Source: an uncultured Actinomycetes bacterium
GTDB taxonomy: Bacteria > Actinomycetota > Thermoleophilia > Solirubrobacterales > Solirubrobacteraceae
Direction of reading: 5' to 3'
NCBI GenBank assembly: GCA_963729125.1
Contig: CAVSML010000004.1
Location: 13,287 to 77,286, forward strand
DNA: 64,000 nt
Part shown: piece by piece, positions 1 to 64,000 of the stretch
Layout of the letters: each line of letters opens with the position of its first letter
Numbering within the stretch: the stretch's first letter is position 1
Made by a program: the position numbers and the translations under genes
Notes under the pieces: model-generated
Told to the model about the DNA's origin: nothing
The model's database searches: none
Seen by the model: the letters and a program-made list of their open reading frames with translations, nothing else

Positions 1-2
1 CG

Positions 3-1004
3 CGCGGGTCGATGATGGCGTTCGCGACGGCGAGCCTCCTGCGCGGCGCCTCGCGCTGGGGCCAGGGGCGTCTCGACGAGGCGATGGCCGACGCCGAGCA
101 GGCCGTCGATGCCGAGCGCTACGGCTGGCGCCACTTCCTGCCGGCCGCCTACGGCACGCTCGTCAGCCTGCACGTCGACCGCGGCGAGCTCGACGCCGCG
201 GCGGCCTGGGCGGCGCGCCTGGACGGCTCAGATCACGCCGGTTCGGCGATGATGGCTCCGTGGCACGCGGCGCTGGGGCGCCTGGCGCTCGTGCAGCACC
301 GCGAGTCCGAGGCGCTCGAGCACTTCGCCGCCTGGCGCGACGAGGTCGAGGGCGTGAGCAACCCGGCGACCTTCGCCGCCTGGCGCTCGGCGACGGCGCG
401 TGCGCTGGCGGTGCTCGATCGCGTCGACGAGGCCCATGCGCTGGCGGCCGAGGAGCTCGAGCTCGCGCGCCGCTTCGGCGCGCCGCGGCCGATCTCGGTC
501 GCGCTGCGCGAGTGCGCCCACACCGCCGCCCACGGCGACCTCGATCGACCGATCGCGATGCTGACCGAGGCCGTGTCGATCGCGTCGGCGTCCGAGGCGC
601 GCCTGGAGCACTGCCGCTCGCTGCTCGAGCTCGGCACGGTGCTGCGCCGCGCGGGCCGGCGCACCGACGCCGGGCGCGCGCTCGGCGCGGCGCTCGAGCT
701 CGCGCGAACGTGCGGCGCGCGCCTGTTGCAGGAACGCGCGCGGGCCGAGCTCGAGGTCGCCGGCACGCGCGTGCAGCGCGCAGCGCGGCGCGGCGCGGAC
801 GCGCTCAGCCCGAGCGAGCGGCGCGTCGTCGGGCTGGCGATCGAGGGGCTCTCCAACCGCCAGATCGCCGAGGCGCTGTTCGTCACGCGCAAGGCCGTCG
901 AATGGCACCTGGGCAACGCCTACCGCAAGCTCGACGTGCGCTCGCGCGGCGAGCTCGCGGGCGCGCTCGGGAAGCCCGAGCCGCCCGCCTCCTCGCGGCG
1001 CTAG
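3..1004 (+). CDS. LuxR-family (MalT/LAL-like) transcriptional regulator, C-terminal part; 5' end outside window
   Basis: The frame of ORF 12..1004 is open to the window edge. C-terminal LSPSERRVVGLAIEGLSNRQIAEALFVTRKAVEWHLGNAYRKLDV is a canonical LuxR/GerE HTH. It is preceded by Ala/Leu-rich TPR-like helical repeats. Confidence 0.8.
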   Translation, partial: RGSMMAFATASLLRGASRWGQGRLDEAMADAEQAVDAERYGWRHFLPAAYGTLVSLHVDRGELDAAAAWAARLDGSDHAGSAMMAPWHAALGRLALVQHRESEALEHFAAWRDEVEGVSNPATFAAWRSATARALAVLDRVDEAHALAAEELELARRFGAPRPISVALRECAHTAAHGDLDRPIAMLTEAVSIASASEARLEHCRSLLELGTVLRRAGRRTDAGRALGAALELARTCGARLLQERARAELEVAGTRVQRAARRGADALSPSERRVVGLAIEGLSNRQIAEALFVTRKAVEWHLGNAYRKLDVRSRGELAGALGKPEPPASSRR

Positions 1005-1264
1005 CGAACGCCGGCCGACGGGCCGCAGGCGGCGACGTCGTCGACGAGCTGGCGCGCGTGGTCGGGCAGCCAGCGATCGGCGTCGACGAGCTGCTGGGCG
1101 AGATCCTCGACCGCGGCCAGCTCGTCGTAGGCATCGCCTTCGAAGAGCAGCGCGTCGGCGGCCGTGCGGATGATCTGCATCTCGGCGGCAAACAGCTTCG
1201 CCGGGCCCTCGTCGGCGAGGGTCTTCATGACCCGGCCGTAGGCCAGGGAGCGATCGTTGTTCAT
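1001..1264 (-). CDS. hypothetical small helical protein (87 aa)
   Basis: Internal ATG (MNNDRSLAYGRVMKTL...) of ORF 1001..1294, 10 nt downstream of the LURP-like stop on the same strand. Composition is balanced, unlike the shadow ORFs. No domain recognised. Confidence 0.4.
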   Translation of the reverse strand: MNNDRSLAYGRVMKTLADEGPAKLFAAEMQIIRTAADALLFEGDAYDELAAVEDLAQQLVDADRWLPDHARQLVDDVAACGPSAGVR

Positions 1265-1274
1265 GGACACAAAC

Positions 1275-1899
1275 CTAGCGGGCCTGCAGCGCATCCATGC
1301 CGACGGCGATCGCGAGCACGAGGCGGCGGTCGAGGATGCGGCCGCTGTCGGGGCTCATGTCGATCGTGTAGTTGTCGCGGATCTTGAACGTCTGGCGCGT
1401 GTTGTGGCCGATGATCCGCTCGCCGCTCTTGAAGACGAAGTGGTAGGGGATCGGCAGCCAGTCGGCGACGTTCTCGATGTACGGGCACGAAGCCGACGGC
1501 GCGGCGAAAGAGCGCGATCGGCAGGCTCTTCTCGGTCGTGATCGCGACCTCCTCGCCCTGGGCATCGAGGATCCGGTAGGTCGAGCGCAGCAGGCTCTGG
1601 CCGAAGACCTTCTGGATCGCGCCGATCGTGGCGCCGAGGTCGTCGGTGACGTCGTAGGTCGCGCGCGGGTCGAAGGCCTGGCGGGCCTTGATGCGCAGCA
1701 GCTCCTGGGTCTTGGACTCGTCGGTGTAGAAGCGGATGTCCTCCTTGAACTTGAAGCGCTTCTGCTCGACGAAGCACAGCGGCTCGCCGGGCTTGCCGTC
1801 GGCGCTGGGGAGGAAGAACTCGTACTGGTTGATGACGAGCTTGATCCGCTGGCGCAGCAGGAACACATCGTGGTCGTTCGGGTCGATCGGTGCAGTCAT
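1275..1899 (-). pseudogene. LURP-one-related / scramblase-like (tubby C-terminal fold) protein with one apparent frameshift near 1485
   Basis: N-terminal part MTAPIDPNDHDVFLLRQRIKLVINQYEFF...SLPIALFRRAVGFVP lies in the frame of ORF 1261..2526. C-terminal part YIENVADWLPIPYHFVFKSGERIIGHNTRQTFKIRDNYTIDMSPDSGRILDRRLVLAIAVGMDAL lies in ORF 1275..1868. The ATG at 1899 overlaps the MGMT stop (ATGA). Confidence 0.65.
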
Positions 1900-2526
1900 G
1901 CGCCAGACAGTAGTGGCAGCTCCTCGCCGGCCGCCCCCTCGATGCCGAGCAGCAGGCGCTTGCGGTCCAGGCCGCCGGTGTAGCCGCCGAGGCCGCCCGT
2001 GCTCGCCAGCACGCGGTGGCAGGGCACGACGATCGGGATCGGGTTGGCGCCCAGCGCGTTGCCGGCCGCGCGAAAGCCGTTGCGGCGAGCCGGCGGCGCC
2101 GGCGACCTCGCGGTAGGTGCTCGTCGAGCCGAACGGGATCGCGATCGCCGCCTGCAGCACGCGGCGCGCGAAGCCCGAGCCGACGAGGCCCCAGTCCAGC
2201 GCGACGTCGAAGTCGACGGCGGCGGCCCTCGAAGTACTCGTCGAGCTCGCGCCGCACGCCGTCCAGGCGCCCGGGCGCCTCGACGATGCTCGGCGACAGG
2301 CGCGCGGCGAGCGGCGTCGAGCACGGCGTCCAGGCCGCCGTTCTCGAGCTCGTAGGCGATCCGCAGGAGGCCGCGCGGCGTGGCGGCGACGACGAGCCGG
2401 CCGGCGGGGCGCGTCGACTAGCGCGTAGGCGATCTCGGCGAGGCCGTCTCCTGCGGCGCGGGCGGCGGTGCGGGCGGCGAGCGCCGCGGCCTCGCCGTCG
2501 TGCAGGTCAGGCGGATGCAGGGACAT
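1896..2526 (-). pseudogene. ogt: methylated-DNA--protein-cysteine methyltransferase (MGMT/Ogt) with about four apparent frameshifts
   Basis: Active-site segment NPIPIVVPCHRVLASTGGLGGYTGGLDRKRLLL is in ORF 1896..2324. RRELDEYFEGRRR is in the ORF 1355..2257 frame. DFDVALDWGLVGSGFARRVLQAAIAIPFGSTSTYREVAGAAGSP and the N-terminus MSLHPP... are in the ORF 1261..2526 frame. Breaks lie near 2405, 2295, 2220 and 2090. Confidence 0.8.
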
Positions 2527-2996
2527 CGGGCAGCTCCTCTCTGAGGGTCTTCAGGCCGTCGGAGGCCGCGCGGCGCGCGGCCTCCTCGCTGCAGTCCAGG
2601 GCGATCGCGATCTCGCCGTGCGTCAGGCCGGCGGCGTAGCGCAGCGTCAGCACCGCGCGCTGGCGCGGCGGCAGCGTGCGTACGCGCGCCCAGTGCTCGC
2701 CGCCGGTGTCTTCGATCGTCGTGGGCGCCGCGGCGCGCTCGCCGGTGTCGGCGACCGGCAGCGGCCGGCGCTCGCGCGCGCGGTGCACGTCGAGCGCCTT
2801 GCGGTGGGCGATCGTCAGCACCCATGCGCGCAGGTTGGAGTCCGCGGCGCAGGCGCTCGTAGGCGCGCAGCGCCGACAGGAACGTCTCCTGGAAGGCGTC
2901 GTCGGCGTCGTGGCGGCCGACCGAGGCGACGAGGAAGCGCAGCACGTCGTCGCGGTGGGCGTCGAGGAAGCGCTGGAAGGGGGGCAGGTGGTGCAC
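2507..2996 (-). pseudogene. ECF-type sigma-70 family RNA polymerase sigma factor with one apparent frameshift near 2845
   Basis: Region 2 (HRDDVLRFLVASVGRHDADDAFQETFLSALRAYERL) is in the frame of ORF 2418..3257, with a GTG start at 2996. SNLRAWVLTIAHRKALD and region 4 (LPPRQRAVLTLRYAAGLTHGEIAIALDCSEEAARRAASDGLKTLRE) are in ORF 2507..2821. The stop overlaps the MGMT start by 20 nt. Confidence 0.8.
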
Positions 2997-3031
2997 GGGT
3001 ATGGAACGCGTGCGTGGCGCGGAACGTGAGG

Positions 3032-4193
3032 TCAGCGCGTGAGCGCGTCGATGCCCGTCAGCGCGCGGCCGATGATGAGCTGCTGGATCTGCGACGTGCC
3101 CTCGTACAGCGTCGTCACGCGGGCGTCGCGAAACCAGCGCTCGACGGGGTGGTCGTCGACGTAGCCGGCGCCGCCGTGCACCTGGATCGCCTCGTTGGCG
3201 CACCACACCGCGGCCTCGGTCGCGTAGAGCTTGGCGATCGAGGTCTCGGTCGTGCACGGGCGCCCCTGGTCGCGCAGCCAGCCGGCGCGCTAGACGAGCA
3301 GCCGCGCGGCGTCCGTGCGGACCTTCATCTCGGCGAGCATCGCCTGCACGAGCTGAAAGCTCGCGATCGGCCGGCCGAACTGCTCGCGCTCGCGCGCGTA
3401 GGCGACCGACTCGTCGAGGCAGCCCTGGCAGATGCCGACGCAGCCGGCGGCGACCGAGTAGCGCCCGCCGTCCAGCGCGCTCATCGCGACCTTGAAGCCC
3501 TCGCCGACCTCGCCGAGCACGTCAGCGTCGGCGACGAAGACGTCGTCGAGCGCGATCGAGGCGGTGTCGGAGGCGTGCAGCCCCATCTTGTGCTGGATCT
3601 CCTGCGGTCCGGAAGCCGGGCTGGTCGGTGTCGACGAGAAAGCACGCCAGGCCGCGGTGGCGCAGCGTCGGGATCGGTCTGGGCGAAGATCAGCGCGACC
3701 TCGCGCGTGGTTGCCCAGCGAGATCCACATCTTCGCGCCGTTCAGCAGCCAGCCGCCGTCGATTCGGCGCGCGCGCGTGCGCTGGCTGGCGGCGTCCGAG
3801 CCGGCCTCGGGCTCGGTCAGGCCGAAGCAGCCCAGCCACTCGCCCGAGCAGAGCTTCGGCAGGTAGCGCGCGCTTCTGCTCGTCGGTGCCCCAGCGCAGG
3901 ATCGAGCCGCAGACGAGCGACGTCTGCACGCTGACGACCGTGCGCATCGCGCTGTCGCCGCGGCCGATCTCCTCGACGATCAGCCCGTAGGTGACGTGGT
4001 CCAGACCCGCGCCGCCGTACTCGCGCGGGACGATCGCGCCGAGGTAGCCCTGGTCGGCGAGCTGCACGACGAGCTCGAGGTCGAAGTGCTTGGCGCGGGC
4101 GTTGTCGCGCGCGCGCCGCACGATCTCGTTGTCGGTGAACGCGCGCGCGGTCTCGCGCACGAGCTGCTGCTCGTCGGTGAGGTCGAAGTCCAC
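3032..4193 (-). pseudogene. acyl-CoA dehydrogenase with about five apparent frameshifts
   Basis: MDFDLTDEQQLVRETARAFTDNEIVRRA...GLIVEEIGRGDSAMRTVVSVQTSLV is in ORF 3690..4193. KMWISLGN and IQHKMGLHASDTASIALDDVFV...GRYSVAAGCVGICQGCLDESVAYAREREQFGRPIASFQLVQAMLAEM are in ORF 3290..3730. The C-terminal IQVHGGAGYVDDHPVERWFRDARVTTLYEGTSQIQQLIIGRAL is in a third frame. Breaks lie near 3865, 3700, 3665, 3615 and 3290. Confidence 0.85.
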
Positions 4194-4212
4194 ACGGCGC
4201 TAGCGTAAGCGC

Positions 4213-4408
4213 ATGCGCGGCGTGGTCTACTCGACGACGACCGTCCACGCCCGCGACGGGCGCTACAACGTCTGCCTCGTCGATCTCAGGACGGCAGTCG
4301 CATGATGAGCACGGTCGTCGGCATGCGCGCCCGACGAGGTGCGCATCGGGATGGCCGTGCGCGGCGCGCGCGGACGACGACGGCCGGATCGTGTTCGATG
4401 CCGCCTGA
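4213..4408 (+). pseudogene. DUF35-type OB-fold protein (thiolase partner), short, with about three apparent frameshifts
   Basis: Manual translation across frames gives MRGVVYSTTTVHARDGRYNVCLVDL / DGSRMMSTVVGM / APDEVRIGMAVR / ARADDDGRIVFDAA. The position immediately upstream of, and overlapping, a thiolase-like gene is typical for DUF35-thiolase pairs. Confidence 0.5.
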
Positions 4409-5556
4409 CCCGCTGCGCGGCGCGGTCGCGATCGCCGGCGCCGCGGAGTCGCGCCTCGGCGAGGTCGGGCCCGGCGTCTCGCCGCTGGACCTCGTCGCCG
4501 AGGCGACGGCCGCCGCGCTCGACGACGCGGGCCTGCGCAAGGACGACGTCGACGGCCTCTTCACGGCGTCGGCGTACTTCGGCATGCCGGCGCTGAACGT
4601 CGGCGAGGCGCTCGGCATCCGCCCGCGCTACAGCGACTCGACGAACCTCGGCGGCGCGTCGTTCGTCAGCCACCTGCTGCACGCCGCGGCGGCGATCTCA
4701 GCCGGGCTGTGCGAGGTCGCGCTGATCGTCTACGGCAGCACGCAGCGCTCCGACGGCGGGCGGCTGCGCTCGGTCGTCGAGGGCGACCCGCGCGAGGCGC
4801 CCTACCGCCCGCGCTATCCGGTGACGATGTTCGCGCTCGCGGCCGCGCGCCACATGCACGAGTTCGGCACGACGCGCGAGCAGCTCGCGGAGGTCGCGGT
4901 CGCCGCGCGCGCGTGGGCGCGGCTGCATCCGAACGCCTTCGCGCGCGAGCCGCTGAGCGTCGAGGACGTGCTGGCCAGCCGCATGGTCAGCTCGCCGCTG
5001 ACCGTCCGCGACTGCTGCCTGGTCACCGACGGCGGCGGCGCGCTGCTCGTCACGAGCACCGAGCGCGCGCGCACGCTGCGCCGCCCGCCGGTCGTGCTGC
5101 TCGGCGCCGGCGAGGCGCACTGGCAGCGCTCGATCGCGAGCATGCCCGACATCACGACGACCGCCGCGACGGAGTCCTCGGCGCGCGCGTACGCGATGGC
5201 GGGCATGACGGCCGCGGACGTCGACGTCGTGCAGCTCTACGACGCCTTCACGATCAACACGATCCTGTTCCTGGAGGACCTCGGCTTCTGCGCCAAGGGC
5301 GAGGGCGGGCCGTTCGTCGCGGGCGGCGCGATCGCGCCCGGCGGGCGGCTGGCGGTCAACACCAACGGCGGCGGGCTGTCCTACGCGCACCCCGGCATGT
5401 ACGGGATCTTCCTACTCGATCGAGGCCGTGCGCCAGCTGCGCGGCGAGGCCGGCGAGCGCCAGCGGCCCGACGTGCGGATCGCGCTCGCGCACGCCAACG
5501 GCGGCGCGCTGGCCGCGCAGGCGACGGCGATGCTCGGGACGCTCGCGACCCTCTAA
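4398..5556 (+). pseudogene. thiolase-like (SCP-x / nonspecific lipid-transfer type) protein with one apparent frameshift near 5410
   Basis: The ORF 4302..6239 frame from MPPDPLRGAVAIAGAAESRLGE... to ...NTNGGGLSYAHPGMYGIF carries the thiolase C-terminal signature. The tail IEAVRQLRGEAGERQRPDVRIALAHANGGALAAQATAMLGTLATL continues in another frame to TAA 5554-5556. Confidence 0.8.
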
Positions 5557-5567
5557 CGTCCGCGCCG

Positions 5568-6061
5568 ATGCGCGTGCTCCTCATCGGCGGCGGCTGCCGC
5601 GGCCTCGAGCTGACGCGCGAGCTCGTCGCGGCGAGTCCACGCGGTGCGCGCCGTCACGCGCGCGGAGCCCGGGCGCGGGGCGATCGAGGCGGCGGGCGCG
5701 GAGTGCTGGATCGGCGATCCCGACGTCATCGGGACGCTGCGCTATGCGCTGGAGAACGTGACGATCGTCGTGTGGGCGCTCGGGACGGCGACCGGATCGC
5801 CCGACGCGGTCGCGGCGCTGCACGGGACGCGCTTGGAGATGATGCTCGGCCGGATCACGGACACGACGGTCCGCGGCGTCGTCTACGAGGCCGCTGGAAC
5901 GATCGATCCGGCGGCGTTTCGCGTCCGGCATCGCCGAGCTCGAGCGCGCGCGGCGCGACAACGAGATCCCGTTCGCCGTCGTCGACGCCGATCCGGCGCA
6001 CGCGCGGGCGTGGGCGGCGGCGATCCGCGCGGCGATCGACGAGCTGCTCGGCGCTCGCTGA
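5568..6061 (+). pseudogene. small NAD(P)-binding Rossmann-fold protein with two apparent frameshifts
   Basis: The start MRVLLIGGGCRGLELTRELV has a GxGxxG-like motif. The protein continues as VRAVTRAEPGRGAIEAAGAECWIGDPDVIGTLRYALENVTIVVWALG... in ORF 5644..6780. The tail IAELERARRDNEIPFAVVDADPAHARAWAAAIRAAIDELLGAR is in a third frame. Confidence 0.5.
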
Positions 6062-6063
6062 CG

Positions 6064-6507
6064 TCAGAGCCGGACGGCCGGGCCGGCGCCGGCGCGGCGC
6101 AGGTCGCGGCGTGCTGCGAGCAGGGCCGTGCGGTGGCCGAGCGGGTTGCCGTCGAGGTGGGCGCGCTGCACGGCCATGCGCAGCTCGCGCTTCCAGCCCC
6201 ACTTGGGCAGCGCGTGCAGGTCGTGGGCGGCCTGCGTGAGGTGCTTGCAGACGATGACGACGCCGACGCGCGGCGCCTGCTGCGCGAGCGCCGAGACGAC
6301 CGCCGCGATCGCGGCCTCGCAGCCGGTCGCGTCGAGCACGACGACGCCGGCGCGCGCCTGGCGCACGAGCCAGACGACGTCCTCCGGATCGGTCGGCAGC
6401 GCGAACGCGAACGTCACGCTTCCGAGCTCCCCGAGCACGCCGGTCGCGCGGTCGCGATAGGCGACGTCGCCGCCCACGACGAGCGTGCCGATCGGCGCAG
6501 CAGCCAT
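6064..6507 (-). CDS. stand-alone CheY-like receiver-fold protein, degenerate acidic pocket (hypothetical)
   Basis: Internal ATG of ORF 6064..6786: MAAAPIGTLVVGGDVAYRD...AGVVVLDATGCEAAIAAVVSAL...RVGVVIVCKH...LPKWGW. The strand/helix pattern and Asp/Lys positions resemble a receiver domain, but the N-terminal DD pair is replaced by GGD. Confidence 0.4.
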   Translation of the reverse strand: MAAAPIGTLVVGGDVAYRDRATGVLGELGSVTFAFALPTDPEDVVWLVRQARAGVVVLDATGCEAAIAAVVSALAQQAPRVGVVIVCKHLTQAAHDLHALPKWGWKRELRMAVQRAHLDGNPLGHRTALLAARRDLRRAGAGPAVRL

Positions 6508-6595
6508 CGTCTGTCTGCGCTCATGCTCCCCCCGCTCACATCGCCCATTGTGCATGTCCCGCAGGACGGATGCGGGACGAGTCGCAAAATCCCTG

Positions 6596-7201
6596 CTAAC
6601 GAAGTGGAACGAAGCGCACCGCGTCGAGCGAGGCACGCTCGTAGCCGCCCTCGAGGCGGCGCACGAGCACGAGGTGCTCGCCCCGCTCGTCGGCGACCGG
6701 CGCGACGAGGCGGCCGCCGAGCGCGAGCTGCTGCTCGAGCGCGGGCGGGACCCCGCCGGCGGACGTGGCCGCGACGTTGATCGCATCGAACGGCGCCTGC
6801 TCGGGCAGGCCGGCCGCCCCGTCGCCGGGCGTCACGGTGACGTTGTCGATGCCGGCGGCCAGCAGCGAGCGCGCGGCGCGCAGCGCGAGCTGCTGCTCGA
6901 GCTCGACGCCCCAGACGTGCGCGCACAGGCGCGACAGGATCGCCGCGTGGTAGCCCGAGCCGGTGCCGACGTCGAGCACCCGGTCGGTCGGCGAGAGCTC
7001 GAGCAGCTCGCACATGCGCGCGACGATCGCGGGCTGGGAGATCGTCTGGCCGTGGCCGATGCGCAGCGGCGCGTCCTCGTAGGCGGCGGCCGCGAGGTCG
7101 GCGGAGACGAACAGCTCGCGCGGGACGGTCGCCATGGCGACCAGCACGCGCTCGTCGGAGACGCGGGCGGCGAGGCGGCTGAGCAGCGCGTCGCGGTCCA
7201 T
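6596..7201 (-). CDS. pcm: protein-L-isoaspartate O-methyltransferase
   Basis: Intact 201-aa ORF with QTISQPAIVARMCELLEL and the SAM motif VLDVGTGSGYHAAILS. Confidence 0.9.
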   Translation of the reverse strand: MDRDALLSRLAARVSDERVLVAMATVPRELFVSADLAAAAYEDAPLRIGHGQTISQPAIVARMCELLELSPTDRVLDVGTGSGYHAAILSRLCAHVWGVELEQQLALRAARSLLAAGIDNVTVTPGDGAAGLPEQAPFDAINVAATSAGGVPPALEQQLALGGRLVAPVADERGEHLVLVRRLEGGYERASLDAVRFVPLR

Positions 7202-7208
7202 GGCTCGG

Positions 7209-7802
7209 TCAGCCGCAGTCCAGCAGCGGGTCGATGCGGCCCAGCAGGTCGCTCACGATCCGCGCCGTCGCGCCCCAGATGACGAGCTGCATGCCGACGT
7301 CGTAGACGTCGGTGCGAAACGGGATGCCGCGGTGCACGAGGCGCCGCCGGGCGCGCCCCGCGCGCAGGTCGGCGAGGCGCAGCTCGATCACCTCGTCGAC
7401 CTCGCCGGCCGACGGCGTCCACGTGGCGCCGGGCTCGATCAGCCCGACGAACGGATAGACGGCGTAGTTCGACGCGACCGTCGGCACCGGCTTGAGCGCG
7501 CCGAGCAGCTGCACGTCCTCGCGCGCGAGGCCGATCTCCTCCTCGGCCTCGCGCAGCGCGGTCAGGCTCAGGTCGGTCTCGCCGTCGTCGCGCCGGCCGC
7601 CTGGGAAGGAGATCTCGCCGGGGTGGCTGCGCAGGTCGTGGCGGCGGCGCGTGAAGATCGCGTGCAGGTCGCCGAGCTCGCGATACAGCGTGACGAGCAC
7701 CGCGGCCTGCGTGCGGCCGTGCACGGGCAGGGCGGTCGCCTCCGCGGGGTCCAGCAGGACTCCGCGCAGCGCGTCAGTGAGCGAGCTGGATGCGCTCGAC
7801 AC
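7209..7802 (-). CDS. NUDIX hydrolase (CoA pyrophosphatase-like)
   Basis: Intact 197-aa ORF with the Nudix box GEISFPGGRRDDGETDLSLTALREAEEEIGL. Confidence 0.85.
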   Translation of the reverse strand: MSSASSSLTDALRGVLLDPAEATALPVHGRTQAAVLVTLYRELGDLHAIFTRRRHDLRSHPGEISFPGGRRDDGETDLSLTALREAEEEIGLAREDVQLLGALKPVPTVASNYAVYPFVGLIEPGATWTPSAGEVDEVIELRLADLRAGRARRRLVHRGIPFRTDVYDVGMQLVIWGATARIVSDLLGRIDPLLDCG

Positions 7803-8178
7803 GCTCGTCGAACATGACCTCGCCGTCCAGGATGCGGTGCACCGGACACTTCGTCGCTATGACCTTCAGGCGCGTGGCCTGCTCGTCGGTGAGGTCGGAG
7901 GGCAGGCGCAGCGTCAGCGTGAACTTCGTCGGGCAGCCGCGCTCGGCGGGGATGTAGTCGCAGACCACCTCGACGGCGCCCAGCTCCCAGCCCTTGCGCG
8001 CGGCGTACATCTCGATCGTCGTCGCGGTGCACGAGGCGAGGCTCGCGGCCAGCAGCTCCTGCGAGGAGGGAGCGGCGTCATCGCCGCCGGTCTCTGCCGG
8101 CTCGTCGCAGTTCAGCCGGTGCTGACGCACCTTGACGATGTGACGAAACCCGCCGATGCGCTGCGCAGTTGCGTGCAT
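7774..8178 (-). CDS. OsmC family peroxiredoxin
   Basis: Intact 134-aa ORF with the two conserved Cys contexts LLAASLASCTATT and VIATKCPVHRIL. Confidence 0.85.
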   Translation of the reverse strand: MHATAQRIGGFRHIVKVRQHRLNCDEPAETGGDDAAPSSQELLAASLASCTATTIEMYAARKGWELGAVEVVCDYIPAERGCPTKFTLTLRLPSDLTDEQATRLKVIATKCPVHRILDGEVMFDERVERIQLAH

Positions 8179-8188
8179 GGATCAGATG

Positions 8189-9472
8189 CTACTCCGCGTC
8201 CGTCAGCGGATTGAAGAGCAGTCCCGTCGGTACCTTCGGGAAGAAGTAGGTGGACTTCGGCGGCATGTTGACGCCCGCCGCGGCGATGTCCTGGATCTGC
8301 GCGACGGGGATGGCGCGCAGGTAGAAGCCGGCGTCGAATGCGCCGGAGTCGACGAGCTCGCGCGCCTCCTCGAAGGAGCGCGCGTAGCCGAGGCCGTGTA
8401 GGTGGGAGATGTCGTCCTCGCTGAGCTCGAGCGGGCCCTTGAGCACGAGCGCTTCCAGGACGGCTGTGTCGAGGCGGCGGTAGGGCTCGGGCATGTCTCC
8501 CAGCGCGTCGTCGGCGATCGACTGGTCCTTGAGCGTCAGGCGGAATGCGCGCTTGAAGTGGCTGTCCATGTAGCCCATCTCGATCGTTCCGTCACCCTCG
8601 CCGGGCGGGACGAGGTCCTCGACCTCGATCGGCTCGATGTCGAAGGTCGCCTTCAGCGTCGCGGTCAGGGCTTCGATCTTCTCTTGATCGTTCTTGAGGC
8701 CGTTGACGAGGCGGTGGGTGGGGAAGACGGTGAGGCCCTCGTCCTGCAGCGCCACGAGGCACATCAGGACGTAGCGATGCGCGCCCTCGCCGCCGAGCTC
8801 CTCGGCGTAGACGCGCGCGGTCTCATAGCGGTGATGGCCGTCGGCGATCAGCAGCTCTGCGTCGCTCGTGGCCTCGGCGACGGTCGCGATCGCATCGGGG
8901 TCGGTGACGCGCCAGATGCGGTTGTGGGTGCCGTCCTGCTCGCTGAACTCGCCGAACGGCTCGTCGCTGCGGGTCGACGGCGCGAGCGCGTTCCAGGCGC
9001 GCAGCTCGGGGTCGGAGTACAGCGAGAAGATGGGGGAGAGGTTCGCCTTGGTCGCGCGCTGCAGGCTCAGGCGGTCGGCCTTGGGGCCGGGGTGCGTGCG
9101 CTCGTGCGGGCGGATCGCGCCGGGGCCGTAGTCCTCGACGCGCACGCGCGCGAAGAAGCCGTTGCGCGTCAGGCGCCGGCCGTCCGGGCCGGTGTACTCC
9201 TGGACGAGCGCCCAGATCGCGGGCTCGTCGTCCTGTGTTATCGCGCCCTCTCGCCTCCACTGTTCGAGGAGCCTGGCCGCGTGGGCGTAGCGGTCGCCGC
9301 CGTCGGGGTCCTCGGGCAGGTCGATGTTGACGACATTGTGCGGCGAGCTTGCGGCGAGCTCGGCGCGCTGCTCGGGGTCGATCACGTCGTAGGGCGGGGC
9401 TGCGAGCTGCTGCAGCGGCCCGGCGACCGAGGGGTCGTAGTGCAGGGCTCGGAGGGGCTCGATGCGCGGCAT
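8189..9472 (-). CDS. DUF1015 family protein
   Basis: Intact 427-aa ORF. The N-terminus MPRIEPLRALHYDP, PPYDVI, and ADGHHRYETA are characteristic of DUF1015. Confidence 0.8.
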   Translation of the reverse strand: MPRIEPLRALHYDPSVAGPLQQLAAPPYDVIDPEQRAELAASSPHNVVNIDLPEDPDGGDRYAHAARLLEQWRREGAITQDDEPAIWALVQEYTGPDGRRLTRNGFFARVRVEDYGPGAIRPHERTHPGPKADRLSLQRATKANLSPIFSLYSDPELRAWNALAPSTRSDEPFGEFSEQDGTHNRIWRVTDPDAIATVAEATSDAELLIADGHHRYETARVYAEELGGEGAHRYVLMCLVALQDEGLTVFPTHRLVNGLKNDQEKIEALTATLKATFDIEPIEVEDLVPPGEGDGTIEMGYMDSHFKRAFRLTLKDQSIADDALGDMPEPYRRLDTAVLEALVLKGPLELSEDDISHLHGLGYARSFEEARELVDSGAFDAGFYLRAIPVAQIQDIAAAGVNMPPKSTYFFPKVPTGLLFNPLTDAE

Positions 9473-9538
9473 CGGCGCGAGAGCCTAGTGGTCTCGCGCC
9501 GAGATGCCGTGCGCTGTGCGGTCGATGGCGGCTCGCGC

Positions 9539-10105
9539 TCAGCGGCTGATCTTCGTGCCGAACGTCGTCGTGTAGGTCGCGGCCGGCCCGCCGCCCTCGA
9601 TGCCCGGCGCGCCCATGGCGACGCCGATGCCGACGTGGCGGTAGCGGCGGTTGAGGATGTTGCGGCGGTGATCGGCGGACCCCATCCAGCCGGCGACGGT
9701 CTTGGCCGGGGTGGCGAGCGTGCCGGCGCCAAACGCGATGTTCTCGCCGAGCGCGAAGTTCAGCGCGTTGCGCAGGTAGAACGTGCCCTTGCGCACGCGG
9801 CTCATCAGCGTGCTGCCCGCGGGGCTGACGTGGTCGAAGAAGCTGTCGCGGACCATCTGGAGGCTGTGCTTCTGGGCGGCGCGGCGCAGTTGGGTGTTCT
9901 GGACCAGCGGCTTGAGGCCGCGGGTCGCGCGCTCCTCGTTGAGCAGGCACAGCGTGGCGGTGCGCAGCGCGGCGCCGTTGTCCGCCGTGGGAACCAGGCC
10001 GGCGTCTGCACACGAGGTGGCGGCCGAGGCGACGTTGGGGACGACGAGCGCGACGACCGACAGCAGTGCTGTGAGGAGGCCGAGCGAAAGGTTCCGTGTG
10101 TTCAT
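9539..10105 (-). CDS. secreted CAP (SCP/PR-1-like) domain protein
   Basis: ATG at 10105 gives MNTRNLSLGLLTALLSVVALVVPNVASA (signal peptide). CAP-domain motifs follow: LLNEERATRGLKPL, FFDHVSPAG, GENIAFG, GWMGSADHRRNIL. Confidence 0.8.
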   Translation of the reverse strand: MNTRNLSLGLLTALLSVVALVVPNVASAATSCADAGLVPTADNGAALRTATLCLLNEERATRGLKPLVQNTQLRRAAQKHSLQMVRDSFFDHVSPAGSTLMSRVRKGTFYLRNALNFALGENIAFGAGTLATPAKTVAGWMGSADHRRNILNRRYRHVGIGVAMGAPGIEGGGPAATYTTTFGTKISR

Positions 10106-10299
10106 GGTGGGGTGATCGGTTTCTGCACGTCCGTCCACGACGTAACCACCCCAGTTGGACGAACGGTCGACCCCAGGCGTCTACGCGGCGTGGACGCCGG
10201 TTCAAGTTCGTGGAGCTTCGGCCGACCGCCGTGTTGCCGTCGTGGCTGGGAGGGCGCTCTTGGCGGTGGGTTTCGCGGGGCTTTCGGGCGTGCGACGGC

Positions 10300-10416
10300 C
10301 GGCGTCGGCGGGCGGTGGCGCCGGGCGCGATCGTTCACGCGGGCGCGCGGGCGCGGCCGGCGTTGGCCGGGTGGGCGCGCCGGTTGCGGTCGTTCACGCG
10401 GGCGCGCGGGCGCGGC
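10300..10416. repeat. imperfect ~59-bp tandem duplication with a 27-bp perfect core
   Basis: tcgttcacgcgggcgcgcgggcgcggc occurs at 10331-10357 and at 10390-10416 (31 bp with one mismatch). The 5' flanks are similar but diverged. The second copy ends 20 nt before tRNA-Pro. Confidence 0.8.
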
Positions 10417-10436
10417 AGCCCGTACCGTTCAGCGCA

Positions 10437-10510
10437 CGGGATGTAGCTCAGCTTGGTAGAGCACCGCGTTTGGGACGCGGGGGTCGTCGGTTCGAATCCG
10501 GCCATCCCGA
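10437..10510 (+). tRNA. tRNA-Pro (anticodon TGG)
   Basis: Manual cloverleaf: acceptor CGGGATG/CATCCCG, D arm GCTC-AGCTTGGTA-GAGC, anticodon arm CCGCG-TTTGGGA-CGCGG, T arm GTCGG-TTCGAAT-CCGGC, discriminator A. No encoded CCA. Confidence 0.9.
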
Positions 10511-10533
10511 CTGCCGGCCGTGGCGGCCGGCGT

Positions 10534-10606
10534 GCCCCGGTAGCTCAGTGGATAGAGCAGCGGACTTCTAATCCGCAGGTCGCTGGTTCGAATCCAGCCC
10601 GGGGTG
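10534..10606 (+). tRNA. tRNA-Arg (anticodon TCT)
   Basis: Manual cloverleaf: acceptor GCCCCGG/CCGGGGT (G1-U72 wobble), D arm GCTC-AGTGGATA-GAGC, anticodon arm GCGGA-CTTCTAA-TCCGC, T arm GCTGG-TTCGAAT-CCAGC. Confidence 0.85.
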
Positions 10607-10798
10607 TTCCGCGACGCGCCCTTCAGCGAAGAAGTCGAGCCGACCAAGGGGAGCGTCTGGACCGAACTCGCCGGGGGCTGTGGTGGCGCTGACGCGAGCT
10701 CGCGACACCGTCTGGGTCGGCCACATCGGGGAAGCCGTCACGGCATCTTGGCTCGTGCAGCGATCAGCGGGGTGAGCGCGACAGCCGCGCTCGCCGAG

Positions 10799-11884
10799 TC
10801 ACTCGCGAGATCGGACCTGTTCGCGAAGCGACTCGGAGGCGACGTACTTCGTGCTGCGCGTTCGCCCTCGCTGGGTGAGCAGGCGGGCGTCTACGAGCCG
10901 GCGTAGGTCGGTCGTGGCTGTGGCGAGGGAGACGTCCGCCTCGGCGGCGTACGCCTTGCGTTCGACGCCGGCGAAGAGGCTCTGCTCCAGGGCGATCACG
11001 AGGCGGTCCGGCCAGCCGCCGGAGTCGACAAGCCTCTCGAGTGCGCTCCAGCGTGTCGAGGCCGCAGCGATCTGGTCCAGGCGCTCGCGGGCCTGCTGGA
11101 CGTGCGCTGTGAGGCAGAAGCGAACCCACGGGGTGGCGTCGCGCTCGGGTTGGTAGCTGCCGCCCTGGACTCGCCGGAGCACACGGTGGTAGTCGCCGGT
11201 GTTGCCGCCCAGGTACTCCTCGATCGAGCTGAACTCCGGCGCGAGCAACCCGGCGCGGGCGAGCACGAGCGACTGCGCGATGCGTGAGATCCGCCCGTTT
11301 CCGTCGGCGAACGGGTGGACGGAGACCACGTGCAGATGGGCCATCGCGGCGCGGACGGCGACGTGAGCGTCGAGGTCGCCGTCCTGCAACCAGTCGACGA
11401 CCTCGCCCATGAGCTCGGGGACGTCGTCGGCGTCCGGGCCGACATAGGCCGGCGGCCGGCCGTTCGGGCTCGTGACGTAGATCGGGCCGGTGCGCCAGAG
11501 GCCGGGGGACCGGTCGCGCTGGAAGACGCAGGCGTCGAAGTGCAGGTCGAGCATGACGCGGTCCGACCAGCGGAAGTGCGGGTCGATGGCCATCGTGCCG
11601 ACGTGGTCCATCGCGCGGGCATAGCTGGCCAGCGCCATGCGGTCCGCGTCTCCCGCGTCCGGCACGGCGGTGCCGGCGACGATTCCCGGGCCCTCGCCGG
11701 CGGGCACGTGGAAGCCCTCGATGGAGACGGAGCTCTCCATGGTGCTCGCCCGCACCTGACGGCGCAGCTCGCCCAGCCACGGCCCGGCGACGCCGGTCGC
11801 GTCGCCGAGACGCGCACGCAGCTCGTCGAGCTCGCGCAAATGCGAGGCGTGTGCTCTGCTGGGCGTTGGCGTCGAGAACAGCAT
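10799..11884 (-). CDS. Fic family protein (AMPylase-type, N-terminal auto-inhibitory helix, C-terminal winged-helix-like)
   Basis: Intact 361-aa ORF. Fic core motif HPFADGNGRISR. N-terminal SVSIEG matches the (S/T)xxxE(G/N) inhibitory motif. Confidence 0.9.
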   Translation of the reverse strand: MLFSTPTPSRAHASHLRELDELRARLGDATGVAGPWLGELRRQVRASTMESSVSIEGFHVPAGEGPGIVAGTAVPDAGDADRMALASYARAMDHVGTMAIDPHFRWSDRVMLDLHFDACVFQRDRSPGLWRTGPIYVTSPNGRPPAYVGPDADDVPELMGEVVDWLQDGDLDAHVAVRAAMAHLHVVSVHPFADGNGRISRIAQSLVLARAGLLAPEFSSIEEYLGGNTGDYHRVLRRVQGGSYQPERDATPWVRFCLTAHVQQARERLDQIAAASTRWSALERLVDSGGWPDRLVIALEQSLFAGVERKAYAAEADVSLATATTDLRRLVDARLLTQRGRTRSTKYVASESLREQVRSRE

Positions 11885-12046
11885 GCAGCTACGTTAGTCG
11901 AGTATTCGCCAAATCGTCAAGTGAGGGGGCGCCCGGATGAACACGTGCTACGCGGACCTCTCATAGTGCGGTTCATGATCGCTCGTCCTCAGCTGAGCCT
12001 CGCGGTGCCGATGCCAGAGCTCGCGGACCGGGGGTGAGCGGCGACG

Positions 12047-15000
12047 ATGCTCCACATCCAGCGCGCTGACCGCGCCGACGGCCTCATCGGTGCCCTCCGC
12101 GAGCTGCTGGCCGAACCCCTGCCCGACCCGTTCGCCTCCGAGCTCATCGCCGTGCCGACGCGCGGCATGGAGCGCTGGCTGACCCAGCGGATGTCGACCT
12201 GTCTTGGCGTGACGAAAGGGCGCGACGACGGAGTGTGCGCGAACGTCGAATTTCCGTCACCACGCCGGCTCGTCGCGGATGCCGTCGCGGCGGCTTCGGG
12301 GGTCGAGCCGGATGCCGATCCCTGGCTGGTCGAGCATGCCGTGTGGCCGCTGCTGGACGTCGTCGAGGAGTGCCTGGGGGAGCCGTGGATGGAAAACCTC
12401 GCCGCGCACTTGGGCGCGGTGGACCAGGCCGAGGACCGTTCGCGGCGTTCGCGGCGGCTGAGCGCCGTCCGCCACATCGCCGAGCTGTTCGATCGCTACG
12501 CGCTGCACCGCCCGGAGATGGTCCGCGCCTGGGCTCGCGGCGAGGACGTGGACGGCACCGACGGCGCCCTCCCGGACGATGCCCTGTGGCAGGCCGAGCT
12601 GTGGCGGCGGCTGCGCGAGCGGATCGCGATCCCGGGGCCGGCCGAGCGGCTCGAGGACGCCTGTGCGCGGCTGCGGACACGAGCCGGGGATCCTCGACCT
12701 GCCGCCGCGGCTGTCGCTGTTCGGGCTGACGCGGCTGCCTGCCGGGCAGGCTCGCCGTGCTGCGAGCGCTCGCACAGCACCGCGACGTGCACCTGTTCCT
12801 GCTGCACCCGTCGCCGGTGCTGTGGGAGCAGATCGCCGAGGCGCAGCTGCCGCCCGCGACCCTTCGCAAGGACGACGTCACCGCAACCCTGCCGACCAAC
12901 AGCCTGCTCGCCTCCTGGGGGCAGGACGCGCGCGAGCTGCAGCTCGTCGTCGGTGCCGACGACGAGCAGGTCGATCACCACCACCCGGTCGAGCAGCGAC
13001 GACGGACTCGCTGCTCGAATCGCATCCAGCACGACGTGCGCAGCCGACACCGCGCCGCCCGGCGCTCCGCTGCCGAGCAAACCTGACGCCAGGCCAACGC
13101 TCGACCACACAGACCGCAGCATCCAGGTCCACGCCTGCCACGGCCGCGCGCGACAGGTCGAGGTCGCGCGCGACGCGATCCTGCACATGCTGCAGGACGA
13201 TCCGAGCCTCGAGCCGCGCGACGTCATCGTCATGTGCCCGGACATCGAGGCGTTCGCGCCGCTGATCCACGCGACGTTCGGGGTCGGGGCGATGCTCGAG
13301 GACGAGGACGATCCCGGACGGCGCAGTCGACACCGGGCTGCCCGATCTGCGCGTGCGGCTCGCCGACCGCGCGCTGCGGCAGACCAACCCGGTCCTCGGG
13401 GTCGTCGCGCAGCTGCTCGATCTCACCGGGTCGAGGCTGACCGCTTCGCAGGTGCTCGATCTCGCCGACCGCGACCCGGTCCGAAAGCGCTTCGGCTTCG
13501 ATGACGACGACCTCACGCGGATCGGGGAGTGGATCGCCGACGGCGGCATCCGCTGGGGGCTGGATGCGGCGCACCGCGCGCCGTTCAAGCTCGAGTCGCT
13601 CGCGGCCGGGACGTGGCGGGCGGGGATCGACCGGCTGCTCGTCGGGGTCGCGATGACCGAGGACGGGCACCGGCTGTACGAAGGGGTGCTGGCGCTCGAC
13701 GACGTCGAGAGCGGGGCGATCGACCTCGCGGGACGCTTCGCGGAGCTCGTCGATCGGCTCGGCGCGGCGCTCGACGACCTCAGCAGAGCCCCAGACGGTC
13801 GAGCGAGTGGGCGCGCCAGATCGCCGAAGCCGCGGACGCGCTCACGGCGACGGCGCCCAGAGACAGCTGGCAGCGCGCGGAGCTGCAGCGCCTGCTCGAC
13901 GACGTCACGAACCAGGCACGCGTCGGCGGCCGCGAAGACGCCACGCAGCTGCTCCCCGCCGAGATCAGCTCGCTGTTCGCCGAGCGCCTGCAGGGCCGGC
14001 CCACCCGCGCGAACTTCCGCACCGGGCACCTGACGATCTGCACGCTCGTGCCGATGCGCTCGGTGCCGCATCGCGTCGTCTGCCTGCTCGGGCTCGACGA
14101 CGGCGCGTTTCCGCGCAAGTCCCACCGCGACGGCGACGACCTGATGCTCGCCGACCCGCACGTCGGCGACCGCGACAGCCGGACCGAGGATCGCCAGATG
14201 CTGCTCGACGCGCTGCTCGCGGCGACCGACCGGCTGATCGTCACCTACACCGGCAACGACGAGCGCACGAACCTGCAGCGCCCGCCGGCCGTCCCCGTCG
14301 GCGAGCTGCTCGACGCGATCGATCGCACCGTGCGCCTCGACGACGGCTCGCCCGCGCGCACGCAGGTCGTCGTGCGCCACCCGCTGCAGCCGTTCGATCC
14401 GCGCAACTTCGACGCCGCACACGGAGCGCCCGTGGAGCTTCGACCGCGTCGCGCTCGGCGGCGCCCGCGCGATCGTCGCGCCGCGCGCCGGCGTCCAGCC
14501 GTTCCTCAGCGAACCACTCGCCTCCAAAGCGGGGCCGGTCGTCGAGCTCGAGAACCTCGTGAAGTTCGCCGAGCGGCCCGTGCGCGCGTTCCTGCGCCAG
14601 CGCCTGGGCATCAGCGTCGCCGACTACGACGACGACGTCTCCGACGCGCTGCCCGTCGAGCTCGACGGCCTCGAGACGTGGGCGGTCGGGCAGCGGCTCG
14701 TCGAGGGGCTGCTCGCCGGCGCCGAGATGGACGACTGCATCGCGGCCGAGGTCGCGCGCGGGGCGCTGCCGCCCGGGGCGCTCAGCGCGCAGGTGATCGA
14801 GCGCGTGCGCCCGACCGTCGAGGGGATCGCCGCGCAGGCGGCGGCGCTGCTCGGCGCGGCCGGCGAGCCGGGGTCGGTGGAGGTCAACGCGCTGATCGCG
14901 CCCGGGACGCTTCCTGCGCGGCACCGCGCCCGGCGTGCGCGGCGACGTCGTCGGCGCGGTGACGTACTCGCGCGTGAGCCCGCGCCACCGGCTCGCCGCA

Positions 15001-15491
15001 TGGGTGCGGCTGCTCGCGCTGACCGCGTCGCACCCGCAGAGAAGCCTTCGAAGCGATCACGATCGGCAAGGCCCAGCGGGGCGCCGACGACGGCGCGCGC
15101 GTGACGATCGCCCGCATCCCTGCCGCTCGAACCGGAGCGTGCGACGGAGATCCTCACCCGGCTGGTCGACGTCTACGACCGCGGGATGCGCGAGCCGCTG
15201 CCGATCGCCTGCCTCAGCTCTGCCGCCTACGCGCAGGCGGCGCATCGAGGCGCCAGCGCGACAAGGGCGGCGGGCTCGGCGTGGGAGTCGACGTGGAACT
15301 TCGACCGCGAGGACCGCGAGCCCGACCACCTGCTCGTGCTCGGCGGCGAGCGCACGACCACGGAGCTGCTCGCCGAGCCGCCCCGCGCCGACGAGCAGAC
15401 CTGGAATCCGACGGAAACGACGCGCTTCGGCGCCTACGCCCGCCGCATCTGGGACGACCTGCTCGCGCACGAGGAGCTGACCGACCGGTGA
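12047..15491 (+). pseudogene. recC: exodeoxyribonuclease V gamma subunit RecC with 12 or more apparent frameshifts
   Basis: The N-terminus MLHIQRADRADGLIGALRELLAEPLPDPFASELIAVPTRGMERWLTQRMS is RecC-like. Consecutive conserved pieces lie in ORFs 12047.., 12579.., 12757.., 13353.., 13529.., 14559.., 14935.., 15101.. and 15186..15491. The first break is near 12675. The TGA overlaps the recB GTG (GTGA at 15488-15491). Confidence 0.85.
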
Positions 15492-18400
15492 CCCCCCGCG
15501 TCGAGGTCGCAAAGCCGTTCGTCATCACGGGCCCCCTGCCGGAAGGCGTGACCGTGCTCGAGGCCAGCGCCGGCACCGGCAAGACGTTCACGATCGCCGC
15601 GCTCGCCGCGCGCTACGTCGCCGAGGGCACGCCGCTGGACCAGATCCTGCTCGTGACGTTCACGCGGATGGCGACCGGCGAGCTGCGCGACCGCGTCCGC
15701 GAGCGGCTCGTGCACACCGAACAGGGGCTCGCACGCCGCCTCGCGGGGGCGGCCGAACGCAACCAGGACGAGGTCGTGGCGCTGCTCGCAAGCGGAGAGC
15801 CGGCCGAGGTCGAGCAGCGCCACCACAACCTCGCTCAGGCGATCGCTCGCTTCGACGCCGCCACGATCGCGACGACTCACGGCTTCTGCCAGGAGGTGCT
15901 CGGCGGCCTCGGGATCGTCGGCGACGTCGAGACCGACATGACGTTCGTCGAGGACCCGGCCGACCTCGTCGAGGAGGTCGTCGACGACCTCTTCGTGCGC
16001 CGCTTCCACCGCCATGGCGGGCCGCAGTTCACGCGCGCCGAGGCGCTGCGGATCGCGCGCATCGCGGTCGCCAACCCGGCCGCGCGGCTGGAGCCCGAGG
16101 CCGCGCCCGAGCACAGCGTCGCCGCGATGCGCGTGCGGCTCGCGCTCGCCGTGCGCGACGAGCTCGAGCGCCGCAAGCGCCGCATGGCGCTGATCACCTA
16201 CGACGACCTGCTCACGCGCCTCGACGACACGCTGAAGGGCCCCGGGGGCGAGGCGGCGGCCGAGCGGCTGCGCACCGCTACCGCGTCGTGCTCGTCGACG
16301 AGTTCCAGGACACCGACCCCGTGCAGTGGGACATCATGCGCCGCGCGTTCGGCGGCGGCGGCGTCGCGCTGATCCTCATCGGCGACCCCAAGCAGGCGAT
16401 CTACGCCTTCCGCGGCGCCGACGTCTACGCCTACCTCGCCGCCGCGGCCACAGCCGGCACAAGAGCGACGCTCGAGGTCAACTGGCGCAGCGACCAGGGG
16501 CTGATCGACGCCTACGACGCGCTGTTCGGCGGCGCGACGCTCGGCCACGAGGGCATCGTCTATCGCGAAGTCCGCGCACCGCCGGCCAACCAGACGCCGG
16601 GGCTGACCGGCGCGCCGGAAACCGCCGCGGTCCGAATCAGGGTCGTGCACCGCGACGAGACGACGATCACGCCTCCAAGGGCGGCGGCTACGCGAGTGCG
16701 CCGTCGGTGCGCGAGCACATCGCGCAGGATCTCGCGGCTGATCTGGTCGAACCTGCTGTCCTCCACCGCGCGGGTCGAGATCCGGGCGAGCGACGCCCCG
16801 ACGAGAAGCGAGCCGATCCGCCCCGGCCACGTCGCGGTGCTCGTGCGCACGCACCGCAACGCGGCGCTCGTGCGCGACGCGCTGTCCGAAGCCGACATCC
16901 AGGCCGTCATCAACGGCGCCGGCAGCGTCTTCGGCACCGTCCCGGCGCGCCACTGGCTGCGCGTGCTCGAGGCGATCGAGCGACCCGCCTCGACCGACGC
17001 GCGCCCGCTCGGCCGCGCTGACGCCGTTTCTCGGCTGGACGGCCGAGCGCGTCGCGCTCGCCGGCGAGCAGCAGTGGGAGGAGGTCCACCGCCGCCTGCA
17101 TCGCTGGGCGCGGGTGCTGCGCACGAGCGGCGTCGCGGCGCTGATGGAGACGATCACGCGCGCCGAGCTGCTGCCCGGCCGCGTGCTGGCGACGAGCGAC
17201 GGCGAGCGCGACCTGACCGACCTGCGCCACGTCGCCCAGCTCCTGCACGCGACCGCGACCGCCGAGCAGATGGGCGGCGCGGCGCTGACGGCGTGGCTGC
17301 GCCAGCGGATCGCCGCGGCGGCGCGCGAGACGGGCGACGAGGAGCGCACGCGTCGCCTGGAGTCCGACGCCGAGGCCGTGCAGGTCCTGACGATCCACCG
17401 CAGCAAGGGCCTCGAGTTCCCGATCGTCCTGTGCCCGGACCTGTGGGAGCCCGGCTACATCCCGCGCGACCCTCAGCCGGTCTTCTTCCACGACCCCGCC
17501 CAGGACGACGCGCGCACGATCGACGTCGGCCTCGACGGCCCCGACTATCCGCGCCACCGCCGCCACCACGAGGAGGAGCAGCGCGGCGAGGACCTGCGCC
17601 TGGCCTACGTCGCGCTGACGCGCGCGCGCCATCAGGCCGTCGTCTGGTGGGCGGGCTCGTGGGACAGCCGCCACTCGGCGCTCGGGCGGCTGCTGTTCGC
17701 GCGCGGCGAGGACGGGCGCGTGCCGCCGGCCGGCGACAGGACGCCGACCGACGCCGTCGCGGTCGCGCGCTTCGAGGAGCTCGCGGCGCAGGCGCCGGGC
17801 TGCATCTCCGTCGAGCGCTCGCGGCTCGGGCGGCCGGTGTCGTGGTCTGCGCCGGCGGGCACGGCGGCGGGCCTGTCGGCGGCGCAGTTCGACCGCGGGC
17901 TGGACGCGCGCTGGCGGCGCACCTCGTTCAGCGACATCTCCTCGGGCGCCAACGACCCGCGCGTCGCCAGCGAGCCCGAGCAGGAGCAGCTCGCCGACGA
18001 GCCGCCGCCGTCGCTCGTCGCGGGCGCGGCCGAGCCGGTCGACGTCGCGCTCGCTGCGCGCCTCGGCCAGCCGTCGCCGCTGGCCGCGATGCCGGTCGGG
18101 CTGCAGGTCGGCACGCTCGTGCACCGCGTGCTGGAGGCGGCGGACTTCACCGCGGCCGACCTCGACGCGGAGGTCGCCGCGCGGATCGCCGAGGGCCAGG
18201 GCTGGCGCCACATCGACCTCGGCGATCCGGCGGCCGCCGCGCCGGGGCATCGGCGCCGCGCTGCGGACGCCGCTCGGCCCGGCGATCGACGGCATCCGCT
18301 TGTGCGACGTCGAGCGCTCAGACCGCCTCGACGAGCTGCAGTTCGAGCTGCCGCTCGCCGGCGGCGACGTCCCGACCGGCAGGCTGACGCTCGCCGCGAT

Positions 18401-18904
18401 CGGCGCGCTGCTGCGCGAGCACCTGCCGGCCGGCGATCCGCTGCACGCCTACGCCGATCGCCTCGACGACCCGCTGCTGCGCCAGGACGTGCGCGGCTAC
18501 CTGACCGGCAGCATCGACCTCGTCCTGCGCGTGCGCGGCGACGGCGGCGCGACGCGCTACGCGATCGCCGACTACAAGACGAACTGGCTCGCGCCGCCGG
18601 GCGAGGAGCTGACGGCATGGCATCACCGCCCGGCCGCGCTGGCGAGCGAGATGCGCCACCGCCACTACGGCCTGCAGGCGCTGCTGTACGCCGTCGCGCT
18701 GCACCGCTACCTGCGCTGGCGGCTGCCCGGCTACGACGCCCGAGCGCGACATCGCCGGCGTCCTCTACCTCTTCCTGCGCGGGATGACCGGCTCGGACAC
18801 GCCGACCGTCGGCGGCGAGCCGTGCGGCGTCTTCGCGTGGCGCCCGCCGGGTGCGCTTGATCGAAGCGCTCAGCGACGTCTTCGATCGGGGGGAGGCGGC
18901 GTGA
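15488..18904 (+). pseudogene. recB: exodeoxyribonuclease V beta subunit RecB with about 8 apparent frameshifts
   Basis: UvrD-type motifs are split over several frames: LEASAGTGKTFTIA (ORF 15101), VLVDEFQDTDPVQW and GDPKQAIYAFRGADV (ORF 16288), TIHRSKGLEFPIV and YVALTRAR (ORF 17114). The nuclease motif GSIDLV...IADYKTNWL is in ORF 18300. The tail IEALSDVFDRGEAA ends at TGA 18902-18904. Confidence 0.85.
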
Positions 18905-20728
18905 TCTTCCGCCGATCGACGTCCACGACCGCCGCCGCGCGCGGCATGCGCCCGGCCTGCTGCGCGCGTTCAACGACGCCGGCGTGCTGTCGGCCGCCGA
19001 CGTCCACGTCGCCGTGCGCCTGACCGAGCTCGCCGGCGCCGGCGACGATCTCGTCGCGCTCGCGGCCGCGTTCGCCGTCCGCGGGCCGCGGCTCGGCCAC
19101 GTCCTCGTCGACCTCGCGACGATCCGCGAGACGGCGACGGTCGACGCCGACGAGCCGGTCGACCTGTCCGCGCTGCCGTGGCCTGAGCCCGCCGCGTGGG
19201 TACGCCGGCTCGCCGCCAGCCCGCTCGTCGCCCTCGGCGAGGACGCCGAGCCCAGCGGCGCCCGGCCGCTGCGCCTCGTCGGCGACGCGCTGTACCTCGA
19301 CCGCTACTGGCGCGAGGAGCGCCAGGTCGCGGCCGACCTGCGGACGTTCAGCGACGGCCCGCCCGCGACGGCCGACGCCGACGTGCTCGCCGACGGGCTC
19401 GCGCGCCTGTTCCCGGGAGATCGCGACAGCCGGCCAGCGACTTGCCGCCGCCACCGCGGTCGAGCGCCGCTTCGCGGTCGTCGCCGGGCGGACCGGGCAC
19501 TGGCAAGACGACGACCGTCGCGCGGATCGTCGCGCTGCTCGCCGAGCAGGAGGCGGCGGCCGGCGAGCCGCCGCCGCTCGTCGCGCTCGCCGGCGCCGAC
19601 CGGCAAGGCGGCCGCGCGGCTCGAGGAGGCCGTGCACGACGAAGCGAAAGGCCTCGACGTCGACGAGACCGTGCGCGCGCAGCTGCTCGAGCTGCACGCC
19701 TCGACGCTGCACCGGCTGCTCGGCTGGCGGCCGGGCAGCCACAGCCGCTTTCGCCACCACCGCGCCAACCGGCTGCCGCACGACGTCGTGATCGTCGACG
19801 AGACCTCGATGGTGTCGCTGTCGCTGATGGCGCGGCTCGTCGAGGCCGTGCGCCCGGGCGCGCGCCTCGTGCTCGTCGGCGACCCCGGCCAGCTGACGTC
19901 GATCGAGGCCGGCGCGGTGCTCGGCGACATCGTCGGGCCCGCGACCGGCGAGGGCATCGTCGTGCTCGACCGCGTGCACCGCTTCGGCGGCGGCATCGCG
20001 CTGCTCGCCGACGCGATCCGCGCCGGCGATCCGGATGCGGTCATGGCGGTGCTCGCCAAGCAGCCCGACGACGTGACCTGGATCCCGGTCGACGTCGAGC
20101 AGGACGAGGCCCAGCCCGCGCTCGATGCGCTGCGCGAGCACGCCGTCGTCAGCGGGAGCGCCGTCGTCGAGGCCGCGCGACGCGGCCGCGCGCGAGAGGC
20201 GATCCAGGCGCTCGGCGCCTTCCGGGTCCTGTGCGCGCACCGCCGCGGCGCGCAAGGCGTGGCCGCGTGGACGGCGCGCATCGAGGGCTGGCTCGCGAGC
20301 GCGATCGCCGGCTTCGATCCGGACGGGCCCGCGTACGTCGGCCGCCCGCTGCTGGTCACCGAGAACGACTACGGACTGCGCCTGTACAACGGCGACACCG
20401 GCGTCGTCGTGCAATCGGGGCCCGACCGCGTCAGCGCGGCGTTCGAGCGCGGCGAGAGCTGCTCGAGTTCACGCCGACGCGCCTCGGCGCGATCGAGACC
20501 GCGTTCGGGATGACGATCCACAAGAGCCAGGGCTCGCAGTTCGACACGACGGTCGTCCTGCTGCCCGCGCCGACGTCGCGGATCCTCACGCGCGAGCTGC
20601 TCTACACGGCCGCGACGCGCGCCCGGCGCCGGCTCATCCTCGTGGGGACGCAGGAGACGATCCGCTTCGCCGTGTCGCGGCCGGTCGCGCGGGCGTCGGG
20701 CCTGCGAACGCGCCTATCGGACGGCTGA
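18901..20728 (+). pseudogene. recD: exodeoxyribonuclease V alpha subunit RecD with about 4 apparent frameshifts
   Basis: The GTG at 18901 overlaps the recB TGA. LLRAFNDAGVLSAADVHVAVRLTEL needs a 1-nt correction near 18910. Walker A GGPGTGKTTTV is in the ORF 19196 frame. DVVIVDETSMV and LVLVGDPGQL are in ORF 18984. The tail TIHKSQGSQFD...LLYTAATRAR is in the ORF 19196 frame. Confidence 0.85.
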
Positions 20729-20776
20729 GCGCAGGAAATCCTCCCGCGCGCTCCAGCGACGAACGCGTTCAGCCGA

Positions 20777-20805
20777 TGACAAGTGCATGAACGACCTCGT
20801 ATTTT
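20777..20805 (+). promoter_or_regulatory. putative sigma-70-type promoter of the S8 protease gene
   Basis: TGACAA (20777-20782), a 17-nt spacer, then TATTTT (20800-20805), in an unusually AT-rich stretch about 20 nt upstream of the ATG at 20825. This is a motif match only. Confidence 0.35.
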
Positions 20806-20824
20806 TGGCTAGGCTCGCCACACC

Positions 20825-22366
20825 ATGAGCAGCCAGCCCCGATCCGCCGCCAAGACCACGACGAGGGCGGTCGCGATCGCCGTCGTCGCACTCGCGATGA
20901 CGCCCGCCGCCGGCGTCGCGCAGACGCCCGCCCCCGTGACCGGCACGGGCCAGCCCGGCGTCATCCCGGACCAGTACATCGTCGTGATGAAAGGCGCCAC
21001 GACCGACAGCGCCAAGGAGCGCACGAAGGATCGCGCCCGCAGGCGCGGCGGCCGGATCAACCGCGACTACCAGCAGGCGCTGCGCGGCTATGCGGCGACG
21101 CTCCCCCCGGCCGCGCTGGCCGACGTGCGCAACGATCCCGACGTCGCCTACATCGAGGCCGACGCCGTCGTCCAGGCGAGCACGACGCAGAGCCCGGCGA
21201 TCTGGGGCCTGGATCGCATCGACCAGGCCAGCCTGCCGCTCAGCAACTCCTACACCTACGAGCCGACCGGCAGCGGCGTCAAGGCGTACGTCATCGACAC
21301 CGGCATCCGCTTCGGCCACCAGCAGTACGGCGGGCGGGCGATCAGCGGCTACGACGCGATCGACGGCGGAAGCGCCGACGACTGCAACGGCCACGGCACG
21401 CACGTCGCGGGCACGATCGGCGGCTCGACCTACGGCGTCGCCAAGGCGGTCTCGCTCGTCGGCGTGCGCGTGCTCGGCTGCAATGGCAGCGGCTCGAACT
21501 CCGGCGTCATCGCCGGCGTCAACTGGGTGACGACCGACCATCAGGTCGGCCAGTCGGCGGTCGCGAACATGAGCCTCGGCGGGAGCGCCTCGAGTGCGCT
21601 CGACACCGCCGTTCAGAACTCGATCGCCGACGGCGTGACGTACGCGGTCGCGGCCGGCAACGAGAGCAGCAACGCCTGCAACAGCTCGCCGGGCCGCGCC
21701 GCCAACGCGCTGACCGTCGGCGCCACGACGTCGACCGACGCGCGCGCGTCGTACTCCAACTACGGCACGTGCCTGGACCTGTTCGCTCCGGGCTCGGGAA
21801 TCATGTCGTCCTGGTACACGTCGGACACCGCGACAGCCTCGCTCAACGGCACGTCGATGGCCACGCCGCACGTCGCGGGCGTCGCCGCCCTGTACCTGCA
21901 GGCCAACACCGCGGCGGCACCGGCCACGGTCGCGAGCGCGCTGACCGCCAGTGCGACCGCGAACAAGGTCTCCAATCCCGGCTCGGGGTCGCCGAACCGC
22001 CTGCTGTACTCGCCGCTCGGCGCGGTCGTGCCACCGCCACCGCCACCACCGCCGCCCACGGGCTGCGCGCTGGCATTCACGTTCAACGGCTCGCTCGGCG
22101 GGACGAACGCCTCGGCGATCCACCCGACGTCGTACTCCTCGAGCTCCGGCGTCCAACGCGGCTGCCTGCGCGGGCCGGCCACGGCCGACTTCGACCTCTT
22201 CCTGGAGAAGCGCAGCGTGTGGGGGAGCTGGTCGATCGTCGCCCGTGCGGAGGGCGACAGCTCGAGCGAGGACATCGCCTACACCGGCACGTCGGGCACC
22301 TACCGCTGGCGCGTGAAGTCCTACAGCGGCTCCGGCGCCTACCAGTTCGCCTACAGCAAGCCCTGA
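20825..22366 (+). CDS. secreted S8 serine peptidase (proteinase K-like) with I9 propeptide and C-terminal beta-rich (PPC-like) domain
   Basis: Intact 513-aa ORF with a signal peptide. Catalytic triad contexts are AYVIDTGI, HGTHVAGT and GTSMATPHVAG. A PPPPPPPPP linker precedes about 100 C-terminal residues. Confidence 0.9.
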   Translation: MSSQPRSAAKTTTRAVAIAVVALAMTPAAGVAQTPAPVTGTGQPGVIPDQYIVVMKGATTDSAKERTKDRARRRGGRINRDYQQALRGYAATLPPAALADVRNDPDVAYIEADAVVQASTTQSPAIWGLDRIDQASLPLSNSYTYEPTGSGVKAYVIDTGIRFGHQQYGGRAISGYDAIDGGSADDCNGHGTHVAGTIGGSTYGVAKAVSLVGVRVLGCNGSGSNSGVIAGVNWVTTDHQVGQSAVANMSLGGSASSALDTAVQNSIADGVTYAVAAGNESSNACNSSPGRAANALTVGATTSTDARASYSNYGTCLDLFAPGSGIMSSWYTSDTATASLNGTSMATPHVAGVAALYLQANTAAAPATVASALTASATANKVSNPGSGSPNRLLYSPLGAVVPPPPPPPPPTGCALAFTFNGSLGGTNASAIHPTSYSSSSGVQRGCLRGPATADFDLFLEKRSVWGSWSIVARAEGDSSSEDIAYTGTSGTYRWRVKSYSGSGAYQFAYSKP

Positions 22367-22381
22367 CGATCTGACGAACGC

Positions 22382-22409
22382 GGGTCCGGAGCGGCGGCGC
22401 TCCGGGCCC
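22382..22409. terminator. GC-rich hairpin between convergent genes (possible bidirectional terminator)
   Basis: gggtccggagcg-gcgg-cgctccgggccc forms a 12-bp stem (one G-U pair) with a 4-nt loop. It lies between the S8 stop (22366) and the ureD stop (22414). There is no U-tract. Confidence 0.45.
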
Positions 22410-22413
22410 GGCG

Positions 22414-23103
22414 TCAGCCCGCGAGGGCGCTCCAGCCGCTCCAGGTCGCGGCGATCGCGGCGTCAACGGTTGCCAGCGACGCGCCGCTGACGCGCAGCAG
22501 CGCTCCGGGTCCCGCCAGCGCCAGCACGTCGCCGGTGGCCGTGGGCCGCATTCCGAACAGGCACGCGGTACACAGGACGCGACGTCCGGCTGCCAGCGCG
22601 ACATGGTCTGCGCCTGGCCCCGCGACGCGCAGCCCGTCGTGCAGCAGCGGCCGGCCGGCGAGCGTCACGCGCAGCGCGCTGTCGAGCGTCCCGGGAGCCT
22701 CGCCGTCGCGCCCGAGCACGATCGTCTCGCGCACCGCGGCGATCGCGCCGGCCTCGAGCTCGACCGTGCAGCGGCGGTGCACGTCCGCGCCGGCCGAGAG
22801 GATCAGCGGTCCCTCGTCGAGCACGAGCCGCGCGCCCTCGCGGACGGTGACGTCGAGGCGCAGGAGCGTCTGAGCCGGGCCGGGCAGCGCGAGCGTCGCG
22901 GCGACCGGCTCGACGATCAGCGTCGCGCCCGCGCCGACGACGATCCGCGCGCTGTCGCGATCGCCCGCAAGCGGCCCCGCCTGGGTCGGCACGAACGCCG
23001 CGCGCACGACCGTGCCCCGCGCGAGGATCCGCGGCGCGAGGCGCTCGCCGCGGCGCAGCCCGGCGATCGCGTGCCCGCCGGCGGTGCGCTCGACCGCCAG
23101 CAC
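22414..23103 (-). CDS. ureD: urease accessory protein UreD (UreH)
   Basis: It occupies the last position of the ure cluster. The sequence ...RAAFVPTQAGPLAGDRDSARIVVGAGATLIVEPVAATLALPG...LLRLDVTVREGARLVLDEGPLIL is UreD-like. I chose the GTG at 23103, 10 nt after the ureG stop, rather than the long ORF start at 23295. Confidence 0.75.
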   Translation of the reverse strand: MLAVERTAGGHAIAGLRRGERLAPRILARGTVVRAAFVPTQAGPLAGDRDSARIVVGAGATLIVEPVAATLALPGPAQTLLRLDVTVREGARLVLDEGPLILSAGADVHRRCTVELEAGAIAAVRETIVLGRDGEAPGTLDSALRVTLAGRPLLHDGLRVAGPGADHVALAAGRRVLCTACLFGMRPTATGDVLALAGPGALLRVSGASLATVDAAIAATWSGWSALAG

Positions 23104-23113
23104 GGCGACCGAG

Positions 23114-23797
23114 CTAGGCGTGAGGATGGTCGTGGTGCGGGTTCGGGGCGCCGCTCGCGCTCGACTGCAGGTGACCTCCGGCCGCCGCGAACGCCTCCAG
23201 CTGCAAGCGGATCCAGTCGGCGACCGGCCGCGCGTGCGGCGCCGCGACGAGCGACAGGGCTTGCACCGGCAGCTCGCCGCGGCGCTTCGCGGCATCCGAC
23301 AGCATCCGCGCGACGTCCGAGCCGACGTACGGCGCGAGGTCGGTCTTGTTGATGACCAGCAGGTCCGCGCGCGCGATCCCGGGCCCGCCCTTGCGCGGGA
23401 TGTCGTCGCCGCCGGCGACGTCGATGACGAAGATCTGCACGTCGGCCAGCGCGGGGCTGAAGACCGCCGTCAGGTTGTCGCCGCCGCTCTCGACGAGCAC
23501 GAGCTCGAGCGGCCCCTGATCGCGCTCGAGCTCCTCGACGGCCTCGAGGTTGATCGTGATGTCGTCGCGGATCGCGGTGTGCGGACAGCAGCCGGTCTGC
23601 ACCGCGACGATCCGCTCGGCCGCGAGCACGCCTGCCGCGCGCAGGAACTCGGCGTCCTCGGTCGTGTAGATGTCGTTCGTCACGACGCCGAGGCGCACCT
23701 GCGCGGAGAGCTCGCGGCAGAGCGCCGCGATCAGGCTGCTCTTGCCCGAGCCGACCGGCCCGCCGACGCCGATCCGCAACGCGCGCTCAGGAGACAA
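23114..23797 (-). CDS. ureG: urease accessory GTPase UreG with C-terminal His-rich tail
   Basis: Intact 227-aa ORF. P-loop [12 protein letters not shown] metal motif ([11 protein letters not shown]), NKTDL. The tail ends NPHHDHPHA. Confidence 0.95.
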
Positions 23798-24455
23798 AGA
23801 GACGCTCCGTTCGGCGCGCGTGGCGGCCCGCGGCGAGCTCGAGCGCGACCGCCGCGGGCGGGGGCTGCTGTGCGACGGGGCGCTCGTCGTCGGCGATCTC
23901 GCGCGCCGCCGCGCCGATGTCCGAGGCGAGGTCGGCCAGCCAGCGCGCCGTCTGAGCCGGGTCCAGGCCGAGCAGCTTCAGCGCCGCGCAGGCGACGGTC
24001 GCCGCGTCGTCGTAGAGCGCGACGGTCGCGAGCTCGAGGTCGTCCATCCCTGCCGCGGCGCCGACGACGCCGAGCGCGACGGGGCGCGGCGTGGTCGTGG
24101 AGCCCGCGCGGTAGGAGTCGATCGTGGCGCTCGGCCAGGCGACCGCCGCGCTGCGCAGAAGCTGCGAGCCCAGGCGGCGGGCGACGTCGCGCAGCACCGG
24201 GCTCGGGCAGCGCGCTGCGTGCTCCTCGTCGAGGGCGGCAAGGCTCGCCCGATCGCCCGCCGCGCGGCGGGCGGCGACGCTCAGCGCGGCCTCGGGCGCG
24301 GCGACGAGCCGCAGCCGCGCGCCGATGAACGAGGCGACGCCGTCAACGTCCAGGCCGTCGGCGACGGCCTGCTCGAGGCCGAGCGAGTGCGCGTAGCTTC
24401 CGGCCGGAAAGCGCGAGTCGGCCAGCAGCAGGCTGACGACGGATCCCGCGCCCAT
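23787..24455 (-). CDS. ureF: urease accessory protein UreF
   Basis: Internal ATG of ORF 23787..24857: [31 protein letters not shown] (UreF signature). The start overlaps the ureC stop by 1 nt (TGATG). Confidence 0.9.
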
Positions 24456-26158
24456 CAGAAGAGCTCGTAGCGCTGGGCCAGCGGCAGCTCGGAGACCGGC
24501 CTCGGCTCGATCAGCTCGCCGTCGATCCAGACACCGAACGTGTCGGGCTCGACGCGGATCCGCGGGCAGGCGGTGTTCTCGGGCATGTCGGCCTTGGTGA
24601 TCTCGCGCGTGTTGCCGACGGCGACGATCTCGGACTCCAGGCCGAGCGATTCGAGGTCGCCCTGGCGCGCGGCCAGCGGCGAGACGAACGTCATCGAGCT
24701 GCGCGCGGCGAGGCGCCCGGAGCCGGCGAACATCGGCGCGCCGAGGACCGGCTGGGGAGTGGGGATCGACGCGTTCGGGTCGCCGATCGGCGCCCAGGCG
24801 ATCGCGCCGGCCTTGATCACCAGGCGCGGGCGGATGCCGAAGAAGGCCGCGTCCCACAGCACGAGGTCGGCGAGCTTTCCGACCTCGACCGAGCCGACGT
24901 GCTCGCCGATGCCGTGCGCGATCGCGGGGCAGATCGTGTACTTCGCGACGTAGCGTCTGAGGCGCTGGTTGTCGGCGGCGCCCGCGGTCGCGCCGAGCCG
25001 GGCCTTCATCGCGTGCGCGGTCTGCCAGGTTCGGATGATCGTCTCGCCGACGCGCCCCATCGCCTGCGCGTCCGAGCCGATCATCGAGATCGCGCCGAGG
25101 TCGTGCAGCACGTCCTCGGCGGCGATAGTGCTCGCGCGAATGCGGCTCTCGGCGAACGCGAGGTCCTCCGGGATGCGCGGGTTGAGGTGGTGGCAGACGA
25201 TCAGCATGTCGAGGTGCTCGTCGATCGTGTTGACCGTGTGCGGGCGCGTCGGGTTCGTCGAGGAGGGCAGCACGTGCGGGTGCGAGGCGAGCTCGATGAT
25301 GTCCGGCGCATGCCCGCCGCCGGCGCCCTCGGTGTGGTAGGCGTGGATCGTGCGCCCGCCGATCGCGGCGAGCGTCGACTGCAGGTAGCCGGCCTCGTTG
25401 AGCGTGTCGGTGTGGATCGCGACCTGCACGCCGGTCTCGTCGGCGACGCGCAGGCAGCAGTCGATCGCCGCCGGCGTCGAGCCCCAGTCCTCGTGCAGCT
25501 TCATGCCGCCGGCGCCCGCGCGCAATTGTTCGATCAATCCGTCGGCCGAGATCGTGTTGCCCTTGCCCAGCAGCAGGACGTTGACCGGCGCCTGGTCGAG
25601 CGCGAGCAGCATGTCGTGCAAGGCGCGCGGGCTCGGCGTGCAGGTCGTCGCGCGCGTGCCCTCCGACGGCCCGGTGCCGCCGCCGATCAGCGTCGTCATG
25701 CCCGCCGCGACGGCCTGCTCGACGATCTGCGGGCAGATGAAGTGCACGTGGCAGTCGATCCCGCCGGCGGTCAGGATGCGCCCCTCGCCCGCGACGACGT
25801 CCGTCGACGGGCCGATCTCGAGGTCCGGGTGGACGCCGTCGGCGATGTCGGGGTTGCCGGCCTTGCCGAGCGCGACGATGCGCCCGCCGCGGATGCCGAC
25901 GTCGCAGCGGATGACGCCCCAGTGATCGAGCACGACGACGTTCGTGACGACGACGTCCGGCGCGCCCTGGGCGGCGGTGCGCGTGCCCTGCAGCATCGAC
26001 TCGCGGATCGTCTTGCCGCCGCCGAAGACCGCCTCGTCGCCGCCGACGCAGCGGTCCTCCTCGACCTCGAGCCAGAGGTCGGTGTCGGCCAGGCGCAGGC
26101 GGTCGCCGACGGTCGGCCCGTAGAGCGCGCCGTAGCGGTCGCGGTCGATGCTCGTCAT
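24455..26158 (-). CDS. ureC: urease alpha subunit
   Basis: Intact 567-aa ORF with the urease active-site contexts [17 protein letters not shown] and [15 protein letters not shown]. Confidence 0.97.
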
Positions 26159-26448
26159 TCGCGCACCTGCAGGCCGGGGACCGCCTTCAGGCCGGCGAGC
26201 GCGACGAGCGCGACGACCTTCGAAGCGCCCGGCTCGAACCTGAGCGAGGTGCCCGCGGGGATGTCGAGCCTGAACCCCGTGGCGGCTTCTCGATCGAGAT
26301 TCAGCGCCGCGTTGACATCGGAGAAGTGAAAGTGCGAGCCGACCTGGATCGGCCGGTCGCCGGTGTTGAGCACCTCGACCTCACGCGTCTCGCGACCGGC
26401 GTTGAGCTCGATCGTGCCCGGCGCGGTTCGCAGCTCGCCGGGGATCAC
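26155..26448 (-). CDS. ureB: urease beta subunit
   Basis: GTG at 26448: [42 protein letters not shown]. It makes a GTGA overlap with the ureA stop and an ATGA overlap with the ureC start. Confidence 0.9.
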
Positions 26449-26747
26449 GTGACGGGCTCGTGCAGCGTGACGAGCTTTCGCCCGTCGGGGAACGTGGCCT
26501 CGACCTGGACTTCGGCGACCATCTCGGGGATGCCCTCCATGACGTCCGCGCGCGTGAGCACGTGGCGGCCCTCCTCCATCAGGTCGGCGACCGAGCGCCC
26601 GTCGCGCGCGCCCTCGATGACCCAGCACGACAGCAGTGCGACGGTCTCGGGGTGGTTGAGACTGACCCCGCGCGCGCGGCGCTCGCGCGCGATCAGCCCG
26701 GCCATCGAGAGCAGCAGCTTGTCCTTGTCGGCGGGGGAGAGGCGCAC
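26445..26747 (-). CDS. ureA: urease gamma subunit
   Basis: Intact 100-aa ORF: [39 protein letters not shown]. Confidence 0.95.
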
Positions 26748-26849
26748 TGCGGCAACGCTAGCCGCGGGCGGGGACGCCTACCTTGGGCCGGGTGGCGAAA
26801 GGTTGTGCGTCGCGGTGCGCCGCGTGGCCAAGCGCTGGGCGGTCGCGCC

Positions 26850-27410
26850 ATGACGCTCGCGCCGCAGCGGCTCGCGCTGTCCGCCGACGCGCCGGCCATC
26901 GCCGAGCTCATGCGGACCTCGGCGCTCGAGCTGTTCCCGTCCTTCTACGACGAGCGCCAGGTCGCAAGCGCCGTCCTGTACATCGCGCGGCTGGATGAGC
27001 AGCTGCTCGATGACGGCACGTACTTCGTGCACGAGGCCGGCGGCGAGATCGTCGCGTGCGGTGGCTGGAGCCGTCGTCATCGCTTGCATGCCGGCGCAGG
27101 TGACGCGGCCGACGACGATCGCCTGCTCGACCCTGGTCTCGAGCCGGCGCGGGTGCGGGCGATGTTCGTGCGCGCCGACTGGACGCGGCGCGGCCTCGGC
27201 CGCGCGATCCTCGAGTCCTGCTCGCAGGCCGCCCGCGCCGAGGGGTTCACGCGTCTGGCGCTCATGGCGACGCTGCCGGGCGAGCAGCTCTACCGGGCGT
27301 ATGGCTTTCGCGAGCTCGCGAGGCCGATGCTGACGCTGCCCGACGGCGTCGTCGTGCAGGGCGTCGCGATGGAGCGGGAGATCGTGCCCGTGGGGGTAGA
27401 CACTGCGCTC
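26850..27410 (+). CDS. GNAT family N-acetyltransferase (no in-frame stop; reads through into pepT as assembled)
   Basis: ATG at 26850 inside ORF 26460..28682. Acetyl-CoA motif VRAMFVRADWTRRGLGRAILE. The frame continues without a stop into the PepT ATG at 27411. Confidence 0.75.
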
Positions 27411-28682
27411 ATGGCTTCCTACACCTCGCCGCTCGCCGAGTCGCTCGCGACGGACCTGCTCGCGCGCTTCGACCGCTACGTCCGCATCGACACACGGGCC
27501 GCGCGCGACCGGACCGGGTGCCCGAGCACGCCGGGGCAGCTCGAGCTCGCCGGGCTGCTGGCGCACGAGCTGCTCGACATCGGCCTGTCCGATGCGGCGG
27601 TGGATCAGAACGGCTACGTCACGGCCACGCTTCCCGCGTCCGGCGGTGGGGACCCGGAGACGGTCATCGGGCTGATCTCGCACATGGACACGAGCCCCGA
27701 CGCGCCGGGCGCGGGCGTCGTTCCGATCGTGCACCGCGACTACGACGGCGGCGTGATCTCGCTGCCGCGCGACGGGACCGTGCTGGACCCCTCGACGGAG
27801 CCGCATCTGGGTTCGCGCGCGGGCCACGACATCGTCACGTCGTCGGGCGACACGCTGCTGGGCGCCGACGACAAGGCGGGCGTCGCGGAGATCATGACCG
27901 CGGTCGCCCACCTGCAGGCGCACCCCGAGCTGCCGCGCCCGACGATCCGCATCTGCTTCACGCCCGACGAGGAGATCGGTGAGGGCGCGACGCTGTTCGA
28001 CGTGCCGGCGTTCGGCGCGCGCTGCGCGTACACGATCGACGGCTCGTCGCTCGGGGAGATCCAGGACGAGACGTTCTCGGCGCAGGAGGCGACGATCACC
28101 GTGACGGGGGTCGAGGCGCATCCGGGCCTCGCCACCGGCATCCTCGTCAACGCCGCGCGCGTCGCCGCGGAGATCGTCGCCGCGCTGCCCTCAGACCGGC
28201 TGACGCCGGAGACGACGTCGGGGCGCGAGGGGTTCATCCACGTCTACGAGATGGCCGGCGAGGCCGGCAGCGCGCGGATCCGCGCGATCCTGCGCGACTT
28301 CGACGACGAGCTGTTGGCCGGGCACGCGTCGCTCGTGCGCGCTGTGGCGAAGGACGTGGCCGCGCGCACCCCCGGCGCGTCCGTTCAGGTCGAGGTCGTC
28401 GACGAATATCCGAACATGCGCGCGCACCTGGAGCCGTTTCCCGAGGTCGTCGAGCACGCGATCGGCGCGATTCGCGCGGAGGGGTTGGAGCCGTTGCGCG
28501 AGCCGATCCGCGGCGGAACCGACGGCTCGAAGCTCAGCGCGATGGGCCTGCCGACGCCGAACATCTTCACCGGCGGCCACGCCTACCACTCGGTGCGCGA
28601 ATGGGCGTCGCTGCAGGACATGGCGGCCGCGGCCGCGGTGATCGTGCGGCTGGCGGCGGCGTGGGCCGCTTCGCCGGAGTGA
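27411..28682 (+). CDS. pepT: peptidase T (M20B tripeptidase)
   Basis: MASYTSPLAESLATDLLARFDRYVRIDT, ISHMDTSPD, GADDKAGVAEIM, FTPDEEIG, GGTDGS. Confidence 0.9.
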   Translation: MASYTSPLAESLATDLLARFDRYVRIDTRAARDRTGCPSTPGQLELAGLLAHELLDIGLSDAAVDQNGYVTATLPASGGGDPETVIGLISHMDTSPDAPGAGVVPIVHRDYDGGVISLPRDGTVLDPSTEPHLGSRAGHDIVTSSGDTLLGADDKAGVAEIMTAVAHLQAHPELPRPTIRICFTPDEEIGEGATLFDVPAFGARCAYTIDGSSLGEIQDETFSAQEATITVTGVEAHPGLATGILVNAARVAAEIVAALPSDRLTPETTSGREGFIHVYEMAGEAGSARIRAILRDFDDELLAGHASLVRAVAKDVAARTPGASVQVEVVDEYPNMRAHLEPFPEVVEHAIGAIRAEGLEPLREPIRGGTDGSKLSAMGLPTPNIFTGGHAYHSVREWASLQDMAAAAAVIVRLAAAWAASPE

Positions 28683-28687
28683 GTGGG

Positions 28688-29230
28688 TCACTGCTTCCAC
28701 TTGACCGAACAGCCGCGCAACGGGCGCTGCTCGATCGCGGGCTTGCAGCCGGCGAGCACGGACTCGAGCGCCTCGCGCAGCCAGTCGGCGTTCTCCTCCT
28801 CGCTCTCGTCGCCGGGGTCGGAGTCCGGCGCGCCGGTCCAGACGAGCGTGTGCTCGGCGTCGAGGATGAAGAGGTGGGGGGTGACCTGCGCGTCGAGCGC
28901 GCGGGCGACGGCCTGGCTCTCGTCGTGCAGGTAGGGCATCGGCCAGGACTGGTCGCGCGCGAACTGGACCATCCGCTCGAACGAGTCCGCGGGGAAGCGG
29001 TCGGCGTCGTTGGAGTTGATCGACAGAAAGCGCACGCCGCGCGGCTCGTACTCGGCGGCGACCTTCGCCACGCGCGGGTTCCAGGCCTGAACGAAGGGAC
29101 AGTGGTTGCACATCAGGATCACGACGGTCGCGTCCGGCGCGTCGTCGGTCGGCAGCGAGTGCTCGACGCCCTCGGTGTCGGTCAGCGTGAAGGGGGGAAC
29201 GGCATCGCCGATTTCGAAGCTCATGCCCAT
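28688..29230 (-). CDS. thioredoxin-fold (redoxin/AhpC-TSA-like) protein
   Basis: Internal ATG of ORF 28688..29533: MGMSFEIGDAVPPFTLTDTEGVEHSL...VVILMCNHCPFV (CxxC motif). Confidence 0.8.
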   Translation of the reverse strand: MGMSFEIGDAVPPFTLTDTEGVEHSLPTDDAPDATVVILMCNHCPFVQAWNPRVAKVAAEYEPRGVRFLSINSNDADRFPADSFERMVQFARDQSWPMPYLHDESQAVARALDAQVTPHLFILDAEHTLVWTGAPDSDPGDESEEENADWLREALESVLAGCKPAIEQRPLRGCSVKWKQ

Positions 29231-29297
29231 ATGTCTAGCGAACGGCTCGCGCCGGCGGCGGAAGCTGGCGCCGACGCTGCTAGATTCGGGTCGGCAC

Positions 29298-29371
29298 GGT
29301 GGGCGTAGCTCAGCTGGTAGAGCTCCTGGTTGTGGTCCAGGCGGTCGCGGGTTCGAGTCCCGTCGCTCACC
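29298..29371 (+). tRNA. tRNA-His (anticodon GTG)
   Basis: Manual cloverleaf with an encoded G-1: acceptor GTGGGCG/CGCTCAC, anticodon arm CCTGG-TTGTGGT-CCAGG, T arm GCGGG-TTCGAGT-CCCGT, discriminator C. Confidence 0.9.
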
Positions 29372-29381
29372 CTTCGGCTCG

Positions 29382-29420
29382 TTGGCGAATTTGCCTCGCA
29401 TAGCGAGGCATTGGCGCCAA
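29382..29420 (+). terminator. nested hairpin just downstream of tRNA-His
   Basis: The inner stem tgcctcgc-ata-gcgaggca (29392-29410) is 8 bp and perfect. It is flanked by the outer stem ttggcg/cgccaa (29382-29387 and 29415-29420). Confidence 0.4.
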
Positions 29421-29531
29421 ACGACGCGGACCCGACCTGGCACGCCGCCGTTTACGCCCGCGACCGCCCCGGTATGGCACCTGTGCTCGCACGCACCCGG
29501 GCATCCGGGACGACCGTGGCAGGCGCCGGTC

Positions 29532-29800
29532 ATGCGGATCGACCACGTGACCTATGCGACGCACGTCTCGACGGCTCGGCCGCGATGGTCGAGGCGAAGG
29601 TCGGCGCAGTCGCGGTCGGCGGTGGTTGCCACGACGGGCTCGGGACCCCCAACAGGATCGTGCCGCCGGACGGCCCAAGCATCGATTGGATCGAGGCGGC
29701 GACAGCGCGCGGCTGGACTGGTGGCTGGGCGGCGGCGGCGACGCCATGCCCGTGCGCATCAGCGACGGCGCCGCGGCCGTCAGGGCGGTCGGCGCCGGGG
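29532..29800 (+). pseudogene. VOC/glyoxalase-like domain gene fragment (frameshifted and 3'-truncated)
   Basis: The ATG at 29532 gives MRIDHVTYATH. Another frame then gives LDGSAAMVEAKVGAVAVGGGCHDGLGTPNRIVP, a typical N-terminus of glyoxalase-like domain proteins. Similarity fades before the convergent gene stop at 29810. Confidence 0.35.
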
Positions 29801-29809
29801 ACCGCGTGC

Positions 29810-30550
29810 TCAGCCGACCGCGGGCGGGCCCTCGCCCACCTCCTGCGCCTGGCCGAGCGCGGCCGCGAACGTCGGCATTGTGCCCGCGAGCAGGAGGTGC
29901 ATCGGATCCTCCTCGCCGAGCCTCGGCAGACCCGCCTCGAGCAGCGCGTAGACCTGACGTGCAAGCGTCAGCCCGTCGAATCCCATGCGATCGTCGACTG
30001 CCTCGCGCAGCAGCATGAGCGTGCGGTGGCCGATGCCATCGATCGCCAGCAGCTCGTCGTCGGACATCACCGCGACCTGGTCGAGCGAGACGATCCCGCA
30101 GCGCGGCAGCACGTAGCGCTTGCTCGCCGGCAGGCGCCGCAGGATCACGTCGTGCAGCTCGCGCGTGACGTGGGTCTCGGCGAACGCGACGGGGTCGTCG
30201 AGCTCGGCCCCGGGCGCGGGGACCTTCGAAGCCACGACCGCCGAAACATCCGGCTGCTCGCCGGCGACGGGCATCATCCGCCACTCCATGCCCATGCCGG
30301 GATCGCTCAGCGGCGTGCCCCTGACGGCCGCGATCGCACGCTCGTAGCAGGACGCCTGACGACCGGCCTCCGTCAGGTCCTCGTCCCTGGCGTGCGCGCA
30401 GAAGTGCCGCGTCACGCCGGTCTCCTCCGCCCACTTCGCATCCAGCGCGCCCTTGCCCCGGCGGTGGTAGACGGTCACGGGCATGACTGCCTGGTCGTCC
30501 TCGTGAGCGAGATGCGTGCCGCACCAGTCGCAGTGAGTCCGATAGCTCAT
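29810..30550 (-). CDS. hypothetical protein, N-terminal Cys/His cluster and C-terminal helix-hairpin-helix-like motif
   Basis: The ATG at 30550 is preceded by GAAGGGAG 6 nt upstream. The protein begins MSYRTHCDWCGTHLAHED...RHFCAH. The C-terminal LDQVAVMSDDELLAIDGIGHRTLMLLREAV resembles an HhH / RpoA-CTD-type motif. Confidence 0.6.
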   Translation of the reverse strand: MSYRTHCDWCGTHLAHEDDQAVMPVTVYHRRGKGALDAKWAEETGVTRHFCAHARDEDLTEAGRQASCYERAIAAVRGTPLSDPGMGMEWRMMPVAGEQPDVSAVVASKVPAPGAELDDPVAFAETHVTRELHDVILRRLPASKRYVLPRCGIVSLDQVAVMSDDELLAIDGIGHRTLMLLREAVDDRMGFDGLTLARQVYALLEAGLPRLGEEDPMHLLLAGTMPTFAAALGQAQEVGEGPPAVG

Positions 30551-30722
30551 CCGTGCTCCCTTCGCAGCCGCAACGCTCAGCGCCCGTCCCCGGCGGCCAT
30601 CGAGTCCGGGCATCTTCAAGGTACTCCTCTTGGCGGCGGACATGGGCGCAATCTGTGCGATCAGACGTACATCCGGCCAGGCCGTCGCACGGCCCACGCC
30701 GCGCGCCTACACTCGCGGCTGC

Positions 30723-33700
30723 GTGCCCCGCGTCCTCCTCGCCGCCGTCCTGCTCGCCCTCGCCGCGCCCGCCACCGCAACAGCCGCGCAGTCCTCGGCC
30801 GCGCGATCGGCCGGCGCCTGGCAGAAGCTGTCGGGCAAGCCGGCCGCGACGCACAACGGCGCCCGGCCACAGCTCGCTCCGCGCCGCTTTCGCGCGCTGA
30901 CCCTCGACCGCGGCGAGCTGGCGGACGTCCTCGCCGGCGCCCCGCGCGAGCGCACGCGCGCGCCGCGCACCGATCCGCTGACGATCTCGCTACCCGCGCC
31001 CGACGGCTCGTTGCGGCGCTTCGCGATCCAGCGGTCCTCGGTGATGGCCGCCGGGCTTGCCGACGATCACCCGGAGATCGCGACCTACAGCGGCACGGGT
31101 ATCGACGATCCCGCCGCGACCGTGCACCTCGACCTGACGCCGCTCGGCTTTCACGCCGCCGTTCGCGGGCCAGGCGGCAGCTGGTACATCGATCCCTACT
31201 ACCACCGCGATCAGAGCCTCTACGTCAGCTACCGCCGAGAGGACCTCGCCGACGGCCACGGGCAGTTCCTCGAGTCCGACGTCGCGCCACCCCCGGGCCG
31301 TGGCGCCGCGACGGCCGGCAGGCCGCGCATCGACGGCCCGCCCGTCGCGCTGCGCACGTACCGCCTCGCGCTGGCCAGCGATCCGGCGTACGCGACCTAC
31401 CACGGCGCCGCGAACGTCACCGCGGCCAAGGTGACGCTGGTCAACCGCGTCAACCAGATCTACGAGGACGACCTCGCGATCCATCTCGAGCTCGTCGCCG
31501 GCAACGACCTCCTGAACTTCGACACGGCAGCGAAGATGACCGGCGCCAACGGTCCGTGCGGCGCGGCGGCCTGCTACACCGCCGAGCAGGCGTCGAGCTG
31601 CGACATCGACACGCTCGACCGCACGCAGATCGTCATCGGCCAGCTGATCGGCGCGTCGAACTACGACATCGGCCACCTCGGGTTGGGCCTCAACGGCGGC
31701 GGCATCGCCTTCCTCGGCGTCGTCGGCGGCGACTTCAAGGGCGGCGGCTGCACCGGCGTGGACGAGCCGATCGGCGACCTCTTCGCCGTCGACTACCTCG
31801 CGCACGAGGTCGGCCACCAGTTCGGCGCCGACCACACCTTCAACGGCGCCATCGGCGATTGCGGCGACAACATCGGCGGTGCGTCGGTGGAGCCCGGCAG
31901 CGGCTGCACGGTCATGGCCTACGCCGGCATCTGCGACACCGACGACCTGCAGCCTCACAGCGATCCGTACTTCTCGCAGCGCAGCATCGACGAGATCACG
32001 TCCTACGCCGGCTCGTCGCAAACGGCGCTCGACGAGATCCAGACGATCTCCCTGCGCGACTTCTCGGGCGCCGACTCCTTTCGCCTGACCTACAACGGGG
32101 TGGCGTCGACGCTCATCATGCGCGGCACGAACTACACCTCGGCCGGCATCGAAACCGCGCTGCGGACGATCCCGGCGCTCGCGAGCGCGACGATCTTCGT
32201 CGACCGCTGGGACGGCACCCAGGAGAACCCCACCGACGTCGGCTTCGCGGTCGCCTTCAAGGGCACGCTCGCGAAGGCAGACGTGCTCCCGCTCACCCTG
32301 ACCTCGCCGTCCGGCGTGACGGGCTTCGTCGGGGAGACGACGAAGGGCGGCCCCGTCGACAACGGCGGCGCCGTCACCGCGACCGGCAACCGCGCCCCGG
32401 TCGTCGAGGCGCCGGCCGCCTTCACGATCCCCGCGCGCACGCCGTTCAGCCTGACCGGATCGGCGACCGACGCCGACAACGACCCGCTGACGTACCTGTG
32501 GGAGCAGAACGACGCCGGCACGGGCACGAGCCTGGTCTCCAACACGAAGCCCAACGGCCCGCTGTTTCGCGTCTTCGGCACCGCCGCCCAGGTGTCGGCC
32601 ACCGACGCGCTGACGTCGCCGTCGCCCGGCCAGAACACGGCCGGCACGAGCCCCACGCGCGTGTTTCCCGACCTCGCCCAGATCGCCGCCGGCAACACGA
32701 ACGCGGCAAGCGGCACCTGCCCCGCCGCGCCGGGCGCGCCACCGGTCCCCGCGGCGACCGTCGAGTGCTACTCGGAGTTCCTGCCGACCTCGGCCTACAC
32801 GCCGAGCGCGCTGCACTTTCGCCTGACCGCGCGCGACGCGCACGCCGCCGGCGGCGGGGTCGGCCACGACGACACGACGCTCACGCTCGCCAAGTCGGCC
32901 GGCCCGTTCCGCGTGACGTCGCAGTCCACCGCGACGAGCATCGATGCGGGAACGCAGATCCCCGTCACATGGTCGGTCGCGAACACGAACGTCGCGCCGG
33001 TGAGCGCCGCGAACGTGCGGATCACGATGTCGACCGACGGCGGGCTGACGTTCGGAAGGCTGGTGCACCCCTCGACTCCGAACGACGGCTCGCAGGTCGT
33101 GCGGCTGCCCAACGCGAACACGGCGCAGGCGCGGATCAAGGTGCAGGCCGTCGGCAACGTCTTCTTCGACGTCAGCCACGCCAACTTCCCCCTCGCGCCA
33201 GGCGCGCCGGAGGTCAGCTCCCCGAGCAGCGTGACGGCGCAGTACAGCGACGCGGCGCCGCTGACGGTCGCCGCCACCGACGAGAACTCCGCCGGCTCGG
33301 CGCTGACGGCGACGGCGACGGGCCTGCCCGCCGGGCTGTCGATCACCGCCGGCACCCCGTCGGCCGGCGCCCGCACGTTCACCGTCGGCGGCGCCGTCAG
33401 CGCCGCGCCGGGCACCTATCCCGTCGAGCTCGTCGTCAGCGACGAGGCCGGTCGTGGCGGCGTCGCGTTCTTCGACGTCGTCGTCGCGGCCGAGAGCGCG
33501 ACCGCGACGTACACCGGCGACACGCTCGTCAGGGGCGCCGCGGGGGCGACGCAGGCGCCGGCGAACCTCAGCTTCTCCGTCCTCGACAGTCCCGACGCCA
33601 CGCCCGGCGACGTGGCGAACGCCACCGTGACGTTCATCGAGGGCGCGACGACGCTGTGCGCGGCGCGCCCCGTGGTGACGGCGGGCAATCCCGCAAGCGG

Positions 33701-34217
33701 CACCGCGACGTGCACGGCGTCGCTGTCGACGGGCGCGGCGCACCGCGTCAGCGCGGTCATCGGCGGACGCTACGCCGGCTCGGGCGCCGGCGACGTCGAC
33801 GTCAGGAGGACACCCCCGACAACGCCGCCGCCGCCACCGCCGCCCGGGCCGCGCACGTCCGCGCTGCTCGCGCCGAGCCTCGCGGGCGTCGCCAGGCGCG
33901 TGCGGCTGTCCTCTTCGGGGCGCGTCTCGCTCGCGCTGCGCTGCAGGACGGTCGGCAGCGGCACGGCGCCGTCCAGGTGCGCCGGTTCGCTCAAGCTCAC
34001 GGCACGCATCCGCGGCAAGCGGACGACGATCGGCCGCGCGAGGTTCGACTTCCCCCGCTCGTCGAGGAAGACGGTCAGGGTCGCGATCGGCGCGCGGACG
34101 CGCCGGGCGCTGAAGAGGGTGACGTACGCGTCGCTGACCGTGACCGTCTCGAACGCCGGCGCCGCCGCCCGCAAGGCGACCAGGAGCGTGATCGTGCTGA
34201 AGCCCTCGCGCCGTTGA
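30723..34217 (+). CDS. large secreted zinc metalloprotease (reprolysin/M12B-like) with Ig-like repeats and a basic C-terminal module
   Basis: The GTG at 30723 gives VPRVLLAAVLLALAAPATATAAQ (signal peptide). Zinc site AVDYLAHEVGHQFGADHTFNG. The frame stays intact over about 3.5 kb. A PPTTPPPPPPPGP linker precedes an Arg/Lys-rich tail of about 120 aa. Confidence 0.85.
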   Translation: MPRVLLAAVLLALAAPATATAAQSSAARSAGAWQKLSGKPAATHNGARPQLAPRRFRALTLDRGELADVLAGAPRERTRAPRTDPLTISLPAPDGSLRRFAIQRSSVMAAGLADDHPEIATYSGTGIDDPAATVHLDLTPLGFHAAVRGPGGSWYIDPYYHRDQSLYVSYRREDLADGHGQFLESDVAPPPGRGAATAGRPRIDGPPVALRTYRLALASDPAYATYHGAANVTAAKVTLVNRVNQIYEDDLAIHLELVAGNDLLNFDTAAKMTGANGPCGAAACYTAEQASSCDIDTLDRTQIVIGQLIGASNYDIGHLGLGLNGGGIAFLGVVGGDFKGGGCTGVDEPIGDLFAVDYLAHEVGHQFGADHTFNGAIGDCGDNIGGASVEPGSGCTVMAYAGICDTDDLQPHSDPYFSQRSIDEITSYAGSSQTALDEIQTISLRDFSGADSFRLTYNGVASTLIMRGTNYTSAGIETALRTIPALASATIFVDRWDGTQENPTDVGFAVAFKGTLAKADVLPLTLTSPSGVTGFVGETTKGGPVDNGGAVTATGNRAPVVEAPAAFTIPARTPFSLTGSATDADNDPLTYLWEQNDAGTGTSLVSNTKPNGPLFRVFGTAAQVSATDALTSPSPGQNTAGTSPTRVFPDLAQIAAGNTNAASGTCPAAPGAPPVPAATVECYSEFLPTSAYTPSALHFRLTARDAHAAGGGVGHDDTTLTLAKSAGPFRVTSQSTATSIDAGTQIPVTWSVANTNVAPVSAANVRITMSTDGGLTFGRLVHPSTPNDGSQVVRLPNANTAQARIKVQAVGNVFFDVSHANFPLAPGAPEVSSPSSVTAQYSDAAPLTVAATDENSAGSALTATATGLPAGLSITAGTPSAGARTFTVGGAVSAAPGTYPVELVVSDEAGRGGVAFFDVVVAAESATATYTGDTLVRGAAGATQAPANLSFSVLDSPDATPGDVANATVTFIEGATTLCAARPVVTAGNPASGTATCTASLSTGAAHRVSAVIGGRYAGSGAGDVDVRRTPPTTPPPPPPPGPRTSALLAPSLAGVARRVRLSSSGRVSLALRCRTVGSGTAPSRCAGSLKLTARIRGKRTTIGRARFDFPRSSRKTVRVAIGARTRRALKRVTYASLTVTVSNAGAAARKATRSVIVLKPSRR

Positions 34218-34275
34218 TCGGAGCGTGCTGAACGCCGGCGTGCGCTGAGCCTGAAAGCGGGGTAGCAGGCCAGCC

Positions 34276-35730
34276 ATGGCGGGAGGGCTGCTGCGGACGA
34301 AGTCCATCGATCAGTCGATCGAGGACACGCAGGACGAGGAGAACGGCCTGCGCCGCACGCTCGGGCCGATCGACCTCGTCGTCTTCGGCGTCGGCGTGAT
34401 CATCGGCACCGGCATCTTCGTGCTGACCGGCGAGGCGGCGGGAACGCGCGCCGGCCCGGCTGTCGCGCTGTCGTTCGTCGCGGCCGGGATCGCCTGCGGC
34501 CTCGCCGCGCTGTGCTACGCCGAGTTCGCCTCGACGGTCCCCGTCGCCGGCTCGGCCTACACCTTCTCCTACGCCAGCCTCGGCGAGCTCGTCGCGTGGA
34601 TCATCGGCTGGGACCTGATCCTCGAGCTGGCGCTCGGCGCCGCGACCGTCGCCTCGGGCTGGTCGGACTACTTCCGCGTCGTCTGCGAGGAGACGCTCGG
34701 CGTCGCGCTGCCGGCCTGGATCGACGGAGCGAACCACAACCTCGTCGCCGCGCTGCTCGTGCTCGCGATCACGGGCGTGCTGTGCCTCGGCGTCAAGGTG
34801 TCCACGCGCGTCAACGCCGGCATCGTCGCGATCAAGCTGATGGTCGTCCTGCTCGTGATCGTCGCGGGCTTCTTCTACGTCAAGGGCGCGAACCTCGACC
34901 CGTTCATCCCGGCCAGCGGCTCGACGCCCGCGCCCGGGGGCGGCGAGGCGACGAAGAGCCTGCTGCAGGAGCTCGGCGTCAACACGGGCACGTTCGGCGT
35001 CGGCGGCATCTTCAGCGCCGCGGCACTCGTGTTCTTCGCCTTCATCGGCTTCGACATCGTCGCGACGGCCGCCGAGGAGACCAGGAACCCGCAGCGCGAC
35101 CTGCCGATCGGCATCTTCGGCTCGCTGGCGATCTGCACGCTGCTGTACGTGCTCGTGTCGCTCGTCGTGACGGGGATGGTGCCCTACGACAAGATCAAGC
35201 TCGAGGCACCGCTCGCCGAGGCGTTCAGATCCGTCGGCGAGTCGACGATCGCGCAGGTGATCTCGGTCGGAGCGCTGGCGGGCCTGACGACGGTCGCGCT
35301 GATCCTCATGATGGGCCAGGCGCGCGTCTTCTTCGCGATGAGCCGCGACCACCTGCTGCCGCCCTCCTTCTCGCGCGTCTCCAAGCGCTTCAAGACGCCG
35401 TATCGCACGACGATCGCGACCGGGATCGCCGTGGCGGCCCTGGCGTTCTTCGTCGAGCTGACAACGCTCGCCGAGCTCGTCAACATCGGCACGCTGTTCG
35501 CCTTCATCGTGGTCGCGCTGGGCATCCTCGTGCTGCGCCGGACGCAGCCCGACCTCGAGCGCGCCTACCGCACGCCGCTCGTGCCGCTCGTGCCGATCCT
35601 CGCGGTGCTCGCGTCGCTGTGGCTGATGCTCAACCTGCCGGCGGAGACGTGGCAGCGCTTCTTCATCTGGATGGCGCTCGGGATCGTCGTGTACTTCGTC
35701 TACAGCCGGCGTCACAGCCGCCTTGCCTGA
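34276..35730 (+). CDS. APC superfamily amino acid permease
   Basis: Intact 484-aa ORF with about 12 predicted TM segments. N-terminal signature LRRTLGPIDLVVFGVGVIIGTGIFVLTG. Confidence 0.9.
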   Translation: MAGGLLRTKSIDQSIEDTQDEENGLRRTLGPIDLVVFGVGVIIGTGIFVLTGEAAGTRAGPAVALSFVAAGIACGLAALCYAEFASTVPVAGSAYTFSYASLGELVAWIIGWDLILELALGAATVASGWSDYFRVVCEETLGVALPAWIDGANHNLVAALLVLAITGVLCLGVKVSTRVNAGIVAIKLMVVLLVIVAGFFYVKGANLDPFIPASGSTPAPGGGEATKSLLQELGVNTGTFGVGGIFSAAALVFFAFIGFDIVATAAEETRNPQRDLPIGIFGSLAICTLLYVLVSLVVTGMVPYDKIKLEAPLAEAFRSVGESTIAQVISVGALAGLTTVALILMMGQARVFFAMSRDHLLPPSFSRVSKRFKTPYRTTIATGIAVAALAFFVELTTLAELVNIGTLFAFIVVALGILVLRRTQPDLERAYRTPLVPLVPILAVLASLWLMLNLPAETWQRFFIWMALGIVVYFVYSRRHSRLA

Positions 35731-36646
35731 CCGGGGCTTCGCACTGCGCCGCGGCGAGCCCGTGCCCGACGGCATGCGCCGGATCGCCTGCGGCCAGCTG
35801 CTCGACGGCCATGACGCGCTGTCCAGCGCCACCGGGGAGACGCTCGGCGAGGCGGTGCACGAGACGCGCAAGGCGCTCAAGCGCCTGCGCACGAGCGTGC
35901 GGCTGGCGCGCGACGCGCTCGGCGAGCAGCCCTACGCGCGCGAGAACACGCTGTTTCGCAACGCCGGCCAGGATCTCGCGGCCGGCCGCGACGCGCTGGT
36001 GCGCCTGCAGACGCTCGACGACCTCTCCGAGCGCTACGGCGACGAGCTGCCCGAGCGCGCGGTCGCCGAGCTGCGCGCGCGCCTGGAGCAGGAGCACGCG
36101 CGCGCGGTGCGGGAGCTGCGCGGCGAGGGCCTCGCTCGCGCGCTCAGCGTGCTGCGCGGCGCGCAGCTGCGCGTGCCGCGCCTGATCTTCGAACGCGACG
36201 GCTTCGACGCGCTGGCGCCGGGGCTGCGGCGGATCTACGGCCGCGGGCGCAAGCGCATGCGCGCCGCCAAGAAGGATCCGACGGCGGAGCACCTGCACGA
36301 CTGGCGCAAGCGCGTCAAGGATCTGTGGCACGTCGCGCAGATCGTCGAGGTCGCGGAGCCCAAGCGCATGGCCCGGCTCGCCGACCGCGCTCACAAGCTC
36401 TCCGGGCTGCTCGGCGACCACCACGACCTGAGCGTGCTGCGCGCGTACGTCGAGGATCACCCGCCGTTTCTCGCGGGGCCGGAGCCCAAGGCGGCGCTGC
36501 TGTCGGCGATCGACCGCCGCAGCACGGAGCTGTGCGAGGAGGCGCTGGAGCGCGGGCGCAAGCTCTACGCCCGCTCGCCCAAGCGCTTCGTGCGCGAGAT
36601 CGAGCGCGGCTGGCACAAGCGCGCGGCCGACCGGCCGCGCGCCTGA
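35723..36646 (+). CDS. CHAD domain-containing protein
   Basis: Intact 307-aa helical ORF with AVHETRKALKRLRTSVRL and LHDWRKRVKDLWH. It overlaps the permease stop by 8 nt. Confidence 0.8.
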   Translation: MPDRGFALRRGEPVPDGMRRIACGQLLDGHDALSSATGETLGEAVHETRKALKRLRTSVRLARDALGEQPYARENTLFRNAGQDLAAGRDALVRLQTLDDLSERYGDELPERAVAELRARLEQEHARAVRELRGEGLARALSVLRGAQLRVPRLIFERDGFDALAPGLRRIYGRGRKRMRAAKKDPTAEHLHDWRKRVKDLWHVAQIVEVAEPKRMARLADRAHKLSGLLGDHHDLSVLRAYVEDHPPFLAGPEPKAALLSAIDRRSTELCEEALERGRKLYARSPKRFVREIERGWHKRAADRPRA

Positions 36647-36653
36647 ACTCCTC

Positions 36654-36932
36654 TCAGCGGTGCTCGAGGCGCCGCGGCTGGTGGCCCGCTCCGAGACCGG
36701 CACGCTCGGCGACCGCGAGCAGGGCGACGGCGGCGACGACGGCGCAGACGAAGCCGATGACGTTCAGCTCCCAGATGTCGCCGCTGCCGATCAAGTTGGC
36801 GATCGTTCCTCCGATGATCGAGCCGATGACGCCGAGGACGAGCGTCCACAGCAGGCCGATGCGCTGGCGGCCGGGCAGGATCAGGCGGGCAAGCAGGCCG
36901 ATGATGAGCCCGGCGACGATGAATCCGATCAT
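36654..36932 (-). CDS. GlsB/YeaQ/YmgE family stress-response membrane protein
   Basis: The ATG at 36932 is preceded by AGGAG. The protein begins MIGFIVAGLIIGLLARLILPGRQRIGLLWTLVLGVIGSIIGG. Confidence 0.85.
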   Translation of the reverse strand: MIGFIVAGLIIGLLARLILPGRQRIGLLWTLVLGVIGSIIGGTIANLIGSGDIWELNVIGFVCAVVAAVALLAVAERAGLGAGHQPRRLEHR

Positions 36933-36985
36933 GATGTGGCTCCTAAGGAAGGGATGGGGTTGCCGGACCGGGTACCCGCCCGAGG

Positions 36986-37861
36986 TCAGCGCGATGCCCG
37001 CCAGCGCACGGTGCCCGACTTGCACGTCTGGATCGTGCGCCCGCTCGCGCGATCGGCCGTGCGGTCCGACAGCGCGAACGTGCCGCTCGCGCCCTTGGAA
37101 CCGAGCTGCGCGGTGAAGCGGTCGTCGACGTGGATGATCGTCTCGCCCTCGGTGATCTTGAACCGCTCGCGATCGTTCACGCGCCCGCGCGCGTCGATGC
37201 GGATGTTCGTGCGGGGCGCCTCGACGCCGATCGACAGCTTGCCGTCGTTGCACTTGACCGACTGGCCGAACAGGCCGCGCGTCAGCCGGCGCGCGTCGGA
37301 CGCGACGCGCAGGACGATCGGGCGGCTCGGCCCGGTTCCGCGCTGGGCGGTGGTGCCGTAGTAGCGCGCCCCCTTCGGCGCGCCCGGATTGCCGGCACCG
37401 CCCGTCGGGCGGCGCACGGAGAACTTCACCGTCCCGCTCCTGCAGGTCTCCGCGTTGCCCTCGAGCGTGCGCTCGATCGTCGCCGAGATCGTGCCCTCGG
37501 CGGCGCCGGCCGACGTGAAGCGGCCCTTGAGCACGTAGCGCGTCTGGACCTTCAGCGCCGGCGAGGGCTGCTGCGTCGCCGTGCCCTGCGCCTCGAAGGC
37601 CCCGGAGGCGGAGACCTTCGTGCTCGCCGCGATGTCGCCGCCCGCGCAGCGCGCGCGCACCGTCGCCTCGATCTCGAGGCGGCGCTTGGGCAGCGCGCGC
37701 AGCGCGATGATCACGTTGCCGGGGCCGAAGATGTCGCGCGGCGGGGACACCAGCGCGCCGCCGCCGAGGTTGCCGCGCGGCGTGACCGGCGCCTCGGCGA
37801 CCGCGGCAGTCGAGAGTGCGAGCGCGCCGGCGGCTCCCAGAAACGCGGCTTGAAGGCGCAC
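36986..37861 (-). CDS. secreted hypothetical protein with an internal two-module duplication
   Basis: Signal peptide MRLQAAFLGAAGALALSTAAVAEA. There are two modules of about 105 aa. Each has an early Cys and ends in TC(R/K)SGTV(K/R)(F/W). Confidence 0.7.
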   Translation of the reverse strand: MRLQAAFLGAAGALALSTAAVAEAPVTPRGNLGGGALVSPPRDIFGPGNVIIALRALPKRRLEIEATVRARCAGGDIAASTKVSASGAFEAQGTATQQPSPALKVQTRYVLKGRFTSAGAAEGTISATIERTLEGNAETCRSGTVKFSVRRPTGGAGNPGAPKGARYYGTTAQRGTGPSRPIVLRVASDARRLTRGLFGQSVKCNDGKLSIGVEAPRTNIRIDARGRVNDRERFKITEGETIIHVDDRFTAQLGSKGASGTFALSDRTADRASGRTIQTCKSGTVRWRASR

Positions 37862-37948
37862 CGCGCCACCCTACCGCGACACCCGTCCGCAACAGCCGAT
37901 GCAGGCGTTACGCTCCGGTTTCCCGACCAAGCACAGGAGCAGCCTCCG

Positions 37949-38608
37949 ATGGACGACATCAGCACCTCCGGCTACGCCCGGCCCCAAGAGCGCACACGCA
38001 GCGGCACCTCCGCGCTGCTGGGCCAGGTCATGTTCCTCGTCTCGATCGCGCTGGGCTTCATGACGGCCGGCGCGCTGATCGGCCAGGACCTCTCGCAGGG
38101 CACCGCGCTGATCTGCTTTCTCGCCGGCTTCGGGATGCTGCTCGTGCAGGCGTTCGCCGGCGAGCGCTTTCGCGTCGGAACGCTGGCGGTCGTCTGGCTG
38201 TACGCGATCGCGCTGCTGCTCGGGCTCGGGATCGGGCCGACGATCGGCTACTTCCTCGAGAACGACGGCAGCGTCATCACGCAGGCGGCCGGCGCCACGG
38301 CGCTGATCGTGCTCGGCATGGGCGCGGCGGGCTTTGCGCTGAGCAAGGACCTGTCGGCCTGGATGCGACCGCTGACGTTCGTGATCCTCGGCTGCGTCGC
38401 CGTGTCGTTCGTGCTGCTGATCTTCTCCAGCGGAGGCAACCCGATCCTCAGCGCGATCATCGCGATCGTCTCGGCGCTGCTGATCATGGTCGACTTCAAC
38501 TACCTGCGAAAGCACGGCACCGGCAACGACGCGGTCTGGCTGGCGACCGGCATCTTCGTCTCGATCGTGAACATCTTCGTGTCGCTGCTGAACATCTTCT
38601 CCGACTGA
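37949..38608 (+). CDS. BAX inhibitor-1/YccA family membrane protein
   Basis: ATG at 37949 inside ORF 37130..38608. Seven hydrophobic segments. The C-terminal region ALLIMVDFNYL...GIFVSIVNIFVSLLNIF is typical of the family. Confidence 0.85.
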   Translation: MDDISTSGYARPQERTRSGTSALLGQVMFLVSIALGFMTAGALIGQDLSQGTALICFLAGFGMLLVQAFAGERFRVGTLAVVWLYAIALLLGLGIGPTIGYFLENDGSVITQAAGATALIVLGMGAAGFALSKDLSAWMRPLTFVILGCVAVSFVLLIFSSGGNPILSAIIAIVSALLIMVDFNYLRKHGTGNDAVWLATGIFVSIVNIFVSLLNIFSD

Positions 38609-38752
38609 CTAGAGCCGCTCCCCGCGCGCGCGGGCCCGCGCGAGGCGGGCGAGCACGACGACCCAATCGAGCACCCCCGCGTACAGGTGCCCGAGGGGAC
38701 CGGTGGCCAGCCACGCCGCGGCGACGACGTGGGGGGCGCGGGGTTTGGCCAT
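38609..38752 (-). CDS. possible 47-aa hydrophobic peptide (weak)
   Basis: Internal ATG of ORF 38609..38929: MAKPRAPHVVAAAWLATGPLGHLYAGVLDWVVVLARLARARARGERL. No other support. Confidence 0.2.
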   Translation of the reverse strand: MAKPRAPHVVAAAWLATGPLGHLYAGVLDWVVVLARLARARARGERL

Positions 38753-38762
38753 GCCGTGACGA

Positions 38763-38768
38763 TAAGGT
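38763..38768 (+). promoter_or_regulatory. possible -10 element (TANNNT) for a leaderless tig transcript
   Basis: TAAGGT ends 6 nt before the tig ATG (38775). No Shine-Dalgarno is visible. Confidence 0.3.
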
Positions 38769-38774
38769 GACCGC

Positions 38775-40259
38775 ATGGCCACAGCAGTCAAGACCACCGT
38801 CACCGAGCTTCCACATTCGCGCGTGCGCGTCGAGGCCGAGATCCCCGCCGACGAGGTGCAGCGCTCACTCGAGAACCAGGCGCGCAAGCTCGGTCGCGAG
38901 ATGAAGCTCCCCGGCTTTCGCCAGGGCAAGATCCCTCCGACGATCGTGATTCAGCGACTCGGGCGCGAGCCGATCCTCGACGAGGCCGTCCGCGGCCAGC
39001 TCACGAGCTGGTACATGAACGCGATCGACGACTCCGGCATCGCGCCGGTCGGCGATCCGCAGGTCGACCTCGGCGACCTCCCCGACGAGGGCAAGCCGCT
39101 GACGTTCTCCTTCGAGGTCGGCGTGCGCCCGACCGCCGAGCTGGGCACCTACCGCGGCGTCGAGGTCGGCCGCCGCGAGCCGACCGTCGAAGAGGAGGCG
39201 ATCGACGACGAGATCGACATCCTGCGCGAGCGCGCGGCGCATCTGCACGTCGTCAAGCGCCCCGCGAAGGACGGCGACTTCCTGACGATCGACTTCGAGG
39301 GCACCGTCGGCGGCGAGCCGTTTCCCGGCGGCGAGGGCCGCGACCAGCTCGTCGAGCTCGGCTCGGGCAACCTCATCCCCGGCTTCGAGGACGGGCTGCT
39401 CGGCGCCGAGGCGGGCGAGCAGCGCACGGTCAAGGCGACGTTTCCCGAGGACTACGGCGCCAAGCACGTCGCCGGCAAGGAGGCCGAGTTCGAGATCTGG
39501 GTCAAGGAGATCAAGCACAAGCACCTCCCCGGCCTCGACGACGACTTCGCCTCCGACACGGCCGGCTTCGACACGCTCGAGGAGCTGCGCGAGAACATCC
39601 GCGAGCGCCTGCTCGAGCTCGACGAGGAGCGCGTCGAGTCGGAGTTCCGCGCCGGCGCGCTGGACGCGATCGTCGCCGAGGCGACCGTCGAGGTCCCCGA
39701 GCCGCTGGTCGAGTCGCGCGCCAACGAGCTGCTGACGCGCACGATCCACGCGCTCGGCCACCAGGGCATCGACAAGGCGACCTACCTGAAGATCTCCGGC
39801 AAGAGCGAGCGCGAGCTGATCGACGACTCAAAGCCCGAGGCCGAGCTGGCGCTGCGCCGCGAGGCCGTGCTCGCCGCGGTCATCAAGGCGGAGAACATCG
39901 AGCCGACCGAGCAGCAGATGCTCGACGCGCTCGAGGGCGCCGCCGAGCGCGAGCAGATGTCGCGCCAGAAGCTGCTCGACCGCCTGCGCCACGCCGGCCG
40001 CGCGGATGCGCTGGCCAAGGAGATCGCCGCCGAACAGGCGATCGACCTCGTCGTCGCGGAGGCCACGGCGATCCCGATGCACGAGGCCGAGAAGCGCGCG
40101 GAGAAGGCCGCCGCCGCGCCGAAGAAGAAGCCCGCCGCGACCAAGGCGCGCAAGCCCGCGGCGAAGAAGGCCAAGCCCAAGAAGGACGAGCTGTGGACGC
40201 CCGACAAGGACGCGGCCGAGGCCGGCGGCGACAAGAAGCTCTGGACGCCGGACTCCTAG
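38775..40259 (+). CDS. tig: trigger factor
   Basis: Intact 494-aa ORF: [28 protein letters not shown], PPIase region. A Lys/Ala-rich C-terminal tail. Confidence 0.95.
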
Positions 40260-40272
40260 GACGCCGCCGGGC

Positions 40273-40302
40273 CCGGGGCAGGCGATTGGTAGGCTGCCCC
40301 GG
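40273..40302 (+). terminator. hairpin between tig and clpP (possible attenuating terminator)
   Basis: ccggggcag-(12 nt)-ctgccccgg forms a 9-bp perfect stem. Confidence 0.3.
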
Positions 40303-40341
40303 CAGGACTTCACGCCACGACGCCCAATTGAAGCGAGGACC

Positions 40342-40926
40342 ATGAGCCCACTTGTCCCCATGGTGGTCGAGCAGACGTCGCGAGGCGAGCGCGCCTACGA
40401 CATCTACAGCCGGCTGCTGAACGAGCGGATCGTCTTTCTGGGGACGCCCGTGGATGATCAGATCGCGAACCTCATCGTGGCGCAGCTGCTGCACCTCGAG
40501 TCAGAGGATCCCGACAAGGACATCTCGCTGTACATCAACTCGCCCGGCGGCTCGGTCTACGCGGGCCTGGCGATCTACGACACGATGCAGTTCATCAAGC
40601 CCGACGTGTCGACGATCTGCGTCGGCATCGCGATGTCGATGGGGGCGCTGCTGCTGGCCGGCGGCGCGGACGGCAAGCGGATGGCGCTGCCGAACGCGAA
40701 GATCCTCATCCACCAGGTGTCCAGCGGCTTCTCGGGCCAGGCGACGGACATCGAGATCCACGCCAAGGAGATCATCGACATCCGCCAGCGGCTGGACGAG
40801 ATCATCGCCAAGCACACCAAGCAGCCCTACGAGAAGGTTCGCACCGACACCGAGCGCGACTACTTTCTCAGTAGCGAAGAGGCCAAGGACTACGGCATCA
40901 TCGACAGGGTGATCCACCAGCACTAA
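40342..40926 (+). CDS. clpP: ATP-dependent Clp protease proteolytic subunit
   Basis: ATG at 40342: [34 protein letters not shown]. Active-site contexts GIAMSMGA (Ser) and ILIHQV (His). Confidence 0.95.
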
Positions 40927-40931
40927 GAGCC

Positions 40932-42207
<1,276 letters not shown>

Positions 42208-42396
42208 CCCCGCTGCACCGACTGGCGAGAACCCCGCGCCGACGGCGGCCGTCATCGCAGTGGTGGGTCTCGTCGCGGCGCTCGGGTCGCTGTGGCGGGC
42301 GCGGGCGCGGCTGTGGCTGATCGCGAGCATCGTCCTGCTCGCCGCCGCCGTGGTGCACATGGCGTTTTTGCTGGCCCGCTGAGCTCGGCGATGCCA

Positions 42397-42509
42397 CATG
42401 GACAACTGACATCTCGCGCCGTCGTTCGCGGCTGCCACGTCGTGCATGAGATACGTGGACAATCGACATCTCGCCGGCGGGCGGCGCCTTGGGATGTCGG
42501 TTGTGCATG
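42397..42509. promoter_or_regulatory. three copies of a ~19-bp motif (two direct, one inverted)
   Basis: CATGGACAACTGACATCTC (42397-42415), CGTGGACAATCGACATCTC (42454-42472), and inverted GGGATGTCGGTTGTGCATG (42491-42509). The reverse complements of the first two contain TTGTCCA(T/C)G. Confidence 0.6.
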
Positions 42510-42559
42510 CGCGGCGCCGCCCACTGCGCGGCTTGCGCGAAGTCGTCGCGCCAGTCCGC

Positions 42560-42766
42560 AGAGGACTCAGTGGCGGCGGTCGGCGCGGCGGGCGCCCGAA
42601 GGCGGCGCAGGACCTCGGGCATGCGCTCGACGCTCTTGATGCGCTCGGCCGGCGTCCCCTCGAGCGATCGCGGACCGGCTGACGCCGACGCGGGCCGCGA
42701 GCGCCGCCTGGTCAAGCCCGCCGCGCGGCGCACGTCGCCGATCAGGAGTTCGGGGCGCACGTGCAT
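42560..42766 (-). pseudogene. possible XRE-type HTH gene with compensating frameshifts (weak)
   Basis: The ATG at 42766 gives MHVRPELLIGDVRRAAGL. A shifted frame then gives DQAALAARVGVSRSAIA, and the original frame gives LEGTPAERIKSVERMPEVLRRL. The end is undefined because the frame stays open. Confidence 0.25.
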
Positions 42767-42820
42767 CGTGACCTCGAGGTCGTGCGCGAGCCGGAGCGAC
42801 GACCTGGGTACGATCAGGCC

Positions 42821-43087
42821 ATGCCGCTTGCGATCTCTCGCGTGCGCGCGATGCCGTGGGTGATGGTCATCCAGCTCGCGATGACGCTGCGCCGCCACTG
42901 GAAGTACCTGACGCCCGGCGAACGCACGAAGCTCGCCACGCTGATCAAGAAGTCGCAGGGCTCGCCGGCGAAGCTCACGCCGCACGAGCGCGCCGAGGTG
43001 CGCCTGCTCGTGCGCAAGCTCGAGCCGATCGCGATCGCCCGCAGCGTCGTGCCGATCGGCCGCAAGGCCGTCGGCCGCCGCCGCTAG
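42821..43087 (+). CDS. hypothetical 88-aa basic protein
   Basis: Internal ATG of ORF 42761..43087: MPLAISRVRAMPWVMVIQLAMTLRRHWKYLTPGERTKLATLIKKSQG... It has Lys as well as Arg, unlike the shadow ORFs. It sits directly upstream of valS. Confidence 0.4.
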   Translation: MPLAISRVRAMPWVMVIQLAMTLRRHWKYLTPGERTKLATLIKKSQGSPAKLTPHERAEVRLLVRKLEPIAIARSVVPIGRKAVGRRR

Positions 43088-43127
43088 CAGTCTGCACCCA
43101 GAAGCGCTCCATAGACTGACCTGTCTG

Positions 43128-45776
43128 ATGGGAGCCCTCGAGGATCGCACGCGCTTCGAACCGGCCGAGGCCGAGCCGCGGATCGTCGCGCGCTGGCTGG
43201 AGGCGGGCATCGCGCACCCCGAGACAGCCGGCGCACCCGGGGAGAACTACTCGATCGCCGTGCCGCCGCCGAACGTCACCGGCGTGCTGCACATGGGCCA
43301 CGCGCTGAACGGCGCGGTCCAGGACGCCCTCGTGCGCTCCAACCGCATGCGCGGGCGGCGCACGAAGTGGATCCTCGGCACCGACCACGCCGGCATCGCG
43401 ACGCAGCGCCAGGTCGAGAAGCGCCTGCTGTCGGAGGGCACGTCGCGCCAGCAGGTCGGCCGCGAGGAGTTCGTGCGCCGCGTGTGGGAGTGGCGCGAGG
43501 AGCACGGCGGGCAGATCATCGACCAGTTCAAGCGCCTCGGCGCGACGCTCGACTACGAGGACGAGCGCTTCACGATGGACGAGGCCTACATGGCCGCGGT
43601 GCGCAAGGTCTTCGTCGATCTCTACGAGCAGGGGCTGATCTACCGCGACAACTACATGGTCAACTGGGACCCCGGCCTGCAGTCGGCGATCTCCGACCTC
43701 GAGGTCGAGGAGCGCGAGGGGATCGTCGACACGATGTACTCGATCGCCTACCCGCTGGCCTCCGGCGAGGGCGAGGTCGTCGTCTCGACGGTGCGCCCCG
43801 AGACGATGCTGGCCGACACCGCGGTCGCCGTGCACCCCGGCGACGAGCGCTACGCCGGCCTCGTCGGCCAGGAGGTGATCCTGCCGCTCGCCGGCCGGCG
43901 CCTGCGGGTCATCGCCGACGACTACGTCAAGACCGACTTCGGCACGGGCGCGCTGAAGATCACCCCCGGCCACGACCCCAACGACTTCGAGATCGGCCTC
44001 CGCCACGGCCTCGAGCGCATCAGCGTCATCGGCGAGGACGGCCTGATGACGGCGCAGGCCGGCGAGCGCTACGCCGGGCTGACCGTGATGGAAGCGCGCG
44101 AGCGCGTGGTTGGAGACCTCGAGCAGCAGGGGCTGCTGCGCGCGCGCGAGGAGTACGTCCACGCCGTTCCCTTCAGCCACCGCTCGGGCGCGCGGATCGA
44201 GCCGCTGATCTCGCTGCAGTGGTTCATGCGCATGGACGAGCTGGCCGCGCCGGCGATCGAGGTCGTGCGCGACGGGCGCGTGCGCATCCACCCGCCGTCG
44301 CAGTCCAAGCGCTACCTCGACTGGCTGGCGGAGATCCGCCCGTGGTGCATCTCGCGCCAGTTGTGGTGGGGCCACCAGATCCCCGTCTGGTATCGCGGCG
44401 CCGAGACCTTCTGCGCGATGCAGCCGCCGGAGGGCGACGGCTGGGAGCAGGACCCCGACGTGCTCGACACGTGGTTCTCCTCTGCGCTGTGGCCGTTCGC
44501 GACGCTCGGCTGGCCCGAGGACACGCCCGATCTGCGCGCCTTCTACCCGACCGACGTGCTTTCGACGGCGCGCGACATCCTCTTTCTGTGGGTCACGCGG
44601 ATGGTGATGATGGGCCTGCGCTTCACCGGCGCCGTGCCGTTCGCCGACGTCTACGTGCACTCGATCATCCAGTCGCCCGACGGCCGGCGGATGAGCAAGT
44701 CGCTGGGCACCGGGATCGACCCGCTCGAGCTGATCGACGGCGGCCCGCGCCCGCCGGTCTTCCCCGAGAACGGCGACTTCCCCGCCTACGGCGCCGACGC
44801 GCTGCGCTTCGGCCTGCTGGCGATGTCCTCGACGCAGGACGTGCGCTTCAGCGAGGAGAAGATCCAGCAGGGCCAGGCGCTCGCCAACAAGCTCTACAAC
44901 GCCACGCGCTTCGTCGCCCTGCGCGTGAAGTCCGACGCCGCCCGCCCCGAGCCCGAGCCGCTACCGCGCACGGTCGAGGACCGCTGGATCCTCTCGCGCC
45001 TGCAGGCGATCGAGGCCGACACGCGTGCACGCCTCGACGACTTCGACTTCGCCAAGGCCGCGCTCGGCCTCTATGACTTCGTCTACGGCGACCTCTGCGA
45101 CTGGTACCTGGAGCTCGTCAAGCCGCGACTGGCCGACGGCGCGGACCCCGCCGAGCGCGCCGCGCTGAGCGCGACGCTGCTGCACGTCCTGCGCGAGACG
45201 ATCGCCACCGCGCACCCGATCATCCCGTTCGTCACCGAGGAGCTGTGGGACCTGCTGGGCTACACGGCCGCCGAGGGCCTGCTGGCCGCCGGTCGCCTGC
45301 CCGAGCCCGACGAGGCGCTGCGCGACGTCGCCGCCGAGCAGGAGCTGGACCGCGCGATCGAGGCGATCAAGGCCCTGCGCACGTGGCGCGACTCGGTCAA
45401 CGTCAAGGCCGGAGCGATCGTCCCCGGCGTGCTGCGCGCCGACGGCTACGAGCAGACCGCGGCGCGCATCGCCGGGCTCGCGCGGTTCGACTTCGCCGCC
45501 GACGCCAACGGCGCCGAGCCGGTCGCGACGATCGCGATCCCCGGCGGCGCGGTCGGCGTGCTGGCCTGTGACGCCGTCGACCTCGGCGCCGCCGACCGCC
45601 GCCTGGCGGCCGAGTTCGAGACGCTGACCCGCGAGATCGAGCGCGCCGAGAGAAAGCTCTCCAACGAGGGCTTCGTCGCCAAGGCGCCGGCGCCCGTCGT
45701 CGCGGCCGAGCAGGCCAAGCTCGTGCGACTGCGCGAGGAGCTCGCCGCGGTGCGCGCGCAGGTGGGGGACGGGTGA
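43128..45776 (+). CDS. valS: valine--tRNA ligase
   Basis: Intact 882-aa ORF with HIGH-type PPPNVTGVLHMGHA, KMSKS (RMSKSLG) and a C-terminal coiled coil. Confidence 0.97.
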   Translation: MGALEDRTRFEPAEAEPRIVARWLEAGIAHPETAGAPGENYSIAVPPPNVTGVLHMGHALNGAVQDALVRSNRMRGRRTKWILGTDHAGIATQRQVEKRLLSEGTSRQQVGREEFVRRVWEWREEHGGQIIDQFKRLGATLDYEDERFTMDEAYMAAVRKVFVDLYEQGLIYRDNYMVNWDPGLQSAISDLEVEEREGIVDTMYSIAYPLASGEGEVVVSTVRPETMLADTAVAVHPGDERYAGLVGQEVILPLAGRRLRVIADDYVKTDFGTGALKITPGHDPNDFEIGLRHGLERISVIGEDGLMTAQAGERYAGLTVMEARERVVGDLEQQGLLRAREEYVHAVPFSHRSGARIEPLISLQWFMRMDELAAPAIEVVRDGRVRIHPPSQSKRYLDWLAEIRPWCISRQLWWGHQIPVWYRGAETFCAMQPPEGDGWEQDPDVLDTWFSSALWPFATLGWPEDTPDLRAFYPTDVLSTARDILFLWVTRMVMMGLRFTGAVPFADVYVHSIIQSPDGRRMSKSLGTGIDPLELIDGGPRPPVFPENGDFPAYGADALRFGLLAMSSTQDVRFSEEKIQQGQALANKLYNATRFVALRVKSDAARPEPEPLPRTVEDRWILSRLQAIEADTRARLDDFDFAKAALGLYDFVYGDLCDWYLELVKPRLADGADPAERAALSATLLHVLRETIATAHPIIPFVTEELWDLLGYTAAEGLLAAGRLPEPDEALRDVAAEQELDRAIEAIKALRTWRDSVNVKAGAIVPGVLRADGYEQTAARIAGLARFDFAADANGAEPVATIAIPGGAVGVLACDAVDLGAADRRLAAEFETLTREIERAERKLSNEGFVAKAPAPVVAAEQAKLVRLREELAAVRAQVGDG

Positions 45777-47053
45777 CCCAGCACGCGCCGTCGACCACTC
45801 CGAGCGCGGCCGAGGCCGAGCGCTGGCTGCTGTCGCTGGAGCTCTTCGGCATGCGCTTCGGGCTGGAGCGCATGCACCGGCTGATGGGCGAGCTGGGCTC
45901 GCCGAACGAGGCGTTCGCAGCGATCCACGTCGTCGGGACCAACGGCAAGTCCTCCACGGTGCGGATGATCGCGGCGATCCTCGCCCAGCACGGCGTCCAC
46001 GCCGGCGCCTACCTCTCGCCGCACCTGGTCTCCTTCTCCGAGCGCATCCGCATCGACGGCAGCGACGTCTCGCCGGAGGCCTTCGCCGCCGCCGCCGGCC
46101 GCTCCCGCGCCGTCGCCGAGATCGTTGACGCCACGCTCGAACCCGGCGACGTCGTGACGCAGTTCGAGGCGCTCACGGCCGCCGCCTACGCGCTGCTCGC
46201 CGACGCGGGCGTCGAGGTCGCGGTCGTCGAGGCCGGCCTCGGCGGGCGCTGGGACGCGACGAACGTCATCGGCGCGCAGATCGCGGTGCTGACGAACATC
46301 GGCCTCGAGCACACGCGCTGGCTGGGCTCGACGATCGCCGAGATCGCGCGCGAGAAGCTCGCCGTGCTCGCCGAGGGCGCGACGCTCGTGCTCGGCGCCG
46401 ACCTGCATCCCGAGGCCGACCGCGAGGCGCGCCTCGCCGCTGCCCGTGAGGGGGCGACGATCGTGCGCGCGGGCACGGGCGAGCTGCCGGCAGACGTCGA
46501 GCTGCTGGCTCGCGGCGCCTTCCAGCGGCGCAACTTCGCCGTCGCCTGCGCCGCCGCGCGCGCCTATCTCGGCGAGCTCGACGAGCCGGCGGTGCTGGCC
46601 GCCGCGGCGTCGACCGCGGTGCCCGGTCGCTTCGAGGTTCGCGCCGACGGCGACGGCGAACTGGTGCTCGACGGCGCTCATAACGCTGCGGGGGTGGCAG
46701 CGTTGCTCGAGTCGCTGCCTTCGTACCTCGCCGGCCGCTCGCTGGTCGCGGTCGTGTCGGTGCTCGACGACAAGGATGTCTCCTCGATGCTCGAGCACCT
46801 GCTCGACCTGTGCGACGGCATCGTCTTCACCGCCAGCGACAACCCGCGCGCGCTGGCGCCCGAGACCCTGGCCGAGCGGGCGGGCGAGCTCCCCGCGCAC
46901 GTCCTCGCGCGCGTGGACGACGATCCGCGCCGCGCGCTGGCGATCGCGCGCGAGCTGGCCGGGCCGCGCGGCGTCGTCCTGGCGACCGGCTCGATCTACC
47001 TCGTCGCCGACCTCGCGCGGCCGGCCGGCGCCGGCCGGGGATCGATGCTGTGA
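45773..47053 (+). CDS. folC: bifunctional folylpolyglutamate synthase / dihydrofolate synthase
   Basis: The GTG start overlaps the valS stop (GTGA). P-loop VVGTNGKSST and the Mur-ligase family layout. Confidence 0.9.
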   Translation: MTQHAPSTTPSAAEAERWLLSLELFGMRFGLERMHRLMGELGSPNEAFAAIHVVGTNGKSSTVRMIAAILAQHGVHAGAYLSPHLVSFSERIRIDGSDVSPEAFAAAAGRSRAVAEIVDATLEPGDVVTQFEALTAAAYALLADAGVEVAVVEAGLGGRWDATNVIGAQIAVLTNIGLEHTRWLGSTIAEIAREKLAVLAEGATLVLGADLHPEADREARLAAAREGATIVRAGTGELPADVELLARGAFQRRNFAVACAAARAYLGELDEPAVLAAAASTAVPGRFEVRADGDGELVLDGAHNAAGVAALLESLPSYLAGRSLVAVVSVLDDKDVSSMLEHLLDLCDGIVFTASDNPRALAPETLAERAGELPAHVLARVDDDPRRALAIARELAGPRGVVLATGSIYLVADLARPAGAGRGSML

Positions 47054-47167
47054 GCGAGAACCGGCCGTTGAACGCTCGTCCTGATCGGCGCCGTGGCGCT
47101 GATCGTCGCGGTCGTGATCCTCGTGTTCTTCGCGTTCGGCTACGGGCTCGGACGCCTGTTCCTGTGA
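47050..47167 (+). CDS. possible 38-39 aa single-pass membrane peptide (needs a 1-nt correction near 47078)
   Basis: The GTG at 47050 overlaps the folC TGA (GTGA). After VSENRPLN, the hydrophobic LVLIGAVALIVAVVILVFFAFGYGLGRLFL-stop lies in the adjacent frame. Confidence 0.3.
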
Positions 47168-47223
47168 GCTTTGCAGGGCTTCGGCCAGACCGCGTCCACC
47201 GACCCGGCTAAGCTCCCCCGATC

Positions 47224-47715
47224 GTGCTCGGCGTCTTCGGGATCAACAGCCAGGGGCTCAACCTCGCGGTCAACCTGGCCATCCTCTTCTTGGTCGTCAT
47301 CTACCTGGCGCTCGTGTACTGGACCTACATGGATGCGCTGCGGCGGATCTCCGACCCGATGCTCGTCATCTGCGCGACGGTGGCATCGCTGATTCCCTTC
47401 ATCGGAACGATCCTCTACGTGATCGTGCGCCCGCCGGAGTACCTCGACGACGTCCGCGAGCGCGAGCTCGAGATGCAGGCCTCCGAGGCCCGCCTCGCCG
47501 ATCTGAACTACATGCTGTGCCCGCACTGCGACTACGAGGTGGAGAAGGACTTCCTACGCTGTCCACACTGCCTGCGCAAGCTGCGCGCCCCCTGCGGGAC
47601 GTGCCGCCGGCCGCTGGACCCGACATGGAAGATCTGCCCGTACTGCGAGTCGGAGCTGTCGAACCACGGCTCCGAGGGCCGCGTGCGCCGGCGGGCGACC
47701 GCCGCCGAGCCGTGA
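47224..47715 (+). CDS. membrane protein with PLDc_N-like N-terminus and double zinc-ribbon C-terminus
   Basis: Intact 163-aa ORF with two TM segments (NLAILFLVVIYLALVYWTYMDA, PFIGTILYVIVRP). Cys pairs follow: CPHCDYEV...CPHC...CGTC...CPYC. Confidence 0.75.
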   Translation: MLGVFGINSQGLNLAVNLAILFLVVIYLALVYWTYMDALRRISDPMLVICATVASLIPFIGTILYVIVRPPEYLDDVRERELEMQASEARLADLNYMLCPHCDYEVEKDFLRCPHCLRKLRAPCGTCRRPLDPTWKICPYCESELSNHGSEGRVRRRATAAEP

Positions 47716-47754
47716 CCGCGGCCGGCTGAACCCCACACTTAGGAGACTCACACG

Positions 47755-48148
47755 ATGGACCGGACTCTGATCCTGGTGAAGCCCGACGCGTTTGCGCGCA
47801 AGCTGACGGGCGACATCATCGCCCGCTTCGAGCGCAAGGGCCTGCGGATCGTTGCCCTGAAGATGATGACCGTCGACGACGATCTCGCTCGCGCGCACTA
47901 CGCCGAGCACGAAGGCAGGCCGTTCTTCGAGGGCCTGGTCGAGTTCATCACCTCGGGCCCGCTCGTGGCGATGATCCTCGAGGGCACCGACGCCGTCAAG
48001 GCAGCGCGCCAGGTCATCGGCGAGACCGACCCGCTCGACGCCGCGCCGGGGTCGATCCGCGGCGACTACGCGCTGCAGATGCAGCGAAACCTCGTCCACG
48101 GCTCGGACTCACCGAAATCCGCCGCCCGCGAGGAAGCCCTCTTCTTCG

Positions 48149-48156
<8 letters not shown>
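47755..48156 (+). CDS. ndk: nucleoside-diphosphate kinase
   Basis: Intact 133-aa ORF: [11 protein letters not shown], active-site [13 protein letters not shown] lies upstream. Confidence 0.97.
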
Positions 48157-49884
<1,728 letters not shown>

Positions 49885-49935
49885 CGCGCAGCGGATCACA
49901 CCGAACACCAACAACGCCTTGGAGCCCTCACCCAC

Positions 49936-50814
49936 GTGTACGACAAGACGGTCCGGCGTCGCCGGGCAGTCCTCGGACTGCTCGTCGCCTGCTCCCTGAT
50001 CCTGCTCACCGCCTATTTCGGCGAGTCCGGCGGCGGCGTCCTGCACGGTGTGCAGCGCGGCACGAGCGAGGTGCTCAACCCGGTCCAGGAGGGCGCGAGT
50101 CGCGCCCTCAAGCCGGTGCGCGACCTGTTCGGGTGGTTCGGCGACACCCTGTCGGCCAAGAGCGATCTCGAGAAGCTGACCGCCGAGCGCGACCGGCTGC
50201 GCGGCGAGCTCGCGCTGCGCGACACCGCGCGCTACGAGAACGCCCGCATGGCCAAGCTGCTCGAGACCACCGGCGCGCTCGGCCTCGATCAGTACGGCCC
50301 GGTGACAGGGCGCGTGATCGCCACCTCTCCGACCGTCTGGTACGCGACGATTCGCGTCGACAAGGGGTCGAGCGACGGGGTGAGGTTGGGTCATCCGGTG
50401 ATCAACGAGGAGGCGCTGATCGGGCGCGTGACGGCGGTCTTCAGCGGCGCCGCGCAGGTCACGCTGCTGACCGACACCGCGACGTCCAGCGCCGGCGTGC
50501 CCGCGCGCGCCGGGCGGCGCAGCGTCTTCGGCGTCGTCGAGCCCGTCGGCGCGGGCAACCCCAACGACCTGCTGCTGCGCCACGTGCCGCCGGGCTCGAG
50601 GCTCGGCGTCGGAGATCGCGTGCTGACGCGCGGCACGGTCTCCGACACCGACCGCTTCCCGTCGCTGTATCCGCGCGGGCTGCCGATCGGCGAGATCTCG
50701 CGCATCGACAACAAGGGCACCGACACCGAAGAGGTGCACCTGCGCCCGTACGCCAACATGCGCGACCTCGACTTCGTCCAGATCCTCACGCGCTCGCAGG
50801 GGCCGGCCACGTGA
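49936..50814 (+). CDS. mreC: rod shape-determining protein MreC
   Basis: 292-aa ORF with an N-terminal TM segment, a coiled coil (LEKLTAERDRLRGEL) and a beta-rich C-terminus. It lies between mreB and mreD. Confidence 0.85.
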   Translation: MYDKTVRRRRAVLGLLVACSLILLTAYFGESGGGVLHGVQRGTSEVLNPVQEGASRALKPVRDLFGWFGDTLSAKSDLEKLTAERDRLRGELALRDTARYENARMAKLLETTGALGLDQYGPVTGRVIATSPTVWYATIRVDKGSSDGVRLGHPVINEEALIGRVTAVFSGAAQVTLLTDTATSSAGVPARAGRRSVFGVVEPVGAGNPNDLLLRHVPPGSRLGVGDRVLTRGTVSDTDRFPSLYPRGLPIGEISRIDNKGTDTEEVHLRPYANMRDLDFVQILTRSQGPAT

Positions 50815-51380
50815 CGTCGCCGACACCGCAGCTGCTCGCCCGCCTCGTCGCGCTCGCCCTCGGCGGCGTCGTCGTGCAGACGGCGGCGGTCTCCCAGCTG
50901 CCGATCGCCGGCGCCAGCGCCGACCTCTCGCCGCTGCTGGTGATGGCCGTCGGCCTGCTGTGCGGCTCGCTGGCGGGCGGCTGCTTCGGCTTCGGCGTCG
51001 GCCTGTTCGTCGACATCGTCTCGATCCAGACCCTCGGCGTCAGCTCGCTCGTGCTGCTCGCCGTCGGCTACGGCGCGGGGCGCCTGCGCGAGGCGCGCGA
51101 CCCGGAGGGCACGCTCGTGCCGCTCGCGGTCGGCGCGATCGCGACGCTGACCTTCAGCGTCGGCTTCGCGGTCATGCAGTTCCTGCTCGGGGCGAGCTCG
51201 CCGGTCAGCTGGGCGCTGCTGCGCCAGACGCTCGCGACGCTCGTCATCAACGCGCTGATCGCGCTGCCCGTCTACGCCCTCGTGCGGCGTTGGCTGCTGG
51301 CGGCGCTGCCCGACGATCCTCGCCGCCGGCGACGGCGCGCCTACACGACCGGCGGCCTGTCGCCGCTGTCACGCTCATGA
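50811..51380 (+). CDS. mreD: rod shape-determining protein MreD
   Basis: The GTG at 50811 overlaps the mreC stop (GTGA). It is a polytopic hydrophobic protein of 189 aa in the frame of ORF 49158..51380. Confidence 0.75.
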   Translation: MTSPTPQLLARLVALALGGVVVQTAAVSQLPIAGASADLSPLLVMAVGLLCGSLAGGCFGFGVGLFVDIVSIQTLGVSSLVLLAVGYGAGRLREARDPEGTLVPLAVGAIATLTFSVGFAVMQFLLGASSPVSWALLRQTLATLVINALIALPVYALVRRWLLAALPDDPRRRRRRAYTTGGLSPLSRS

Positions 51381-53451
51381 TGGAACCCGTCTCCGAGCGC
51401 CGGCCCCCCATCACGCCGCAGCTGGCGCTGCGCGTCGCGGTCTTCGGCGCGGTCGCCTTCGCGCTGTTCGCGATCGTCTTCTTCCGCCTCTGGTACCTGC
51501 AGGTGCTGTCGGGCGAGCAGTACCTCGCGCAGGCCAACTCCAACCGCGTGCGCAGCCTGCCGGTCCCCGCGCCGCGCGGCAAGGTCGTCGATCGCGAGGG
51601 CAAGGTCATCGTGCAGAACAAGTTCGCTGCCGTGATCGAGATCGATCCGAGCTCGCTGCCCCAGGACGAGCGCGACCTGGCGGCCGACTGGGGCAAGCGG
51701 ATGGGCGAGCGCGCCGCCAGGCCCGACGGCCGCCGCGGCGAGCCGCCCGGATCCCGCCGATCCCGACGAACCAGCTGAAGGCGCGCTACGCGCGCCTGGC
51801 AGAGGTGCTGAACACGACCGCCACGGGGATCCACCGCCAGGTCGTGCGCTCGCTCGTGCTCGTGCCCTACTCGTCGGCGCGCGTGAAGACCGACGTCCCG
51901 CGCTCGGTGCTGGCCTACATCAGCGAGCGCCCCGAGGAGTTCGCGGGCGTCAACGTCGAGCAGACCTACCTGCGCGACTATCCGGAGGGCCCGCTCGCCG
52001 CCCAGGTGCTCGGCTACGTCGGCGAGATCAGCCCGGATGAGCTCAAGCAGAGCCGCTATCGCGGCGTCAAGCAGGGGACGATCATCGGCAAGGTCGGTCT
52101 CGAGCGCTCCTACGACAAGTACCTGCGCGGCCGCGACGGCATCCGGCGCGTGCAGGTCGACGCGAACGGGCGCCCGATCCCCAACGACCGCCTGCGCGAC
52201 AAGAAGCCCGTCGCCGGCCAGCGCGTGCGGCTGTCGCTGGACCTCGGCCTGCAGCGCGCGTCGCAGAACGCGCTCCGGGGCCCGCTGAACCCGGGCTCCA
52301 ATCCCGGCGCCGCCGTCGCGCTGGACCCGCGCACGGGCGAGGTGCTGGCGATGGCCTCGCACCCGACGTTCGACCCGACGCTGTTCACCAAGCCGCTGAC
52401 CGAAGCGCGCTACAAGGCGCTCGTCGGCGACGACGAGGAGGGCGCGGGGCCGATCTTCAACCGCGCGATCTCGGGCTCCTATCCGAGCGCCTCGACGTTT
52501 AAGCCGATCACGGCGCTGGCGGGGCTCCAGAAGGGCCTGGTGACGCCGGCGACGACGATCGTCAACGGCGGCTGCGTGCAGGTTGCCGAGGCCGAGCGCT
52601 GCAATGCCAAGGACCAGGCCTACGGTCCGGTCGACCTCGCCAGGGCGCTTGAGGTCTCCTCCGACGTCTACTTCTACAAGCTCGGCGTCTCGACGTTCTT
52701 CCGCGGCGGCTCGCTGATCCAGAAGTGGGCGCGCGCGCTGGGCCTCGACGAGCCGACGGGGATCGACCTGCCCGGCGAGTTCGCCGGCCTGATCCCCGAC
52801 AAGGCGTGGCGCGAGGAGATCAACGCGTTCGAGCTGAACTGCCGCAAGAAGGAGAAGATCTCGCCGCAGACCGACGTCTACCGCGCCGGCGCGCTGGGCT
52901 GCGGGCGCTCGGACCTGCGCGGCTACAGCGAGGGCGACAACGCCAGCCTCGCGACCGGCCAGGGCGACGTGCAGGTCACGCCGCTGCAGATGGCCGTCGC
53001 CTACGGAGCGCTCGCGAACGGCGGCAAGGTCGTCACGCCGCATCTCGGCCTCGAGATCGAGAGCCCGCGCGGCGAGCTCGTCCAGCGCATCGAGCGCGAC
53101 CCGTCGCGCAAGGTCTCGATCGACGAGGGCCACCTCGGCGCCGTGCGCGAGGGCCTGCGCCTGGCGGCCAGCACGTCCGACGGCACGTCGGGCGACGTCT
53201 TCGCCAACTGGAACCACGGCGCCTTCCCGCTCTATGGCAAGACCGGCACCGCCGAGCGCAAGCCCAAGCAGGACCAGTCCTGGTACGTAGCCTACGTACC
53301 CGATCCCAAGCGCCCGATCGTCGTCGCGGTGACCGTCGAGGAGGGCGGCTTCGGCGCCGCCGTCGCGGCGCCGATCGCCTGCCGGATACTCGCGCGCTGG
53401 TACAAGCAGGATGCGAGCACGTGCGTCGCGGGGACGTCGGCGGCCCGATGA
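51377..53451 (+). pseudogene. mrdA: penicillin-binding protein 2 (elongasome transpeptidase) with a single apparent 1-nt deletion near 51750
   Basis: The N-terminus MMEPVSERRPPITPQLALRVAVFGAVAFALFAIVFFRLWYLQV...GEPPG is in ORF 50960..51778. IPPIPTNQLKARYARLAEVLNTT and the rest are in the frame of ORF 51805..53451. Transpeptidase motifs STFK (PSASTFKPITA) and KTGTA are present. The ATGA overlaps the mreD stop. Confidence 0.9.
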
Positions 53452-54599
53452 GCGAGCCCTCCTCCTCGCGTCTGGCGGGCCTGCGCCTGCCGTTCGACCC
53501 GCTGCTGGCGCTGGCCGCGATCGGGCTGATGGCCGTCGCGATCTTCTCGCTCGACGCGGCGGCGGGGCCCGACGAGGCCGGCAACGTCGCCGGCCGCCAG
53601 ACGGCGTTCTTCGCCATCGGGACGGTCCTCGCGATCGTTATCAGCCGGATGGACTACTCGCGCCTGCGCGAGCTGAAGTACGGCGTGTACGGCCTGATGA
53701 TGGCCGGCATCCTGCTCGTCGCGGCGTTCGGCGGCGTCACGCGCGGCTCGCGGCGCGCGCTGCAGCTGCCGTTCTTCGAGATCCAGGCGTCCGAGCTGGG
53801 CAAGGTGCTGCTGATCGTGGCGCTGGCGGCGTTCGCCGTCGATCGCGCGCGCGGCCTCGGCGAGCGCGACACGACCGCGCGCCTCGTGCTCGTCGCGATG
53901 GTGCCCGCGATCCTCGTCATGGCCGCCGACCTCGGCACCGGCCTCGTCTACATCGTGATCCTGCTCGCCGTGCTGTTCGTCGCGGGCGTCAGCTGGCGGC
54001 ACTTCGCCGGCCTGATCGCGCTCGGCGCGGTCTCGATCACGCTCGTGCTGCTGGCCGCGCCGGCGCTCGGCGTCACCGTCCTCACGCGCGAGCAGAGCGA
54101 GCGCCTGACGTCGTTCCTGCATCCCAGCGAGGTCGCCGGCGACGCGGGCTACCAGCAGCACCAGTCCCTGATCGCGATCGGCGCGGGCGGCAAGACCGGC
54201 CGCGGCGTGCGCGCGACGCAGGGCCCACTGGACTTCCTCCCCGAGCAGCGCACCGACTTTCGCTTCGCGGACATCGCGGAACGATGGGGCTTCGCCGGCG
54301 CCGGTCTCGTCCTGTCGCTCTACGCGCTGCTGATCTGGCGCGGTCTTCGAGTTCTTACCGTGGCCAAGAACCTCTACGGCGCGCTGATTGCCGGCGGCAT
54401 CGTGGCCATGTTCCTGTTTCAGGTCTTCATCAACGTCGGCATGAACGTCGGAATCATGCCCATCACCGGCATCCCGCTGCCGCTGCTCTCGTATGGCGGC
54501 AGCTCGGTGATCGCCACCCTCTTGGCCATCGGCCTCCTGCAGTCGATCTACGCGCAAGGGCGCGTTGCGGCTGCCACCAAGGGCCGGGGCCGCTTCTAA
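53448..54599 (+). CDS. rodA: rod shape-determining SEDS glycosyltransferase RodA
   Basis: The ATG at 53448 overlaps the pbp2 stop (ATGA). The FtsW/RodA signature ...EQRTDFRFADIAERWGF...GIMPITGIPLPLLSYGGSS is present. Confidence 0.9.
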   Translation: MSEPSSSRLAGLRLPFDPLLALAAIGLMAVAIFSLDAAAGPDEAGNVAGRQTAFFAIGTVLAIVISRMDYSRLRELKYGVYGLMMAGILLVAAFGGVTRGSRRALQLPFFEIQASELGKVLLIVALAAFAVDRARGLGERDTTARLVLVAMVPAILVMAADLGTGLVYIVILLAVLFVAGVSWRHFAGLIALGAVSITLVLLAAPALGVTVLTREQSERLTSFLHPSEVAGDAGYQQHQSLIAIGAGGKTGRGVRATQGPLDFLPEQRTDFRFADIAERWGFAGAGLVLSLYALLIWRGLRVLTVAKNLYGALIAGGIVAMFLFQVFINVGMNVGIMPITGIPLPLLSYGGSSVIATLLAIGLLQSIYAQGRVAAATKGRGRF

Positions 54600-54619
54600 G
54601 AACAAAGGATCGTCCACTC

Positions 54620-56566
54620 ATGAAGAAGCAACTGCTGGTCAGCGTCGATCGCGGGGAGACCCGCGTCGCGCTGCTGGAGGCGACGGGGACACCCGGCGCC
54701 GTCACGAAGACCGCCGCGTCGGCCCGCGCGGCGAAGAAGGACCCGGCCCCGGGCTACCGCGTCGCCGAGCTGTACTTCGAGCGCCGCGGCAATCGCTCGA
54801 TCGTCGGCAACATCTACAAGGGCAAGGTCGACAACGTGCTCGCCGGCCTGGAGGCCGCGTTCGTCGACATCGGCCTCGACAAGAACGGCTTCCTGCACGT
54901 CGACGAGATCGTCGTGCCGGGCGTCAACGTCGGCCGCCGCGGCCGTGGCAAGGAGGGCGGCTCGAAGATCACCGAGCTGATCAAGCCCGGCCAGGAGATC
55001 ATCGTCCAGGTCGTCAAGGACCCGCTGAAGAGCAAGGGCGCGCGGCTGTCGATGGAGGTCACGATCGCGGGGCGCTACATGGTCTACGCGCCGACCGGCG
55101 AGGGCATCGGCGTCTCGCGCCGCCTCGACGACAAGGAGCGCGAGCGCCTGCGCCGCGAGACCAAGGGCCTGGACCTGCGCGGCGGCGGCGCGATCATCCG
55201 AACGGCCGCCCACGGCGCCGATCGCGAGCACTTCGAGCGCGAGCTGCAGTACCTCTTCAAGCTGCACGAGGTGCTCGACAAGCGCGTCGCCGAGACGCCC
55301 GCGCCGGGCCTGGTCTTCCAGGAGGCCGACCTGTCGGTGCGCGTCGTGCGCGACATCTTCTCCGAGCACTTCGAGCGCGCGATCGTCGACGATCCCCACC
55401 AGCACCAGCGGCTGATCTCGTTCTTCACGCGCACGGCACCCGAGCTCGTCGACCGCGTCGAGCTCTACGACGACAAGCAGCCGCTGTTCGCCGCCTACGG
55501 CGTCGACAAGGTCATCGACGGGCTGATGACGCGCCGCGTCGACCTGCCCTCCGGCGGCTATCTGATCATCGACTACGCCGAGGCGCTGACGGTCATCGAC
55601 GTCAACTCCGGCTCGTTCATCGGGCGCGGCAAGGGAGCGCGCCTGGAGGACACGATCACGACGACGAACCTCGAGGCCGCCGAGGAGGTCGTCAACCAGC
55701 TGCGCCTGCGCGACATCGGCGGGATCATCGTCATCGACTTCATCGACATGGCCCGCGCGCGCAACCGCGACGCCGTCCTCAAGACGCTGCGAAAGACGCT
55801 CGACGAGGACCGCACGAAGACCTTCACGGCCGAGATCTCCAAGCTCGGCCTCGTCGAGATGACGCGCCAGAACGTCACCGAGGGCGTGCGCGAGATCATC
55901 TCGCGGCCGTGCCCGACGTGCAACGGCGACGGCGTCATCAAGTCCGAGGAGACGATCGCGATCGAGTTCGAGCGCCGCCTGCGCGTCGTCGCCAAGAAGG
56001 CGCCCAAGAAGCACGAGGCGTTCCTCGTGCAGATGAACCCGCGCGTCAGCGCGCAGTTCACGGGCAACGGCAAGCGCGTGCTGCACACGCTCGAGGAGAC
56101 GACGGGCCGGCGCTTTCACTTCACCGGCTCCGAGGGCCTGCGCCTGGACCACTTCGACATCGTCATGGAGGGCTCGCGCGAGGAGGTCCAGGAGCGCGCC
56201 GTGCCCTTCCGCGACGGCGACGAGGTGCTCGTGCACATCGTCGAGCCGCACATGTACGACGTCAACGACGCCGTCGCCAAGATCGACGGCTACATCATCT
56301 CCGTCAGCGGCGGCGGGCGCTTCGTCGGCACGAAGAAGCTCGTGCGCATCGAGAACCCGGGGCGCACGTCCGCGACCGGGATCATGCTCGACGCCGACGA
56401 CCCGCTGCAGGAGGCGCCCGAGGCGCCGGAGGACCCTTCGGAGAGCGATGACGTAGAATCCACGCCTCCCCGTCGCCGTGGCCGCAGAGGTGGGCGCCGC
56501 CGGAAGGTCGCGGCCGAGTCGGGCGCGGCGGGCGAATCATCCTCCGCATCACCGTCTGAGAGCTGA
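54620..56566 (+). CDS. rne: ribonuclease E/G family endoribonuclease
   Basis: ATG at 54620. S1 region [23 protein letters not shown]. Catalytic core TVIDVNSG...[11 protein letters not shown]. Zn-link CPTCNGDG. C-terminal beta-rich segment and an acidic/Arg-rich tail. Confidence 0.9.
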
Positions 56567-56574
56567 GACACACC

Positions 56575-56943
56575 ATGGCCTATGCAATCGTCAAGACCGG
56601 CGGCAAGCAGTACCGCGTCGAGCAGGGGCAGACCCTGCTCGTCGAGCGCCTGCCCGAAGAGGCCGGCGCGACCGTCGCGCTGACACCGCTGCTGTTTCGC
56701 TCCGGCGAGACCGTCTTCGACGCCGACGGGCTCGCCAAGGTCTCCGTGACGGCGAAGATCCTCGCCCACGAGCGCGGCGAGAAGATCCGCGTCTTCAAGT
56801 TCAAGCCCAAGCGCGGCTACAAGCGCACCACCGGCCACCGGCAGGAGCTGACCCGGCTCGAGATCACCGAGGTCTCTGGCGACGGACGGAGCCAGTCCAA
56901 ATCAGAGCGCGGGGCCGGACGCCCCGCGGAGGTGACCTCCTAA
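56575..56943 (+). CDS. rplU: 50S ribosomal protein L21 (with ~20-aa C-terminal extension)
   Basis: [26 protein letters not shown]...[14 protein letters not shown]. Confidence 0.95.
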
Positions 56944-57206
56944 TGGCACACAAGAAGGGGCTCGGCTCCTCACGCAACGGCCGCGACTCGAACGCCCAAC
57001 GCCTGGGCGTCAAGACGTTCGCCGGCGAGACCGTCTCCGGCGGCGAGATCATCGTCCGCCAGCGCGGCACGGTCTTTCGCCCGGGCGAGGGCGTCGGCAT
57101 CGGCAAGGACGACACGCTGTACGTCATCGCGCCGGGAACGCTGGTCTTCGGGACCAAGCGCGGCAAGCGGATCGTCTCCGTCGCCCCGCACGCCGACGCC
57201 GGGTAG
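56943..57206 (+). CDS. rpmA: 50S ribosomal protein L27
   Basis: [43 protein letters not shown]. The start overlaps the rplU stop (TAATG). Confidence 0.95.
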
Positions 57207-58150
57207 GTGACATCGTCCTAACGCGTTTCGCGCGCCTGCCGGACGGCAGGCGACTCGCGTACCTCGCCACCGGGCCGCAGCACGGCCCGCTGGTGATCTA
57301 CCTGCACGGTGCGGTCGGCACCCCGCAGCGCGTGTGCTCGGAGCTGCAGGCGGCGATCGACGACCTCGGGTTGCACTACGTGATGGTCAGCCGCCCGGGC
57401 TTCGGCGAGTCCGATCCGCAGCCGGGGCGCACGCTGCTGAGCTTCGCCGACGACATCGCCGCGCTCGCCGACCACCTCGGCCACGAGCGCTTCGCGGTCG
57501 CCGGCGTGTCGGCCGGCGGCCCCTACGCGCTGGCCTGCGCGCACGCGCTGCCCGAGCGCGTCGCCGCGGCGGCCGTGATCAGCTCGATGTCGCCCGGCTG
57601 CCCGCCGGACCTCGCGGCGGGCATCTCGCCGCTGCTGCGCGTCGGGCTGCGCACGCTGCGCCGGCTGCCGCGCGCCTGCGGCTGGGCCGGCGACGGCCTG
57701 ATGATGATCGCGCGCCGCAACCACGGGCTCGTCGCGCGCACGATGATGCTGTTCGCCTCGCCCGCCGACCGGCGCCTGCTGCGCGATCCCGAGTCGCGCC
57801 AGCTCGCCGTCGCGAGCTTCCTCGCCGCAGCCGGCGGCGGCGTCAGCCGGATGATCGGCGACTACCTGCTGTGCGCGGGGCGCTGGGGCTTCGAGCCGCG
57901 CGACGTGCGCGGGCACGTGCACCTGTGGCACGGCATGCAGGACGCGTTCGTCCCGGTCGGGCAGGCGCTGCAGATGGCGGCGGCGCTGCCGCACGTGCAG
58001 ACCGCGCTGGATCCCGACGAGGCGCACTTCTTCTACCGCCGGCGCCTGCGCGAGATCCTCGCCGAGCTCGTCGCGGCGGTCGAGCTGTCCGAGCCCGCGC
58101 TCGACGACGTCGTTCAGCGGCTGCTCACGCCGCCGCGCGCGGTCGCGTAG
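57207..58150 (+). CDS. alpha/beta hydrolase (true start uncertain; possible 1-nt indel near 57215-57220)
   Basis: ORF 57293..58150 has the nucleophile elbow AGVSAGG. In-frame upstream residues TRFARLPDGRRLAYLATGPQHGPLV belong to the fold but lack a start codon. A GTG at 57207 lies one frame off. Confidence 0.7.
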
Positions 58151-58158
58151 GCGGCCTT

Positions 58159-58839
58159 TCAGCCCTCGAGCTCCTGCGGGCCGATCAGGCCGCTCTGCAG
58201 CGCGCGCTGGGCGAGCGCTGCGCGCTTCTGGTGCTGGGGCAGCTCGCCGAGCGAGAAGGCGTCGAACAGCGCGCGCATGTGCGTCTTGATCGTCTCGACG
58301 CCGAGCACGAGCTCGTCGGCGATCTGGCGGTTGGACGGCGGCACGGCGAACGAGCTGTCGGCGTAGGGGCGACACAGCGCGACGAGCACGCGCCGCTGGG
58401 CGTCGCTGACGACCGGTGCGGCGGTCTCCTGCGAGGTGGCGGTCTGCAGCGACTCGCGTCCGGTCGGGCTGCGAAAGACGATCGTCGTGCGGCCGACGGC
58501 GATGACGTCGCCGTTGCGCAGGCGCCGGCGGCCGTGGACGCGCTCGCCGTCGACGAATGAGCCGTTGTGCGAGCGGCCGTCGTCGACGAAGCTCCACTCG
58601 TCGCCGACGTGCTCGAGCGTGGCGTGCACGCGCGAGACCTCGCCGTCCCACGCCAGCGGGACGTCGCTCTCCGCGCTGCGCCCGATCGTCAGCCGCTCGC
58701 GCAGCGCCCCGAGGATCTGGATCTGCTGGGCCGCGTCGCCGTCGCGGTAGAGCAGGAACGGCACGCCCCGGCGCTCGACCTCCAGGCGCTCCTTGAGCTC
58801 GGCGGGCGTGGCGCGGTGCAGCGCGTGGGGGAGCTCCAT
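58159..58839 (-). CDS. FHA domain protein with C-terminal LuxR-like HTH
   Basis: ATG at 58839: MELPHALHRATPAELKERLE... FHA core LTIGRSAESDVPLAWDGEVSRVHATLEHVGDEWSFVDDGRSHNGSFVDGERV...GDVIAVGRT. C-terminal SNRQIADELVLGVETIKTHMRALF. Confidence 0.8.
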   Translation of the reverse strand: MELPHALHRATPAELKERLEVERRGVPFLLYRDGDAAQQIQILGALRERLTIGRSAESDVPLAWDGEVSRVHATLEHVGDEWSFVDDGRSHNGSFVDGERVHGRRRLRNGDVIAVGRTTIVFRSPTGRESLQTATSQETAAPVVSDAQRRVLVALCRPYADSSFAVPPSNRQIADELVLGVETIKTHMRALFDAFSLGELPQHQKRAALAQRALQSGLIGPQELEG

Positions 58840-58873
58840 GAAGGCCCACTGTAGGCGGGTGGGGCGGTCGCGC

Positions 58874-60400
58874 TCAAGCTGGCGGCGCCGGCGGCCGGAC
58901 TTCGTGCTTGGCGACGAACGCCAGCAGGTCGAGCATCGTGAAGTCGTCCCGCGGCTGCTCGATCCCGGGCTTCCATGTCGGCCACTGGCGCAGGTAGGAA
59001 TGCGGATCGGCTTCGAGCAGTCCGACCAGCACCTCCGCGACGATCCGGCCGCCGACGGGGCCGAGGTGCTCGCCGCCGGTCTCGCCGCCCCACTGCTCGC
59101 CCTCCTTCTCCGCCTCGCGCAGGACGTAGAACCACAGCGGCGTCGCACGCAGCAGCGCGTCGCGCGAGTCCTTGCTGATCACGTCAGGGGTGACGCCCTT
59201 GGGCAGCAGATCATCGGGGGGCAACCGCGCGACGCTCATCGCGTTGGCGACGTCCTGACCGGACGGCAGCCCGAGCGCGCGGCCGCGCTCCAGGTTCAGC
59301 AGCGCGAGCCTGCGCCCGAGCGGCGCCACCGCGTGCGGCAGGTGAAACAGCGCGTCCACCAGGGCCGCGTCGATCTTCTTGCTGGGATTCTGGCCGTCGC
59401 GCTCGTCCGTGAAGAAGAACCGGTCCCAATCGATCTCGAGCTCGAAGGTCAGCCGGCGAAAGCCGGTCAGGTCGGGCTGGCCGCCGCCGGATTCGCCCGG
59501 GAAGATCGTGGCGGCCGTGCCGGCTTTCATCTTGTAGCCCTCGCGCACCATGCTGTGCCCGAAGCGATACACCGCGCCGGAGAACTCCACCGGGATCGAC
59601 GGCTCCCCCTGCCAGCGAAAGATGCGCCGCTTGACCGTCGGAACCTCCTCGCCCCCGCCGTCACGGAGCACCGACTTCGCCATGTCGTCGCCGACCACCT
59701 TCGGCAGGAAGTCGTGGGCGACGATCCACTGGTAGTGCCAGCGCACGATCCGGCGCGCCTCCTCGAACAGCTGGTCGGTCAGCCCGCGCTTGGCGCTGCC
59801 CTGCCACTCGGACTCGCCGGCGAGCCAGCGGACGACCGCGTTGTGAAAGCGGATGAAGAGCAGGTGAAGCTGGCTGACGATCAGGTTCTCGTCGTTGCGC
59901 GCGTCACCGACGAGCGCGCGGCCCGGCACATTTCGCGGCAGGTCCATCGTCGCCAGGCCGGCCTTGCCGGGGCAATCGACGAGCAGGCTCGCCCCGGGGC
60001 GATCGGCGTCGTCCCAGTCATACAGAAAAGGCTGATCGCGCGGACCGGAGCCGTACAGCGAGTCGAGATCGAGGCGCGGCGTTCGAAAGTTCACGAGCGC
60101 GCGCGGATCGTTGTCGCGTTGCAGCTTGGACGTCGGGTCGAACGTGATGTCGTGGTCGATGAACTGACCGAGGTACGTGTAGCCCGCGGGGATGTGGCGG
60201 TTGTCGCCGGACGGCGCGAGCAAGTCGGGCGTGCCGAGGAAGTCGGCGAGCTCCTCGACGGCAAGCGAACCGGGATCGCGGGCGGGCAGGTAGGGGAACA
60301 TCCGCCCGAACCTGCCGCCGCGTGATCCCGGCAGCACGCGCTGTCCGCGCGGCTCGGCGACGCCGTGCCGTGCGGCGTCCGCCCTGCGCGACCGCGTCAC
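58874..60400 (-). CDS. peroxidase-cyclooxygenase superfamily (animal-type) heme peroxidase, no signal peptide
   Basis: Distal site GQFIDHDITFD, LDLDSLYG, GDARNDENLIVSQLHLLFIRFHN, proximal FRFGHSM. I prefer the GTG at 60400 because it overlaps the upstream gene stop (GTGA). The ORF table start is 60430. Confidence 0.85.
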   Translation of the reverse strand: MTRSRRADAARHGVAEPRGQRVLPGSRGGRFGRMFPYLPARDPGSLAVEELADFLGTPDLLAPSGDNRHIPAGYTYLGQFIDHDITFDPTSKLQRDNDPRALVNFRTPRLDLDSLYGSGPRDQPFLYDWDDADRPGASLLVDCPGKAGLATMDLPRNVPGRALVGDARNDENLIVSQLHLLFIRFHNAVVRWLAGESEWQGSAKRGLTDQLFEEARRIVRWHYQWIVAHDFLPKVVGDDMAKSVLRDGGGEEVPTVKRRIFRWQGEPSIPVEFSGAVYRFGHSMVREGYKMKAGTAATIFPGESGGGQPDLTGFRRLTFELEIDWDRFFFTDERDGQNPSKKIDAALVDALFHLPHAVAPLGRRLALLNLERGRALGLPSGQDVANAMSVARLPPDDLLPKGVTPDVISKDSRDALLRATPLWFYVLREAEKEGEQWGGETGGEHLGPVGGRIVAEVLVGLLEADPHSYLRQWPTWKPGIEQPRDDFTMLDLLAFVAKHEVRPPAPPA

Positions 60401-60732
60401 GCGGCCGTGATCTCGGCGTCGCCGCCCCACAGGACGTCGTAGGTCCCGCCGTCGTCTTCGTCGTACACCTTCGCCATGCCCATGACGATGATGTCCCCGG
60501 GCGTGTCGAACGGCGGCGAGACGTCCTCGAACACGACGTTCCAGCTCCCCGGGGTCAGCGGGAGCTCGGCGTGCGCGGACGCGAACGCGTCGCAGTTCGG
60601 TCGCGCGACCAGCACGACCAGCAGCTCCTTGACGTCGATCTCGGCGACGTCGTCGCCCGGAGCGTTGATGCCCTCGACGGACAGGTTGCCGTCGAGCAGC
60701 GTGATGCCCTTGAAGTTTCTGACGAATCCCAT
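60397..60732 (-). CDS. hypothetical 111-aa protein translationally coupled to the heme peroxidase
   Basis: The ATG at 60732 is preceded by GGAGG 6 nt upstream. The ORF could extend to the GTG at 60795. The protein begins MGFVRNFKGITLLDGNLSVEGINAPGDDVAEIDVKELLVVLVARPN... Composition is acidic and non-shadow-like. No family recognised. Confidence 0.6.
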   Translation of the reverse strand: MGFVRNFKGITLLDGNLSVEGINAPGDDVAEIDVKELLVVLVARPNCDAFASAHAELPLTPGSWNVVFEDVSPPFDTPGDIIVMGMAKVYDEDDGGTYDVLWGGDAEITAA

Positions 60733-60846
60733 GTCCTGCCTCCAGGCAAGGTTGTTGGCGAACGCGATGACGACGGCGATGGCCCGTTGCGGCACACTAT
60801 CCGCGGTCCTGACGAGCTTGGGAATACCTCGCAGGGGTGAGCGCTC

Positions 60847-63800
60847 TCACCCCTGGGGCTCGTCGAGCAGCGCTCTCGCGCGCGCCGCGGCGACGGCGTT
60901 GCCCTTCATGTCATAGAGGGCGATCGCCGTGTGCAGCGCACGTTCGGCCTCGGCCGCGCGCGACCCCGACACGAGCACCTCGGAGAGGTCGAGCATCGCG
61001 TCGCCGCGATAGGACAGCATGTCGGTCGGTTCGACGAGCGCGACTCCCTCGCGCGCGAGCGTCTCGGCCTCGGCGCAGCGGCCGCCGGCGGCGAGGATCT
61101 TCGCCTGCACCCCGCGCCACATGACCTGCGTCACGGTGTCGTCGCTCGCTGCGCCGTCGGCGGCCCGCCGGCACAGCTCGCCGGCTTCGTCGAACTCGCC
61201 TTGGGCGTACAGCGCCTGAGCCAGCATCGCGTTCGTCGTCGCCAGCATCCGTCCGTCGCTGAGCTGCGCAAGCTGCTCGGCGCCCGCCCGCAGCAACGCC
61301 TCGGCGAGCCCGGGCTGCCCGGCGAGCAGGCGCACGAACGCCTCGTGGTGTGAGAGGTTCGCCTCGACGTGGCCGAGCTCGTGGCGGACGGCGTTGGCGT
61401 CGCGCAGGAACCGCTCCGCCGACTCGAACTCGCCCTTCATCGCGTACAGCGACGCGAGCGGGTTGACCATCCAGATCACCGCGACCGGGCTGGCGCCGAC
61501 GAGCTGGCGCAGCCCCTCGCAGCGGCGGATCGCGGCGTCGACCGGCGTCGGGCCGAGCATCGCCGCGGTCGCGCGCCAGCCGAGGACGTCGAACAGCTCG
61601 CGCTCGGCGCCGGCCTGGCGGGCGCAGTCCGCGGCGGCCGCCCAGGCATCGTCAGCGACGCCGATGTGGCCCACGGTCCAGGCGAGCTGGGCGCGCAGCG
61701 ACCACACGCGGCACTTGCCGTACTCGTCGCCGTCGCGCTCGAACACCGGCATCGCGGCGTCCGCCACGCGCCGGCCGTCCTCCGCGACGACGCTCGTCGC
61801 CGACTCCAGGCGCACGAACTCGCGCTCGACGAGCGCGCGCGCCTGCATCAGCGCGTCCTCGGCCCGCTCGACCGCCTCGTCGAGCACGCGGGTGGCCTCG
61901 GTCATCCGCCCCGCCTCGTAGAGCGAGGAGCCGAGCGCCGACAGCAGCGCGCCGCGCGGCGCGTCCGCCGGCTCGCTGAGCGCGATCGCTCGTTCGAGCA
62001 GCGCGCTCGCCGCCGCGGGGTCCACCCGCGCCAGCGCGGCGGTCGACGCTGCCCGGAGGTGGCTGACCGCGCGCGCCGCGAGCAGGCGCTCACGCTCGCC
62101 CGAGCGGCCGAGCTCGGCTCGCAGCAGGCAGGCCTGCTCGAAGTGATAGCCGAGGATCTCGTCAGGCGCGCTTCGCTGCGCGAGCCACTCGCCGGTGCCG
62201 ACGTGCAGCTCGGCGCGCAGCGCCTTGGGGACGCCGGCGTAGGCCGCGTCGCGGATCAGGGCGTGCGTGAAGCGATACGCCTCCTCGCCCGCGAACTCGG
62301 CCTGGTCTGACTCGACCAGCTCCTTGCGCGCGAGCTCGGCGAGACCCGTGGCCAGGCCGTCGCGCTCGCGCTGTGGCAGTCCGGCGGCGAGCGCGCCGGC
62401 ATGAAAGGTGCGGCCTTCGACGGAGGCGCGCTGCAGGAGCGCCCGCTCGGCGGCATCGAGGCGATCGATGCGCGCCGACAGCACCGCCTGGATGCTCGTC
62501 GGCAGCTCGCCGTCGCGGTCGCCGGCGTCGACCGCGACGAGCTGCTCGACGAACAGCGGGTTGCCCTCAGCGCGCTGCGCGATGCGGGGGGCGAGGTCCT
62601 TCGCCCCGAGACGCTCAGCGAGCTCGCGCGCCTGCTCGTCGTCGAGCGCCTCGAGGATCAGCACGGCGCGGTCGGGTTGCGTCGCGCCCCATTCCGGGCG
62701 CTCCTGGAGGAGCTCGGGGCGCGTCAGGCAGACGAGGAGGACCGGCGCGTCGCTCGTCAGCGCGACGACGTGGTCGAGCATGTCCAGCAGCGCCGGCTCG
62801 GCCCAGTGCACGTCCTCGACCGCGACGACGAGCGGGCGCTCGCTCGCGAGCCGCGCCACCAGCCTGCGCAGAGCCCAAGCCGTCTCGTCGGCCTGCGCGG
62901 GCTCGCCCGACAGCCCGATCGCCGACAGGATGCCGCGAATCGCCTGGTCGTCGCCGGCCAGCAGCTCTTCGATCCGGCGCCGCGGGTCGTCGCCGCCGAG
63001 CCCGCGGACGATGTCGGCGATCGCGCGGTACGTCGTGCCCTCGCCATAGGCCAGACAGCGGCCGGCGAGCACGGTGGCGCGGTCGCGGATCGCGGCCAGG
63101 AACTCGCCCGCCAGGCGCGACTTGCCGATGCCGGGGGGACCGGCCACGGTCACGAGCCGGCACGCGCGGTCGCGCCGCGCGGCGGCGAACGCCTCGTGCA
63201 GCACGGCGAGCTCGCGCTCGCGGCCGACGAACGCCGTCTGCGGCGTGCGCAGCAACGCCGGCTGATCGGCCTGCAGGGTCAGCAGGCTGCCCGTGTCGTC
63301 GATGCTCGCGTCGGCGGCGACCAGGCGCAGGATGCGCTCGCCGAGCAGGATCTCGCCCTGCGTCGCGCGCTCGGCGAGGCGGCCGGCGTCACTGATCGGC
63401 GAGCCGGTCGCGACCGGCTCGCCGCGCGGCCCGCGAGCCACGAAGACCTCGCCCATCTCGAGTCCCAGCCGCAGCTCGGCGGTCTCGGCGCGCAGCTCGA
63501 CGGCCGCCCGCGCCGCGCGCAGCGCGTCGTCGCCGTGGGACTCGTCGAGGCCGAACATGGCGACGAGCGCGTCGCCGAGGTAGTGCTCGACGCTGCCGCC
63601 GTGGCGCTCGAGGACCTCCGCGCAGCGGTCGAAGACGCCGTGCAGCGCCTCCGGGTCGTCGACGTCCGCGCGTGCGACGAGCACGGACACGAGCCGGCGC
63701 GCGTCCGGGCGGCGCGCGGTCGCCGGGGCCGGCGGTGGCGCGCGCATCTCCGCCAGCGCCGCCACGACGGCGCCGGCCGACGGCGGCCGCTCCTCGGGCC

Positions 63801-64000
63801 GCTTGGCGAGCAGCTCGAGGATCAGCCGCTCCAGCGCCGAGGGGACGGCCGGCTCGTGGCGAGACGGCGGCTCGGGCATCGCCGTCAGGTGCTGCATGAG
63901 CACGCCCCGCGGATCGTCGCCGGTGAACGGGGCGCTACCGGCGACGAGCTCGTAGAGCGTGATCCCGAGCGCGTACAGGTCGCTCGCCGCGCCCACGTCG
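60847..64000 (-). CDS. multidomain Ser/Thr kinase - cyclase-homology - STAND ATPase - TPR protein (5' end outside window)
   Basis: Kinase C-lobe SDLYALGITLYELVAGSAPFTGDDP. Cyclase-homology HGGSVEHYLGDALVAMFG...GSPISDAGRLAERATQGEILLGE. Walker A VAGPPGIGKS and Walker B PLVVAVEDVHWAE. A long helical repeat tail. No HTH at the C-terminus. Confidence 0.85.
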   Translation of the reverse strand, partial: DVGAASDLYALGITLYELVAGSAPFTGDDPRGVLMQHLTAMPEPPSRHEPAVPSALERLILELLAKRPEERPPSAGAVVAALAEMRAPPPAPATARRPDARRLVSVLVARADVDDPEALHGVFDRCAEVLERHGGSVEHYLGDALVAMFGLDESHGDDALRAARAAVELRAETAELRLGLEMGEVFVARGPRGEPVATGSPISDAGRLAERATQGEILLGERILRLVAADASIDDTGSLLTLQADQPALLRTPQTAFVGRERELAVLHEAFAAARRDRACRLVTVAGPPGIGKSRLAGEFLAAIRDRATVLAGRCLAYGEGTTYRAIADIVRGLGGDDPRRRIEELLAGDDQAIRGILSAIGLSGEPAQADETAWALRRLVARLASERPLVVAVEDVHWAEPALLDMLDHVVALTSDAPVLLVCLTRPELLQERPEWGATQPDRAVLILEALDDEQARELAERLGAKDLAPRIAQRAEGNPLFVEQLVAVDAGDRDGELPTSIQAVLSARIDRLDAAERALLQRASVEGRTFHAGALAAGLPQRERDGLATGLAELARKELVESDQAEFAGEEAYRFTHALIRDAAYAGVPKALRAELHVGTGEWLAQRSAPDEILGYHFEQACLLRAELGRSGERERLLAARAVSHLRAASTAALARVDPAAASALLERAIALSEPADAPRGALLSALGSSLYEAGRMTEATRVLDEAVERAEDALMQARALVEREFVRLESATSVVAEDGRRVADAAMPVFERDGDEYGKCRVWSLRAQLAWTVGHIGVADDAWAAAADCARQAGAERELFDVLGWRATAAMLGPTPVDAAIRRCEGLRQLVGASPVAVIWMVNPLASLYAMKGEFESAERFLRDANAVRHELGHVEANLSHHEAFVRLLAGQPGLAEALLRAGAEQLAQLSDGRMLATTNAMLAQALYAQGEFDEAGELCRRAADGAASDDTVTQVMWRGVQAKILAAGGRCAEAETLAREGVALVEPTDMLSYRGDAMLDLSEVLVSGSRAAEAERALHTAIALYDMKGNAVAAARARALLDEPQG

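Follow-up and report, generated by a model that had tools for sequence, protein, structure and literature searches.

Introduction

The closest described relatives of the regulator analysed here are the PimR-class SARP-LAL proteins of Streptomyces (PimR, PteR, SanG, PolR/PolY), which contain a cyclase-homology region, an AAA ATPase and a TPR tail, and have no C-terminal LuxR HTH. PimR acts via the PAS-LuxR regulator PimM. Its footprinted site consists of three CGGCAAG heptamers with 4-bp spacers (PMC3367932).

Other parts of the system also have precedents. PknK of Mycobacterium tuberculosis is a soluble Ser/Thr kinase that carries a STAND region at its C-terminus and phosphorylates the neighbouring factor VirS, and so acts on the adjacent oxidative-enzyme mymA operon (PMC4601284); it is thus a precedent for a STAND kinase acting on a neighbouring transcription factor. 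The transcription factor EmbR is a precedent for kinase-FHA pairing, its FHA domain being needed for recognition and phosphorylation by the Hanks-type kinase PknH (PMC4601284). The kinase/cyclase fusions of TOMM systems (TIGR03903) consist of a kinase, a cyclase-homology region and an NTPase region, in that order. Finally, the short bacterial peroxicins (family 5 of the peroxidase-cyclooxygenase superfamily) are single-domain heme peroxidases of about 500 residues, with a distal Gln/His/Arg and a proximal His, whose physiological role is described in a review as completely unknown (PMC4420034).

The window (the whole stretch of 64,000 nucleotides that was analysed) contains a four-gene cluster that resembles each of these in part. 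Its STAND protein shares the cyclase-homology, ATPase and TPR regions of the PimR class and likewise has a partner in which a sensor domain is joined to a LuxR-like HTH. In contrast to the PimR class, however, a Ser/Thr kinase replaces the SARP domain, so that the protein would be unable to bind DNA itself; the partner carries FHA rather than PAS; the neighbouring genes encode a peroxidase and a small protein rather than an antibiotic pathway; and the hosts are Thermoleophilia rather than Streptomyces. VirS, unlike the partner in the window, is of AraC type and has no FHA domain, the enzyme of the PknK-VirS-mymA system is a flavin monooxygenase, and that system has no small β-sandwich partner and no known output-swapped siblings. 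The EmbR FHA domain (2fez) is among the best structural-sequence matches to the FHA domain in the window (E=5.4e-6), but the order in EmbR is SARP wHTH-BTAD first and FHA last, whereas here the FHA is N-terminal and the LuxR-like HTH C-terminal; PknH, moreover, is a membrane receptor kinase and not a STAND protein. TIGR03903 is the best NCBIfam match of the STAND protein and has the same domain order (E=1e-41), but its 142.9 bits are far below the cutoff of 705.75, and no cyclodehydratase or TOMM precursor genes were found nearby. The peroxidase is likened to family 5 by description and is only a candidate member, and the peroxicin review reports no link to a STAND regulator or partner protein (PMC4420034).

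Organisation and conservation of the cluster

The first-pass annotation described four consecutive minus-strand genes, and ORF calls and translations place all four there. In order of transcription, the features are:

60847-64000, minus strand: STAND signalling protein of the kinase-output type, N-terminus beyond the window end, 1050 codons in view (ORF, translation and Pfam)
63745-64000, minus strand: Ser/Thr kinase C-lobe, subdomains IX-XI only (Pkinase profile positions 175-253; catalytic N-lobe off the window)
63232-63708, minus strand: degenerate class III cyclase-homology remnant, residues ~98-256 (by alignment to sibling Guanylate_cyc domains)
62731-63231, minus strand: AAA_16 STAND NTPase module, residues 257-423 (Pfam, 90.3 bits, E=2.6e-25)
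60850-62199, minus strand: C-terminal helical/TPR sensor tail, last 450 residues (sub-cutoff TPR_12, TPR_MalT and TPR_10 matches)
60832-60855, minus strand: 24-nt near-perfect palindrome/hairpin, CAGGGGTGAG-AGCG-CTCACCCCTG, spanning the STAND stop codon
60397-60732, minus strand: small protein of 111 residues, predicted 7-strand β-sandwich (ATG at 60732, GGAGG at 60739-60743)
58874-60400, minus strand: cytoplasmic heme peroxidase of the peroxidase-cyclooxygenase superfamily, 508 residues (PF03098, 91.6 bits)
58159-58839, minus strand: FHA + LuxR-like HTH regulator, 226 residues (FHA at about nt 58465-58698, HTH at about nt 58225-58407)

Two of the annotated junctions stand: the GTG start of the peroxidase gene at 60400 overlaps the TGA of the small gene by 4 nt (GTGA), and the FHA-HTH gene begins 34 nt past the peroxidase gene. 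The annotated gap of 51 nt between the STAND and small genes holds only for a 132-residue version starting at GTG. The supported start is the ATG at 60732, which has GGAGG 6 nt upstream and encodes the same Met that opens the homologues, and the gap is therefore 114 nt. The hairpin at the STAND stop (60847-60849) has a predicted 10-bp stem and no match in Rfam; its TCACCCC core is kept in most members of an alignment of 12 further loci that have a spacer. The same core appears again after the FHA gene stop in one locus (L016).

The core trio of STAND, small protein and peroxidase genes is found at about 55 loci in Solirubrobacterales/Thermoleophilia genomes and soil metagenomes; the TPR tail, used as query, retrieved 61 metagenome loci. 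The four-gene unit stays together across at least four different flanking contexts. Present as a single chromosomal copy, the cluster adjoins rpmA/rplU/rne/obg in several genomes, and the STAND and peroxidase genes co-diverge. This conserved linkage, together with the positional homologues of the small ORF described below, is the opposite of what the annotation had named as grounds for giving up its model.

In most loci the stops and starts of the three genes overlap or adjoin, which indicates co-translation and one operon rather than a separately regulated small-protein/peroxidase pair. The annotation had proposed that the FHA-HTH protein controls such a pair. Such control is putative. No operator is detectable in the kinase-type loci: their promoters contain no shared operator or palindrome that we could find, the STAND promoter of the cluster itself lying off the window.

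The STAND protein and its three output forms

The visible part of the STAND protein bears out most of the annotated domains. Pkinase matches residues 3-73 with 25.4 bits, below the cutoff of 31.7 because the gene is truncated; the same region gives a PknB-type NCBIfam match (E=4.9e-22) and corresponds in alignment to the last part of the complete kinase domain (143 bits, Pfam) of full-length orthologues. These orthologues are 1246-1270 residues long and 58-68% identical (L004, L005, L007, L008, L014; also L010 and L016). Their kinase domains are missing the canonical β3 lysine, and they may therefore be pseudokinases. The NTPase has clear Walker A (GPPGIGKS) and Walker B (VVAVED) motifs, and the TPR tail is 46-62% identical across the 10 loci of alignment A3. 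As annotated, no DNA-binding domain was found in the 1050 visible codons. The annotated cyclase-homology domain, by contrast, is only a degenerate remnant. It has no Pfam match and is recognised by alignment to the Guanylate_cyc domains of L011 (E=6.8e-16) and L112 (E=4.6e-22). It lacks the FADxxGST metal/phosphate motif, the first metal-binding Asp, the Asn of the N-x-x-x-R motif and three segments, and is to judge from these losses dead.

Across the loci the N-terminal part of the STAND protein takes three forms: a Ser/Thr kinase, as in the window, a SARP domain (wHTH-BTAD), or a zinc ribbon followed by an intact cyclase. Representative Pfam architectures are:

L004, kinase type: Pkinase + AAA_16 + TPR
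L011, SARP type: Trans_reg_C + BTAD + Guanylate_cyc + AAA_16
L112, L110 and L144, cyclase type: Zn_ribbon + Guanylate_cyc + AAA_16

The SARP-type siblings thus share the full architecture of the PimR class. They also share its boxes. Immediately 5' of a conserved -35/-10, SARP-type loci carry the triple heptamer TGGCGAC-N4-CGGTAAC-N4-CGGCAAC, a close match to the footprinted PimR site and, with its 4-bp spacers, nearly identical to the PimR/SanG/PolR consensus CGGCAAG. Of 30 matches to the pattern in 3.47 Mb, 15 sit 79-97 nt before a STAND start codon. Kinase-type loci and the cluster of the window have none.

The downstream partner changes with the output. The FHA-HTH gene follows the peroxidase gene in 12/12 kinase-type loci with visible downstream sequence, over at least four flanking contexts, and in 0/12 SARP-type loci, a split that reflects few independent events, since the kinase and SARP types fall largely into two clades that follow taxonomy (Solirubrobacterales versus Thermoleophilales). 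It is also absent from a cyclase-type subclade nested inside the kinase clade (L087, L110). In two cyclase-type loci, on which this pairing rests, there is a cNMP_binding + HTH_Crp_2 gene that either overlaps the stop of the peroxidase gene (L110) or abuts the STAND gene (L144); no such partner is present downstream in L087 or within the 520 nt visible upstream in L112. Output type and partner appear to have switched at least twice, and with so few switches the locus counts are not independent. This matched swapping nevertheless supports a relay from kinase to FHA-HTH protein, and gives the annotated writer-reader pairing strong comparative support.

The FHA-HTH protein, the peroxidase and the small protein

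The annotated fusion of FHA to a LuxR-like HTH is confirmed. The FHA domain scores 52.6 bits (Pfam), with invariant phosphothreonine-binding residues (G53, R54, S69, R70, H72, N92). The HTH is under the Pfam GerE cutoff (17.4 versus 23.5 bits), but a profile search finds LuxR/NarL-type DNA-binding domains (LiaR, E=2.7e-4; VraR at 0.004 and VpsT at 0.05 are non-significant). Orthologues, 71-79% identical, are confined to kinase-type loci, where they immediately follow the peroxidase gene. The protein is more conserved (~76%) than the peroxidase (~52%) and the small protein (~25%), and could on this basis have a wider regulon.

The peroxidase has, as annotated, a full set of catalytic motifs and appears catalytically intact. 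The distal Q/D/H/D, the Arg/Glu and the proximal His align with those of lactoperoxidase, and each of 33 linked orthologues keeps Q79, D82, H83, D84, R168, E171 and H282. Conserved HG (12-13) and GRFGRMF (29-35) lie before the public 475-aa start. The linked peroxidases form one clade. No conserved neighbours were found for other peroxidases of the family, and the STAND link is therefore specific to the linked clade.

The small protein belongs to no recognisable family, as had been noted: it has no match in Pfam, NCBIfam or PADLOC. The gene has a good coding signal (GC3 0.95, dN/dS 0.46). A profile of close homologues ranked the positional ORFs of 11 further loci at the top of 6122 ORFs, with one unrelated ORF intervening; the matches, at 60 loci in total, are confined to the ORF that separates the STAND and peroxidase genes. 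Identity of the protein to its positional counterparts at the genome loci is only 18-31%, and the family appears to be fast-evolving. The AlphaFold2 model (pLDDT 85.5, pTM 0.78) has structural matches only to generic Ig-like folds.

Proposed function

From the gene content, conservation, domain identities, co-variation of output and partner, and the SARP-type boxes of the sibling form, we infer the biochemical steps that follow, the target promoter of the kinase type and the place of the peroxidase pair as cargo. The best explanation of the whole, to which we give a probability of roughly 0.6, is that a conserved Solirubrobacterales/Thermoleophilia signalling operon is present in the window in its kinase-output version, best read from its domains as a derivative of PimR-like SARP-LAL regulators. 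The constant core would be a STAND switch (cyclase-homology region, AAA_16 NTPase and TPR tail), the small β-sandwich protein and the heme peroxidase. The N-terminus of the STAND protein would be an interchangeable output, which should be activated by proximity. The likely ancestral output is a PimR-like SARP DNA-binding domain, and this form probably binds the three 11-bp-phased heptamers 5' of its own operon. In the window the output would be a kinase, with DNA binding delegated to the co-encoded FHA-LuxR-type protein, which would read or receive the phosphothreonine of the kinase; the third form would combine an active-looking cyclase with a Crp-type cNMP-binding regulator. We envisage that some ligand acts on the TPR tail, that the STAND protein undergoes nucleotide-dependent oligomerisation, and that the kinase then phosphorylates itself and also phosphorylates or recruits the FHA-HTH protein. 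Candidate phosphosites are the conserved Thr-rich linker ESLRTATSQ and T11. The outcome would be transcriptional control of the operon itself, and hence of the small protein and peroxidase.

The peroxidase and small protein might instead be the sensory front end, with the outputs acting mainly on genes elsewhere: the heme enzyme would meet peroxide or another oxidant and modify or release the small protein as the ligand of the TPR tail. This pair is constant while the outputs vary, its translation is coupled to that of the STAND gene at most loci, and it belongs to the one peroxidase clade that has the link; the far higher conservation of the FHA-HTH protein is also compatible with a wider regulon. 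We nevertheless consider this arrangement unlikely. The PimR-type boxes lie directly 5' of the SARP-type operon, which makes the operon at least one target, and contact between small protein and TPR tail is purely hypothetical. The small-protein family conserves no Cys, His or Tyr, its only invariant residues (W64, F75, G85, W102) may simply be core residues, and no fusion of the small domain to a peroxidase or a STAND protein was found.

It is improbable that the genes are adjacent without shared function, the FHA-HTH protein being a housekeeping regulator, or that they form a minimal secondary-metabolite cluster like those for polyenes, with a pathway-specific SARP-LAL activator controlling the peroxidase as a tailoring enzyme. 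The FHA-HTH gene is indeed highly conserved and near ribosomal protein genes in some genomes, but it tracks the kinase type strictly and is absent from every locus without the kinase. Pathway-specific activation is the classical role of SARP-LAL regulators (PMC3367932), but no conserved biosynthetic genes were found in the flanks of the linked loci, and the small protein is modelled as a folded β-sandwich and not a precursor peptide.

Least probable is a conflict or defence system with the STAND NTPase as detector of an invader and the peroxidase as a toxic effector that the rapidly evolving small protein restrains: the STAND + TPR architecture, variable effector-like N-terminal domains, fast divergence of the small protein and PADLOC matches of the kinase (PD-T4-6 and Mad6) would fit, but those matches cover the generic kinase lobe only, the other three proteins having none, the outputs are of transcription-regulator type, the cluster is single-copy beside rpmA/rplU/rne/obg in several genomes with co-diverging STAND and peroxidase genes, and peroxidases go unmentioned in a survey of STAND/NTPase conflict systems (PMC7159879).

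The first-pass interpretation as a whole is thus partly supported. Its statement that no such system has been described holds for the four-gene composition, of which we found no published description, but not for the STAND core, whose SARP-type sibling has the PimR/SanG/PolR 'SARP-LAL' architecture (PMC3367932). For the signalling operon that we favour, the comparison suggests that an output part and its matching DNA-binding partner have been exchanged as a pair between lineages, and the linkage provides the first conserved genomic context for the peroxidase family concerned.

Gene cluster and its conservation

The first-pass annotation described four consecutive ORFs on the minus strand between 58159 and 64000. 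These are real, after corrections to starts and spacing, and are arranged as follows.

60847 to beyond 64000, minus strand: gene 1, STAND protein, ORF cut by the end of the window
60832-60855, minus strand: palindrome or hairpin around TCACCCC, on or immediately behind the stop codon of the STAND gene
From ATG 60732 (best start, with GGAGG six bases upstream), minus strand: gene 2, small protein, 111 aa
From GTG 60400 (within a GTGA overlap), minus strand: gene 3, heme peroxidase
58159-58839, minus strand: gene 4, FHA-HTH regulator, 226 aa

An alternative start for gene 2, giving 132 aa, was rejected, and with the ATG start the spacing between genes 1 and 2 is 114 nt and not 51 nt as originally annotated.

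Homologous loci (numbered L004, L110 and so on) were collected from genomes and soil metagenomes. A genome scan with the peroxidase gave 80 loci, and a metagenome scan with the C-terminal tail of the STAND protein gave 61 more. In the scanned loci with a gene 1 homologue upstream, an ORF of 100–150 aa is always found between it and the peroxidase. About 55 loci in total, from soil metagenomes and from Solirubrobacterales/Thermoleophilia genomes, have STAND, small protein and peroxidase genes in that order, a neighbourhood that the first-pass annotation had allowed might not be conserved, and in most of these trios the stop and start codons overlap or abut. The complete four-gene unit, with a kinase at the N-terminus of the STAND protein, is intact beside at least four different sets of neighbours, namely rpmA/rplU/rne with obg, a short-chain dehydrogenase, a divergent transglycosylase, and methyltransferases. 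A literature search found no published linkage of a peroxidase to a STAND regulator, kinase or FHA protein.

In several genomes (L004, L005, L014 and window 53411-58150) the cluster sits between the rne-rplU-rpmA block and obg, which are usually contiguous. The window also has a convergent α/β hydrolase gene (57293-58150), the end of which is 8 nt away from the stop codon of the FHA gene, and relatives have a CAP-domain gene in its place. The genome has a G+C content of 72%. Over the small-protein and peroxidase genes (window 59000-61000) the value is 0.69–0.70, lower than that of the STAND gene (0.75–0.77) and of the hydrolase region (0.75). At gathering level, the sole Rfam matches anywhere in the window are three tRNA genes (10437-10606 and 29299-29371), and there is no Rfam match within 58000-61200.

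Output domains and their partners

Pfam analysis of full-length proteins identifies three N-terminal forms on one homologous STAND core. The first, which is that of the window, has a Pkinase domain. The second has a SARP domain (Trans_reg_C and BTAD) followed by a recognisable Guanylate_cyc domain, and the third a zinc ribbon ahead of a Guanylate_cyc domain that looks intact. The loci are referred to here as kinase-type, SARP-type and cyclase-type.

An FHA-HTH gene follows the peroxidase in all 12 kinase-type loci with downstream sequence visible, whereas it is found in none of the 12 such SARP-type loci, although these counts are not independent because kinase-type and SARP-type proteins mostly fall into one clade each in the STAND tree. 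The kinase and FHA pair that the first-pass annotation saw in this one cluster is thus a recurrent one. The 12 kinase-type loci are the window, L004, L005, L007, L008, L010, L014, L016, L084, L086, L091 and L146, and the FHA-HTH gene is also present in four loci in which the STAND N-terminus is cut off. SARP-type proteins that lack the peroxidase pair form outgroups in the tree.

The cyclase-type proteins branch from inside the kinase clade; the FHA-HTH gene is missing from their loci L087 and L110 as well. In L110, the gene overlapping the peroxidase stop encodes a regulator with cNMP_binding and HTH_Crp_2 domains (L110:6421-7071), and in L144 the same kind of Crp regulator abuts the cyclase-STAND gene (L144:1222-1872). 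With this nesting, the missing FHA-HTH gene and the adjacent Crp regulator, the output domain and its cognate reader or transcription factor have changed in concert at least twice. In L011, a SARP-type locus whose cyclase domain looks intact, the peroxidase is directly followed by a gene for a cNMP-binding/thioredoxin-reductase-like fusion (L011:11460-13157).

The STAND protein

The last 85 or so residues of the gene 1 kinase domain are visible in the window, the rest lying beyond its end. The match to Pkinase (PF00069) therefore covers profile positions 175–253, at 25.4 bits against a cutoff of 31.7, while in the orthologue at L004 it covers positions 1–255 at 143.4 bits. The motifs HRDVKPDN, GDFG and REAQ, which supply the HRD Asp, the Asn, DFG and the αC Glu, are present in nine of nine kinase orthologues and are off-window for gene 1. 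In the same nine, the canonical β3 lysine (VAIK) is replaced by Ala (VALAIV, aligned to VAVKVL of StkP), and the Gly-rich loop (GRGATKEVY) carries a Lys that does not vary; the N-lobe of the window protein lies beyond 64000. The Gly-loop Lys is in the same register as that of human WNK1, in which the corresponding sequences are GRGSFKTVY and VAWCEL. To judge from these motifs, the orthologues may be either WNK-like active kinases or pseudokinases, and a catalytic lysine moved as in WNK kinases would be of interest by itself. The kinase region with Ala for the β3 lysine is at L004:5720-6589, and is seen likewise in the other kinase-type orthologues.

The first-pass annotation also recognised a cyclase-homology domain, which corresponds to residues 98–256 or so. 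The homology is upheld by alignment to the cyclase domains of sibling proteins, but residues 95–270 or so have no Pfam match of their own and are not recognised as a class III nucleotide cyclase (PF00211). The homologous domain passes Pfam in the SARP-type and cyclase-type siblings, which retain the cyclase motifs. All kinase-type proteins have lost or exchanged the first metal-binding Asp motif and carry another residue for the Asn of the transition-state pair, the losses comprising the FADxxGST metal/phosphate motif, one internal segment and the C-terminal strand. The kinase-type proteins thus keep no more than a remnant of the cyclase domain.

The remainder of gene 1 is that of a STAND protein, with an AAA_16 match of 90.3 bits (cutoff 32.6), Walker A (GPPGIGKS) and Walker B (VVAVED) motifs readable in the translation, and weak, sub-cutoff TPR matches in Pfam. 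The best NCBIfam match is to the kinase/cyclase fusion TIGR03903, at 142.9 bits against a cutoff of 705.75. With a score so far under the cutoff, membership of this TOMM kinase/cyclase family was rejected, and there is no TOMM biosynthetic neighbourhood at gene 1, the neighbours being peroxidase, FHA-HTH, hydrolase and ribosomal protein genes. STAND genes are split by frameshifts in L020:6477-9653, L145:6296-9997 and L147:6779-10001, which could represent either pseudogenisation or long-read assembly error.

The FHA-HTH regulator

The FHA domain of gene 4 (PF00498, 52.6 bits, cutoff 20.7) has its best structure-sequence matches in Rv1747, GarA and EmbR, and 13 orthologues share without exception its phosphothreonine-binding residues G53, R54, S69, R70, H72 and N92. 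The C-terminus scores below the cutoff for GerE (PF00196, 17.4 bits against 23.5, E=0.0033). Nearly all the solved-structure profile matches of residues 167–203 are LuxR/NarL-type DNA-binding domains, among them LiaR (4wsz, E=2.7e-4) and, more weakly, 5hev (0.004) and 3kln (0.05) for VraR and VpsT. The linker (ESLRTATSQ) and T11 are conserved, and are candidate acceptor sites.

Relationship to SARP-LAL regulators

In common with SARP-LAL regulators of the PimR class, the window protein has a cyclase-homology region, an AAA ATPase and a TPR tail, and has no C-terminal LuxR HTH. In contrast to them, it and its orthologues have a kinase where the PimR class has an N-terminal SARP (Trans_reg_C and BTAD). 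The SARP domain is present in sibling loci such as L011 and L119, and gene 1 is 47–51% identical to SARP-type proteins over the whole shared region and 46–55% identical over its last 450 aa (L011, L013, L022).

The SARP-type promoter consists of TTGGCG, a 17-nt spacer and TACGTT, and directly upstream of it are three heptamers with 4-bp spacers (in L092, TGGCGAC-gcgg-CGGTAAC-agcg-CGGCAAC). A two-heptamer pattern has 30 matches in 3.47 Mb of loci, and half of these (15) are located 79–97 nt before a STAND start codon, in eight SARP-type loci, seven of them distinct (L102 and L103 are identical). The heptamers are close to the footprinted operator of PimR, which has three CGGCAAG repeats with 4-bp spacers, and PimR turns on the gene for a regulator of PAS-LuxR type (PMC3367932). 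Given this likeness, the SARP-type siblings are PimR-like SARP-LAL regulators, and they probably autoregulate their own operon. The window protein is best read as the same core with its DNA-binding head exchanged for a kinase, DNA binding having moved to the FHA-LuxR-type protein. The Streptomyces SARP-LAL antibiotic regulators would in this way be tied to a function unrelated to antibiotics in a different class of actinobacteria.

There is no two-heptamer match in the kinase-type promoters or in the cluster of the window, whose STAND promoter lies off-window. A search of the kinase-type promoters for shared palindromes and gapped k-mers produced just a −10-like TACGCT and no operator, and a GGTGAA-N4-TTCACC palindrome at the −35 position is found in L014 only. 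Promoter and terminator scans found no promoter-like sites, and terminators at chance level only. The TCACCCC hairpin is conserved in loci with a spacer of around 100 nt before the small gene. It is found at L014:9499, L016:9520 and 12154, L089:1926, L091:4043, L113:1094 and L139:2048, and in L016 the motif recurs directly behind the stop codon of the FHA gene. The hairpin lacks a U-tract and matches nothing in Rfam; it may serve in attenuation or termination, or as an inverted repeat to which a protein binds.

The small protein and the peroxidase

Gene 2 had been annotated as an orphan, with the reservation that it might have no homologues or no coding signal. It has both, with a GC3 of 0.95, a dN/dS of 0.46 against the closest orthologue (similar to the value for the peroxidase), and homologues in the same position in other loci. 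A word-indexed sequence search returned 3 sequences and an exhaustive profile search 9, of which two (a 304-aa protein and a repeat protein of 897 aa) match only weakly and in part. The nearest relative (78%) has the same order of small protein, peroxidase and FHA genes, adjoining rpmA and rplU. The family is detectable solely through positional ORFs and an iterated profile. When a profile made from the few detectable homologues was run against 6122 ORFs, the positional ORFs came top with one unrelated ORF intervening, and after one iteration they had E≤1e-18 and all other ORFs E≥0.1. A metagenome scan with the small-protein alignment was unproductive, there being no stretch conserved enough.

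The small protein is predicted to fold as a seven-strand β-sandwich (pLDDT 85.5, pTM 0.78), and a fold search with the model gave generic Ig-like matches alone (TM about 0.4–0.5), too unspecific to point to a function. W64, F75, G85 and W102 are invariant. The possibility of a RiPP precursor was rejected on the basis of the predicted folded domain. A Rosetta-stone search found no protein in which the small domain is fused to a peroxidase. At L042:8900-11500, a peroxidase of another clade is preceded by SARP-STAND gene fragments and two tandem small ORFs, which begin MGTGGNFDE and are only weakly scored by the small-protein profile; the locus may hold a second form of the module that is more distantly related.

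Gene 3 matches PF03098 at 91.6 bits (cutoff 25), and its motifs GQFIDHD (78–84), GDARNDEN (165–172) and YRFGHSM (278–284) align to those of lactoperoxidase. The distal GQFIDHD, the Arg/Glu motif GDARNDEN and the proximal His of RFGHS are invariant in 33 orthologues from trio loci. The public call of 475 aa (start at M34; window 60299-60400) would drop the family-conserved H12-G13 and G29-F35 (GRFGRMF), and the GTG overlapping the upstream stop codon is thus the better start.

Among 104 family members, the peroxidases linked to a STAND gene form a single clade with all catalytic residues kept. A neighbour survey of 65 non-linked peroxidase loci found no recurrent partner family. The family is large, with at least 8000 relatives found, and a review of the superfamily describes the physiological role of the short bacterial peroxicins as 'completely unknown' (PMC4420034). 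Cyanobacterial relatives in L066, L068 and L074 adjoin a methionine sulfoxide reductase B gene, which hints at an oxidative-stress link for the non-STAND relatives.

Proposed function and significance

As all three output domains act by induced proximity, the following chain from ligand to transcription is likely. A ligand would act on the TPR tail and lead to nucleotide-dependent oligomerisation of the STAND protein; the kinase would thereby become active and engage the FHA-HTH protein, and transcription would be altered. By analogy with the SARP boxes, the most probable target of the FHA-HTH output would be the operon itself, and the small protein and peroxidase would therefore be the cargo. 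There are precedents in PknH-EmbR, in which a kinase acts on an FHA-bearing SARP regulator, and in PknK, a soluble STAND kinase acting on VirS and the mymA monooxygenase operon (PMC4601284).

Alternatively, the pair could be the input, the heme peroxidase and its β-sandwich partner forming a heme-based oxidant-sensing front end that feeds the STAND switch. The small protein and peroxidase do remain constantly paired while the outputs vary, as such an arrangement would have it, and we nevertheless regard it as unlikely. The switch that it would feed is the one whose output was rewired at least twice in evolution, to direct DNA binding, to kinase with FHA-HTH, and to cyclase with Crp. If true, the input reading would add peroxidase-driven signal transduction as a class of its own, and give the cytoplasmic short bacterial 'animal-type' peroxidases a physiological role for the first time. 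The case for a defence system is weak, since its PADLOC matches are generic kinase-lobe ones only (no system-specific model matches the small protein, peroxidase or FHA-HTH protein), the cluster is chromosomal and co-diverging, and the outputs are transcriptional.

For the system as a whole, the parts and the logic are of kinds already known, namely SARP-LAL regulators, kinase/FHA factor pairs and STAND kinases. The wiring of bacterial Ser/Thr-kinase pathways is notoriously difficult to read from sequence. Here one sensor core and one cargo recur with a DNA-binding output, with kinase and FHA-HTH, or with cyclase and Crp, which amounts to a natural domain-swap experiment and offers unusually direct comparative evidence on pairing in such a pathway. 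What is new is this natural output swap, and the first conserved, testable genomic context for a large peroxidase family.
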